Shown here one piece after another: positions 1-64,000 of a stretch of DNA of 64,000 nt. Below the pieces are notes generated by a model that saw nothing but the letters and a program-made list of their open reading frames with translations, did not search any database and had not been told where the DNA came from. This DNA comes from Rhizodiscina lignyota (taxonomy: Eukaryota): the NCBI GenBank assembly GCA_010015805.1, contig ML978131.1, forward strand, positions 62,001-126,000, in the 5' to 3' direction. A program made the translations under genes and the position numbers. Numbering within the stretch: the first letter of the stretch is position 1; every line of letters begins with the position of its first letter.

Positions 1-174
1 CTAGAAACAGCGCTCAAGAAGAATATGGGAGGCGACAACTTGTTCGAGGTTGCCGCAGAACAGTGGGCCCCGAAGGTAGTTGTGAGCGGGAAGAATGGCA
101 AGCTCATTACAGGCCAGAACCCTGCGAGCGCGGGACCAATTGGAGAAGCGGTATTGGAGGCCATATCTGCATAG
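1..174 (+). CDS. 3' end of DJ-1/PfpI (Hsp31-like glyoxalase III) family protein, partial
   Basis: Frame 1 reads LETALKKNMGG...WAPKVVVSGKNGKLITGQNPASAGPIGEAVLEAISA*; LITGQNPASA is the typical Hsp31/DJ-1 C-terminal motif; TAG at 172-174. Confidence 0.85.
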   Translation, partial: LETALKKNMGGDNLFEVAAEQWAPKVVVSGKNGKLITGQNPASAGPIGEAVLEAISA

Positions 175-363
175 GCCTTCAGTTGGTCTATGTTTGTCAA
201 ACTTTACCAGGCGCGGCTTCAGCACAAATTTCAAACACGTAACAGTAACTCACAGGGGCAAAGTCCAGGTTAATCGATCATCATCTTCTCCTTGTAATTC
301 AAGCTGCCTAGCAATAAGCTTTTTATAGAAGGTTAATCCCATCTTTCTCTTCTACCTCCGGCT

Positions 364-2102
364 TTACAGACCAAAGTACCTACGCTCCAGCCATCTAAGC
401 GGAACATACAGAGCGATGGTTACTCCAACCTCCAGCTCCCAAGAGATGTCTAGTGAGAAGCGTAAGTATAACAACGACTTTCCGAAAATCTTCAATGGGA
501 CTCACCTGTTCCAAAAGGCGGATTTCCAACTCCTAAGGCGATTGGACCGACCCACCTTTCCCAATTAGCGTAACTTGACAAAGATGTTTCTTCCACACTT
601 ACCAGGTCTGGCTCATACAAAGCACACCAATGACTGTGCCAATTATGAAAACAACAAGAGCCGCGATTCCCTTTGGCAGTTTCGATTCGTTGTTCCACGC
701 ATCGAGGTCGTACTGGAAACCTCTCCTCCACACGAAATGCTCCATTGCCAGGATCACCAACCACGGAGTTAGCCAGTACGCTATCACATTCAAGAAGTTC
801 TCCATAGCTTCCTGTAAATCGTTCCGACCGGCGATTGCGGCAACAAGGAAAATTGCGCCGCCTATGATGGACCAAAAGAATCGCGGGACCTTAATCAGCG
901 ATTCACTGAGCATCTGTACGTTCAAGCCGAGTGAGTAGATGTTGGCAGTCACGACGGCGATGACGGATAACGATAAGATGGTTTCAATGAAATAGCCAAA
1001 GTTGCGGACACCAGTGCCGTAGCCAACAAAGATTTCGCCCAAGATACCACCAACACCGGCCTTGTCGAAAGCTGCTTGGAATGCGCCACTTCCGCTGACT
1101 GAGGTCATCAGCGCTGCGCCGAGACATTCGATGAGGAAGCCACCCCAGAAGAGCCCATTCCAAGTCCAGAGGAATATAACCCATGGCTTACGATCTTCTC
1201 GCATATAGACGGCGTAGTCTGCTGCAATACCGCCCCAACTGACTTGGAAAGCCCAGATTGCTGTGCCGAACGACAAGATACTGCTGGTCTCGGCTGGGCC
1301 TTTACCCATCGGTACGTTGACGAAATGCTTCGCGCCGAAACCTGCGATGATGCAGAAGCAAACCGTCATGATCATCCATGAATACCTCTCGAATTTGTGC
1401 ACCCATTTGTAGCCAGTGACTGAAACGACGATTGCCACGAGACCGAGCAGGAGGACGGCAACAGCAAGTGGCAGCTTGCCTTGTCCGACATCATACAGGA
1501 TGACCGCACCGGCAATTGTATTGACCATCGCCCATCCGATCATGTTGACGCCATTCAGGAAAGCAACGAGCTTCGATGGCCACCATCCAAAGGAGTATCG
1601 GTTTACGACCATAGCGCGTAAGCCTAGCTTTGGACCAAATGTCGCAACAAGTGAAGGCGGGACAGCACCAACTATGTTGAAGAACAAGAGCGCTGAGGAT
1701 AATGAGCCCCTGTCTCTGACACAGTTTCGTTCACGAAACGGAATACTCTTACTTACCAAGGAATGAGTCCCACCAGCCCAAATCGAAGAGAGCAGGTCCG
1801 AGTGTGCCAAAGGCCAGAGTTGCAGTGCAAACGTTGGCACTCATGAAGAGCGTAAACATGTCGAATGGGTTTTGGTTCGTCCGAAGCTCCGCGGGAATCC
1901 TTTCTATGCCTCCTTCTTCAGCGCCATATTTTCCTGCCCACTCTCGCAGTCGCAGGCCCCAGGACGCTACTTTGCCGACAGGATGAATGTCTCCAGTGGT
2001 AACATCTATCGTCGCGCTTTCGCCATACACTTCCTTCGCAAAAATCTTGCGTGCGTCAATCTCGACATGTTGCTCTTCATCAACGTGTTCTGGAACACCC
2101 AT
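364..2102 (-). CDS. Purine-cytosine permease (NCS1/FCY2 family), multi-exon
   Basis: ORFs 1749..2108 and 599..1840 give EEGGIERIP, FTLFMSAN, FGPKLGLRAMV, RYSFGW and many hydrophobic helices; two short 3' exons end ...WLERRYFGL* (stop 364-366); ATG at 2102. Confidence 0.9.
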
Positions 2103-2247
2103 TTTCACCGCTTGGGCAAAGCTTTCGAATCCCTATGTCTACCTTCCTCAAACAGGGGACTGGGAAAGAAAAGCGCGGAAACTGAAAACATGAGGTAAGG
2201 CATTCGGGCTTTAACTCTCTCAAGATCAGCCATAACAGATGCAGGAT

Positions 2248-2628
2248 CGATAAGAAAGTTCCAGACTCGATTGTACAATAGCCGGAAACAGATCACATAA
2301 ATGGAATTCTATGCTCTCCCTCTTCTCCCATTCGTCTGGCATCGCTGTGACCCTTGAGGCTTGATAAGAGTGCACAGGGCTGACGGTGACATTACCGCGC
2401 GTATCCCAATTCTGCAATAGGAATCTTGTTTCAAAGGCAGCTCGATCATTTCCTTGTCCACTTTGCCAGGGTGAGGTTTGGCATATCATGAGCGTTCCCC
2501 AGAAAACGGGGAAATGCCACGACTCTTTACAGGGGCGACTTGCAGATAAGGCGAGCCTCTAGGCTCTCGATGATGGCGAAGCGCGCGGAAGCTTGCTCCC
2601 TCAATGCTTCAATCAGATACTGAGATAG
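2248..2628. promoter_or_regulatory. Cluster of HGATAR (AreA/Nit2-type) sites in the divergent permease/guanine deaminase promoter
   Basis: CGATAA 2248, TGATAA 2362, AGATAA 2544, AGATAG 2623; both genes act in purine uptake or catabolism. Confidence 0.5.
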
Positions 2629-2855
2629 CGGCCAATGGATTGGAGTAAGCGTGGCTTCGGTGGTGTGTCATGGTTTCTGTGTGGATCGGCTTGCTGTTTC
2701 AGGCCCCGATCAAGGGTTCGTTGCTGCATTTCGCGGGGTGGTGCGTTCACCATTCGACAACATTCATTTAAACCTTGTGATGACGAACATTATGACAATC
2801 AGAGCGAATAAGGTACGTAAAGGCATGAAAACGCATCAATTGATGAGTTGTTAAC

Positions 2856-4264
2856 ATGACAATGTCGAAGCAAGTGTTTTACGGCCGGATTGTGCACAGC
2901 AGAAGTCTCACAAATCTTGAAATACTTTCCAAAGCCGCTCTCGGAGTCGACGAGAATGGCAAAATCAAATTTCTTGACAATGGAATCGATTCAGCAGAAG
3001 CGGCTTGCAAGAAGCACAGGGGTTTTGAGAATGCTGCCTGTACTACGTTGAAGCCTCTCCAATTTCTATTTCCCGGTTTGATCGATTGTCATTTGCATGC
3101 TCCGCAATGGCCGAATCTCGCAATTGGCATGGAAGGTACACTTCGAGAATGGGTCGAAAATTACACAGATCCCATTGAAGAGTCTTACCATGATAATGAA
3201 AAGGCGCAGCGGGTGTATTCAGAAATGGTTCAGAAAGAGTTGGAGATTGGCAGCACTACCGTCGCATACAACTCTACAATCCATTACCAGGCGACGAATA
3301 CTCTTGCGGACATGTGTATGAAATACGGCCAGCGTGCTGTAATAGGAAAGCTATGTATTGTTCAGGGATCTACGCATGGCAACTGGGAGGCATCGTCCGA
3401 GCAGAGTCTCGAAGATGCACAGAAGAGCGTGGATTACATTCAAAAGATCGATCCGCATGAGACACTCGTAATGCCATGCTTGCAGCCCCGTGGAGGGCCA
3501 TATGCTCCGCCGAAGCTCATGGCTGGACTTGGTGAGAAGACGCAGAACAAGGGCGGAGAGAAGATCAGAGTACAAGCGCATATGTGCGAAACAACAGATG
3601 ACATGGCGCGCACATTCAAGGTGCACGAAGGCTTCCAAAACTACTCCGACATGTATAAGTCGTATGGCATGTTGCACGAAAAGAGCATTCTCGCCCATTG
3701 CATTCATCTGTCAGAGAAGGACATTAGCAACCTGGTCGAGACGAAAGCTGGAGTGGCGCATAATCCAAACAGCAACACATGCCTTCGAGATGGCGAATGT
3801 CGAGTGCGACAACTACTGAAGGCAGGCGTTAAGGTTGGATTGGGAACAGGTACGTCCGACAATTGGCTCGAGTGCAATCTTGCTGACGCGCTCGACCATC
3901 AGACTGCTCTGCTGGCTATTCAACTTTCATGTTGGACTCCATGAGGCAAGCCAGCAATGTTTCGAGGCATCTTGCAATGCACACCGGCAACGATGAGTGG
4001 ACCCTTAAATTCTCCGAGCTGGTGTATTTGGCTACGATGGGATCTGCAAGCGTCGTAGCTTTGGAAGATAAGGTTGGCAATTTCGAGGTTGGTAAATGCT
4101 TCGATGCGCTCATCATCGATACTGGACTTCATGACTGCATCAACATTGCCGGATGGGAAAAGGATGACCTGGCCTTGGTGAAGAAATGGGTATTCATGGG
4201 AGATGACAGATCCATACGAAAGGTATTTGTGAACGGAAAGCTCGTCGCTGGAAAGGAAAAGTAA
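2856..4264 (+). CDS. GUD1: Guanine deaminase (amidohydrolase superfamily)
   Basis: PGLIDCHLHAPQW, QAHMCE, LAHCIHL, HNPNSN and GLGTD motifs; one intron about 3850-3902; C-terminal GDDRSIRKVFVNG. Confidence 0.92.
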
Positions 4265-4711
4265 CTCTGCAGATGCAGAGCTTGAGGATGCTTTCTGCCT
4301 AGGGCAATGAGCTAAAATTTCGTTCTCCGTAGTGGAGCGGTATTCCGCGTCGCGTTGCGTGTCCCTGGCGTCTGCATCCTGGAACCTTGTTGAGTATATA
4401 CTTAAAATGTCGCCCACAGAGTAGCGCCAATACAGTTATACCACACCTTGGGCGACAGATCCGCGCATCGTTTGTTTATTGTCCCTGCATTACACCTGAA
4501 TGGTCTCGACATTATAATTATTTAGCGAATTCAGAAACGACCGCGCCACTCTGCACTTCTGCAACGATCTTCGAGGTCCCTCAGAATATCTCAGTCCGAG
4601 GATCAAAAGTGAATTAACCTTGGCGCGGCTCGTAAATCAGGCAGCCATTTGTATTTATTGAACTGATGATTCCGTGGATGGCTCATCTGCATTAAACAAC
4701 CTCAGTTCAAC

Positions 4712-5425
4712 ATGACCAATTTCACCATCGACATCACCAGCGACCCAATCTGTGTCTTTGTATGTCGTTTAAACTATAAACCTGTGATTTGGTATACTGA
4801 TCTAAGAATACAGTGCTATCTCGGCAAACGACGCCTTGAAAAAGCAATCTCGCTATGGCACAAGACGGCGTCGAAAACCGACACTTTTACAATATCGTGG
4901 AAACCGTACTATCTGCAACCAAATCTGCCCGCTGAAGGTGTCGATAAGATTCAGAAAATGACCGAACGTATGGGGGAGGAGAAAGCTAAGCTCGCACGAA
5001 AACGGTTATTACAGATGGGACAGTTCGAAGGCATCGACTTCCATTTTGGCGGCAAGATCAGGAGCACGCGTGATTCACATCGGCTAACGAGGCTCGCGGA
5101 GGAGAAGGGAGAAGAAACGACGGACAAGGTGGTAGAGAGGCTGTTTCACGAGTTTCATGAGAACGAGAATGATATCGGTGATCGTGAGTTACTGGTCAGA
5201 ATTGGGACTGAGGCTGGCTTGGATGCAGAGGAAGTAAGATTGTACCTGGAGGGCGACAATGGAGGTGAAGAATGTGACAGGGAGGCGCAAGAGGCACGGG
5301 ATAAGGGTATTATAGGTGTGCCTTATTTTCGGATCCAGGACAAGTACGTGATCGATAGCGCACAAGATCCAAGCGACTTCATGGAGATATTCCAGAAAGT
5401 GAGAGAGGATGAATCTGGGCGATGA
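4712..5425 (+). CDS. DSBA-like thioredoxin-fold protein (FrnE-like)
   Basis: IDITSDPICVF/CYLGKRRL across an intron (about 4760-4813), GIIGVPYF cis-Pro motif. Confidence 0.85.
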   Translation: MTNFTIDITSDPICVFVCRLNYKPVIWYTDLRIQCYLGKRRLEKAISLWHKTASKTDTFTISWKPYYLQPNLPAEGVDKIQKMTERMGEEKAKLARKRLLQMGQFEGIDFHFGGKIRSTRDSHRLTRLAEEKGEETTDKVVERLFHEFHENENDIGDRELLVRIGTEAGLDAEEVRLYLEGDNGGEECDREAQEARDKGIIGVPYFRIQDKYVIDSAQDPSDFMEIFQKVREDESGR

Positions 5426-5631
5426 TAGACAGCGACTTTTCGAATATAAACACTCGAGAATGCTGCTCAAACCTGTATCGAATTGTCGGCCTGATCTAGA
5501 CGAGTATGCCCTACGAAAGTCATGATTTCGACGAGCTATCCATCAGCTAGGAAATCCCACCATGCTCGAGTCAAATGCCATGTAATGGAAACATGCAAGA
5601 TACGCCTTGTCGCTGCTCTGCAAACATCCAC

Positions 5632-6231
5632 TTATCGCTTCTTCGACTGTGACTCCTTGAGCACCTTCTTCACAATCTTCTGCTCCTCGATCAAGAACGC
5701 CCTCACAACTCTATCCTTCACGCAGTTTGCACATCGCGAACCGCCATATGCGCGCTGGACGGTCTTCTGAGGGCGGGAGATGGTTGCGTATTCGCGAGGG
5801 CGGAGGGCGGGGATCTATTTGGTTGAACTCCGTCAGCAAATGTGTCCATCAGGTCTACGTTGAATGATAGAGCGTCGAAATGGCCCAAAATGTGAAAACG
5901 TACGCCTGCAAGCTTGGTGCCACAGTCACCGCACTTTGGTGGGCTGCCCTTCTTCTTGGTGTGGAGGAATCGGAGGTTGCCACCAGGAGTCTTAATGACA
6001 CGGACTTTGTTCGAACGGGTATTGTATCTATCCACCCATTGTCAGCCCTGGCTTTCCATGATATAAATTACTGCTCGATTTCTCGACTGTGGTCGTGGTA
6101 GGAGCGAAACGAGGTTCTGGGACAAGGTACGTACGGTTGCCTTCGGCGCTGTAGTCGCAAACGCATCAGCTATCCATCTTTGTAAAACGTAAAAGCACTA
6201 CACTTACGTATGTTAATCTCGTGGAAGGCAT
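5632..6231 (-). CDS. RPL34: 60S ribosomal protein L34 (eL34), 4 exons
   Basis: Spliced [29 protein letters not shown]...[47 protein letters not shown]. Confidence 0.95.
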
Positions 6232-6633
6232 CTTGACTGATGTTCAGCGGCGATGCTGTGTGGTTGTTGATGTCGCCGAATTGGAGGTTCGCGATGCGAA
6301 AACGTTGTGGGCGGCTTGGCGTTCTGCACGGAGCGCCGGAGCAACAGAATCTCCGGATCGCTGCGGCGCGATTTGCGCCAAGACCATGACTTTTCCAAAC
6401 ATGTACTATCTCGTGCCACCGCGACGTGCTTAACTCCACATTGCGGGCGAGAGGTATCGCAGCTTTCTCACCTTCATTCACCCTTTTCTACTTCTTCCTT
6501 CTACAGGCTCGATATTCAATCCGCCTGCAGTCTGTGAAGAGGAAAACTCACAGGAGCGCATTGCTCCTTGCCACCGAGGCACCCCCCTCGACTTTTCTCA
6601 ATCTCGAGAAGCAATCCTCCAAACACCACCACA

Positions 6634-9600
6634 ATGTCTGGAATTCCTCCTCCACCACCAGGATGGCAGCCGCCCCCTCCACCAGGCCCTCCACCAGGCA
6701 TGTCTGCCGCTCCGCCTCCGCCAGGCTATCGGCCTCCAGCAGATCCTCAAACCGCGAAGTTCGCGCAGAAGAAGAAGGAATGGTTGAGATCACAGCGACA
6801 GAGATTCGGCGAGAAGAGGAAAGGTGGCTTTGTGGAGACACAGAAAGTTGATATGCCGCCTGAGCATCTGCGAAAGATTGTCAAGGATGTTGGCGATGTG
6901 TCGCAGAAGAAATTCAGCAGCGACAAGCGCAGCTATCTCGGTGCGCTGAAGTTCATGCCGCATGCTGTTCTCAAGCTTCTTGAGAATATGCCGATGCCGT
7001 GGGAGTCAACACGCGACGTCAAGGTGCTGTATCACGTCAACGGCTGTCTCACCTTGGTCAACGAGGTACCGCGTGTGATTGAGCCAGTCTTTCACGCGCA
7101 GTGGGCTACAATGTGGGTGGCTATGCGGCGAGAGAAGAGCGATAGGCGACACTTCAAGCGCATGCGATTCCCTCCCTTTGACGATGAGGAACCACCACTG
7201 TCGTGGTCGGAGAACATTGAAGATGTTGAGCCCTTGGAGCCAATCCAGATGGAACTTGACGAAGAGGAGGATGGACCGGTGTACGAGTGGTTTTACGAGC
7301 ATCAGCCACTTTTGGATACACCAAACGTCAACGGACCAAGCTACAAGACCTGGAATCTCACGTTGCCGCAGATGGCGACGCTTTACCGTCTAAGTCATCA
7401 GCTCCTCAGTGATCTGGTTGACAAGAACTACTTCCACATGTTCGACAAGGAGAGCTTTTTCACAGCGAAAGCTCTCAACGTCGCCATCCCAGGCGGCCCT
7501 CGCTTCGAGCCTCTCTACAAGGACATCGATCCCAACGACGAAGATTTTGGCGAATTCAACGCCATCGACCGCATCATCTTCCGTGCGCCGATCCGAACCG
7601 AATACCGCGTGTCATTCCCATACCTCTACAACTCCCTCCCTCGAAGCGTGAAGCTTTCCTGGTATTCATATCCTCAGGTTGTCTATGCCCATGCCAAAGA
7701 CCCCAATCTCCCAGCCTTCTACTTCGATCCGATCATCAACCCAATTTCTGCACGGACGGTCGCACCAAAGAACGTCACAGTCCGTCACGAAGACGAAATA
7801 TTTGGACTTGGCAATGATGAGGATGACGAGTTCGAGCTTCCAGCTGCGGTTGAACCGTTCTTCGCGGATGAGGAACTGTACACGGACGAAACAGCATCTG
7901 CGATTTCGCTTTGGTGGGCACCTTATCCCTTTGATAGGAGATCGGGTAAGATGGTACGCGCTCAAGACGTGCCACTCGTGAAACAGTGGTATCTGGAGCA
8001 TGTTCCGGGTGGTCAGCCGGTCAAAGTTCGAGTTTCGTACCAGAAACTTCTCAAGAGCTACGTTCTAAATGAGCTCCACAAGCGGCCACCGAAGGCTCAG
8101 AATAAGCAGAATCTGATGCGGTCTCTGAAGTCAACCAAGTTCTTCCAGCAAACCACCATCGACTGGGTCGAAGCAGGTCTTCAGGTCTGCCGGCAGGGCT
8201 TCAACATGCTCAATCTCTTGATTCATCGCAAGAATCTCACGTATCTCCATCTCGACTACAACTTCAACCTGAAGCCCATCAAGACTTTGACGACCAAGGA
8301 GCGAAAGAAGTCTCGGTTCGGAAACGCCTTCCATCTCATGCGGGAAATCCTGCGATTGACAAAGCTCATCGTTGATGCTCAAGTACAGTACCGGCTTGGC
8401 AATATCGACGCTTTCCAGCTTGCTGACGGTATCATGTACGCATTCAACCATGTTGGACAGCTTACGGGCATGTACCGTTACAAGTACAAGCTTATGCATC
8501 AAATTCGGTCTTGCAAAGATCTGAAGCATCTCATCTACTACCGCTTCAACTCCGGCCCAGTTGGCAAAGGACCAGGCTGTGGCTTTTGGGCGCCGGCATG
8601 GCGTGTTTGGCTGTTCTTCATGCGAGGGATTATCCCATTGCTTGAGCGCTGGCTCGGTAACTTACTATCAAGGCAGTTTGAGGGTCGTCACAGCAAGGGC
8701 GTCGCAAAAACTGTCACCAAGCAGCGTGTGGAGTCCCACTTCGACCTCGAGCTGAGGGCATCTGTTATGGCAGATCTCATGGATATGATGCCGGAGGGCA
8801 TTAAGCAGAACAAAGTCAACACTGTCCTGCAACATCTTTCTGAAGCTTGGAGATGCTGGAAGAGCAACATCCCATGGAAGGTGCCTGGTCTTCCAGCGCC
8901 CATTGAGAACATCATCTTGCGCTACGTAAAGAGCAAGGCTGACTGGTGGATTTCGGTTGCACACTACAACCGCGAGCGTATCCGCCGTGGTGCGACCGTG
9001 GACAAGACCGTAGCGAAGAAGAATCTTGGTCGATTGACCCGACTCTGGCTTAAGGCCGAGCAGGAGCGGCAGCACAACTACATGAAGGATGGACCGTACG
9101 TGTCTTCCGAAGAAGCTGTTTCGATCTACACGACTACGGTCCATTGGCTCGAGTCAAGGAAGTTCCAGCCAATACCATTCCCAAGCGTTTCGTACAAACA
9201 TGACACAAAGATCCTCATCCTTGCTCTGGAGAGGCTCAGGGAGGCGTATTCTGTCAAGGGTCGTTTGAACCAGAGTCAACGTGAGGAGCTGGCACTCATT
9301 GAGCAAGCCTACGACTCACCAGGAACCACGCTTGCTCGCATTAAGCGGTTCTTGCTCACGCAGCGAGCCTTCAAGGAAGTCGGTATTGACATGAACGACA
9401 ACTACAGCACTATCAATCCCGTTTATGATATCGAGCCAATCGAGAAGATCACAGATGCATACCTTGACCAGTACCTCTGGTATCAGGCCGATCAGCGACA
9501 CTTATTTCCGTCATGGATCAAGCCCTCAGACTCTGAAGTGCCTCCACTGTTGACTTACAAGTGGGCACAAGGCATCAACAACCTGGACAATGTCTGGGAG

Positions 9601-12600
9601 TTCAAGGATGGCGAATGCAATGTCATGATCGAGAGTCAGCTTTCGAAAGTTTACGAGAAGATTGATCTCACATTGCTCAACCGCTTGCTGCGCTTGATCA
9701 TGGACCACAACTTGGCTGATTACATCACGTCGAAGAACAATGTTCAACTCAACTACAAGGACATGAATCACATCAACACCTATGGAATGATCAGGGGTCT
9801 TCAATTCTCCGCCTTTGTCTTCCAGTACTATGGTCTGGTTATTGACCTCTTACTGCTTGGTTTACAGCGAGCTAGTGACTTGGCTGGGCCGGCGCAGACT
9901 CCAAATGACTTCTTGCAATTCAGAGATCGGGCGACAGAAACCAAGCATCCTATTCGGCTCTACACACGATACATTGATCGCATCTGGATGTTCTTCCGCT
10001 TTTCAGCAGAGGAAGCTAAAGAGCTCATTCAGCGTTTCTTGACTGAACAGCCAGATCCCAACTTCGAGAACGTCATCGGATACCATAACAAGAAATGCTG
10101 GCCAAGAGACTCCCGGATGAGGCTCATGAGGCACGATGTTAACCTTGGTCGTGCCGTATTCTGGGATCTCAAGAACCGCCTGCCTCGCTCAGTGACGACG
10201 ATTGAGTGGGATGATACTTTCGCGAGCGTCTACAGCCGTGATAACCCAAATTTGTTGTTCTCAATGTGCGGCTTCGAGGTCCGCATTCTACCGAAGATCC
10301 GGAACCTTGGCGACGAGTTCCCTACCAAAGACAGCGTTTGGTCATTGGTTGATAACACTACCAAGGAGCGTACTGCACACGCGTTCTTACAAGTCACTGA
10401 AGAGGATATTGCGAAGTTCAACAACCGCATCCGCCAGATCCTGATGTCTTCTGGTTCGACAACCTTCACCAAGATCGCAAATAAATGGAATACTGCGCTC
10501 ATCGCTCTATTCACATATTATCGCGAGGCTGCTGTGTCTACGGTGAACCTGCTCGACACCATCGTCAAGTGTGAAACCAAGATCCAGACGCGTGTCAAGA
10601 TTGGTCTCAATTCCAAGATGCCCTCCCGTTTCCCGCCAGCAGTGTTCTACACACCGAAGGAATTGGGTGGTCTTGGTATGATATCTGGATCTCACATCCT
10701 TATCCCTGCGAGCGACAAACGATGGTCGAAGCAGACCGACACTGGCGTGACTCACTACCGAGCTGGCATGTCTCATGATGAGGAGACTCTCATCCCCAAT
10801 ATCTTCCGTTACATCATTCCTTGGGAAGCCGAGTTCATTGACTCGCAGCGTGTCTGGACAGAGTACTCGCAGAAGCGTCTGGAGGCGAATCAACAGAACC
10901 GTCGTCTGACACTTGAGGACCTGGAGGACAGCTGGGACCGTGGCCTGCCCCGTATCAATACGCTCTTCCAGAAGGACCGTAGCACACTTAGCTTCGACAA
11001 GGGCTTCCGTGCAAGGACAGAGTTCAAGACCTACCAGCTTATGAAGAGCAATCCCTTCTGGTGGACGAGTCAGCGCCATGATGGCAAGTTATGGAACCTG
11101 AATGCCTATCGAACGGACGTCATTCAGGCTCTTGGTGGCGTTGAGACTATCCTTGAACATACGCTATTCAAGGCGACCGCCTTTCCATCTTGGGAAGGTT
11201 TATTCTGGGAGAAGGCCTCCGGCTTCGAAGGTGCATACCCCTTGACACACCCCTATCATCCTTAAACACTTCCCTCAAGTCCTTACCCTTCTTTTTCTTC
11301 TTTTTGGACTTCGACATGTTCGTTATTACACTGTTGTTCTGTTCATTCTTGTGGAGAGCACTATTGTGTTCCCAGAAGCATTGCACTCTTCTTCTGTTCA
11401 TCTTTGAGTAGAGCACTGTTGTGTTCCCACAATTAGTGCACCCTATCTCTGTTCATCCTTCTGGAGAGCACTTTTGTGTTCCCAGAATTAGTGCACTCTA
11501 CTTCTGTTTACCCTTCTGGCGACTGCCGTTGTGTTCCCAGAATTATTGCACTCTTCTTCTGTTGATCCTTCCAACGTGCTAACATATATACAGAGTCCAT
11601 GAAATTCAAAAAGCTTACAAACGCCCAACGCTCTGGACTGAACCAAATTCCGAACCGTCGCTTCACTCTTTGGTGGTCACCAACCATCAATCGCGCGAAT
11701 GTCTATGTCGGTTTCCAAGTTCAGCTGGATTTGACGGGTATCTTTCTGCACGGCAAGATCCCGACACTCAAGATCTCTCTGATCCAGATCTTCCGGGCCC
11801 ATCTGTGGCAGAAGATCCATGAATCAATAGTGCGACCCCTGGCTCCGTGATGTTTTTGAGACTCTGCTGACGTCAAATCAGGTTATGGATCTTTGCCAGG
11901 TTTTCGACCAAGAAATGGAGGCCCTCAGCGTAGAGACTGTGCAAAAAGAGACGATTCACCCTCGAAAATCGTACAAGATGAACAGTTCCTGTGCGGACAT
12001 CCTTCTATTTGCCAGCCACAAGTGGAGCGTGACTCAACCTTCACTTCTCTATGACACCAAGGATATCATAGCCTCGACCACGACCAACAAGTTCTGGATC
12101 GACGTGCAACTTCGATATGGCGACTACGATTCTCACGACATTGAGAGATATGTGCGCGCCAAGTATCTCGACTACACCACTGATAGCATGAGCATCTATC
12201 CTTCGGCTACTGGTCTGATGATAGGCATCGATCTCGCGTATAACCTCTACTCTGCTTACGGTCAATACTTCCCTGGTCTGAAGCAGCTTGTTCAGCAGGC
12301 AATGGCCAAGATCATGAAAGCAAACCCGGCGTTGTACGTGTTACGCGAACGTATTCGAAAGGGTCTTCAACTCTATGCATCTGAGAGCAATCAGGAGTTC
12401 CTGAACTCGCAGAACTACTCGGAGCTATTCAGCAATCAGATCCAGCTCTTCATTGACGACACCAACGTCTATCGTGTCACTATTCACAAGACATTTGAAG
12501 GCAATTTGACCACAAAGCCCATCAACGGAGCGATCTTCATCTTCAATCCTAGAACTGGACAGCTGTTCCTCAAGATCATCCACACGAGCGTCTGGGCCGG

Positions 12601-14125
12601 TCAGAAGCGTCTTGGACAGTTGGCCAAATGGAAGACTGCTGAGGAAGTAGCTGCACTCATCCGATCGCTGCCAGTCGAAGAACAGCCGAAGCAGCTAATC
12701 GTCACTCGCAAGGGTCTTCTGGATCCCCTTGAAGTGCATTTACTCGACTTCCCCAACATCTCGATTCGAGCATCTGAGCTGCAACTGCCTTTCCAGGCTG
12801 CGATGAAGGTTGAAAAGCTTGGTGACATGATTCTGAAGGCGACAGAGCCGCAGATGGTCCTCTTCAATCTTTATGACGAATGGTTGAAGTCGATTTCGTC
12901 GTACACCGCCTTTTCTCGTCTGGTTCTCATCCTTCGTGCCTTGCACGTAAACATGGATAAGACTAAGCTCATCCTTCGACCCGACAAGACGGTCGTCACC
13001 CAGGAACATCACATTTGGCCTACCCTTTCTGATGAAGATTGGATCAAGGTCGAAGTGCAGCTCCGCGACTTGATCTTGAATGACTATGGCAAGAAGAATA
13101 ATGTCAACACCTCAAGCTTGACAAGTAGCGAAGTGCGCGACATCATTCTTGGTATGGAGATTAGTGCACCATCGATGCAGCGACAGCAAGCGGCCGAGAT
13201 CGAGAAGCAACAGCAGGAACAGCAGCAGCTCACAGCTGTCACGACCAAGACCCAGAATGTGCATGGCGAAGAGATTGTCGTCACGACTACATCTCAATAC
13301 GAACAGGCGACCTTCGCTTCGAAAACAGAGTGGCGAACTCGTGCCATCGCAACGTCCAATCTTCGTACGAGGTCCAACAATATCTACATCTCGTCGGAGG
13401 ATGTGCGCGAGGAGGACCACCCGACCTACATCATGCCGAAGAACATTCTCAAGCGATTCATTACGATTGCCGATTTGCGAGTGCAAGTTGCCGGATTCTT
13501 GTATGGATCGTCGCCACCAGACAACGAGGGGGTCAAGGAGATCAAGACTATTGTCATGATTCCACAAGTTGGAAGCACTCGCGACGTGAATCTACCACTT
13601 CAGCTCCCAGAGCACGAATATCTGAATGGTCTGGAGCCACTGGGTGTCATCCACACGCAGAGTGGTAACGAGGCATCGTACATGAGCGCTGCGGACGTGA
13701 CACAGCACGCACGTCTTATGAACACCCATTCTTCATGGGACAAGAAGACTGTCACCATGACCGTCTCCTTCACACCGGGCTCGGTCAGCCTTTCTGCCTG
13801 GGCCCTCAACCCTAACGGCTACAAGTGGGGTGCAGAGAACCGCGACATGTCTTCGGATCAGCCAGCCGGCTTTGCTACCAACTTCGGCGATAGGTGCCAG
13901 ATCCTCCTGAGCGACAAGATCATGGGGTACTTCTTGGTGCCGGAGACAGGCGTGTGGAACTACAGCTTCATGGGCAGTGCGTTCGACAGCATTAAGAAGA
14001 GGGCACCACATGTGCAGATTGATACCCCTGCGAGGTTCTACGATGCGTTACATCGTCCGGTGCATTTCCAGAGCTTCGCGGAACTGGAGGACGTGTGGGT
14101 GGATCGGAGTGACAACTTTGCCTGA
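6634..14125 (+). CDS. PRP8: Pre-mRNA splicing factor Prp8 (U5 snRNP); no intein; introns 11231-11593 and 11830-11881
   Basis: Highly conserved Prp8 sequence across ORFs 6568..11265, 11599..11850 and 11885..14125; splicing restores [17 protein letters not shown] and HESI|VMDL. Confidence 0.99.
11323..11572. repeat. 55-bp tandem minisatellite (about 4.5 copies) inside PRP8 intron 1
   Basis: CTGTT(C/T/G)A recurs at 11339, 11394, 11449, 11504, 11559 (period 55); unit approximately CTGTTCATCCTTCTGGAGAGCACTNTTGTGTTCCCAGAATTAKTGCACTCTWCTT. Confidence 0.95.
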
Positions 14126-14444
14126 TGTGTGTGTACTCCTTTCAACCTGGTAGACCCGAAAGGACGGGACTCCATTCTAACGTACGTCTAGGCTTTCGGA
14201 CATGACAGGACAAGGCGAGTGATTTGGGTAGGAGCATTGCGGAAAACTTGCGGGCGGAAGGGGTGTGGTGGTGTACGTTAGCAGTGGCGTTTATAGTATA
14301 CCATAAGCATTCACAACAACACAGTTACAGATATCATGTCCCTTACCTCTTTTATGTCTGAGACCTGTAACGGCGTCTCGTCTCCGCAACGAGATGCAAA
14401 TCTTCTAAGATAGGCCCTGGCAAACTACTCCTGGCAACCTCAAA

Positions 14445-14904
14445 GAGGGTGGTGCTTGAACGAGTTTGAACTAATTCAAACGATGTCTGCAGGGTTCAAG
14501 TTATGGCTAAGGTTTAATATGGTTTGAATTGAACAGTTTAGACTCGTTTGAATTAGTTTATTTCGTTTGAGATACAGTAAGAGCTATGCTGAGTGCGAAA
14601 GACTGCGAAAACTATAAGGCGGGCGAGTTATAAGCCTTAAAATCGTATAGAAGCATATGAGATTAAGGAGAAAAGGGCCCGGAAGCGGGGTTTATACGGC
14701 CGTGCACCCCCTCCCAAACGGTCACCAGCCCCCCCATACTCTCTAGCACTAATATAATCTTCGTATATTTAAATAGTTTAAATTAAGTCAACTTAATTCA
14801 AGGTCGTTCAAGATACCTAGCTCATCTCAAACCTATCTCAAATTAAACCAAACTACTCGGATCTCAATCCCTGAGGAGATGCCCCTCGTTCAAGCACCAC
14901 TCTG
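14445..14904. mobile_element. Non-autonomous hAT-type DNA transposon (MITE), 460 bp
   Basis: 20-bp TIR, 18/20 match (GAGGGTGGTGCTTGAACGAG 14445-14464; CTCGTTCAAGCACCACTCTG 14885-14904); perfect 8-bp TSD ACCTCAAA at 14437-14444 and 14905-14912; AT-rich interior with no ORF. Confidence 0.88.
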
Positions 14905-15001
14905 ACCTCAAATGGCAACCTACGCCTAGCAACCTCGAACGTAAACCCAGCAATACAGGAATGCCTACTATAAGATGCAATATTGAGTGGCTCTTACCCC
15001 T

Positions 15002-15291
15002 CAAGTGGGTGACAATATAGTTGAGTCGTGGCTGTAGTATATAGAACTACGAAGATGTATATCCTCGATAGCCAATATAAGTTATACACGCTGAAGCTGC
15101 GTGGTTTAGATAAATAGATTCTAGTATATAATTTATCGACCTTTCAGAGATACTCGTGTTTTAGATAAACGAACTCTAGTATATAGTATATCGACCTTTC
15201 AGAGATGCACTCGCTAGCGTTGAAGAGGAAACCTCGCTTCTGCTGAACACGTTCAAACTTCATAAAACTCAACTATTTTGTCACCCTCGTG
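15002..15291. mobile_element. MITE copy 1 (CAA/CAC-ended family), with an internal duplication of about 53 bp
   Basis: 25-bp imperfect TIR CAAGTGGGTGACAATATAGTTGAGT ... ACTCAACTATTTTGTCACCCTCGTG; body is the reverse complement of 16832-17065; flanked by CCCT on both sides. Confidence 0.85.
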
Positions 15292-15454
15292 CCCTGATAC
15301 ATATCTTATTTAGCTATGAATATACAAAGTGTACAAGGGATGTCAGAACTTGCCAACGAAAGCCATTTTGAAGTGGAGAGAAACCCAAGAGCGATTATAC
15401 CGGAACGCCGTGCCGATGATCATATATTATATTTTCATTCCTGGCATTGCTGCC

Positions 15455-16529
15455 TTATTTCCTCCGCTGCTGCATGCCCAAAATCTGCACCATCCGAATA
15501 AAGATGTTGATAAAGTCTAGCTCTAGGCTGATGCTCTCATTTACAGCGTCCCTCTTCATCAATCCGCGCTCAGCCATACGCGCATGATGAAGGACCTTCT
15601 GCACATCGTACAGAGTGAAGCCACCAAAGACGGCCAGACCGCCATACAGCCAGATGTTCTCCGTTACCATGAGTGTTCGGGCAGCGGTTGCGGGTACGAC
15701 GAGAGGAGCAAGGCCCGAAAGTGCGACGATGGCAACGCCCGCAAGGAGTGGTGCGCCGAGGTAGAGGTACTTCTCCTGCTTAGCCGTGGCACCGACAAAC
15801 GCGATCGAGCCCATCATGCCAAGGGTATACAAGCCGGCGCGGGCGAGGAGGGCAGGCTGAAGAAACATGAGTGGCGAGAGGAGCGCGGCCTGGGTCAGGT
15901 TGAATGCGCCCCAGAGCGCGTATTTCTGGACGTAACTGCGACACGTTAGCACAAATAGCCCCAAAAGAACCCTTATCATGGACTCACTTCTCAGGAGGAG
16001 TAGCCATAGCGCCCCACATCGTGCCAATAGACCCAACAAGTCCGATGCCCAGCACGGCCCATGGGTTCGCCGCCATGAGCCTGTACGACCATCCGTTCAT
16101 GTGCAGCGCCCTTGCAGCAACCGCAATAATACCAATACCGAGACCAGTGTGCATAAACGTGTCGTTGAGGTAGCTGCGCTCGTACACTGGCATTCCACCA
16201 TCTTCTCTCGTCTCGCGGTTAAAGATCAAGTTGATCCCGATCACTGTGGCGCCAAAGATGCCCACACCATAGAGCAGCCGCTGTCTGAACGCGCCACTTG
16301 CGGTGGGGTTTGGAATTGTCTGCTGGGTATAGGCACGGCGGAAGGTCGCCTGGAAGACATTTCGTGATTTCGAGAGGGTGGCGGGTAAAGGATTCGATGG
16401 TCTTGCGGCGGGGAAGAAGTTCTGTTTTAGCGGCGAGCTATGGAATGCGCGGAAGGTAGTTGAGGAGGCCTTGGGCGCTTGTTTAATGGTGGCCGTAATG
16501 GCGAACGGCCTTCGAAGGATGAAAGCCAT
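15455..16529 (-). CDS. Bax inhibitor-1 family protein, mitochondrial GHITM/MICS1-like
   Basis: Basic, hydroxylated N-terminal presequence (MAFILRRPFAITAT...), ERSYLNDTFMHTGLG, FTLYDVQK, SISLELDFINIFIRM; intron 15936-15987. Confidence 0.9.
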
Positions 16530-16744
16530 TGCGACCGAGATATATGGAGGACTCAGGAGTTGGCGATGGAATTGGAGACAAAGCTGGTGGAGTGACGGGA
16601 GTCTACATACATGTATCCATGACGTTCCCGCCGAGCTTTCGGCAATTTCCAGAGCTTTCGACGAATCACGTGCGTGCGTGTAGCCACCGGATTTAATAGC
16701 GGACATAAACGCGAAACACGCTGCATCCATATATCATATCGGGG

Positions 16745-16776
16745 CACGAGGGTGACAAAATAGTTGAGTTTTATGA
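16745..16776. mobile_element. Solo or truncated end of the same MITE family
   Basis: CACGAGGGTGACAAAATAGTTGAGTTTTATGA is an exact reverse complement of 15260-15291; the following sequence is not colinear with the other copies. Confidence 0.75.
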
Positions 16777-16831
16777 TGCTGAGAGCGAAGCTGAACACTG
16801 GGTTGCAGCCGACTTCAGCACTCTATCGTAG

Positions 16832-17065
16832 CACGGGGGTGACAAAATAGTTGAGTCCTGCAAAGTTAAACGTATTCAGTAAAAGCGAGGTTTCCTCTTC
16901 AACGTTAGCGAGAGTATCTCTGAAAGGTCGATAAATTATATACCAGAACTCGTTTATCTAAAACACGTAGCTTTACCGTGTATAACTTATATTAACTATC
17001 GAGGGTATATATCCTCGTAGTTCTATATATTGTAGCCACGACTCAACTATTTTGTCACCCACTTG
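16832..17065. mobile_element. MITE copy 2 (234 bp), inverted relative to copy 1, 5-bp TSD
   Basis: CACGGGGGTGACAAAATAGTTGAGTC ... GACTCAACTATTTTGTCACCCACTTG; direct repeat CGTAG at 16827-16831 and 17066-17070. Confidence 0.9.
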
Positions 17066-17620
17066 CGTAGTACTGTACGCCAAGAGTCGCAAGCTTTCCG
17101 GATTTCCTAACCCTGCATATATCCAGCAACTTACTTCCTCTTTATTTGGTATATATCACGATGGAAACGGAAGTGATGATACCGAGTAAGTAAGAGGCAG
17201 GCTTTCTCGGCGTTGCCGTTCGTGATCGTCGCGTAAGAACTGAACGGAATCCTGCCGATCGGGGTTCTGAAGTCCCTTGCCTGCTCATCGGTCCGTTCGT
17301 TTACAGTTCGTTTACCACTAAAAATCCACTTAATGGTTAGCAGATCGTCGTTACGGTTCTCTCGCGCGGTAGAGGCGAGGGCCAGGGGGTCGAGTAAGCT
17401 GTCGGCCGTCCCGTCGGCTTCACCGTACGCACCACTTTCCACATACTGCAGTCTGAACTTATGTCGTAAGTCCGGGAGCCACTGGCATAAATTTAGTCTT
17501 TCCAATCTCCTATTTCTACTCTCTATATTTCCCTTATTTAGAACTCCGGGCGATTCAGTTTCTTAATCACTCAATTGTTCATTTCGTTGCCTTCTCTATT
17601 ATCCTATTCTGTTATCGAAG

Positions 17621-18538
17621 ATGGCTGTCAATGAAGACAAGAAGTTTGGCAACTGGTTCAAAGACAATCCAAAACCAAACGAAGAATGGTACGAGTCCGA
17701 TATAAACATACACCTAAAGGGCGACGCACGATCGTTCTGGGAACAGTATACTGGCTTGAAAGGCGATGCGCTTGAAAACCATTTATACCCTCTGGTATGA
17801 AGTCCTTTGTCACATGTACAATCGAAATCTCATACACATCAACAGCGCGACAAAGCGTTCGGCATGGGCGAATATCCCTGCGTTGGCACGTGGGACTTCT
17901 TGCAATACCGAATCCCAATGGTTGTTCACGACTACGACGCACTCATCACACGACTCAAGCACAACGAAAAGGTCCTGGATATTGGGTGCTGTTTCGGCCA
18001 AGTCCTGCGACACCTCCTCGTCGATAGTGGCGCGCCATCTGAGAATATGTACGCCACTGACCTGCACCCCCAGCTATGGGAGCTCGGGTTCGAGCTGTTC
18101 TGCGATCGGGAGCGAATGAAGGCGCACTTCATCGCCGGCGACGTCCTGAGCATCAGCAATCCGCTGTGGAAGTTGGATGTCAAGTTTGGCATTGTCCTCG
18201 CGGAGCAGTTTCTGCATCTTTTCAGCTGGAACCAGAATAAGTCCATCCTCCGGCAGCTGGTTACCAACCTTACCAAGCCCGGGACGCAGGTCATCGGGTT
18301 CCAGACTGCGAATGTAAACGCCCAGGAGTACAAGACGCAATGGGGCCATATGTACTTCCACAACGTGGAATCTCTAGAGAAGTTGTGGAAGGAGGTTGGT
18401 GAAGAGACGGGGACGTCATGGACGGTGGATGCCAAACTACTTTCAGTAAGCGACGCGGGGTATCCAAAGAAGTTTCAAGACTGGTTTGGCTCTTCCGGTC
18501 GATATATATTCTTCGTCATAACACGGAATGAAGACTAG
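17621..18538 (+). CDS. Class I SAM-dependent methyltransferase (fungal secondary-metabolism type)
   Basis: Exon 1 MAVNEDKK...EQYTGL...HLYPL, intron, then RDKAF...YPCVG, motif I VLDIGCCFGQ, FLHLFSW. Confidence 0.85.
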
Positions 18539-19971
18539 AACAGTCTACGACGTTGATAGGGTCCCGTTCTCTTGTATGTCAAACAAGTCCGGCCGAAACG
18601 CGTCTGCTTCGTATATCACTTGCGAGCCTTGGCGAGTGAACGCCTTGCCGTGTGAGAATATAGATTAAAGGATACTAATACATTTAGATATCCGTATCCA
18701 TAGCTGAGACCGTCAGCCATATTTTCGCCTGCTCCGTGGGGTCGTGGCAGATTGAAATGTGGGCCAAATCAACGACATGCACAAAGTGATGAGGCCAAAT
18801 CTAGCGACACATAGATTACGGTTCCTGAAGATGCCCGCAGGGTAGTTAGAACAGATAGAAGCAGATGTCGGCATCGAAGACTTCTCTTAAGCACCGGCGG
18901 CGGCCGCTGCGGCCGCGTCGAATGTCAACTTGGAGTTCGAAAAAAGAGAAGGGCAATTTTCGCCGTATGTCCTCAACGTACCTTAAGCATTGACTTGGAG
19001 GGCATGTTCGAACCGCCGAAGGGGGCACGACTCGCCGGCATCTTGATGAAGAGGCCTTTTCTGTGCTCAACTCTTCGGCTCTAGCGATACCCTATCATGC
19101 TGAGATATCAAGGAAGAGATGAAGAAGGATATTGTAAGCGTTGTGGCCGTGATGGTCACCTACCCCTGCCCGTCGCCATGACTCGCGTAGTGGACCTACT
19201 CTCCCACATCTACACCTCATGTTGCCTCATTTCACCTCAACAGAGAATACTTGAAAATGTATAGTCCCTTCGACGAATATCGACATCGGTCCAGTGTACT
19301 TTGATGCTCATCACAAGCTTCTCCGCGCATATCGCGCCTTACGCGTGCCTGTCTCGAGCGAGACGCAGTTTGTCTCACATCCGCGTCAACGTTCGACCTC
19401 CCGCGCGTCGTACGTGTCCAAACGTTTGCCTTCTCTGAACATCAGCAGAATGCAATGGCCGAGAGGCCATCCCGCATCCTATCGTTCGAAACAAATATTA
19501 CTTGCGCTGGTTGTATTATTGCGTCCCTCGTTGCTGGCATCCTCTTGGTTCTGACTGTATCCTCTCATGATCTCGGCGTGTTCAGGGCATACTCAGTGGC
19601 AACAATCCGTTGCACAAGCCGTCCGAAATACTCCTCCTCTCTCAATCGTATGCATGAACCATTAATGTGAGGTTCTCTCGGTCTCAATTCCACCCGCCCA
19701 GAGCATGTACGCCATCCGACTCATCTTCCGAGCATAGCCTCTTAAACTGAACTGGAGGCCCGTTTCGACGCTCCCTTGTATGTTTTGTCGCGTGACTCCT
19801 TTATCTTAATTCTCGAAAATATTGCAGTGGAGTAGAATGTTCGCTGTTTTGTCAAAATCAAAGTCGATTCTCAAGTCTGTTCTCATTTCTCCTGATCTTC
19901 AATATCAACTCCACATACCGAGTCAATTTTAGCCTTCCAAAGCTTGATATCCAGCACCTAATTCCATCGCG

Positions 19972-20924
19972 ATGATTCGGCCTATGCTTGCAGCAGATGG
20001 CTTCGCCGCCCGAAGAAGTCTCCAACAACGACAAGTGGTTAGCACGTCATCCGCGTTCCCCTTTTCGATCACAGTCGATCCGGTATCGACGCCAACACCG
20101 ACAGGAAGCTCCGGCCAGGGCTCCGTATTCCAGTCACCATCGCAGTCAAGTACCTCAGAGGCACTCTTTACATTTAGCGGCAGCGCTGCACCTGCTGCTT
20201 CAGACACGAATGGCGCTCCATTCGGCAACTCGAGGGGTGGTATTGACGACATGACGGACAAGTCTGGTCTATCTACCGGTGGGATAGTTGCGATTGTTGT
20301 AGTACTGGTCATGCGTAAGTAAGCTCCGTCTAAACATATAAGAGAATGTGCTGACAGGACATAGTGGCATTCAGTGCTGTGGCATTCGTGTTCCTGTACC
20401 GGCGAGGCTATTTTCTCAAACTACAACGCCGCGCTCAAGACATCAAACTCCGCACCCGCCGAGGGCCCGTCAATCGCTCTCAGATCTCCTATCCCGTCGA
20501 TGACAAGATTACCCTCACCCGCTTCGCCTCCGAGCCAGGCACCGCACCACCTGCTTCCGACGCCAATAAATCCATGACTTCGTTCGTAGTTCAGCAGCGT
20601 ATTTCCGTTGACTCGCTTACCAACGGCCCGCAATGGAATTCTACTGCTGGCGGTAATGGTACAAAGCAGGAGCTAGACAACAACCGCTTGTCTGCTCCGT
20701 TACCACCGACACCTAGACCGATAGCACGGCCGCGAGAGAGTGGTACGCTGGGAACAATGGACTGGCGAACCATGAATCCCGTGACTCCGACCAAGCCCGT
20801 ACCGCCTCCAAAGAACAATCCATTCGCGGACTCGGAAGCCGATGCGGCAAATGGACGAGAGAATAAGGTCCGGGCGTTAGATGACCTGGAAGAGGTGCTA
20901 GCTATGGAAAGGGAAGGGAAATGA
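19972..20924 (+). CDS. Single-pass membrane protein with Ser/Thr-rich ectodomain and Pro-rich tail (Mid2/Wsc-like architecture)
   Basis: GLSTGGIVAIVVVLVM/LAFSAVAFVFLYRR across a GTAAGT...TAG intron (about 20316-20365); cytosolic PLPPTP and NPF motifs. Confidence 0.7.
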
Positions 20925-22950
20925 AAGAATTGTATGATAGCCACAGGCAGGCCTGGCATAATGACTTAGTAATGTGTGGATGTTGGCATTCTGGTAATGC
21001 CGGTACCAAAAAAGATACCCTTTAGTTAATGAAATTTCATTGCATACAAAGCAGGTTCCCGACTCATCGAACATACTTGCGTGTTGTCGGCCGTCTGGAA
21101 TGGCGGCTGTCTGGTTCTGTCTCGGCTGCCAGCTGGACGAGTCGTTTACACACGCCATGTTATCCGAAATTGCGCAAGTTTCAGAGCCCAGACGAAACGA
21201 AGGCCGCCCTCTCATTCCGGATCGGCGAACAAAGAAATGACACAGCATTTTCCATCATTACGAGACGGTGAGCCACGACCTGCGCCACAAACGACTCCAG
21301 GGCGGGGGAACAAAGGAAACATCGACTAAAAGCTAGACAAACTCGACTTCGGGGACGAGGACAAAAAGACTTATTGACACCCCTTTTCAGCATCTTACGG
21401 AGATATTTAGCGGCCAAGGTCTGTATGATTCCGTGATGCAGTGCACAGAGGCGAATCCGGCCGGTCAGTCATTCGTTACATCGAACAACTCATCATAGCT
21501 TCAGAAACTTACTACTCGCGACAACTTTGAAGAGGAGCTGTAGGAATATGGCGAGCTGTAAGTGACATGAAGCGTTGAAAGCCTGCTGTCGAACTGACCT
21601 TGTGTCGCAGACGCTAAGCCCACCAGGTGTGTCGTTATGTAGGACGAGAAGCGAGAAGAGCTGTCGAAACAAGGCGCGATGAAGCGATAAAATCCGAAAA
21701 TCGATATCCGAGCATTATTTCAGGTCTTTTTCTTCGCTAAAGAGTTTGCGCGGTTGGTTCCACTGAAACCAGATAGATTCACTCTTCCGACAGCAGTCGA
21801 GGGAGGGTATTTCAATACTTTGAGATCATAAGCCTACAAACAGTTCCTGACCTTCTCCAACTTCTGCATCATTATGGTCTCTGGCATGCGTAGTACGATG
21901 TATCCCTCTAGCTCATGAGGGAGCACATCTCCAATTTGCTCACTCAAGTGTCGCACCAACATTGCCCGTTCGAATCCGTCCAAAGCTGGACTTCCGTGGG
22001 ACATTTCCTGCGGTCCATATAATGTATGGTAATCTTTAGCAAAAGACGAAAAGTTGTCGAGGGCGTACGAATGCAGATGACTGAGGGCGATTTCTTCATG
22101 AACGAATGATCCAACCAAGTTTTGGGGCGGCTCCACCTAGCTCTGGGTGGTCTTAGCCCCCAAAGTCAGATGATCTCCGGACCCCCTTTCCCCCCTTCAG
22201 GTGGCATACATAAGAGCGAATGTTTCCGGCATTCAGGCCGTGGTACAATCCTGACAGACTTGGCTCGACGAACTATAAGGTCACGCCTCTGCGGCCTGTT
22301 GCGAGAGCGTCAGCCAGAAGGACCGCGATTGTGGCCAGCATGGCCGCATCGGCGGCTAATTGGTCTCCCCGTTGGTCGTTTCGAAACTTCACGATGTGGG
22401 GCGGACCAATCAGTGGCAGAGGATGTAGCTACCCCATCACCGTCACTCTCTGATCACAATACAGCTCCCCCTTGCATTGACCGAATGATCCGAACGTATG
22501 CGATAGCTTAGATGGGAATCAAAGTATTTAATGGCTCCAAGATGCAGACAGGGTGAGATGAGAAGAAGGCCCAAGATACAGAAACCTTCTGGGGCTCTCG
22601 CATCATTCTTTTTAACGCTTTTTTAAACTTCTTCAGCATTTTCGTACCTTCATTTGAGGCCCCAAGGATTATAAGAAAGGTCCATTTCACACGTTCTTCA
22701 TTCCCATTATTGTAGAACCGAAGTCGGAAGGCCCGTCAGCTCCGAAGTCACCGCGGTATTACGATCACATTGAGATTGGAACTGACTTCCGTGGAAGCTG
22801 CACTCCTCTTATGACGTCTCAGTATTGAAACTCATATAAAAGCCGCACCATCAGAGAACTTCATTCTTCTCCTTCCAACAACCCAACTGCAATCCATCTC
22901 ACTTCGAGCTCGTCACTTCGGATTTGCCATCTATCTAGCAGAACGTCATC

Positions 22951-23677
22951 ATGCCTGCTACAATTGTGAAGATGATTCTCCTCTGTGCGCTACTCGCAAG
23001 CTTGGTCTCCGCAGAGTGCTACTCGACTTATGTCTCGGTATGTCGCCTTCTCACTCCATATAGAGTACTCCCTATTCACGCTCATGTCTTTCTCCCCGCA
23101 GTTCGAGGATCCTCAGCCAAAATCTTCAGGCACTGGAACGACCAGTAAAGGCTTCAGCTTCCCTGGCTTCGACTTGGTCGACGATGGTCCCGCAGAGCAA
23201 ATTCCTCAGAACACTGGCGTCGTCGCTGATACCAGTCCAAACTTCATTGGATACGGACTTCAATCTCAAGCCTCTAGCCATGGTCCCTCCATCGAAGTCG
23301 GCTCCGATTTCACATCCTTCGGTCTCCGCACCATGATGTTCGCCTGCATGGAGGACGAGGCCGGCCGCAACGCTTCACTCCCGGCTGTCAACTGTGGCAT
23401 CACTCTAACTTGCATCAAGCCCGGTGGTGCGAAAGGGGGAAGCCAGACGCTGCAGTACACGTACGGAGGTGTGACGAATGCCATGATGCAGGCCGCGAGC
23501 TTGGATCTCGATACGTTCAAGTGCTGCAAGAGTATCCAGTTCAGCACCAACGCACCAAAAGTGAGCAGCAAGTACACGGTTGCGACGGTAATTGATACTT
23601 TGAGCATGTATGTCACGGCATCGCATGCAGTGACAGGTCTAGGCAATGGTGGACAGGAATTTTGCGGATGCTCATAA
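22951..23677 (+). CDS. Small secreted cysteine-containing protein (effector candidate)
   Basis: Signal-peptide-like MPATIVKMILLCALLASLVSAEC, one intron (about 23038-23101), several Cys, ends FCGCS*; TATAAA at about 22835. Confidence 0.7.
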
Positions 23678-24389
23678 TCTCCTCTGCGGCTGCCAGGCGC
23701 AGGAGATCAGATTCAGTTGGTTTACTTGCGACCATGATGGTGGAGGCATTTGACTCAAGTGTGGTCATCTTTCGGAGTAGGACTAAAACCGAAGGCTTAC
23801 AAGATGTATAATATCACTCTTCAAATAAGACCAAAAATTCGGTGAACAACCATCTCATATGACATGTACCTTTTCACAGGAGGCCCAATGATAGCCGAAA
23901 GCTCGAGCGATACCCGATAATTCAAATTGTCCATAATGTTACCAACTTCTCGACAGATCGAACGATAACTGGATACTTCTACTCTATGCCATATTACCTT
24001 CTTTATACCAAGTCGAACGATGGCCGAGTATTCATGGTTCATGCGACAACTCCTTCCTCGCGTACGGCCGAAAGATAGTGGAACGGTCGCACGCGCTACA
24101 AGACTTTGCTCTTCGCAACAGGTCAAACGACGACCACAAGCTCAGTATGGATGTGATCTATGCTTCTTCGAAGCAGATCGAACGATAGCTCAAACAAAGT
24201 TCATGTTCACGTGATATCCACTTCTTGATGAGAAGGCGCATCGTTCGCGAAAGTTCTAAATTTTCAATTCCAAGATATTGATCTATGCGACAACAGGCTA
24301 TTACATGCAAGATATGACCAGTTTCGGTCTAAGATCATCATGGTGCAAAAGAGCTATGAATGATACTTGACGACAGAATCTCCCTCCTG

Positions 24390-25013
24390 CTACATACTTC
24401 TCCTTCGCTCCCGAGGGCGAGGCTCCTCATCAAGTACCAGTCCCGCGACCGCTTCTCTCACCAATGATTGTATGACTCCACTAACAAAGTCACCACTGGC
24501 ATCCGATCGCATTATTTCAAGAAAAGCTCTTTCCAGCGTTCTCGAAGCGCCCGCTTCGGCGGACATAGGATTCGACTGTGGCGACGTTGAGCTCGAAGCT
24601 GGCTCCAACAGAGTTGTTAGGGCAGGTGTTGATTGATTTGCCGTTTCGAGTCCCGAATTCGCAGCCCATGTCCGTAGCGTGGCGCTCGTGTAGTTGAGAA
24701 TCTCGGCAGCCATATATTGGTCGGCCTCGTAGTCCTCGGGGCCACCGGACATGTCGAGAAGTTCTTGTCTTGCTCCTTGGAGGAAGTTGCTCATTCTTTC
24801 CAGTAACGTCAGGGCGTCGAGTTGGTTGGACTGAGGGGAAGTCCGATTGTTGCGACGAGAAGCTCGATTGCCGTGGCGGCGACGAGCTCGATTGTTGCGA
24901 CGAGGAACTGGGTTCTCATTAAAGCGTGGCGCGTCGCCCAAGGACCTGAACCTCGCCGCGGAGGCCTCGTCAATTTCCAAGTTGGACGGCGATAACTCTC
25001 CGGCCGTAGACAT
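24390..25013 (-). CDS. Hypothetical orphan protein (about 207 aa) with Arg/Asn-rich repeats
   Basis: Uninterrupted ORF from ATG 25013; RRNNRARRRHGNRASRRNNRT; no family recognised. Confidence 0.4.
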   Translation of the reverse strand: MSTAGELSPSNLEIDEASAARFRSLGDAPRFNENPVPRRNNRARRRHGNRASRRNNRTSPQSNQLDALTLLERMSNFLQGARQELLDMSGGPEDYEADQYMAAEILNYTSATLRTWAANSGLETANQSTPALTTLLEPASSSTSPQSNPMSAEAGASRTLERAFLEIMRSDASGDFVSGVIQSLVREAVAGLVLDEEPRPRERRRSM

Positions 25014-25930
25014 ATTGGTGATATGATGATAATGGTGCGTCTTGATTTCGATATGTTTTAACAAGCTGGATTGTCAAAATCGTATGTTTGTGAGAGGGAG
25101 AAATGGATGAAAGGAATCTTGAGCAGCTTAAGCATCTGAATTTATGGCGCTTGAATGGGTTCATCAACGCCGTTGCACAGGATGCGGATCAATACCGTTG
25201 GAAATTCCATCTCGGCGGTCCAATGAGAACAAATGCAAATGCTCAGCCAATTTCTCAAGTTTACGACGATGAGAAATAGCGACGAAGGACGGCGATGAGG
25301 GATATCGATGAGAAACAGTGATGAGAAACAACAATAAGGAACAACGATGAGGAACGATGTGCGGAGATAAGGCCGGATTCGTTGCCTCCATTCTTTCGAG
25401 ACTTTAAGCTGCCTCTGCCCGTCCATAAATCCACTCCTCATCTTTCGCTTTAAACATTCTCTGAAGACCTTTATTGAACTATTACTGTACTTTATATCGA
25501 ATATAAACATCGAGCCAGTGTCCTTTCTCCCCGCAGAATAATAGTAGTGGTATTCTCCGCCCTGAAGGTTGTAACAATGAGAGGAAGACGCAGTTGCGAT
25601 GCGAATTGTAAGCTTAATGGGCTGGGTTCAGAAGCTTTATGGGCGCATAGGCAGGAAAGTCTGAGGCGTGACAGTAGTTGGTGCTATGCCATAATTCAGT
25701 CCATTTTTTCAGCAGAAGATTGGCGGAATTACCGATGATTTCACTTTACTCTTGTAATTGCCCGCGTGCTCTACCCTGCGGGGGTCAATCCAGTGCTCCA
25801 CTGCATGAAATTCGGTTATCTCGATGCATTAGGCTACACCCAATTTCAAAGGCCCCCCCACTCGCAGAAGTACCTCCAAGCGAGCCTGAATGCACTTGGA
25901 CAGCCACCTCCTAGCATGAGAAAGCCAGAA

Positions 25931-27261
25931 TTAGTGCTTAGGTTTGATGATTTTTTTGGGATCCATTTGCCGGCAAACTGGGCACAGCCAATCCCCTTCC
26001 GGCTCCTTTGTAAGTCCTACGCAGTCCCAGTGGAACCATTGCAATTTACACTCGTCGTTATCACATCCAACCATATTCCCGTAGCTGACGCTGTTGCAAA
26101 GGCAGTATTTCGTATCGTCGCTGTCGTCATCCATATCCATTCCATCGTCGTCGCCAGCCCCATCTGCACCGATGCGCGAAGCATTCTCATCGTCGGATGG
26201 GTCAATTTCGCTTGCATTACTGTCGTCTTCCCCAGTCGTCGATCCACCTCGGCCACCGTGACGGTGCCTGGATCTCTTGTTGCTCTTGAGCACCTTTTTG
26301 CGCATATGATGTGGTACAGCTTTCTTCTGTACCTTCTTTGCCATCCTCGGCCCAACACTGCCCTGCCTGCTTCCGGGCGTGGTGGCCTTCGGTGTGCCGG
26401 GTCCAAGCGAGGATTGCCGCCCCAGGTTCGATGGCGGGGCAGGTATTGCGAGAGATTGATTCAGGCGGCGGCGCTTTGCCTCTTGGCCTATTGATGCTTC
26501 TCTATGTCCTCGATTCAGGGTCATGGCGGCGATCGCAGCGGCGTTGCTCATGTGAGAGGGATTTAATAGGTGATTCGGGCCCCCGGCACCAGCGCCGCCA
26601 GGGTTGATGCGTCCGGCTGCCGCAGCACTAACCATCCGCGCAACAGCAGTTGCACTCGCGAGATTCGCACCCCCTGCTGTATTGCCGGATAGTGTCTGCA
26701 GAGGAGTATTCGCCCCGGTATTTGTGGAAGATGTTCGCTCGACGAGGTTACCGGGGCTATCATGTAGTAGGGAAGGGAGGGTATGATCCAGGCCTATTGA
26801 GCCTTCCGCTTGAAGGTCTCGGATTTTGATATCGAGGCGCTTGATCTGACGGTCGAGCTACGTAGTGTCAGATGGATGTTTGAAGCGAATGGTGGATAGA
26901 TGGTCACTTACTAGTTGAGCTGCCTTTTCGCTAAAAGCAATCTTCTCCTCTTGCAAGGCTGCCGCCTGGTCATAAGCTTCTTGTATCGCCTTGCTATACG
27001 ACTCTTCCTTCGGGTTCTTGACAAGGCTGCTGTTGAGCTTGATGAACTTCTGCAAGCTGCCATCGCGCTGATTGATCACATTCCGTTGTTCTTGGATCTT
27101 CTCCTCCTTTGCAAGCATCTCCTCCATAAGATGTGTTATCTCTGCGGGCAGATTTGCGACTATTTATTACGTTAGCAAGGCCCAAGATGTATAGAAAGGG
27201 ACTATATACCATCGTGGCAGAACTGCTCCAGCACACTCGCAGGGTCATCATTTCCGGCCAT
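25931..27261 (-). CDS. YNG2: ING-family PHD-finger protein, Yng2-like (NuA4 subunit)
   Basis: N-terminal DPASVLEQFCHD/VANLPAEITHLMEE ING domain; C-terminal YCLCNSVSYGNMVGCDNDECKLQWFHWDCVGL...WLCPVC PHD; two introns. Confidence 0.85.
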
Positions 27262-27559
27262 ATCAGCAATCCTGTGAGCCTTTTCCAATGGGTTTTGATG
27301 AAATCTTGATGGAAAAGGCGGTTATAGGGATATTATCGCTGGATGAAGTGAGGGGAGTGGTGGAGGTGTTGTTGAACGTGAAGATCGCCACATACTTAGT
27401 CATCAGCCCTACGCCTACCCCGGCCTTAGCGCCACACTTAATCTGCAGGCACAGATGCGCCATCTCGCACCTTCTTTGCACTCACATGCACAAGAACGTC
27501 AAGTCATCCAACTCCAAGGGAACAGAGCGCCGAAGTCGGTGCGAAGGGAGGTCGCAACG

Positions 27560-29138
27560 ATGCGCGCCAACCTAAGCTCCTTTCTGGATAACAGTGCCGT
27601 TGTGCAGGAGTGGGAATCCATACAACCGGATGCCTGTGGCCAGGAGCAGATTAACGAACATTTTCTCCCGGACGAATGGAGGAAGCTAAACCGCGTACAG
27701 CGGGAGGAAATGATTGAAAGAGAGGCGGACGCGAATGGTATCGAACGGCCAAAAGGCTATAATGTGTCATTCCACTTCAACTCCAAGGCTGAACAGCACC
27801 ACTTCGGACAGTCGCATCCTATGAAGCCATGGCGCTTGACTTTGACGAAGCAGCTAGTACTCAGTTACGGTCTGCAATTCGCTATGGACATTTTTGAGAC
27901 TCTCCCAGCTACCATGGACCAACTGGCAGCGTTTCACAGCAGAGATTATCTCGAGTATCTATCAAGGTAAGTCTTCCTGAAGAGGCTTCCTCGCAACGCC
28001 TAACCGCAACTGCAGAATTACGCCGGATCAGAGTGAGGTCATTGCGAACAACTTCAAAATCTTCGGGCTCGGCCCAGAAGGCGACTGCCCAGTCTTTGAC
28101 GGGATGTGGGATTACTGCAGACTGTACAGCGGCGCATCAATAGACGCCGCGCGGAACTTGATATCAAACCAGGCCGATATTGCCATCAACTGGTCCGGAG
28201 GCTTGCATCATGCGATGAAGAAATGGGCTTCTGGATTTTGCTACATCAACGATATTGTCCTCGCCATCCAACAACTCTTGACCGTCGTCCCGCGTGTCCT
28301 CTACGTCGATATCGACATACACCACGGCGATGGTGTTCAGCATGCATTCTGGTCTACTGATCGTGTCATGACACTTTCCTATCACAAATTCGATCCAGAG
28401 ACTTTCTTTCCTGGCACTGGAGGCAAGGATGAGACTGGTCCAAAGAACCTCGTAAATCCGGGCGCGCATTACAGCCTTAATGTCCCTCTTCATGATGGAA
28501 TCGATGATGCGCAATATGAAGACCTGTTCGATCATTGTACAGGGGCTTGTATTGAGAAATTCAACCCGCAGGCCATCGTCCTCCAATGCGGCGCTGATTC
28601 CCTTGGAGGCGACCGACTTGGGAAGTTCAACCTCAACATCAAGGCCCATGGGCACTGCGTTGACTTTGTCAAACGTCGTTCTCATAACCGTCGCCTTTTG
28701 GTGATTGGCGGAGGGGGTTATACTCCACGGAACGTTGCACGCGCGTGGTGTCACGAGACATCACTCTGCGTTGGGGCCACGCTTCGAAACCAGCTTCCGG
28801 CCCACATACCATACAGACAAGCCTTTATGAGTGCAGAAAATGGTGGCGGAGAGCTATATCCCAATCTCTCGCATATTACGACGAGGAGGCACGAGAACAA
28901 GCACGACAAAGGATACCTGGAGAGCTTGAAGAAGAACATAGATGAACAGTTGAAATACGTGGAGAATGCTCCCAGCGTTCAGATGCAGGAGATTCCGAAT
29001 GACTATATCAAGATTAGAGAGGAAGAGGACGAGAGAATGAGGGATGAGGAAGAGGACAGAGACCGCGAACGACTGGAGGCGCAAAGAAAGAAGCGAGAGA
29101 AGAACTTTGGAGGTCGGGCAGAGTTTCGAGCATTCTGA
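27560..29138 (+). CDS. HOS2: Class I histone deacetylase, Hos2-like (alternative in-frame ATG at 27455)
   Basis: HPMKPWRLTLTKQLVLSYGL, INWSGGLHHA, GFCYINDIV, DIDIHHGDGV, QCGADSLGGDRLG, GGGGYTPRNVAR; intron about 27967-28015. Confidence 0.92.
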
Positions 29139-30277
29139 TATTGAGTGTATATTGACTTCGCGTGCACCCCATTCCTCGGACATCATGTATGGAGTATGAA
29201 AATGATGAGTGAGCCTCATCGCCGGTCAGGAATCTCGGAAGTCGCATGAACACCGCTGACGCGGTTGCCAGATAGGATCATACTGGAGGGTATTTATTTG
29301 TGCAGCGCAGCTAATGCACTGGTGGAATCGCCCTGTGTTTCTTCGTTGGCTTCTATTGATATCCAGATTATGTAGATATGATTGGGATTTTCTGGCTTTG
29401 ACACAGCGATTCCATCCGGTATTGCAGACATATTGGTACAATGTTCTTCTGCTCTCCCCGCACTGAGGGTTGAGCATGGGTGTGATTTTAAAACATGCGA
29501 CTTCAACAAAATTCACGCATATCCTCTACACAACCTTTGACATACGAAACCGCCTCTGCCATGTCTCGCGCAGTCAAATTTTAGGGCACGTCGTGCTTAG
29601 GGAGAGCGATTTCAATGAAGTTGACTCACATGGCCCATCTCCGATCTAACATTATGGGCTCCTTCTCCGCGGTCTCTCCACATTGTATCGCAGGAGCTAT
29701 CCAAATCCGCGACTGGCGTCCTCGCTCGTGATTGCATGCATCTTCAGCCCGTGATGTAAAGGAGGGGCAACATCCTTTGGAGATCTTCAAACCACTGCCC
29801 GAGCCTGTGCAAGTTCTTTCAGCCATTTATCGCAAGCCTTAGGACTTCTCTGCGAGCCTCTGTTGACGATGACCTGGAATTACGACGCGCGTCATCAGCC
29901 AATCATCGTCCACTTTCACGCCTCATCAGTCATTCCCGCTCCTTCAACTTGACGACTCATCAGCCTTACTTCCTCACTTCATGCAGCGTTGCATCGATAG
30001 CTCCTGAAGACACGTCATACCAGGTGCGTCTCCTCATTGAAGTGCCTCGAGGCACATCGATGGCGCTCTTGTGGCGCATAGTTACGGGAGCTTGATGGCC
30101 AACACTCGCAAGCCATTTTCAGGCATCAAGTAGTCAAAAGGAACCTAAAGTATTCCTTCTCTATTCTGGGGGGATTTCCAATTTTTCACCGACTGCCTGT
30201 CTCAAAAATCCAGGAGTTTCCAGATTTTCGCACCACGACCATAATTTCTCAAGTAATCTCATCTCGATATTTCAAAA

Positions 30278-31756
30278 ATGAAGATCATTATCATTGGTGC
30301 CGGCATCTCTGGCCTTTCAAACGCTCTTCTCCTCAAAAAGCACCTTTCCCCAATCCTGGCAGCCACATCTTCCCCTCTCACAATCCATATTTACGAGTCA
30401 CATGCCCCTCGTGCGGCTAACGCGCCCTTAGACTCCAACGACATCACCTTAGCCGATCTCTCATCCTCCACCGCGCTTGTTGGTGGCGGACTCGGCGTTG
30501 GACCTAATGGCATGCGCGCTCTGCGTTTCATCAGTGAATCGTTATACGAGCGGGTGAAAGCACAGGGGTGGGTGGTGAAGCGGTTCGTCTTCAAGAGCGC
30601 ATATGGCTGGCGATTAAGCAGCGTCAGCTGTGCGGATCGTGAAGGAAAAGATGCAAAGGATGCGGAGTATACTGTTAGCAGCAGCCGTCATGGAATTTGG
30701 GCAGCCTTGAGAGACGAGGTGGATGATGGAGCATCGGTCACGTATCGGAAGGTTGTCGAGGTGAAGCCAGGTGAGGAAGGAGGGAGAGGACCGAGGGTGG
30801 TATTTGAGGATGGTGAAGAGGAAGAGGCGGACTTAGTGATAGGGGCAGATGGGATTAGAAGTGTCGTCCGAAAGGCGATTGCCAAAGCGAGGGGAGAAGA
30901 GGAAGGAGATGCCGCGAAGAGATGGTCGCCGAATTATGTCGGACTTATCGGAGTTGGTGGATTTCTTGACCAGCCACCATCTGAGGACACCGCCCGAGAC
31001 GAAAGTATGACATTCGTCTTCGGTCCGCAAGGTTTCTTCGGCTACGGCGCTGCCGCGAAAGACAAATTGATGTGGTGGTCGACTTGCGAGAGTCCTGACG
31101 AACCAGATCGATCTGTGGTCCACATGGACGACCTTGAGGCCAAGACCCGGCATGTACATCAAAAGTGGACCGATCCTGTTGTTCAAGAAATTCTCGGTCA
31201 GGTCAAGATTGACACGGTCTACCCAACCTGGACGATTGATGAGCTGCCAACTTGGGGCGAGAATGGACTTATCATTGTCGGCGATGCGGCACATGCTCTG
31301 CAGCCAACCTCAGGACAGGGAAGCTCGCAGGCACTGGAGGATGCCAAATGTCTGTCGTTACTACTCGCACATTACATTGAGGAGGCAGTCAAGAAGGGAC
31401 AAACAGATTTCGGTGATGCGATACACAAGAGTTCCAAAGCATTGTACGAGATTCGCAACCCAGTCACTACACAAATTGCAACACATGCGAATAGAATGGC
31501 GATGAAGAAGAAGCAGATGTCGAAATTCGAAGAATATATGCTTTACTTTATGATCTGGTGCATGGGGAAGTTGGAGTTTATCGGCAAGTCCCTCATCGCG
31601 AGGCTCTACTTCGGTGCCCTTCGAAGCGCTGACCGTTTACTTACAGGCATAAACTTCCTCAGCCATGCGCAGAAGCAATTGTGGATGTGGGACGGCGAGA
31701 AGGAGGTCAATGAGTACATCAAACGAGAGCGGGTAAAGACTGCTGAGGCCTCTTGA
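30278..31756 (+). CDS. FAD-dependent monooxygenase (class A flavoprotein hydroxylase)
   Basis: IIIGAGISGL Rossmann motif, DLVIGADGIRS, IVGDAAH...GQGSSQALED. Confidence 0.92.
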   Translation: MKIIIIGAGISGLSNALLLKKHLSPILAATSSPLTIHIYESHAPRAANAPLDSNDITLADLSSSTALVGGGLGVGPNGMRALRFISESLYERVKAQGWVVKRFVFKSAYGWRLSSVSCADREGKDAKDAEYTVSSSRHGIWAALRDEVDDGASVTYRKVVEVKPGEEGGRGPRVVFEDGEEEEADLVIGADGIRSVVRKAIAKARGEEEGDAAKRWSPNYVGLIGVGGFLDQPPSEDTARDESMTFVFGPQGFFGYGAAAKDKLMWWSTCESPDEPDRSVVHMDDLEAKTRHVHQKWTDPVVQEILGQVKIDTVYPTWTIDELPTWGENGLIIVGDAAHALQPTSGQGSSQALEDAKCLSLLLAHYIEEAVKKGQTDFGDAIHKSSKALYEIRNPVTTQIATHANRMAMKKKQMSKFEEYMLYFMIWCMGKLEFIGKSLIARLYFGALRSADRLLTGINFLSHAQKQLWMWDGEKEVNEYIKRERVKTAEAS

Positions 31757-32241
31757 TTGAAGTATTCAGTTTTCTATTGGTTCATATGTTCGATACCATC
31801 TCCACTCTTGAATGGCGATCTTCCTGTCAGCTTACCATTTGCAAGATTAGTTCAAATATGATATTAAGTTGTCCGTTTGTTAGATCTGCTGGCGAACGGG
31901 TGATCTCCACTACTAAGCACTCTATGCACGATTTGCTAATGCGACCCTCTCAAACCCATAAAAGGAATTTGACGAATGAGGTAGCCTCCTAGTGAAGACG
32001 TAGAGCTGACGAAGCTCATTCAAAGCCGTGATAAAGCAACAAAACTTTCCGATCCTCTGATAAAGAATGAATCGTAACGAATCCAGGGTTAACCGTTTAC
32101 CGAATGGGGGAATGGTGAAGTCGGAGTTAGAGCCGGGGTTTACGATTCCGTCATAAGGAGTTTCAAAGCTACTACATGACCTTATCACACGACAAATCAT
32201 TCATCAATTGCGTCAATCTTACATATATACACTGCTTCCCC

Positions 32242-33322
32242 ATGAACAACAACTTACTGCGCAGAGTCTCCAGCATCCAAAGGCACTTACAGACCAGCAT
32301 ACGCACAGCTTCCACCATGGCAAAACTCGACATTAATACCAAGTACCCCATGAATTCAGGTTTCGAAATTCCAGTCCTCGGATATGGCGTCTACCAAACG
32401 TACATCTCTGCGATTACAATCGCATCTCCTGATTTGCTTGCGCCCGCTAACGATCATCCAGTCCCGCAGACGAGGCCGCGAGTGTCGTGCACCACGCCCT
32501 GAAGACCGGCTACCGCCACATCGACAGCGCCGTCGCGTACCGGAACGAAGCCCCGTCCTCAGCTGGAATGAATACATTCATGAAAGAAACGAACATACCA
32601 CGCGGCGAGCTCTTCTTCACCTCGAAAGTCCCAGCGCGCAACCTGAACTACGAGAACGCGAAGAAGGTTATCGACGAGACGTTGAACAAGACCGGATTAG
32701 ACTACATTGACCTGTATCTACTACATGCTCCATATGGTGGGAAGCAGGGCAGGTTAGGTGCTTGGAGAGCGCTAGTAGAAGCAGTGGAAGCGGGAAAAAT
32801 TAGGAGTATTGGGGTGAGCAACTACGGCGTGCACCATCTGGAAGAGCTTGAGCAGTATATCAAGGAGACAGATGCAAAGCAGGGCAAGGGAAAGGGCGGC
32901 ATACTGAGTGTGAATCAAGTGGAACTGCATCCATGGCTCGCGCGACCGGATATCGTCGATTGGTGCAAAGCCAGAGGAGTCGTCGTGGAGGCATATTCCC
33001 CACTGGTGCAAGGCCAGAGGGCAAAGGACAAGACGCTGGCAATGCTATCAAAGAAGCACAACAAGACGTGGGCACAAATTCTAATAAGATGGAGTCTGCA
33101 AAAGGTGAGCACCTGATGATCTGACCTAAACTTCTGACCGCATTTTCCTAATTGGTATTGTCTCCACAGGGCTTCGTACCACTACCCAAGTCCGTGACCA
33201 AGTCGCGCATTGAGGACAACGCGAACGTGTACGATTTCGAGCTGTCTGACGAGGACATGAAGAGCCTGGATACCGGAGAATACTCCCCATGTACATGGGA
33301 TCCGACCACAAGTAGAGATTAA
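32242..33322 (+). CDS. Aldo-keto reductase; second in-frame ATG at 32317
   Basis: GYRHIDSAVAY, FFTSK, YIDLYLLHAP, IGVSNY, NQVELHPW, LPKS; introns about 32399-32461 and 33104-33169. Confidence 0.92.
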
Positions 33323-35235
33323 ATTCAACCTCACGTGAAATTTGAAGACATGCTCCGTACGGCTTGAGCGGCTTCCGAAAGACCCCTTTTTCTGAATGCT
33401 ATGATCTTCGTGTGCATATGCTACTTTGATGGACATGCGCGGCGAATTAGACTTTCACGTTGCTGAAGTTTAAATCCTCGTAGCTATTCTTCTATCCTGT
33501 CAGGATCAAGTTGAATCCTGGCTGTACGATGAATTTGGCAGCCAGCCGTCTTGTATATCTCCTGCAGAGATACACACAAGCGAAGTCAAAGGTGTAACGT
33601 GCCCACCATAGCATCTATCCAACCTCTCTCGTTCAAGAGCCCTACCCTCATTTTCGGTACCCATTGTCCGCCTTATACTGTTCCATCAGGAGCAGCCCAT
33701 TCCCACCAAAAGACCCATGCCTTAGCTTACCATTCTAATCCTAAAGCTTAATCCAGAAGCTGTTCAACAAATCCCCATGCTGGCGGTTCGATCCTATTTA
33801 CGAGGTAGACTCTTAAGACGAGCGATATCCGAACATCCTGTTCCCTCTTGTTCGGAACCCGCACGAGCCCAAACAGAGTTGCACTTACGCAAACCGATGC
33901 ACGGTCCCATATGTGCCCCTCATCAGCCACACGGGAACGTATTCCCAGAATCCCAGAGTTGAGATCGCATGAGTCGATTGTTTTCCCGCACATTACGTAT
34001 CTTCGTCATGCGCGATCGCCGAGCTGCGTTCCGTATCGAGCAGCGCGTTCACCGCCGCCGTTGCGGGCAAGCGAAGGAGTTGCTGTGATTTCCCCTGCAG
34101 TTCATGCGTTTCGTCGTGGAGGCGGTTGTTTCCGGTGGCGCTCGGTGGCTTGACCAGCATTGAAACATCGTCGGCCTCCCAGAGCTCCGGGTTCGCTATT
34201 TTCGAGGGTAGGGCTTAGTCTCCGAATGGCGAGGCGAGCCGGATCGAGAAGCATGAATCCCAGAGTGTGTGAAAGGAGGGCTGACGTTAATGCGTTCGCG
34301 AACGCTGCGTACGTAAGTAGAATTGCGTTGACGGTCGGTGAATGTCGGTGAAACCCCTAGAGGCATAACGGACAGATCTTATGGATGAGATGGGAATGTA
34401 GGAGACCGGAGAAAGCATCGATCGAGGTGGAGGTCAACTCCTGTAGGTTAGAGAAAGCAATGGATGAATTATAGCTCTTTCAGAAGCCAAAGTAGATGAA
34501 GAATTGTTTGTTGTCAGTCCTTCATTTGATAGTAAAATTTGCTGACTGCATACCACTCCCGCAGAACTCGTAGAGTGTGCCTTTCGTGATCCTATTTCCA
34601 GTATGTGGAGATCACACATGCGCTCCGTGAGCCGAAAGAAGGCCCAAGACTTCATCGACGAACGCCAGGGTATCATCAAATCGTTCGTTCATCCGTCAAT
34701 CCCGCGATATGCCGTCCCAAATTGTAAGTCATGCTCTTCGAATTGAACCCGTACTTTTCTCTAGCCTTAATGTCCACCCCAATTTTATGACAACATGCCA
34801 TCGTGTTCGCGTGGTTTGAAGGTTCGCATGCGGCATCGACCTCGTAGCTCTTGTGCCTTATGACCATTCCCTTTGCCAAATCGGTGAAAGCCCAGTGAGG
34901 AACCTCCTATGCGTTCTCTTCTCAACGCCATTCCGCTATGCTGCCAAACCCGATGGAAATGCGATCTCGTCCAACCTGACAGTCCCGCTAGATGCCCTAT
35001 ACTGAGTTAAAATGTTAAAATGTGGCGGTAAAAATAATACATCGCCGGTGCCAGTTGACAGCGGCAAAGAAGACAAAAGAAACCGTCCAATGGAAGGGAC
35101 GAATGGCAGCGACGAAAGGAACACATGCGCTCTAAGTATGTGACCAGCACAAGAGCCGCCAATACACATTAGCAAGAAAATGATGGGTGAAAGGTCCCAA
35201 TTCAGCCTCAGCCCAGCAGCCACTTGCTCGAACTG

Positions 35236-36457
35236 TCACTGAAAGCCGGTGCTCGGTTCACCGAGCTTCGTAGGATCTGTGTCGTCTTCTTCCTCTTGGA
35301 TGTCTGCAATCTCAGCACTGGTCCTTTCGCCGTGAGGGTCGGCATCCAATTCCAGTGCCTTCTCTCTGCATGCCGCTGGCGTAAAGCCACTGCCGACCTT
35401 TTGCGAGATAACTCTCCATCTGTATTCAAATGTCAGAAACAAGTCTGAGGTGAGCAGGACGAGGACACCGAAGACCTACCGGTCACTTTCATAGTCAGTC
35501 ATCGCGCGTTTCAAGCGCTCGACCTACACAGTAGGCACTGATATTAGCAGACTTTTTCTTCATTGCAACAGCGAAACGACGTACCATATCGTCCGTCCAA
35601 ACGGTCGTCTTCGCCTTGAGCTTAGTACAATAACGGACCTGCAGCGTGCCCGAGCTCCTGCCTGGGAAGAAGTCGGCGATCTGCTTCCACGTAAGGTTCT
35701 TTTGTTCTTTGAGGTCCACGAGCAACTGATCGTCCTCCGGCGTGAATTTGATCTTTGGGCCACGGGGCCTGGGCGCCGGAGGAGGCATGCCCTCTGCCCC
35801 AACCACGCTTGGGGGGCCGTGCGACTGCTGTGGCGGTGGCGACGCCTCCCCATACCCAACGCGTCTCATTTTCGGCGGCGGTGGCTGGTTGGGCAGACGA
35901 TGGTGGTGATGCTGAGGCTGAGTGGGCTGCTGCTGCGCTGACGCTGGGAAGAGGCCTTGAGGTTGCGCGTGGTGCCCGTGTGGAGTGAGCTCGACTGGAA
36001 TATCTTGTCCTGACTCTGTGACATCGCCGGTCATCGGGATGCCAGAGAGATCCTGCAAATCCAGATGTAGCTCCTCCGCCCGACTTCGCTTGCGGGGCCG
36101 CGCCTGCCCATAGTCCAGGTGAGAGGGTTGACTGGCACCATAAGGTTGTTGATGGGACATCTGCTGCTGTCTGCGCAGCAGATTTGATTGTCTGAGACTG
36201 GGGTGCTGCGCTTCGACGTTCGTAACTGAGACCATAGGTTGATGCGTCCCATGTTGCTGGAGCGTCTGTGGCGGTTGCGGCTGCAGAAACGGGTTGTTGG
36301 AGGCCAGACTCGGGTGATGTAGGAACTGGCTGTAGCTTTCGACGTTTGAGTTTGGAGTTGTATCGTCCCCATGTCCGGACTCTTGGAGGCCATAGTCGAG
36401 GGAGAAGGCTCCTCGATAGCTGCCTGCCAGTGTTGCGAATAGGCATGGAGACTGCAA
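35236..36457 (-). CDS. Myb/SANT-domain transcription factor A (two repeats; 5' end uncertain, first in-frame ATG at 36235)
   Basis: KFTPEDDQLLVDLKEQKNLTWKQIADFFPGRSSGTLQVRYCTKL, then WTDDM/VERLKRAMTDYESDR/WRVISQKVG across two introns; Gln/His-rich N-terminus. Confidence 0.85.
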
Positions 36458-38952
36458 GAGCTAAATTGCTCCGCAGTCGCCGCGTGAGACCAGAGCCAGT
36501 CGAGGTACCTGGTGAGTGTTTCCGCGCTGAACGACTAGAGGTGTAAGTGTGTCGGTCGCGTTTGGGGTAGATTTTGGCGAATGGTTGTTGACAAATGCTG
36601 CGACTGGAGCAAGCCTAAACGAGCCGCCATGAACCGGGGAGGTGAGCTGGAAGGGGAAAGCTAAGGCGTGGGGTGCGTGCTATAGGGCTGTCTGGGTGGG
36701 AGCAAAAGATCTCGAACTATGGACCGGAAAAGAATGCGACTTATAGCCGTTCGCACCACGGATAAAGGAGAGAAGCATTGAAAGGTGAGGTCCGAGCATA
36801 TCATTCATCAAGCGGTGGTTTAATTGTCAGCGACTAGCAACGACAGATCAAGCGCAGTGGCGGGCTGTCCACCCACGAGACGGTACTCGTTCCTGAAAAG
36901 AAGTAGATTAGCTTCGGTATGGCAAACGTAAGGACACATTCTGCTTCAAGCATAATGCGGTGTGGCCAATTACCAGGGATACGAGCCGTCGGTGCTAGGC
37001 CCAGCTATCCATGGCAGCAATCCAACCTGTCGCGATGCGTTTATCGAGTCTTTGTCCAGTGGCGTTGTCCAGATGGAGGGACGTCCGCAAGTGGATGCGC
37101 TGGCTTGCGCACTGGGAGTGGTAATCCCCGGTATTGGGCAGCTTTGTTTCTAGAACATGGGTCGAAGATCTTCAGACCGAGTTACAGAGATGCATGGAGA
37201 AGGGCTCGCGACCAATGCTTGGCCAATCTTAAGCATTACGACTGGACTCGGGCAATTCGGAGGCCACGAGGGCGGACAGGACAAGGCAATTGTCACTTGC
37301 CCGCAATTCAACCAGCCGCCAACAAGAGTCATACAACCACGGTACCTTGCACTACTCCGCTGACCACTCCGGCATGCGGGCGCAAAATGCAACGAAGAAT
37401 TTTCCTTTGACTTGAGGATGTGGACAGCCGAGGAGACGCGCATAGCGCAAAAGGCGCAAAGACGGTGCACATGCTTGAATTTGGGCTGAGAGGATCGGTG
37501 CCACTGTGCCTAGCCGTTGGAGCTACCCCGACGTGTCCGTCGCTGACGCAAAAGGCGACTGGTCGTGAGGCTGCCATTCATGCATGGTCCGTTTCAGGAA
37601 TCATATATCAGAGACCATGTCTATAATGCGCGAGGGGTACCCTTGGACCGTGTAGCCCTGTGAAGATCCACGAAGCCTTAGATCTCATAAAGAAGCCCAA
37701 GCTGCTGGATTGCGAGCTCGTAAGTAAACGAGATCGAACATGAGCGGCGCATGGAGAGTAGTGAAATGAAAAGATGGAGAGCGTGGAGAGTAGTTTCAGG
37801 AGAGACGACGTCGCGACGCCCGCAAAGCTTCACGGATTACTCCATACACGCGGCTTCGGCGGCACTTTCTCCTTTCTCCCTTCTGCGTCATGCTCGGCAA
37901 TAACAAGCCACAGTTGCGCCATTGTGCGCAAGGCAGGACATCAGATGTCCGGTCCGAGATGATCATTGGCCGTGCCCACGATGGAGGTTGGGAAGGCTGG
38001 CGTGCCATCGAGAGGGATTTTGGGTGTAGATGCCAAGCCTCGCTACTAGGGTTGGCTGACATAATCAATACGCCTAGGGAGCCGCATAAATATCGAATAT
38101 TGATTTCGCGACCTTCAAGGCGCGTGCCTCAATGCACTTATTTCCCACATCCCGCTTCTGACGCTCGAGTTCACGCTTCTGCACGTAAGGAGAGAAGAAA
38201 CACCCGTGTATGCGCGTGCGAGTCAGGGCGTGATGAAGACTAGAGAAGGTCGTGCCGTGGGGGAGGGCCGATCTGTATGAAGGCGTGCAGAGCCTCATGA
38301 TGGGCGGGCGCCACGAGCACTTCTCCGACGCAGTGGTCATGCCATCTCTCAATCTCGAACAGACCTCCCGACTCCGTGGATCAAGTCCATGGGGTGCGAC
38401 CGACCTCCGTTCTGGTGTATTGTTCCTCAGGGATCACAACCAGCCACACATCCGGATGCAAATCCCGCCTGTTGTGCCACCCCTCTAGCTCAGCCTTAAG
38501 AACCGAGTATTATGAGGTTTGACGAGCCACAAAGGCGAGGAGATAGGGCGATTGGGATCATAGTGCGACATTGCATTGCGACTCGACTCGACGATCGAGT
38601 CCTCCTGTCATACCTCATGAGCACAAGAGAGCTCGTATGCTAAACAAATCGCAAACGCGCTGGCAAATGACGCGGCTGACCGACTTTTTGCCCTGCCTCG
38701 ATTATGGTCAAACACAGGAAAACTGCAAAAGCAAAAGAAGCCAAGCACAACTGTGCCGCGCGTCAACAAAAAAAACGTGTCGTCGAACCAATCGTGCGCT
38801 GCCTGCGGTTACCAGTGTGCAGATGATCAGGAGAAGATGCGCCGCGCAACCAGAACAGAAGAGCATGGTATCTCAACGTCACCTCGAAATGCGCCAAACC
38901 GGAAAGATGCAGGTCGTGCGTGCCACATGTACAAGTCGACCTCGGGAAAATG

Positions 38953-39971
38953 TCACACCTTCCCTCCAAAGTGCTCCTTCGCGTATTGCTCGCATGCCTG
39001 TCGAGAAGGAGAGTCAGCTCGTGGATGGCCGCACGTGGTGTTTGAGTAGAGTGTGTGATCGCACCTTTGCCGGCTTGCCGACTTTCTTGCCTATCTCCTT
39101 CCACTTGTTCGCCTCGTACTCTTTGATGGCTGCTAGCAGAGCGGCCTCCTGAACGCTCTTGTCAATACTCAGCGGTCGTTAGCTTGTCGTTGTGGGGTAG
39201 GAGCCTCACCTCGTCGGCCGCAAATTCCGCATAGTGCATATCCTGGTACTCGGTAAGCTAAGGCATGCAGCGTGTGCTGCAGTAGGAAAGGTACCTTGTA
39301 CCAGTGTTTCTTCACGCTTCCCTCTGTTCTCTGCGGGAAGGACTATTGAAGCGCGCACCATTTCAGCCTCTGTCCCTATCTCTCGTTCGAATCGAGCAAC
39401 TTCTTGCGCAGAACAGTCTCTTACCTTTGCGATCTCACTCCAGCTGTTGCCGGCGTCGCGCATTTGCTTCAGTCGCTGCTCTTCTGCCGGAGTCCACGGC
39501 GTATTCGTGCGTCCCTTCTTGGGCGGAGGCTGGGCCGGAGTGTCTGGGTCGGCGGCAGCAACGACGGGCGCTGTCGGTGCTAACGGCGCCTGCATTTGCG
39601 TCGGTACCGGGTCCGAGTACGCATTGGGAGCGGGTGCTGTTGCTGGAGCGATTGATTGCGGTATTTGCTGGCCCGAGGCGCGACGTTTGCGCGAATTTGT
39701 CGGACTCGTTGGTTGTGCGTATGCGCCAAACGCGTCGTTGGGACTGCTCAACGGTTGCAATGCTGAAGCTTCGGCCACCACGGGATACTGTGGTGGAGCG
39801 GTGGTTATTTGCGACGGCTTGATGCTGCGTTTCGAGGCAGGTGATGACCTAACCGGCCGCGGTGGGGCGACGTCAGTAGAGCAGGGATAAGAGAGGCAAG
39901 TAAGACGACAATCCTTTGACTATGTTGGAAGGTATAGGCAGTAGTGAGTAAAAGCGAGAGTCTCACGACAT
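38953..39971 (-). CDS. Myb/SANT-domain transcription factor B (two repeats, 6 exons)
   Basis: Spliced MS/SSPASKR...PWTPAEEQRLKQMRDAGNSWSEIAK/SFPQRTEGSVKKHWYK/DMHYAEFAADE/EAALLAAIKEYEANKWKEIGKKVGKPAK/ACEQYAKEHFGGKV*; all junctions GT-AG. Confidence 0.88.
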
Positions 39972-42735
39972 GTTGACTGACTGAGCGACGCCCAAGCGTG
40001 CGATCTGTTCAGTGCGTTCGGTATCGGGTAATTGGCGTTAGTGTTTGACGTTTGACCAGCCTTGCGCAGACATGCCGCGATCTCTGCTGGGCTTGACGGA
40101 TCTCTCGAGTCGACAGATCGGGCAAGGAAACGACTCCGTTACATGTCCCAGGCGGGCAGTGTGGGGAGCGAGCACATGTGTATGCGTGTCAGACTGGCCG
40201 GACGAGTAGGGTAAGTTTGGGAGAAGGAGTGAGGAAGGCTGGCCGCAAGTTATCGTACTGAGGTACTGCGATCACGCACAGCTAAAGATGGCAGCCATGT
40301 TATGTTGCTGGAAGTGCGGACGGACAGCGACTGCGGGGCACGTCATTCACGGCCAGCTCGAGCGGTCGCCGTACATCAAGGCCGCAGGCAATTGGCCGCG
40401 CGCAGAGGCAGAGGGAGGTATATTGACAGGCCGGCGAATGCGGGGTAGCTTGTTGCTTGTGTAGACGAGCGTAGCTACGCCCTCAAGCCCATGTGCCTCG
40501 AGCGTCGGCGCGCCATTCTGCCAGCCTGCGGAGTCGCGGTGGCGCACGAGATGCCTGCCTGCACTGCACCGCGAGGCGGGGGCGCTGTCCACAATCACGC
40601 GCGCGCTCGAGTTTGATGCCTCCCAACGTGCTGCAATGCACCGGCGTGATGTCTGATTGCTACGAGCCCGCCTACCCCGGATCGGCGAGGTGGGCTATCG
40701 GGAGCAGCGGCGCTGGCTCGACGCGCATCTTGATACGGGCGCGGGCCTGCCTCCTACATATGACGAGGCATCACGTAGGTGGAGGCGCCGGCGTCGATGA
40801 TGCTGCCCGTCGCGGTGGGCATGTGGAAGATGCCGTGGTGATAGTCAGCGATCGCCGCGCCTGCCATGTGAGAGCCGCATGGCAGCAGGCAGCACACGCA
40901 TCTCACGCATCTTACGCATCTTAGGTAAGAAGGCACGCTTTCGCACCGCCGTTGTGGGGAAGCAGCACCTCAGCAGCAAATTGGCTCCAGAGGCACCGAC
41001 CGAAGCAGACAGCAGCAGGCCCGCCAACCTAATGGGAAGCGAATGCGGGTCATATCCTCCCCGCCGGCCACGCGAATGCCAGCGCCCAATCCACGCCCTC
41101 GTCCATGACGCTGCGACGGGGGTGCAATCTTACGCGACTCAGCACGCGCTGCCCCCCTGCCCGCATGCTGGGCAGACTTTGCGATACTGCTTGTATGCTT
41201 GTACACAGCAATCCGTATCTGCGTCGCTGCAGCGTCGCATGCAGTTTGATCTCTTTTCTGTCCGCAGCGCCTGCGGGATGGGATAAACGATGCAGAAGCT
41301 TGGAAACGGCGGGCACTGGCCCTCGACCGCCGTTCTTTGTTTTTCCAAGCGAACAAGCACGAAAACACCAGCACGCAGTGGCCTGCGCTGTTTCACGCTC
41401 CTGGCAACTTCCGCCCTTGCGCCCTTGCGCCCTCACTGGGCGGGCGACGCTGGAAGCTGCTGCTTCCGCTCCTAACTTCTCCGTCGTCATCTCCCGCCAA
41501 ACTTGACGCTGCGCAGCGAAACTACGCAGGAAACACTGAGCCCGTTTTGCAAACAACTGATACTGATCTCCCGCGCACTGTCCACCTGTGCTGCTCGCTC
41601 TGTGACAGTCTGTGTCGTCTCTCCTGCCAAGACCTCCTGCCAGCGGGTTGAGACGCGCTCCGTCTGACTGCCTCGCCGCAGACGGATCTCTGAGCCTCAG
41701 CGCCTACTGGCCCTCTCAGGAAACATCGCGCCTGCAATTCCACCCGTTGCTGTTATTCCCACCCCCTAAGCATGAGGAATCGGCGCCTCGGAGAGAGCCA
41801 TTCGTCGCAATTGGGCACCGCCATCTGCGCGGTACGGATAGTACAGATAGGTACATCAAGCCATTCGAGCCTCAGCTGCGCTGCCAGCGAGTCTTCTCCT
41901 GCCAAGCCATCAGAGATCTGGAGTGCCCCTTCGGTACCGCTCAATTCCCTCTAAAGTCACTGTTCTTTTTGGTTTCGAACTTCGTCTTTCCTTTTTCTTA
42001 CCGCATTGCTCCTAGCGTCGACGAAAAGGGTAAAGCGTTCGGCGACTTGACACTTCGCTTCTCCACTGATGCCAGCCCTAGTCGTAGCGATGTCAACTTT
42101 CTCCTGCGCTGTGGGTTTGAAAGCGTGTTGCACGCCAAAAACATTCATGCCTTCTCAAAACATCGAGGCGAACTTCCGGAAAGCGCTCGGATCGCTACCA
42201 GGCGGATCAGCGACGCGCGGACCAGACTCTATAGAACGTGATCGACTATGAATATCAGGTACCGTGTTTTGAAGTTTGCCGCAGCACCTTGTAACGCGAG
42301 AGGGTTTGAAAACGTTCCGGCCATCAGACGCTGCCACTCTAATGTCCCATGTTGCACTGTGCCGCTTCCAGTTTGCCGGACTGCGTTTATATCAACGTCC
42401 CTCGCACACTGTTCTGTTCGCTTCTATCTTGTTTCCCATCGAATGTCAACCTGCCCTCGGCGAGTCACCGGGTTTTCTTTGCAGCCTTTCTAATACTTTC
42501 TTTCATCTCCCACTGGCTGGGCTGCTTACATTCCTTACCGATATTGCTGGACAATCGATCTTTCCCTCGATAAGCAATTTAATCGCCTGCGTTCTTTTCT
42601 TCACATTGGCTGCTAGTCACCCGCTCTCCTTGGGCTAAAGTATTATTTGCTGTTCGTGCATATCATCCCTGCGTTTCGAGTATATCACGAAACCCTGCAT
42701 CCTAAAACACGATCCGGAAGCTGCCAATCAACAAC

Positions 42736-43832
42736 ATGCCACATCACATCGCCTCCCAGGTTATTTCGCCACTCGCTGAAATAGACCGTTCCCACAGCCT
42801 GAGCGCCAGAGGTCGCAAGATGTCGTCCACTGGGGGAAATCGTTCGTGGTCGGAGGAGGAGGTACGTGGAACGAGACAGACTAGATGCAAGAAGGCTCAA
42901 TCGCTAATGCTCATCAGGAAAACTATCTTTTACAAACTCGCATGCAGAAGATGCCATACAAGCATATCGCTGCACACCTCAAGAAAACCGAGCTAGCCTG
43001 TCGGCTGCACTACCACCAGCTCTCTCATGGAAGCCACAGGCGTAAGCGCACTGGTTCAGTGTCTTCGAACAACTCCCTCGCTTCCACTTCATCTGGATCG
43101 TCTGGCAACTCCCCACGTAACCATTATTACCATGGCTATGATGGAGAAGATGACCACGGCATGGGATACAGCCCCGTCCGCTACGGCGTCAACACTTCTC
43201 CACCCTACAGCTCGCACAAGGTGCTCCTTCCCAAGCCAATGCCACTGACCCCTCCCGAGCACTCAGACCTGCATAACGGCCTCCGCATCAACACATCAAT
43301 GCAAACCGGCAACAACGTCGACACTGACCGCCTACGTGCCATTTACGATCAGCATCGCTCCGGTTTCTGGAATGCCATCGCCCAGGATTACGGTCCGGAC
43401 GCTTCGCCCTCCCACCTTGAACAAATCTGGCGTCATAACCACCACAGTGGCTTCGGGGCTCCGCTCATGCGCCCTCCCACTCCAGGCGACAGCCCCGACC
43501 GCCTCGGTCGCCCAAGCCTCAAACCGTCTCCGCTTCCTGCCTTCAATCCCTACTCCACAGCCGACTACCGCACCAACCTGGGCTCACTCAACAGCTACTC
43601 CGCTACTGCAGTCAGCGCGCCTGAGCGCATGAACTTCGGCTTCAGCTTGCCAACGCCAAACAGTGCGTACGCGCACACTCCTCAGCTCCACCGCGCAAAC
43701 ACCTGGGACACGGGCTACGCAACGACAGGACAAGCTCCGACTGCCATCGCGTCGCTCTTAACAGAGAACAAGTGCCCTCGCGGCAGCGAGTGCACAGATG
43801 TAAACTGCCGCTCCGGACATGGGCGTTGCTGA
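42736..43832 (+). CDS. Myb-like transcription factor C (start at 42736 or 42820)
   Basis: RSWSEEE/ENYLLQTRMQKMPYKHIAAHLKKTELACRLHYHQL across intron 42862-42917; second degenerate repeat DRLRAIYDQHRSGFWNAIAQDYG...LEQIW. Confidence 0.82.
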
Positions 43833-45180
43833 GACCTATTCTGGACATTGGAGAACTTTCTACGGCACCAAGCTACGGTTTCTCAATAGCAAAAGGATTC
43901 TTTGTTTTCTGTATGGTAATATTCTCCACCAGGTGATTTGGCGGTGCGTGCCGTTGATTCGCGACTTTCAAGGGTGTTGGGGGCGCTCACGCATGTCTCG
44001 CGTACCTGACGCACATTGCGTTTCTGACAGGTCCAGCGTGACGTGGAGTGGTACTTGGGCAGTTTTCCTACCAGATTTGTTTCCTCGAATCGATATTCCT
44101 TACTTTCCTTTGCGGTCAGATTTGATGGCGCAGCCTTGAAGAGACTCTATTAATGGACTGGTCATTATTGGAAGACAGGGACACGAATCTACTTTTGTTC
44201 GCTCGACGGGATAATGACTGAACGGGATGGAAAAAAAGGAAGAGCGAGTCATTTGTTCATACAGCTTTTCATGATACCTACTAGCCCTAGAGAAAATGCG
44301 ATAGACAGCTCATTTGAGAGCGTTCACAAGTCTTCGACAGCCTCGCTTTGTGATTGTCTCATTAGTGTCCTTCGGCTTTACGCTGACGATCCCTACGGCA
44401 CTGAAATTTCACTTTACTGCGTCTCCCAATGTTTCAAAGATGCTCGCGATATTTGAAACCAGCATGAAAATCATCACGTGCTCCACCCGACTATCATCTT
44501 ACGACCTTCCTAATCGAGCCACCGTTGAAGGCGCGCATATCGCATCCATGATATCAACTCCATCATCCCCGCATGCAATCCACATATCGCGGAGGTAATT
44601 CTGCGGCCCGTATCACACACGCGGCGCCAGGAAACCCAGCTGCCAGATACAAACTCGGGGACATTGTCTGCCTTTCTTCTCAAGTAACGGTTTCCACTCC
44701 TCCCCGCCACGCTGCCAGGCCTCTGCGCTCGCAAATACCACGCGAGCAGAGCTCGATACTTGATGTGGCATTGATAAGCGCCCTCGCCGGCTTGTCACTC
44801 GCGCGCTGTCTGTGGCAGGCAGCCGGGGAGCCTTGATAAGGCTTGCGGTCATGACAGTTTTTCTGGCTCTCCTGCAGCGTTCGCTCTCGCTGCTTGCGGA
44901 ATGATGGCCGTATGATGAGGCGCGGTGACCTGTCGAGAGGTTGTCTTGGTACTGCGATTGCAGACCTGCACAAGCGATCTGAAGTCTGTATGGTTCGGCG
45001 GATGTGCGCATCCGACTGATAGTCGTTTCCATCGTGTTGGTTGCTGGGTCGCTATTTAATGGGTCGTGTTGAACTCGGGCGATCGTCGTCGTCGTGCTTT
45101 TGGTTCTTTGAGCTTGACCTCTTGCTCTTTCGTTGCTGCGAGACCAGTTGTACTTCTTGGCGAACGAGTCCATCGAAATC

Positions 45181-46957
45181 ATGGCGACCGCAGTTGAGGA
45201 CCCCGAGATTCAAAAGTCCGCTATACAAGAGCATTCTCCGACTGAGAAAGACGCGACTTCCATTGAGGAGGGCAAGATCAACGTTGTGAAAGACGCCGAT
45301 GAGGCCCTCACGTTCCTTAGGCAGGAGGGCGATGACGATGCCATCTCAGAAGTTGATGAGAAGAAGCTGCTGCGGAAGATTGATTTCATGATCGTGCCGT
45401 TGATGTGGTCCTGCTACTTCTTGCAGTATCTGGACAAGACACTGAGTGCGTACTTCGCTGGAGCGCCATACATTAAACAGAAAGTGCTGAGAGATATACA
45501 GTCAATTACGCTGCTGTCATGGGACTGTACACTGATACGAATATTGACACGAACCAATTCTCCGATCTGGCCCTCTTGTTCTATGTCACATACCTAGCTT
45601 TCGAGTTTCCACACGGCTATGGGATGCAGCGCTTGCCGACAGCGAAATATCTCGCAACGATGTTGACATTATGGGGCGTCATCGTCACCGTAACATCGGC
45701 CTGTAACAACTACGGCGGGCTCGTTACAACTCGTGTTCTGCTTGGATGCTTTGAATCGGCTGTGGCACCGTCTCTGATCTTGATCACGACGATGTGGTAC
45801 AAGAAGAATGAGGCCCCTCTTCGTGTGGTATGTTCTGTAGTCAGGACGTGCTGAGCGAAAGTATGTTGCTGACATGGATCAATCCAGGGAATTTGGTATC
45901 TCGGAACTGGTACTGGTACGATTTGCGGCTCCCTCATCTCTTATGGATTCCAGCACTATCATGGAACGAGCTTCAAGGTAAGCCAGCATCAGCACCACTC
46001 TGTATAGCATTTGTACTGACAATCCAAGTCCTGGCAAATCATGTTTCTCGTTGTCGGCCTTGTAACGGTTGGAATGGGCGTCGTAAACTTCTTTTTATTG
46101 CCAGACAATCCCATGACGTCTCGCCTGACCCACGCTGAGAAGATTGTTGCCATTGAGCGCCTCCGAGAGAACCAGACTGGCATTGAAAATAAGCATTTCA
46201 AGCTCAAGCAGGTCAAAGAATGCTTCATCGATCCTCAGACGTGGCTCCTTGCCGTCATCACCATCGCTAGCAACGTTCCCAATGGTGCAGTAAGCTCGTA
46301 TCAAGCAACCATCATCAAAAACTTTGGCTACGATAGCAAAACGACTGCACTTCTTCAGATTCCGTCGGGAGGCGTATCGGTTGTTTCCATTCTGACGGCA
46401 ACATACCTCGCTGGGCGATTCAGTCAACGCGGCATCAATGTCGTGAACTTGCTGATTCCGGGCATCATCGGCGGGTGCCTGATGGCGTTCTTGTCCGCAG
46501 ATAACAAGGCTGGGAAGTTGATCGGTAACTATCTGACGCAGTGCATCGGCGCTTCGCTGCCGCTGCTGTATTCCTGGGTCAGTACATTCCATTGACAGAT
46601 TTGTTGTGACTTGACGATTCTGACATCAGACAGGTCGGTGCAAACTACGCCGGTCACACGAAGAAAGTCACCATGAACGCGATTCTGCTGATGGCATTCT
46701 GTCTGGGCAACATCATTGGTCCCTTGACATTTGTCCAAACGCAGGCGCCAGACTTTATCGGCGCGAAGATTGCCATTATTGTGTGTTGCGCGATCGCCTT
46801 GGTAACCGCTATTATACTGAGATTCTACTATGTCTGGGAGAATAAGAGGAGAGACCGGAGGGCAGAAGAAGAGGGCAGGCTCGGCGTGCACATTGCAGAC
46901 AGCGAATTCTTGGATCTGACGGACTGGGAGAACAAGGAGTTCAGGTACAGACTTTGA
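45181..46957 (+). CDS. MFS transporter, allantoate permease (Dal5-like, ACS family)
   Basis: EKKLLRKIDFMIVP, LQYLDK, RVLLGCFES, WYKKNE, NYAGHTKK, FLDLTDWENKEFRY; four introns; TGATAAG sites at 44772 and 44834 upstream. Confidence 0.92.
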
Positions 46958-47353
46958 GGAAGCGATTTGAGACGGGTGGCTGTTTCAAGAAGTGGCTCTG
47001 CGATCTTACGAGAGATAATTTAAGAGAAATGCATGTGAATTAAAGAAACGTTTCAAAACTCCGGGCAACGACATTGCAAGGAAGGCGGAGCGTTGACGCC
47101 ATGGTAGACGATTCTTCGTGATTGGCCAGATGAGGAAATTGGTCAAAGCGCCACACGTGATCTGGTGCCTTGTTCGTGTTTTGCACCTGCCCACTTACAA
47201 CGCGTCCCGATGCAACTGTCGCGTCCTCTGTTGACCCCGCGATATGTTCCCACAACTTGTTGATGACCTCCCATAGCGATAAATGATGAATGTCGATTGT
47301 CATTGATGAAGTATCCGACGGCTGGCTGAAGAGTGCGTGTGGAAAAACAGACG

Positions 47354-48673
47354 ATGACCGCCGGTCAGCCGAGAGCGCAAACCCTCAAGCAAGCGAAGAA
47401 AGCATACAAGCGAGCCCCGACGACTCCGACTATTTCAGGCGCAGAGAGAAAAAGGCTTGAGAGGGAAATTATTCTCGACCAACGGGCTGAGCGCATCAAG
47501 GAGGCGGAGGAACGGAAACGTCAGACTTTGAAGCGCAAGGCCAAGAAGGAAGAGCAGGACAGGGAGGCGCGGAAGAGGGCAGGAGTTGGTTTGGCGACAC
47601 AGTTAGCGGGCTATAGTCACACACAGAAGCGAATGAAAAGAGGAATGGAAAATTTCTTGAAGGCCGGGAAATTGGAGAAGGACAAGCAGGAAGATGTGGG
47701 GAAGGTCGTTGAAGAGGACGAAGAATATGGAGGATGGGATGCAGATTTCATTGATGATGATACTCTTGTTGAGGAAGAGCTGGGCGTTAAGGTTAAATCG
47801 CCTGAGAACAAGCCGCAGGATGTGATTCGTTCATCTCAATCGTTCGGAGAGAATATTGATGACGAATCGTTCGTGGAAGCAGAAGAGAGCGTGATCCAGG
47901 ACTCGCATCAAGGAAGCACGAATACCTTGTCCGAAGATCTAGTGCGAAGGACGAGTCTGGTCGAATCGCAAAGCACGACAAATGCACCACGACGGGATAG
48001 CACATTTGCCGTACGGAACGTCACTCCCGCGAAGAGAAAGTCACCATCAAATAAAGAGCTTTCGTCCCTACCTGCATCCCCTACGAAGCCCCAACCACCA
48101 GAGCTCGACGCTTGGGCAGATTTCATTGCATCGAACACACAAATTGCGACCGAGCTTACGCCTCCAAAGATCGTGTCATCTAAATCGCTGATGTATCCTG
48201 AAAGTTTTTCAATATCCACACAAGATCTCCACTTCTCAGATGACGACCTTGATGATGTTGGAAATGATGCGACAAGGGCGGGATCGAACGCTATTGCCAA
48301 ATCCGCAACCATAGTCCCGCCTAGGCACTCTCCGAGGCGCGGATCCCCAGCATTCAAACGGCCATTCCTCCCAGCATCAGCGTCGAAGCAACCGCATCAA
48401 ATAGGATCCAAGGCTTCGATGCTTCCGCCGCCACGTCCTCAGCGGCTCATCAATGCTCCTTGTCAAGATCCTTCGGTTTCAGCGTCCGATTCATCATTTG
48501 GAGCGTTTGGGTTGAGCACTCAAGTGGTCCATGACCTTTTGGATGACGATCTAGAACTAACAGACGAAGATGAGAAGGAAGCATGCGAACCAGAAGATCT
48601 ACAGCAGCTAGTGGATGTGGATGACAGACTCAGCAGTAGCGATACCTTTGGATCAGATGCAGACTTCGGGTGA
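47354..48673 (+). CDS. Hypothetical protein with basic coiled-coil N-terminus and acidic disordered remainder
   Basis: Long uninterrupted ORF (about 439 aa from ATG 47354); no family recognised. Confidence 0.7.
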   Translation: MTAGQPRAQTLKQAKKAYKRAPTTPTISGAERKRLEREIILDQRAERIKEAEERKRQTLKRKAKKEEQDREARKRAGVGLATQLAGYSHTQKRMKRGMENFLKAGKLEKDKQEDVGKVVEEDEEYGGWDADFIDDDTLVEEELGVKVKSPENKPQDVIRSSQSFGENIDDESFVEAEESVIQDSHQGSTNTLSEDLVRRTSLVESQSTTNAPRRDSTFAVRNVTPAKRKSPSNKELSSLPASPTKPQPPELDAWADFIASNTQIATELTPPKIVSSKSLMYPESFSISTQDLHFSDDDLDDVGNDATRAGSNAIAKSATIVPPRHSPRRGSPAFKRPFLPASASKQPHQIGSKASMLPPPRPQRLINAPCQDPSVSASDSSFGAFGLSTQVVHDLLDDDLELTDEDEKEACEPEDLQQLVDVDDRLSSSDTFGSDADFG

Positions 48674-48747
48674 CTTGCAGAGAGTGGCATTTTGGGTACG
48701 TTTTGCTGTTTGAGCGTAATTGCATTGAATTTTCAATTCGAGTTACG

Positions 48748-50064
48748 CTATAACTCAAGTTGCTCTACTCCTCTTTCAACATTCCCCAATGGCTGCAACA
48801 AGTCTCTCTCGCCTTGTCCACCATCTTCAGCAGCATCGTCCTCATCATCTTCATCCAAATCTGGAATCGGGAACGTTAGGATAGCAGCGATACCGCCCAG
48901 AGCCTCTAACCTCTTCCCGCTCTCGTGAAGACTGCTCAGTACACGGACTTCGCCACCTTCGACGTCCCTCACCCGATCCACCAAGCTGACCCATCTCTTC
49001 CTCGTCCGAACGTCCTGACTCCGAAATAAACTATCGCTAATCAGCAGCACGCCTCCACCTCGCCCCACACCTCCCTTCTCTACCGCTCTCTCAACCTCCT
49101 TTGGCCCGTACCACGCGGTCTGGTCGTCCTTCCGGATCAGCTCATAGAAGCGGTCCATCAGTGCCGTTTCCCGCGCATATTTTGCGTCCGTAATCTTCGA
49201 CCGCAATGCTGGAGATGCTAATGCGGCTGCAAGTGCCGACATATGCCCCGATGAAGCATGCGCAGTGAGAATGGTCGAGCAGTACGAGAGCAAGACTTTG
49301 TTGTTTGTCGAAGTCGCGGTCTCTTTGATGTACTTGAGGAAGTTGGCCGCGTAAAATGCCGGCGATGCGATGAGCAGTGGGGGAGGTGGATTCGATGGGC
49401 TGGGCGTCGAGGGCAGTTCAATGTGCCTGAGGAGCGTAGAGAGGAGCGTGGAATGGAATTTTGTGACGGCCTTCTCGTAGTCGGAGGTCCCGGAGCGTTT
49501 GTGCGGTATCGCGACGGTAACAGCTTGTCGATGGATGGTCTGGTGCTCGGTGATCTGGCATATGTTTGCCAGGCCCTCTTGCATCACAACCGCCCACAGT
49601 TGCGCCGTGTTGCCGGTCTTGACGCTCTCTTTGAGGATTTCGATCGCGATGCTGTCCCATCCGTCGGCCTTTTCGAGGGTGAAGTTACGATGCAGCTCCA
49701 GGTCCAGGGTATGGTGCTGGCCCAGGCCGACATGTTGGTTTTCGCTGGCGACAATCCCAGAGATGTGCAGTTGGCCGGCGCTGGTGTCGAAGTCGGTGCT
49801 CTTGACGCGGATGGTTAGAGTGACGTGCATGCGCTCAGACGATGTGGTGCCCGTGGCGGATTGCTTGGTTACGACGCGGCGAATTGTGTTCGCGCGGAGG
49901 ATGTCGGTTGGTCGGATGAGGTTATATGCGTGCCACTAGATATATCAGGAAAAACAGCAACCGAGGAATTGTGTGCTGCATACCATGTCTTCAGGTACTT
50001 CCGGACACAGGGTGACGCTGCCAGAGCCATCACGCTGGATGATGTTGTTTTTGATCAACCGCAT
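48748..50064 (-). CDS. DOM34: Pelota/Dom34 ribosome-rescue factor (eRF1 family)
   Basis: MRLIKNNI...PEVPEDM/WHAYNLIRP, HHTLDLELHRNFTLEK, AWYGPKEVE, HESGKRLEALGGIAAILTFP. Confidence 0.95.
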
Positions 50065-50407
50065 TTTTGACCGTTTGTCGAGGTTGAATTTCCTACAATG
50101 CTATGAGAAATAGTTCAAAGGCCAAGGACTACCGTATTATACCTAAATCGTGTCTTGAGGAGAGTGGCAGCCACAGAGATTGAGTTCGCAGTTGAGGGTG
50201 GGATTATTTTTATATTGATCGCTGAGAAGAGAAACCCTTCAAGAAGCAATAAAACTTGCAGAGTGACACAACATTCGAACAAAGCTCACATAAGTTACCT
50301 CCGAATTACCATAATGCTAGAATTCATGAATAATATTGAAATTTCGTGAAAGAACATAGTTTGTGATACATTTTAGAGGTATGTGAAGGCGTGGGATGGT
50401 AGTCGGT

Positions 50408-50427
50408 TAACCCTAACCCTAACCCTA
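50408..50427. repeat. Interstitial telomere-like repeat (TAACCC)3+TA
   Basis: TAACCCTAACCCTAACCCTA in the DOM34/NDUFAF3-like divergent promoter, followed by TATAAATA at 50430. Confidence 0.8.
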
Positions 50428-50591
50428 GCTATAAATAGATTAACAGATCAAACCTTCACCAGCAGCTACCATGAATGACGCTAACAGCTCTCGCACCTAC
50501 TTTACGTCTCCTCTTTTATCTCCAACTGAAGAGTTTTTAGTTGTCCAATTCGCCAGAACAGCAATTGCCCAGACAAGCTATTCTGTTTTGA

Positions 50592-51362
50592 ATGGTATCA
50601 ACCATGGGCCATCTTTCCGCTGTAGTTCACCGATCAACGGCTCTCACAAAAGGCTTCCGCCCTGCCAGATCCACACAATGTCTCAAATACCACTTCTCAC
50701 CGCACTCCTTCCAACATCCACACAGTCGAGCATACCACGTAACCCCATACCTTTACAATGCGGCTCCGAAACGCCCAACGCCGCCTCAAACGCCAATCCA
50801 CGAGCGGGCACCGCCCTCTAAAGAAGAGACCCAGACCGACTTCGCGACGATGGATATTATGCGGACGTTCACGGCGCCAGCTACAGCAATCGATAACACT
50901 TTAACCGAGGGCTTTGTGCTGAACAATGGGTACACAATTCGTGACGGGAGCGGAGTGCTGATCGTCGGGGGCGAGGCGTTTGGATGGAGACCTTGGATGG
51001 GAGGAGGGAAGGAGCAGCAGAAGTTGGTGAACAGCAAGGGCCAGTGGGACGTCGAGCAGGATTCTTGGGGGGTGCTGGACGTCGTGTGGCCAAAGCCTGG
51101 TATGTTCTTCGTCGAGATATTCTATAATTGGTGGTGCGCGAGATGCTAATGTAGACCCCTAGATCTCTTGATTGTGGGAACAGGACCATCTGTCAAGCCT
51201 ATTTCACCTGCGACGCGGAAGGCGATCAATGACCTCGGCATCCGCGTCGAAGTACAGGATACGCGCAATGCGGCGGCTCAGTTCAACCTTCTTGCGACAG
51301 AGCGCGGTGTGCAGCAGGTAGCTGCTGCGATGATACCGTTGGGGTGGACAGAGCCGCGATAA
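50592..51362 (+). CDS. Mth938-domain protein, NDUFAF3-like complex I assembly factor
   Basis: Mitochondrial-type presequence; WPKP/DLLIVGTG; VEVQDTRNAAAQFNLLATERG; one intron. Confidence 0.85.
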
Positions 51363-51567
51363 GACGGGGGTATAACTGGATTGATTCTCATCTCCTACGC
51401 ACTTCTTTCTACATACAACCACCTCTGCTCACACGCGCTCCTTCTATTCCTTCGACTCGTGTTTATCCTCCATATATCTCCTGGACAACTCCAAGCCTGC
51501 CGCATGGCCACATCAAGAATTTCAATAGACATTACGTACATATGGGAATTACGCTGCTTTCGATTAC

Positions 51568-52609
51568 CTACAGCGCAAACATGGCCGCAGCAGCCAACAC
51601 GACGACACCACCAGCGGCGCTGTAAACCGCTGCAGCGCCAGTCTCAGTGGGCGCGGCCAGGGCTGGGGCAGTGGTGCTCTCCGCGCTCGTTTGTGTTGCA
51701 AGCGCGGAAGTTGTCAGGATGGTGGTTTCCGTATGCTTTGGCAACTTTGCGGTGGTCGTCTTGAGGGTGTGGGGCTTGCTCAAGCTGTGCGTTGGACGTA
51801 CGATGGTGGTGTTGTGGGCAGGGAAGCCAGTTGAGGCGACGAAAGATGGCTTCAAACTGCTGCTGCTTGTGGTGGAGGTGGAAGTGGAGGTGGTGGAGGT
51901 GGTGCTACTGCTGCTACTGCTGCTGGTTGATGCGATATAGACGGAGCGCGTGGAGGTTAGGTTGATGCTCTCGGATTCGGAGCTGGAACTAGCAGAGGCG
52001 GATGCCCAGGAAGTGGTAGAGGCTGAGGTTGAAATGCTGCTGCTGCTGCTGCTGCCGGAGTATGAGGGGTTGCTGATGCCGAACTGCGTAGTGTATTGAT
52101 ATGCGCCTGTCTGGTCGCAGATGAGCTGGATGCCGTAGTGCGTGCTCTCGGGCGCGAGGTCGGTCGAGGGCGTCCAAGAGTAACTGCCGGTGTTGGGAGT
52201 ATTCTCAACGATGGGGTAAAGAGTCTGCATGTTGGTGGATGGGCCGTGGAGAAGGAGCAGGGTCACAGTGCCTGCAGTTGTGGGGTCCCAAGTGACTGTA
52301 TACGGACTGCCAGCGGGAACGGCCTCGTCAAGGCCGGGCTTGGCGATAGGATTGCCAGAGGGGGAAGCGCCTTGCTATTTAGAAAATGATGTTAGCGTCG
52401 TGGATCTGCGCAAGGACTGGAAAAGAGTGCGGTGGTGAGTCTTGCTGCAGTGGGTGGACTGAAAACTGTCGCGTGCTTGATCGATACACAACCATGGCAA
52501 GCAATCTGTGTAACATGGAATTCTTTCGACTTACAGGCTGAGTGTAGGCCTGCGCAAGAGTCGCAAGGCCGGCAGTGAAGAGCGCGAACCAGGAGAAGTC
52601 GTTGCCCAT
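51568..52609 (-). CDS. GPI-anchored Ser/Thr-rich cell-wall protein (Kre9/Knh1-like N-terminal domain)
   Basis: Signal peptide MGNDFSWFALFTAGLATLAQAYTQP, GNPIAKPGL, NTGSYSWTP, YQYTTQFGI, Ser/Thr tract, hydrophobic C-terminus. Confidence 0.88.
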
Positions 52610-54349
52610 CTTGACTGTTAATTGACGGATACTTTGCTGAGACGAGAAACGAACGTAACTGTAAACAAACGAGAGGACGCGGTTAAATAACACGCAGATA
52701 ATGAGTGACTGTACAGCAAAGGAGTGACTTGACGTGCAAGAGTGGGACGTAGTGCGAAGTGAAGAAAGAAAGGAAGCGGACGACAGCAGAAAGAAAAGGA
52801 TAAAGGCGCTTGCAGCCAGGGGCCAAAACACTCCGAGAAATGCTCTGTCTGCAAATAATGGCCTTGTTGCAACTGACCAACGGCGTGTCGCGGTGCTAAC
52901 CTCGTCTGTACGCCTCGCTACACAGAGCCAGCCCGAAAGAAGCGATAGCTGGCAGAATGTGCATTCTGGCGCAAGCTGGTGGTCTGCCGTCGAATCTGGG
53001 GAGGTCCCTGCCAAGCCACGCCTTGCTCGGAGCGGAAGAAGTCGCCGTCGCGGGCCAATGGGAGGGGCGCAGGGAATGAGGGCTGCTGCTTAGCGCTCGT
53101 ATTCCATCTCATTTCGCGACGTCGCGTGCGAGTAATACGCCCTGACCATCGCCAGCTTTCCTTCTTCCTCTCGTGAGAGCCTTCTCGTTTGCAATTTTAC
53201 GTGACGCACCAAGCACAATGCGATCCTCAAGCGGCGTGACCCGTCCCGCGCGTCAAGATGAAGGAGCTGAACGACCTGCCTAATGACCAAGGTTCGTATA
53301 CGGAGGAGGCAGCAGTATTGAATCCAAACTAAGAACTTCGATAACGGTGCTAGCAGTTAAACTTTTAGTTGCCACCTTTCTCGTCCTTCTCCGTGTACCC
53401 CATGGAACTCTCCAGCTTCGACTGATACGTCCCTGTGTTCACGAAACACACAGCGTCAACATGACGACCTTTGTAGTATGTTCCGCTCACGATGACCATG
53501 AGATGCCCCCCTGTTCTTGTCCGGTTTATTCCTTGGACCACGATTGCTATTTCGATACTGTTGGGACCTGACGTTGACTCCATACGAGATTGAGACTTCG
53601 CATTCAACGGTGTTCGTCTGCAGGTCTGCAAAGTTAGCCTGAGAGAAGAGGGTTTCTTTCATTTTACATGAGTCATCGTCTCCACAGCGTCTGTTGAGTC
53701 TCGTCAGTCAAAGGTGGCTTTCTTTGAAATTACATAGCCGTCAACCAGCAGTGGCCGAGCCTGATGGATTCCTGCTTGTTGGAGAGAACCGCACCTACCA
53801 CCAGCAATCCATCTAGACATAGCGGACAACCAATAGTCTAAAGGCAATTTGTTCTCAATGCTAGATCAACTACAATCCATTTACTAGGCCGGTCCTTTAG
53901 GAAATTCTAGGCTCACAACTATAGTTCTCCCCGCATCTAGGGAGGGGTTAGGTGCGCAGAACCACAGAACCCAACGGTCAAACCAAGTTCTGGGTGCGCC
54001 CCACCTCAAACTAGGTGACTTAAGCCCCCATAACTCGAGTGTTCTCTGGGACGTGGGTTAGGTCCCTCGAAATGTACTTTTTATATCTCAATCTTTCCAA
54101 TTAATGTTATTTCATTTCTAATATTCTAACTCTAATTTCTGATTGCAATTCGTGGCTGAATAAATAGTGAATTTTAGAATTTGTGTCCTGAATATAAATT
54201 TCATTCCCCGATTGATATCTCACACTCCTTTCCCTCCACCATCCACCACCAACTGTCAGAGCCATCCACCATCAACTGTTGGAGCCATCTACCACCCACT
54301 GGTAAAGTATGCGCCCATCTACCACCAGAGCCATCCGCTAACCACTCTC

Positions 54350-54559
54350 AGAACCATCACCACCACCAGAGCCATCACCACCACCAGAGCCATCACCACC
54401 ACCAGAACTATCACCACTACCAGATCCATCACCACCACCAGAACTATCACCACCACCAGAACTATCACCACCACCAGATCCATCACCACCAGATCCATCA
54501 CCACCAGATCCATCACCACCAGATCCATCACCACCAGATCCATCACCACCAGATCCATC
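54350..54559. repeat. Compound tandem repeat: 7 x 18 bp then 5 x 15 bp
   Basis: AGA(A/G/T)C(C/T)ATCACCAC(C/T)ACC units followed by AGATCCATCACCACC units; ends about 40 nt upstream of ATG 54602. Confidence 0.95.
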
Positions 54560-54601
54560 CACCATCATATCCATTCACGACCAAATTCACCACTAGACAC
54601 C

Positions 54602-57600
54602 ATGTTCGGCCTTCGCCACACGGTGACCTTCCTTTGCGCATTGCAGTCATCCGTCAATGCGGGAACTGTGCGACGGCAGATAAACCTTCCGCGCGGCGCG
54701 AAGTCTAGCAAGGCGCGTACCACTACCACTCTGCCATTGGATGTGGAAAAGCTGATCGCGGATATGAGAAGCCTGTTACCTCGCGACGGAACCCCAGCTT
54801 GGATCCACGAACCCGGCGGGTGGTGGTCCTGCTCTGTCGATGGAACAAAAATTGTAATCGGCGACACTCCGCTCGATGAATTTTTGCAGACTCTCGAACA
54901 AAATCACTGTGCACTTCCTGTAGGCTTCGACTCGAAAGGTCGCCTACAACCTCCTGGCCAATCCTATAATGCACCAAATGACGAGAAGAATCCGCTCAAT
55001 ACTTCGCATAATGGTACTGCTCTTACCGAAGCCGAATTCGATCAATTGATGGCCCGAATGGACGCGATAACAAGAGACGCCAAGAGATTCAAAATTCTCC
55101 GTCGGGAACTTGAGCTCGCCTATCCGGCTTTTGCGGGACTGTTTGACAACATCCCTGAAATACTGGAAGTCGACCGCGACATCATGAAGCGCGTGGTGCA
55201 AATCCCGGGGTTTGGCGAGTTTACGCGGTCAGTTGGCCATTTGACATCGGACACTGCTCAGAACCGATATATCCTGATAGAAGGTGCTCAGTATTTCGAT
55301 CAATGGGCCAATATGTCTGGTCGCGTGAGCACCGACACGCAGACGGATTTTATCACCACGCATCTGCCTTCCTCGGCCTCAAAGTGGAAATGCACCGGCG
55401 GCGTTGGTGGTTGCCCAGACCTGAACCTGTACCGCGATGTCGCTCCGCACTATCCAGACGACCCAGCCATGGCTAGAAAGGTGTTTGGTGTCCTTAAAGG
55501 CTTCCATCACCTTCACATTCAACAAGAGCTGTTGTTTTACGTCGCCGATACCATGGAGAAACACCTTCCTGGTGAATGTGCAAGCGCCGTCAGCTCATTC
55601 ATGGCATCAACTCGTCACACCAATGAATGGTGTAAGGTCCGCAAAGCCTTCCAACATTTAGGTACCGCACTAATTTCCCTGGCCGGTATTATTGCTATGC
55701 CTGTCACATTCGGGGCTTCAGCCGATGTCGTAACAACTGCAATCGCCGCGGACCTTGCCACCCTTTCAGAAGATCTCGGTCTTATTGCAGTTGAAGCGAC
55801 CACCGACGCTGCTTCAGCTATTGGGGAAGGAGGAGAGCTTTTCGCGGAAATGGGCGAAACTATCTACAGTGGTACCGCTGTCGCTGAAAAGGGAGCTGCT
55901 GCGCCTGAGGAAATCACTGCCTTGACCCGCTACCAAGGCGTAACTGCCAATCAACAAATTGGAAAATGGGCCCCGACATATCTCGTGAGGGAAGGTGACC
56001 AGGTCCTTGGGCTATATGGTCCGTTTGGAGAGCAGGAAGCGGTAACCGCCGGACTCGAGGAGTCCACCGTAGCCGGTCCACGTAGCTGGGTAGAATCTCT
56101 GGAGGGCCTCCCCCCTGCAAACGAACATCCGCTTTTTGCACGGAACATCTTTAGGGGTGAAGCCTGGCTACAAAATATGGATCAAGAACCGGAAATCCTT
56201 CAGGATGCTTTGGTCCAGGATGAATATCTTGACCAAATAGTCACCCAGGACGAGGCTAAGTTCATAGCTACGGCAAGCAGAAGAATCGACAATGTCAAGA
56301 ACTGGTTGGACCAATTGGACGATAGGTTTCACTTGGTTTTGGAAATCACACCCCGTATAGAGTTCCCGGAGCTGATCGATCGTCTGAAGAGACGGCGGGC
56401 CGAAGCGAATTCTTCGGTGGAGCACACAGCTGTTCCGTATCACTTCCAGTCTCGGATATTTGAGTCATTCAATCCAATCACCAACAGGAGTGATCTCGTA
56501 GCGGATGCGCAAGACGCGGAAATTCTCTTGGCCATTGCTGCAACATACGGCTGGAAACCGAAACAGATGTCCAAGCGCTCGATCCAAATCAACCATTCGG
56601 GCAATGATGAGATCATAGACGAGGTAAAATATGCGAGGCGGGCGACCAACAGTAAAACTACTGTTCAAAGCGCCGGGACCAAGCTCCTTATCTCTCGACG
56701 CGGTCAGATGTTTGATCGCCTGTACAGCAAAAAGGGTTGCACCGAGTCGTTCAAGGTCGATAAAGAGCAAGCTACGCAAGCATGCAAGGACGGCTTCAAG
56801 GACGCGACAGATGCGCTGAGGGAATCTGCGAGAGTCAAAGACGACCCGCAAGGATTGGCCAAGCAGATGATGGATCTCTTTGGAGGTCGGGATGCCGGGA
56901 AGAACGCTGCCGCCATCCAAATCTGGGCGTCACATCCTCGTGATCTGGAGAAGAAAGTCGAAGGTATCAACCTGTCGGCTATGACCTCAAAGTGCTGGGG
57001 CGATGGACAGTGCTATGTGATGTGTGTGCCCAAGGCACACGCGGAAAAGGGCCAGTTGGACTGCAGCTACGAAGGGACCTACTGTCCCCCAGAAAAACCT
57101 GACACCATCTGCCGGGTGCAGTGTTTTGATGCGCTCAATATCGATAACGATGAACTTCACGGAATAACAAAATTGAGCCAAGCGCCTTGGAATATGACCG
57201 TGCGGGACGTTGTCAAACACTCATGGAACTTGTACCAGAGTAAAGATCCAGCGCGCTTCACCCCCGGCACCGTCGCTTTTGACCTTTCGGATACCTCCAA
57301 CCCCATTGGGCCGCCTGCTCCCAACCTCGTCGTCTGCAACACTGAGCTTGTCCATCTCGAATATTTCAGCAAGGACGACGACCGCGTCATCCCGTGGAAT
57401 TGCGGCGACAGATACGGCAGCGAGACGCTAAGAGTGTGGAACGCGCTCAACTTCAAAATGATTCCCGACCGCCCCAAAAGCAAGCTCTTCAAGTTCCCGA
57501 AAGACGAGGCTCACCGCTTCTTCAAAGACAACCACGAAATAGCGGAATACACCATCAACATGTGCCGAGTCTACTTTGGCGGACTGTATCCGAACGGCAG

Positions 57601-57820
57601 GGAGAAGGACGCGAAGTACAACAACAATTACGATCGGGGTGTGAAGTTTTGCAAAGATGTTTTCGACACGATCAAGGTGTTGGACGAGGGGGACAGGCAG
57701 CATGCGACCTGCGACTACCTAAAGGCGCACGACGGTTTCGGAAGCTGCAATGGTCACATAAAAGACTTGCCTTGGTGCAATGCCATCAAGGACATCCGCA
57801 AAATGTGCAAGGATCTCTAA
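54602..57820 (+). CDS. Large intronless putatively secreted protein (1072 aa) of unknown function
   Basis: First ATG in the long frame is 54602 (MFGLRHTVTFLCALQSSVNAG, signal-like); internal hydrophobic segment LGTALISLAGIIAMPVTFGA; Cys-rich C-terminal third. Confidence 0.8.
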   Translation: MFGLRHTVTFLCALQSSVNAGTVRRQINLPRGAKSSKARTTTTLPLDVEKLIADMRSLLPRDGTPAWIHEPGGWWSCSVDGTKIVIGDTPLDEFLQTLEQNHCALPVGFDSKGRLQPPGQSYNAPNDEKNPLNTSHNGTALTEAEFDQLMARMDAITRDAKRFKILRRELELAYPAFAGLFDNIPEILEVDRDIMKRVVQIPGFGEFTRSVGHLTSDTAQNRYILIEGAQYFDQWANMSGRVSTDTQTDFITTHLPSSASKWKCTGGVGGCPDLNLYRDVAPHYPDDPAMARKVFGVLKGFHHLHIQQELLFYVADTMEKHLPGECASAVSSFMASTRHTNEWCKVRKAFQHLGTALISLAGIIAMPVTFGASADVVTTAIAADLATLSEDLGLIAVEATTDAASAIGEGGELFAEMGETIYSGTAVAEKGAAAPEEITALTRYQGVTANQQIGKWAPTYLVREGDQVLGLYGPFGEQEAVTAGLEESTVAGPRSWVESLEGLPPANEHPLFARNIFRGEAWLQNMDQEPEILQDALVQDEYLDQIVTQDEAKFIATASRRIDNVKNWLDQLDDRFHLVLEITPRIEFPELIDRLKRRRAEANSSVEHTAVPYHFQSRIFESFNPITNRSDLVADAQDAEILLAIAATYGWKPKQMSKRSIQINHSGNDEIIDEVKYARRATNSKTTVQSAGTKLLISRRGQMFDRLYSKKGCTESFKVDKEQATQACKDGFKDATDALRESARVKDDPQGLAKQMMDLFGGRDAGKNAAAIQIWASHPRDLEKKVEGINLSAMTSKCWGDGQCYVMCVPKAHAEKGQLDCSYEGTYCPPEKPDTICRVQCFDALNIDNDELHGITKLSQAPWNMTVRDVVKHSWNLYQSKDPARFTPGTVAFDLSDTSNPIGPPAPNLVVCNTELVHLEYFSKDDDRVIPWNCGDRYGSETLRVWNALNFKMIPDRPKSKLFKFPKDEAHRFFKDNHEIAEYTINMCRVYFGGLYPNGREKDAKYNNNYDRGVKFCKDVFDTIKVLDEGDRQHATCDYLKAHDGFGSCNGHIKDLPWCNAIKDIRKMCKDL

Positions 57821-57881
57821 TTTGAGTAGTTTGAGCGGTGGTACTTCAAGTAGTGTTGGTTTGACTGGTGTTTCGTTCGGG

Positions 57882-58030
57882 CAGTGTTTCCTTTTTGTCA
57901 GTGTTTCCTTTTTGTCAGTGTTTCCTTTTTGTCAGTGTTTCCTTTTGGGTAGTGCTTTCGCTTGGGTAGTGTTTCCTTTTGGCTAGTGTTTCCTTTGGGT
58001 AGTAGTGTTTTCGTTTGATAGTGTTTACTT
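57882..58030. repeat. 17-bp tandem repeat decaying distally
   Basis: CAGTGTTTCCTTTTTGT at 57882, 57899 and 57916, then degenerate AGTGTTT copies. Confidence 0.9.
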
Positions 58031-58959
58031 GGAGTTGTGGCGTTGGAGTTAGTTATTGCTTTCAGGATACTTAAATGGTTAATGGGTTAGACTAGCTAGT
58101 TAAATGTTATGTAGTAATACGTATCTTAGTGTCTAATATATAACGTGTTGCCGGTGCTGATCCAATTTCGAGTCAAAGTGCCACGTCTGAAGGTAACATA
58201 GCGCTATGAATGAGATACGGTCCATCGCAAAGCTAACATCCGCCTTGACAAGAAGGCATAGTTGATGAGCAGCACTTCACTTTCGAACAGCTTCCGCCTC
58301 GGATGAGAGGAAGATTTAACAACTTTCATAGTAGTCGCGATACTAATGTATTGTCCTCCTGGAAGAGCGTCGTCTATCCGCTCGAACTCCCACACAATTT
58401 GCATATCGCTCCACTACAAGAGCGCAACCCATTCGCCCGATTGTATGCAAGGACAGGATACCGCTTCAAGCGAAGAGTCATATCCGTCAGCAATGGCGGC
58501 AACAATGATAACAGGTGTTCTGTCGGAAGAAAGATCATCATTTCTTGTGCGAGATCACGACCTCAACGTGCGCTTCTGTCGGAAGAGCATTATGCTTCAG
58601 TTGCAGTGGACTTCATAGCATCGTATTATTTTATAGGAAGAGTGTTTTGCACCATGTGTTGTAGGTCGCCAGCTCAGGCATGCTTCCCTCAGGAGAATGT
58701 TTGCATCAAGCCTTGGTAGTTCCACGACTTGCGAATGCTCTCCTCGGAAGAATGCTTTACACCAGTCTGGGCGGCGGCGACAAGAACCACGTATTCATCC
58801 GTTGGAAGAACATTCTCTATCAATGATAACTGTCACACGAGCGTGGTGTACTCTCGTCGGAAGAGCGCTGGGGAAAACAATTCGAGCAGAATCACTGATC
58901 ACACATCTGATTCTTGTCAAGCGAGACCCAACGCCAGCCTCCACTTAGCAGAAGCCCGT

Positions 58960-59628
58960 TTAATCAATATGACCACCACTCCTCAACTCCGCCAAAATCT
59001 GCTCCAAGCGTTTTACCGGAGGAGCTTCGGCCGGCTTTCGCCCCTCTTGTGCAGTATGCACTGGAGGATCATCGAATGGCACCCAGTCATAAAGCCGACC
59101 TGGGACTGAAGCCCCATCAAGTGAAACATATTCGGCAAAGTCCATGTTCGCAATGGAAAGGTTCGCCAGCATCAAGTGGACCCCAAAGTATGGCACACGC
59201 GCGATGTTGAATTTCTTGAGCGGGCTCTCAGGATCTTCGGTCAGGCTGATGCCTTTCTGAGCGTCCCCATTGCCGGCATCATCGCCCTGCTCATCCTCCT
59301 CCTCATCGAATTGGTGGAATTTCTCGAAGAGTAGCACGCTCTTTTTCTGCACTGAATCGTCGTCGAGAACCAGGAGTAAACCGTCGTCCATGTCGAACTC
59401 GGTTAGTTTAGATTCCCACTGCAGGTACCAGGCTGCCACGTCCTCGAGGCTCCAGCCCGCGAACGGAGACACAAATTCTGTGACGGGGAGAGCTGTTTGC
59501 GTTGGTTGTGGATCCTCTGGATCAAACCGTTCTTTCTTGACCAATACATACTCTCCCTCTTCGTTGACGGCGGCGACGGTTGTGGGCGGCTGGGCAGGAT
59601 ATTCATAGTCTTGCATCGATGCAAGCAT
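58960..59628 (-). CDS. Hypothetical acidic fungal protein (may have an upstream exon)
   Basis: 222-aa ORF with globular-looking segments (SPFAGWSLEDV, LLVLDD, ANLSIANMDFAEY). Confidence 0.65.
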   Translation of the reverse strand: MLASMQDYEYPAQPPTTVAAVNEEGEYVLVKKERFDPEDPQPTQTALPVTEFVSPFAGWSLEDVAAWYLQWESKLTEFDMDDGLLLVLDDDSVQKKSVLLFEKFHQFDEEEDEQGDDAGNGDAQKGISLTEDPESPLKKFNIARVPYFGVHLMLANLSIANMDFAEYVSLDGASVPGRLYDWVPFDDPPVHTAQEGRKPAEAPPVKRLEQILAELRSGGHID

Positions 59629-60420
59629 AAGGTTGATATCCTGCAGTAAATATTAGACGACCCAAAATAGTGGAGTGTTCCAAAATTGTGCACACCTTAA
59701 GCGTTGCATTCTGACTAGTGACAATAATGGGGATAAACATGTTGAAGACAATGAGAGAAGCGATTGGGAAGGGGCTTGAAGCGAGGAAAAGGAAGCTCAG
59801 TGCATCAAACTGCGACAGGCGCTGCACGGTATTATATCATCTCTCATGACGGCCTTCGCCGGTCTTTTCTTGCAGGCGAGTTTGTGAATTTGCCTTTGCT
59901 GCCTCACTGCCTCTAGGCAGAAGGATCCTGCTGATGTCGATCGCTCGAGGATCTTTAACTTGCTGGAATTAGAAACCTTTTCCACCAAGCTTCAGCCTTA
60001 ACACTGTGGCATGGTCAGTGATCCCACTCGTCGAGCTTAAACAAGCTCAGTGGTCTATTTCGTCGAATGGAGTGGAGAAAATACGGGGAAGTGGGACACT
60101 TGGAGCGGGAACCTCCTAGTCAAGAGAACGCTGGCGCATGGCACTAACTAGGCACCATGTTTCATGTGATAAATAGGCGGGTGGAGAGAACTTTTTGATA
60201 ATTACGCACTCATTAGTCGACTACGACCAGATGCATATTCTCCGGTGGACCTCCGCTGAATTATGCCTCGACGTGCAAGCACCTCATCGGTTGAGAAGCT
60301 GCAAGCACCCTCCCTACCCAACCCGCAAGCGATGCTGGAAAATTCAAAATCCAAATTGATCGACTCCCATCCAAAATTTTAGCTGACCAAAGTAGTTACT
60401 CGAAGAGAATCGTACGCATT

Positions 60421-62014
60421 TTAGAGTATGAGCATTGCGCCCAATGCGACGATTACTGCCAACGCGCTTCCGCCAACTACTCTGCCTTCCTTGCCCTTCA
60501 ATGTGCCAGACGCGCCACTGCTGCCACTGCCTGAAGAGCCGCTGCCCTGGTCGAAGCCGTCGCTCCCACTAGAGCTTCCTGAGCTGGAGCCCGAATCGGA
60601 ACCGGAGCTGGAGCCAGAGCCGGATCCAGAAGAACCGCTTGAGCCAGAGCTTCCACTGCTAGAGGAGCCGGTGGACTGGCTTGATGCCGCAGATGCGCTC
60701 GCGTTCTCCGAGTCCTCTCCTCTGCCACCAGCGCCAACAACACCTGGAATAGTCTGTACGGTCGGAGTAGCCGACTCGCTGCTGCTCTGTGTCTTGCTGT
60801 GCGAGCTGCCCTTCGACGAAGAGGATGACGAGGAGGCATTGGGATCGAAGTTGGGGTTGTCACCGCTTGCGAGCAACGACTTCAGGACCACGACGTCGTC
60901 GACTATCTTGATCGTGTTGTTCGTACCAGATGCATCGGTGTATACGTAGCTCTTGCTGCCCGAGACCTGCGCTTCTGGAGGGGGGTCGTAGCACTGGACG
61001 TCCACTTCCTTGACCAGGGCGTAGTAGTAGCCGTCAGACATGTACGGCGAGTTCCACTCAATCTGTCCGCCTGACCAAGCGATGGTTCCTTCACCATCTG
61101 ACGGCAAGCCTGCGGGCCACAGCGAAAGCATGATCTTACTGGGTGTTTGAGGATAGTCAAAGCGGTTCGCGGTCGCGTTCCACGTGTCGGCGCGGTTTAG
61201 AGTACGCATGGGTTTGCCGTCTACGATCCAGGTGAGCTTGTCGGGTTGCCAGTCGACTGTGTATGTGTGGTCTTCGGATACAGTGTCTCCAGAAACGGTG
61301 AGATTGAGCTCGTTGTTATCTGTCAACAGTCAGTATTTACGTGTGGACTAATATGTCATAAAAGTGAGATGCGTACAGTTCGTCACACCCTGCGAGTAAA
61401 AGTTGCTCTGCGCGTGGTTGATATCAACACCGATAAACTCAAAGTCAATCTCGTCCTTGCAATCGCTCATAAGAATGAATGCCGTGACGACACCTGCTCC
61501 CTGACTGGTCCTAAGGGTCGCAGAGACCTTTCCGTACCAGACGTAATGTGTCGACTGTAGCAGCGTTCCTACGGTATCTTGCGCCATGGTTAGGAGGATT
61601 CCTTGATCTTGACCACTGGAGTATTTGGTTGGCTGGCCGCTCGACACCCAATTCGTGCTGCTGTAGTCTCCAAGGTACTGATCGATCGCCTGGACATCGT
61701 CCAATGAAGTGAGCTTGTAGTCTTCTGTCTTGCAGACCGCCGCTGGCACGCATGCTGAGAAGTCGTGTGAGAAGAGAGGATCGCAACCGCCTAGACAGTA
61801 TGCACCAGCACCACACTGGCCATATTCTATGAACGCACAAGTCAGTCTGAGCTCAAGAGAGATATCAAGTCTACTTACGCGAACAGCAAGGTGCAGATGC
61901 CGGGCAGGGACTTCCAGGTCCACAGGTTGGGATGCTGGGAGAGCTCGCGATCGTAGAGGTGATGGAAGATAGAACGACTGCTGCAAGAGCAGATGCTCTC
62001 GTAAAACGGCCCAT
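60421..62014 (-). CDS. GH16 CRH-family chitin transglycosylase (Utr2/Crh2-like) with N-terminal chitin-binding module and GPI tail
   Basis: CPASAPCCS/YGQCGAGAYCLGGC, DEIDFEFIG catalytic motif, HTYTVDW, PQTPS, Ser/Gly tract, hydrophobic C-terminus; ATG at 62014. Confidence 0.92.
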
Positions 62015-63204
62015 TATGCTGAATATGCGGTTGTGAAAATGTGGTGCGGGGGTATCGCAACGAGTGTTCGATAGGGTGACGTGACCGGGTTACTCTACTG
62101 TCTCAAGTAGAGGAAGTAGCGAAGGTCCAAGGACCGTGTCCAAGCGCGTCTGCCTCTTGAACTGCTGCAGTCAAATCAAGGTAGAGCCTCAAGACCAGGC
62201 AGGCGTGTTTTGAAACGATGGTTTGTGGCCGATCCAGTCACAGCGATCGTGTGGTCGCGCTGACGGTATGGCGATTTCCCAGCAGACTGGCGAATCGTGC
62301 TTCTGTTTCGTGTCTTATGAGTCCAGAGAGCGATTTGAAGCTTCCGTAGACGATTATGGAACCAAGAGGCCCAGTTGCAGTCGCGTGTTGAATTAAAAGT
62401 GGTTGGATATCAGAATCTGCCGTGTCAGGGGTAGCAGGAGGCTCGTGGCGAGTCGAACGTCTCCTAAAGCGATTGACGGCTACCACGCAGATCGGACTAC
62501 TAAACGAATGTACAAAGAATCAGTATAAACAAGACGAAGGTGAGAAGGCGAGATGGACAGTTTGCGTGGAATGCAGGACTGCTTCAAGGCGCCACAGGAA
62601 TGGAAGAGCACGAGGGCCAAGGCGCGGGAGACGCAACCTTAAGCTGTGACCGCGCCCCGTGCGCTATCGCTGCACCAAAGCCGACCACCGCTGCGGCCAG
62701 CCCGGAAAGGCAGCTGGGGGCAAGGCCCTTACTCGCTAGACCAGGCCCCTTTGGGATTATCAATAAAAAAATACGCGCGGATACGAGCGCCATCACATAG
62801 AAAAAGAACGGTTCCAGAAGTTTTGTTGAATTCCTCTCTCCGCGCTGGTGGAAACATAAACGAACCGTCGATCGTTTGGCCGATGACACGCAGTGCCCAG
62901 CTGTTTCACATTATTTCCGATTAGGTCAGGCTCACAACAGACGAGGGACCCAAGTATAGACACGGAGCAGATCTGCGGCGAGGAGGACACCAAGCAATGT
63001 ACGGATCGAGGCTCAAGAATGTCAGAGGTATGTAGGGCTGCATATGGCATATGGGGGACGTAATTGTACGCGTTGTGAATGTTTTGCATTCTTTAGTGCT
63101 ATTTCTTTGTAAGTCTGCTTTGGATATGCATAAGCGGACGCATCCAATACTCATCCCGTCCACAAATACCCATCCTCAGCCTCAATTGCAGGACACTGGT
63201 GAGA

Positions 63205-64000
63205 CTAAAATCGGCGCTTCTTCTTCGCTGGCGCCTGAGCTTTTGCCTCGAGCTGCCTCTTCAGCTCCTCTCGCTTTCTGTCTGCTCTCTCTTGAGACGA
63301 CTCGCGCGGCACATCTGGTGCCAGAGTCTGCTCGTTTTGAGTGGCCTTCGCACCTGGCTTTTCAGAGTTTCTGTTAAGCTCTATTTCGGTCGTTGGCAGG
63401 ACGTTCGATTGTCGTGCTTCTGAAGTTTTTGGTGGTGTAGATTTCTTGCCCCCAATCTTACCAAGGACTTTCTTGGGTGTAGTAGGTTGAGCACTTGGCT
63501 CTGGTGTCTGTGATTTCGCTGCCTTTCCTCCAATAATACCGAGCTTACGTTTCGCCTGTATCTTTGTTGCAGGCGCAGGCTTTGGAGCGTCTTCGGTGTC
63601 CTGATTCTCGTCATCAATACCAGCACCGTGTTGGGGAGCCGATTCTAGAAAACCTAGGTCTTGAGCTGGAGTCTTTTCCCGAGACCCTCCAATCCGACCA
63701 AGCTTTTTCTTTGACGACAAAGGCGGAGACTTGCGCGGACTAGTTCGAGGTGGTTGTATCTTGGGCTTGATGGGCTTCACAACCGCGTCTAAGTCATCGT
63801 CCTCTGTCTCTGTCTCTGATCCATCGTCCTTCGGGGCTGCCGCTCCATTGGACTTTGCTGGATCACTGGCACCGTTCAAATTATCTTGTTTTGCTTGTCT
63901 AATAGCAGGAGGGGTTGCTTGACGCTTATAAGGACTGTCAGCATGCTTAAATCGCGAGGTATAGACAAGAGCTTACCTGAAACTCTGAAGTATCGACCGC
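63205..64000 (-). CDS. C-terminal part of a nuclear protein, possibly XLF/Nej1 (NHEJ) family; continues beyond the window
   Basis: Disordered tail with repeated KLG(R/I/K)IGG motifs, ending RADRKREELKRQLEAKAQAPAKKKRRF*; resembles my recollection of filamentous-fungal XLF tails; the diagnostic domain is not in the window. Confidence 0.5.

Follow-up and report, generated by a model that had tools for sequence, protein, structure and literature searches.

A PRP8 gene lies in the window, by which the whole analysed stretch of 64,000 nucleotides is meant, and its longest intron starts 13 nt downstream of an intein homing site that is empty. This raises the question of what kind of intron this is, how it reached its length, and whether its location is related to the intein. 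The original prediction for this locus had been that the intron splits the target of the homing endonuclease and protects the allele from intein invasion, or that it is a scar of repair at an endonuclease cut.

The intron (intron 1) is very probably a spliceosomal intron of the ordinary kind, made long by a minisatellite and placed beside intein site a at a position that is used recurrently. According to this explanation, a conventional U2-type intron in a PRP8 allele without an intein, belonging to a Pezizomycotina fungus, would occupy one of several alternative fungal positions within about 20 nt of site a, and a 55-nt minisatellite would have expanded within this once-short intron. Intron 1 would represent one state of a long-running intron turnover at site a. 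The rival readings discussed below concern its origin or its side-effects and are compatible with this core account. Introns of this class and the idea of protection have both been described before, and intron 1 is one more example of a feature that was tabulated in 2006.

Gene structure and splicing signals

PRP8 is encoded by positions 6634-14125 of the + strand (Table 1). Its first exon is a single open frame of 4,597 nt, beginning with the ATG at 6634 and free of introns. Splicing out 11231-11593 and 11830-11881 leads to a predicted PRP8 of 2,358 amino acids with no internal stops, which is collinear with the PRP8 of all 80 metagenome loci described below. The closest named PRP8 proteins, with 85-90% identity in the N-terminal 500 amino acids, belong to Dothideomycetes, Chaetothyriales, and lichen fungi. 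An in-frame insert with a Cys after FWEKA and a His-Asn before SGFEE is absent from PRP8 of the window, and GCC/TCC is contiguous. Thus, the original prediction had described the locus correctly in all three respects: the protein is continuous across GCC/TCC without an intein, about 4.6 kb of PRP8 upstream of intron 1 are intron-free, and an intron of 363 nt starts at 11231, 13 nt past the A/S junction at 11217/11218.

Table 1. Coordinates of the PRP8 features in the window
Feature	Position	Strand	Description
PRP8 exon 1	6634..11230	+	Open frame ending in ...FWEKASGFE + G; Pfam PRP8 domains in homologues
Empty intein site a	11215..11220	+	GCC/TCC (Ala/Ser), junction 11217/11218
PRP8 intron 1	11231..11593	+	363 nt, GT-AG, phase 1, +13 from site a
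5' splice site GTGCAT	11231..11236	+	A replaces the usual fungal G at +5
Segment with a second copy	11266..11396	+	Second copy about 85% alike, with 13 mismatches and 7 gaps, on a further contig of X1, the likely source run
55-nt tandem repeat	11323..11571	+	4.5 copies, 80% matches (Tandem Repeats Finder, score 300)
Branch-point consensus CTAAC	11579..11583	+	Branch A 11 nt from the 3' splice site
PRP8 exon 2	11594..11829	+	236 nt
PRP8 intron 2	11830..11881	+	52 nt, phase 0, +249 from site a
PRP8 exon 3	11882..14125	+	Ending in ...DRSDNFA + stop

The end of exon 1 reads TTC TGG GAG AAG GCC/TCC GGC TTC GAA G and is followed by GTGCAT at 11231. At its 3' end, intron 1 reads ...GTGCTAACATATATACAG up to 11593, and exon 2 continues with AG TCC ATG AAA TTC, so that removal of the intron restores the conserved motif SGFEESMKFKK. 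Intron 1 has the features of a fungal U2-type intron, namely GT/AG ends, a CTRAY motif near the 3' end, and a reading frame that is restored by its removal. Without splicing, the frame of exon 1 stops at 11263-11265 (ORF 6538..11265). As PRP8 is an essential gene and its unspliced frame is closed, intron 1 is presumably removed by the spliceosome. Its 5' splice site GTGCAT is weaker than the consensus; the metagenome loci show GTAAGT, GTATGT or GTGAGT. A CTAAC or CTGAC motif was also seen by eye, without counting, in most of the printed introns of these loci.

With 363 nt, intron 1 is longer than 53 listed fungal PRP8 introns (50-302 nt), an intron of 48 nt in the metagenome locus L030, and intron 2 of the window. 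Two heuristic intron scans of the window were noisy and gave many false positives, the most credible short candidates having 49-57 and 115 nt. Owing to its GTGCAT site, intron 1 went undetected in the first of these scans. An Rfam search of 11100-11950 at E<=1 matched no family.

Introns and inteins at site a in metagenome loci

For a comparison of alleles, metagenomes were scanned with the 163 residues upstream of site a as a query, which gave 80 loci, each with flanks of up to 4 kb. Introns were mapped by ungapped tblastn followed by HSP chaining and an exhaustive search for GT/GC-AG junctions that restore the protein; the cases at site a were checked by eye, and L055 was resolved by hand. 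L001-L057 are 57 Pezizomycotina-like loci with 85-99% identity in the query region (77-79% for L056 and L057). In the other 23 loci, L058-L080, with 77-85% identity in this region, site a is free of inteins and no intron lies within 30 nt of it.

Twelve of the 57 Pezizomycotina-like loci carry an intein at site a (L018, L024, L028, L031, L030, L033, L043, L045, L049, L051, L052, and L055). A single intron between -3 and +17 is present in 24 loci, including L030, which also has an intein. In 21 loci both an intein and a near-site intron are absent, and the contig of one locus (L053) ends before site a. Eight of the intein-bearing alleles could be read over both ends of the insertion, and in each the intein lies exactly at site a (FWEKA/C...HN/SGFEE), the A/S junction used by fungal PRP8 inteins.

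The near-site introns are found at -3 in seven loci, at -1 in one, at +4 in three, at +5 in one, at +12 in five, at +14 in two, at +15 in three (one of them a GC-AG intron of 302 nt), and at +17 in one; position +13 is used by L030 and by the window. Typical fungal 5' sites, CTAAC/CTGAC-like branch points, and a 3' AG are present in the introns of 23 of the 24 loci. The intron of the remaining locus, L030, was read separately and ends in AAG.

In the 57 loci and the window together, 29 distinct intron positions were mapped over about 6,960 nt of PRP8 coding sequence (31 with the two of L055), and nine of these 29 lie within 21 nt of site a, i.e. at -3, -1, +4, +5, +12, +13, +14, +15, and +17. 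For the pre-set window of +-20 nt, 0.17 positions would be expected, corresponding to a binomial P of about 8e-14. As loci with introns inside the query region of 489 nt are disfavoured by the scan, counts upstream of site a are depressed; the comparison with downstream positions is unaffected. The intron states are interleaved on the PRP8 protein tree. Most of the lineages are old by nucleotide identity, with third positions being about 50% identical. Among closer relatives, L034, L040, and L038 have introns at +17, +5, and +12, respectively, at 83-85% nucleotide identity, and L014, which has no intron, shares 90.5% nucleotide identity with L035, which has one at -3.

Intron positions also cluster further downstream. 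One cluster comprises +95, +98, +100, +105, and +113, and no known intein site could be placed there in a comparison made without sites c, e, and f. Another consists of +239, +241, +246, +249, and +268, in which +249 is intron 2 of the window. This cluster brackets +261, the position VMDL/CQVF, which lies 87 residues downstream of site a; in the window, intron 2 is located 12 nt upstream of it (junction 11893/11894). VMDL/CQVF is called site d in Monier 2013 (PMC3749507). One sentence in PMC10710043 seems to swap the labels b and d.

When all mapped introns were compared by blastn, likeness was found only among duplicates and among close relatives at the same position, apart from a few short matches (20-28 nt) linking different introns in the non-fungal loci L064, L071, L073, and L074. 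Even the introns of L039 and L044, which have the position +4 in common, show no sequence likeness, so this comparison has no power to distinguish sliding of an intron from renewed gain.

Because intron positions crowd the homing site, the location near site a may not be neutral toward the intein. Intron turnover may plausibly be linked to the homing site; for intron 1 itself such a link is only a possibility. A wider generalization, that the homing sites of PRP8 inteins act as hotspots at which spliceosomal introns are repeatedly gained or turned over and that the intron of the window is one such allele, is put forward tentatively and is itself open to considerable doubt. Such hotspots might arise if the endonuclease tolerated silent changes and an intron were the only way for an allele to be resistant and still functional, or if the breaks made by the endonuclease were themselves repaired into introns. 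A quantified account of the nine-position series was not found in the searchable literature, outside of which Elleuche 2009 and Poulter 2007 fall. This series at one homing site, together with the cluster at another intein site, is an interesting by-product of the analysis. Where new spliceosomal introns come from is a long-standing problem, and how an essential site that cannot be changed may resist a homing or gene-drive nuclease and remain functional is of practical concern; with nine positions used by related fungi within 21 nt, beside a nuclease target amenable to yeast assays, both problems would become directly accessible to experiment.

Possible homing resistance or repair at the homing site

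A first rival explanation is that intron 1 is a homing-resistance allele. In this case, the intron would replace the target bases from +14 on, the PRP8 endonuclease could not bind or cut, and the allele would stay intein-free. Amino acid changes at the site would be lethal and silent ones tolerated by the enzyme, so that an intron would be among the few options that are both resistant and functional. The PRP8 inteins match PI-SceI-type Pfam families, and the contacts of PI-SceI extend to about +21 on the C-extein side. All nine clustered positions (-3 to +17), including +13, fall into the seven-codon flanks that are assumed in Barzel 2011 to span every known homing target, and they may lie within the recognition sequence of a PRP8 endonuclease. 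Tolerance of wobble changes is described in the same source.

Evidence against resistance comes from L030, which carries an intact intein of 887 amino acids and an intron of 48 nt at exactly +13. The locus reads FWERA/C...(887 aa)...HN/SGFE G/GTATGT...(48 nt)...AAAG/AG TCG ATG. Its intein is an open frame with matches to the Pfam families Hom_end_hint (E=1e-9) and Hom_end (E=1.7e-4, just over the curated cut-off). Since both elements are present in this allele, an intron at +13 does not exclude the intein, and the two are not mutually exclusive at this position.

For the whole set of Pezizomycotina-like loci, those with at least 97% identity were merged into 46 clusters, in two of which the C-side is unknown. 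A near-site intron was present in one of seven intein alleles and in 20 of 37 empty alleles, the other 17 empty alleles being without one. This difference is not significant (Fisher two-sided p=0.097) in a test that ignores relatedness among the loci, and the negative trend between introns and inteins is at most weak. Introns at -3 to +5 occur only in empty alleles among the 57 loci. For the protection proposed in the original prediction, an alignment of relatives' loci scored for intein versus intron had been suggested as a check, and free co-occurrence of the position with inteins had been named as the observation that would speak against it. The answer is divided: at +13 the intron does co-occur with the intein in L030 and protection fails there by this criterion, while the crowding of positions around the site and the lower, though not significantly lower, share of introns in intein alleles (p=0.10) remain on its side.

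Published data bear on resistance in both directions. Butler et al. 2006 (PMC1508164) list in Tables 1 and 4 a column 'C-termin. intron' for introns just downstream of the PRP8 intein site. According to these tables, an intein and such an intron occur together in Aspergillus nidulans (177 bp), A. fumigatus (51 bp), N. fischeri (55 bp), A. giganteus (53 bp), B. cinerea (62 bp), and Cryptococcus (52-65 bp). The intron is present without an intein in A. clavatus, A. lentulus, P. nodorum, C. globosum, P. anserina, S. sclerotiorum, and three Cryptococcus species, and it is absent from many other species, both intein-bearing and intein-free; its size range is 51-177 bp. The tabulated species show no negative trend between intron and intein, and four of them combine a full-length intein with a nearby intron. 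One of the listed species, B. cinerea, has a PRP8 endonuclease that homes with an efficiency of 100% in crosses (PMC3158057). According to PMC3159444, this endonuclease cuts an extein-only target and also the genomic target of humans, which at its edge takes in the end of an intron located within the Trp codon of FWEKA. The tables list the C-terminal introns without positions, so that these introns may or may not coincide with +13, and intron 1 differs from them in its 363 nt with a 55-nt minisatellite.

The idea that intron gain may prevent homing by disrupting the endonuclease site is in print for three other systems. In PMC10710043, which also cites Bathycoccus, it is attributed to work on the Prp8 inteins of Eupenicillium species (Elleuche 2009). 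The prp8 introns in place of inteins in Eupenicillium, described here as reported in PMC10710043, are likewise fungal and lie at or near the intein site. At site d of Bathycoccus PRP8, a phase 1 intron next to the intein site resembles that of the window, and intein-primed gain has been proposed in PMC3749507. There, the intein and the intron of 135 bp are mutually exclusive, whereas the fungal +13 intron co-occurs with an intein in L030. In Anaeramoeba, paralogues without the intein have introns at or near intein sites, which PMC10710043 reads as a homing barrier; this case concerns other genes in another eukaryotic supergroup, and it contrasts paralogues, whereas the fungal loci give a series of positions for a single site across many species. 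On balance, resistance is an unlikely explanation of intron 1.

A second rival explanation places the endonuclease at the origin of the intron. A break at site a would have been repaired with spliceable filler, and repetition of such intein-primed gains would have given rise to the many positions. The nine positions in 21 nt, the interleaved states on the PRP8 tree, and the different positions in the related loci L034, L040, and L038 are in agreement with this reading. However, neither flanking direct repeats nor a filler signature is visible at 11231/11593. LAGLIDADG endonucleases are expected to cut a few nucleotides from the insertion site, whereas the stretch from +12 to +17 accounts for five of the nine positions and for the introns of 12 of the 24 intron-bearing loci. 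In addition, the cluster from +95 to +113 is comparable although no known intein site was placed there, and introns at different positions share no sequence, which leaves gain and sliding indistinguishable. A repair origin is judged improbable. An origin of intron 1 from a decayed intein was considered as well and rejected, as a comparison with eight inteins gave a best tblastn E value of 1.4 and no blastn match at E<=0.1.

The minisatellite inside intron 1

The ordinary spliceosomal intron favoured here owes its unusual length to the internal 55-nt minisatellite. The tandem repeat, which is not mentioned in the original prediction, makes up 249 of the 363 nt of intron 1. Its starts are spaced by 55, 55, and 55 nt according to the repeat finder, and the copies follow each other in register and head-to-tail; with several copies of a unit within the range of 10-100 nt, the array has the properties of a minisatellite. 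Of the remaining sequence, 92 nt precede the repeat and 22 nt follow it, and without the repeat intron 1 is of ordinary fungal intron size. Its length appears to be unrelated to inteins.

The copies are alike to only 65-80%, and therefore the expansion was not very recent. The final, partial copy passes directly into the region of the branch point, and this points to a tandem duplication of the 3' part of the intron itself. A segment of about 130 nt of the interior also has a paralogue elsewhere in the genome, described below. The array is real and not an assembly artefact of the source run, because a contig of an independent run (X2) is identical to the window across 11370-11587. A joint in an X2 contig from 11222 to 11641, which skips 418 nt, was considered as a sign of intron absence and rejected; the sample is mixed, and the joint belongs to another organism.

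An alternative origin of the intron interior is a dispersed element of the MITE or introner-like type, a copy of which would have been inserted into an intron or created it, followed by tandem amplification. This is suggested by the copy of 11266-11396 (131 nt), about 85% alike, which lies between unrelated flanks on a second contig of the likely source run, by the stable predicted structure of the intron, and by the length of 363 nt, which is far longer than that of the neighbouring introns. However, this is the one other copy with at least 80% likeness in the contigs of two runs, and it does not include the splice sites. Intron 1 had no blastn match in the 80 metagenome loci and nothing below E=0.2 in the other 63.6 kb of the window, so that no further copy was found there, and terminal inverted repeats were not found in the intron. 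A mobile element is a quite unlikely source of intron 1.

For the RNA of intron 1, a fold of -89 kcal/mol is predicted (z=-6.0), and none of 100 shuffled sequences was equally stable. Such a strong fold could hint at a function, but it can be explained by the tandem repeats themselves, since each 55-nt unit is predicted to form the same short hairpin and an array of such units gives this value on its own. That intron 1 is a weakly spliced, structured intron providing feedback control of PRP8 via intron retention, as its non-consensus 5' splice site, its structured repeats with several CAG decoy sites, and the presence of some intron here in most empty alleles of an otherwise intron-poor 7-kb gene might indicate, is very improbable in view of the 21 of 57 fungal loci with neither a near-site intron nor an intein and of a repeat that is found in no relative among the 80 loci.

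For a very probably ordinary intron, the repeat is in itself nothing unusual. As in other intron-internal minisatellites, non-coding units, here of 55 nt, are arranged head-to-tail. A comparable internal tandem duplication, which includes the branch point, is present in the intron at +100 of L055.

Intron positions downstream of site a

Intron 2 of PRP8 in the window is placed 12 nt upstream of site d of Monier (2013), where inteins insert at VMDL|CQVF. Site d is located 87 residues downstream of site a, the Ala|Ser junction into which fungal PRP8 inteins are inserted. Relatives (metagenome loci L012, L015, L017, L050, L057, and L059) carry introns at +239, +241, +246, +263, and +268 (CDS nucleotides from site a). 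Together with the position in the window, these make up a second group of clustered introns, which surrounds another known intein site. To our knowledge, no fungal intein occupies site d. A third cluster was found in the WWSPTINR region of PRP8, comprising +95, +98, +100, +105, and +113 plus +138, drawn from loci L004, L005, L011, L015, L029, L030, L032, L047, L055, L056, and L057.

Closely spaced introns and inteins are also found in RNA polymerase genes. According to the Figure 3 legend of PMC1635734, an intron and an intein are at positions 1192 and 1195, respectively, in P. nodorum and at 1688 and 1696 in C. reinhardtii, a spacing of a few residues on which the authors do not comment. The positions in this legend hint that the pattern of introns beside intein sites may extend beyond PRP8.

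Intron interiors and unusual introns

Coordinates of introns, intron segments, and insertions in the window and in related PRP8 loci
Feature	Coordinates	Length	Position from site a
PRP8 intron 2, window	11830-11881	52 nt	+249
Segment of intron 1, window	11266-11396
Candidate intron, window	57639-58261	623 nt
Intron, locus L011	approx. 4493-4794	302 nt	+15
Intron, locus L055	approx. 7090-7280		+100
Insertion in PRP8, locus L046	around residues 1324-1328	108 nt

Part of the window's intron 1 recurs, with about 85% similarity (13 mismatches and 7 gaps), on another contig of the probable source sequencing run, where its flanks are unrelated to those in the window. The segment may be a dispersed element, but only this one extra copy occurred among the aligned contigs. 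Within the L055 intron, a stretch of about 55 nt with the branch-point motif has been duplicated in tandem, in parallel with the apparent growth mode of intron 1 in the window.

The L011 intron has a GC-AG boundary (GCAAGT...CATAG) and is the only one with a non-GT donor among the mapped fungal introns. For the insertion in L046, no GT-AG solution was found in the intron mapping, and it may represent either an insertion that keeps the reading frame or an intron of an unusual type. In a heuristic intron scan of the window, the candidate intron listed was preceded by an open frame of 1,158 codons; it may merely be an intergenic gap.

Mini-intein length

The PRP8 genes of loci L018, L024, and L031 are 98.9% identical to that of L028 at the nucleotide level, and the mini-inteins compared between them have lengths of 173 and 180 aa, a recent length change of 7 codons within a mini-intein.
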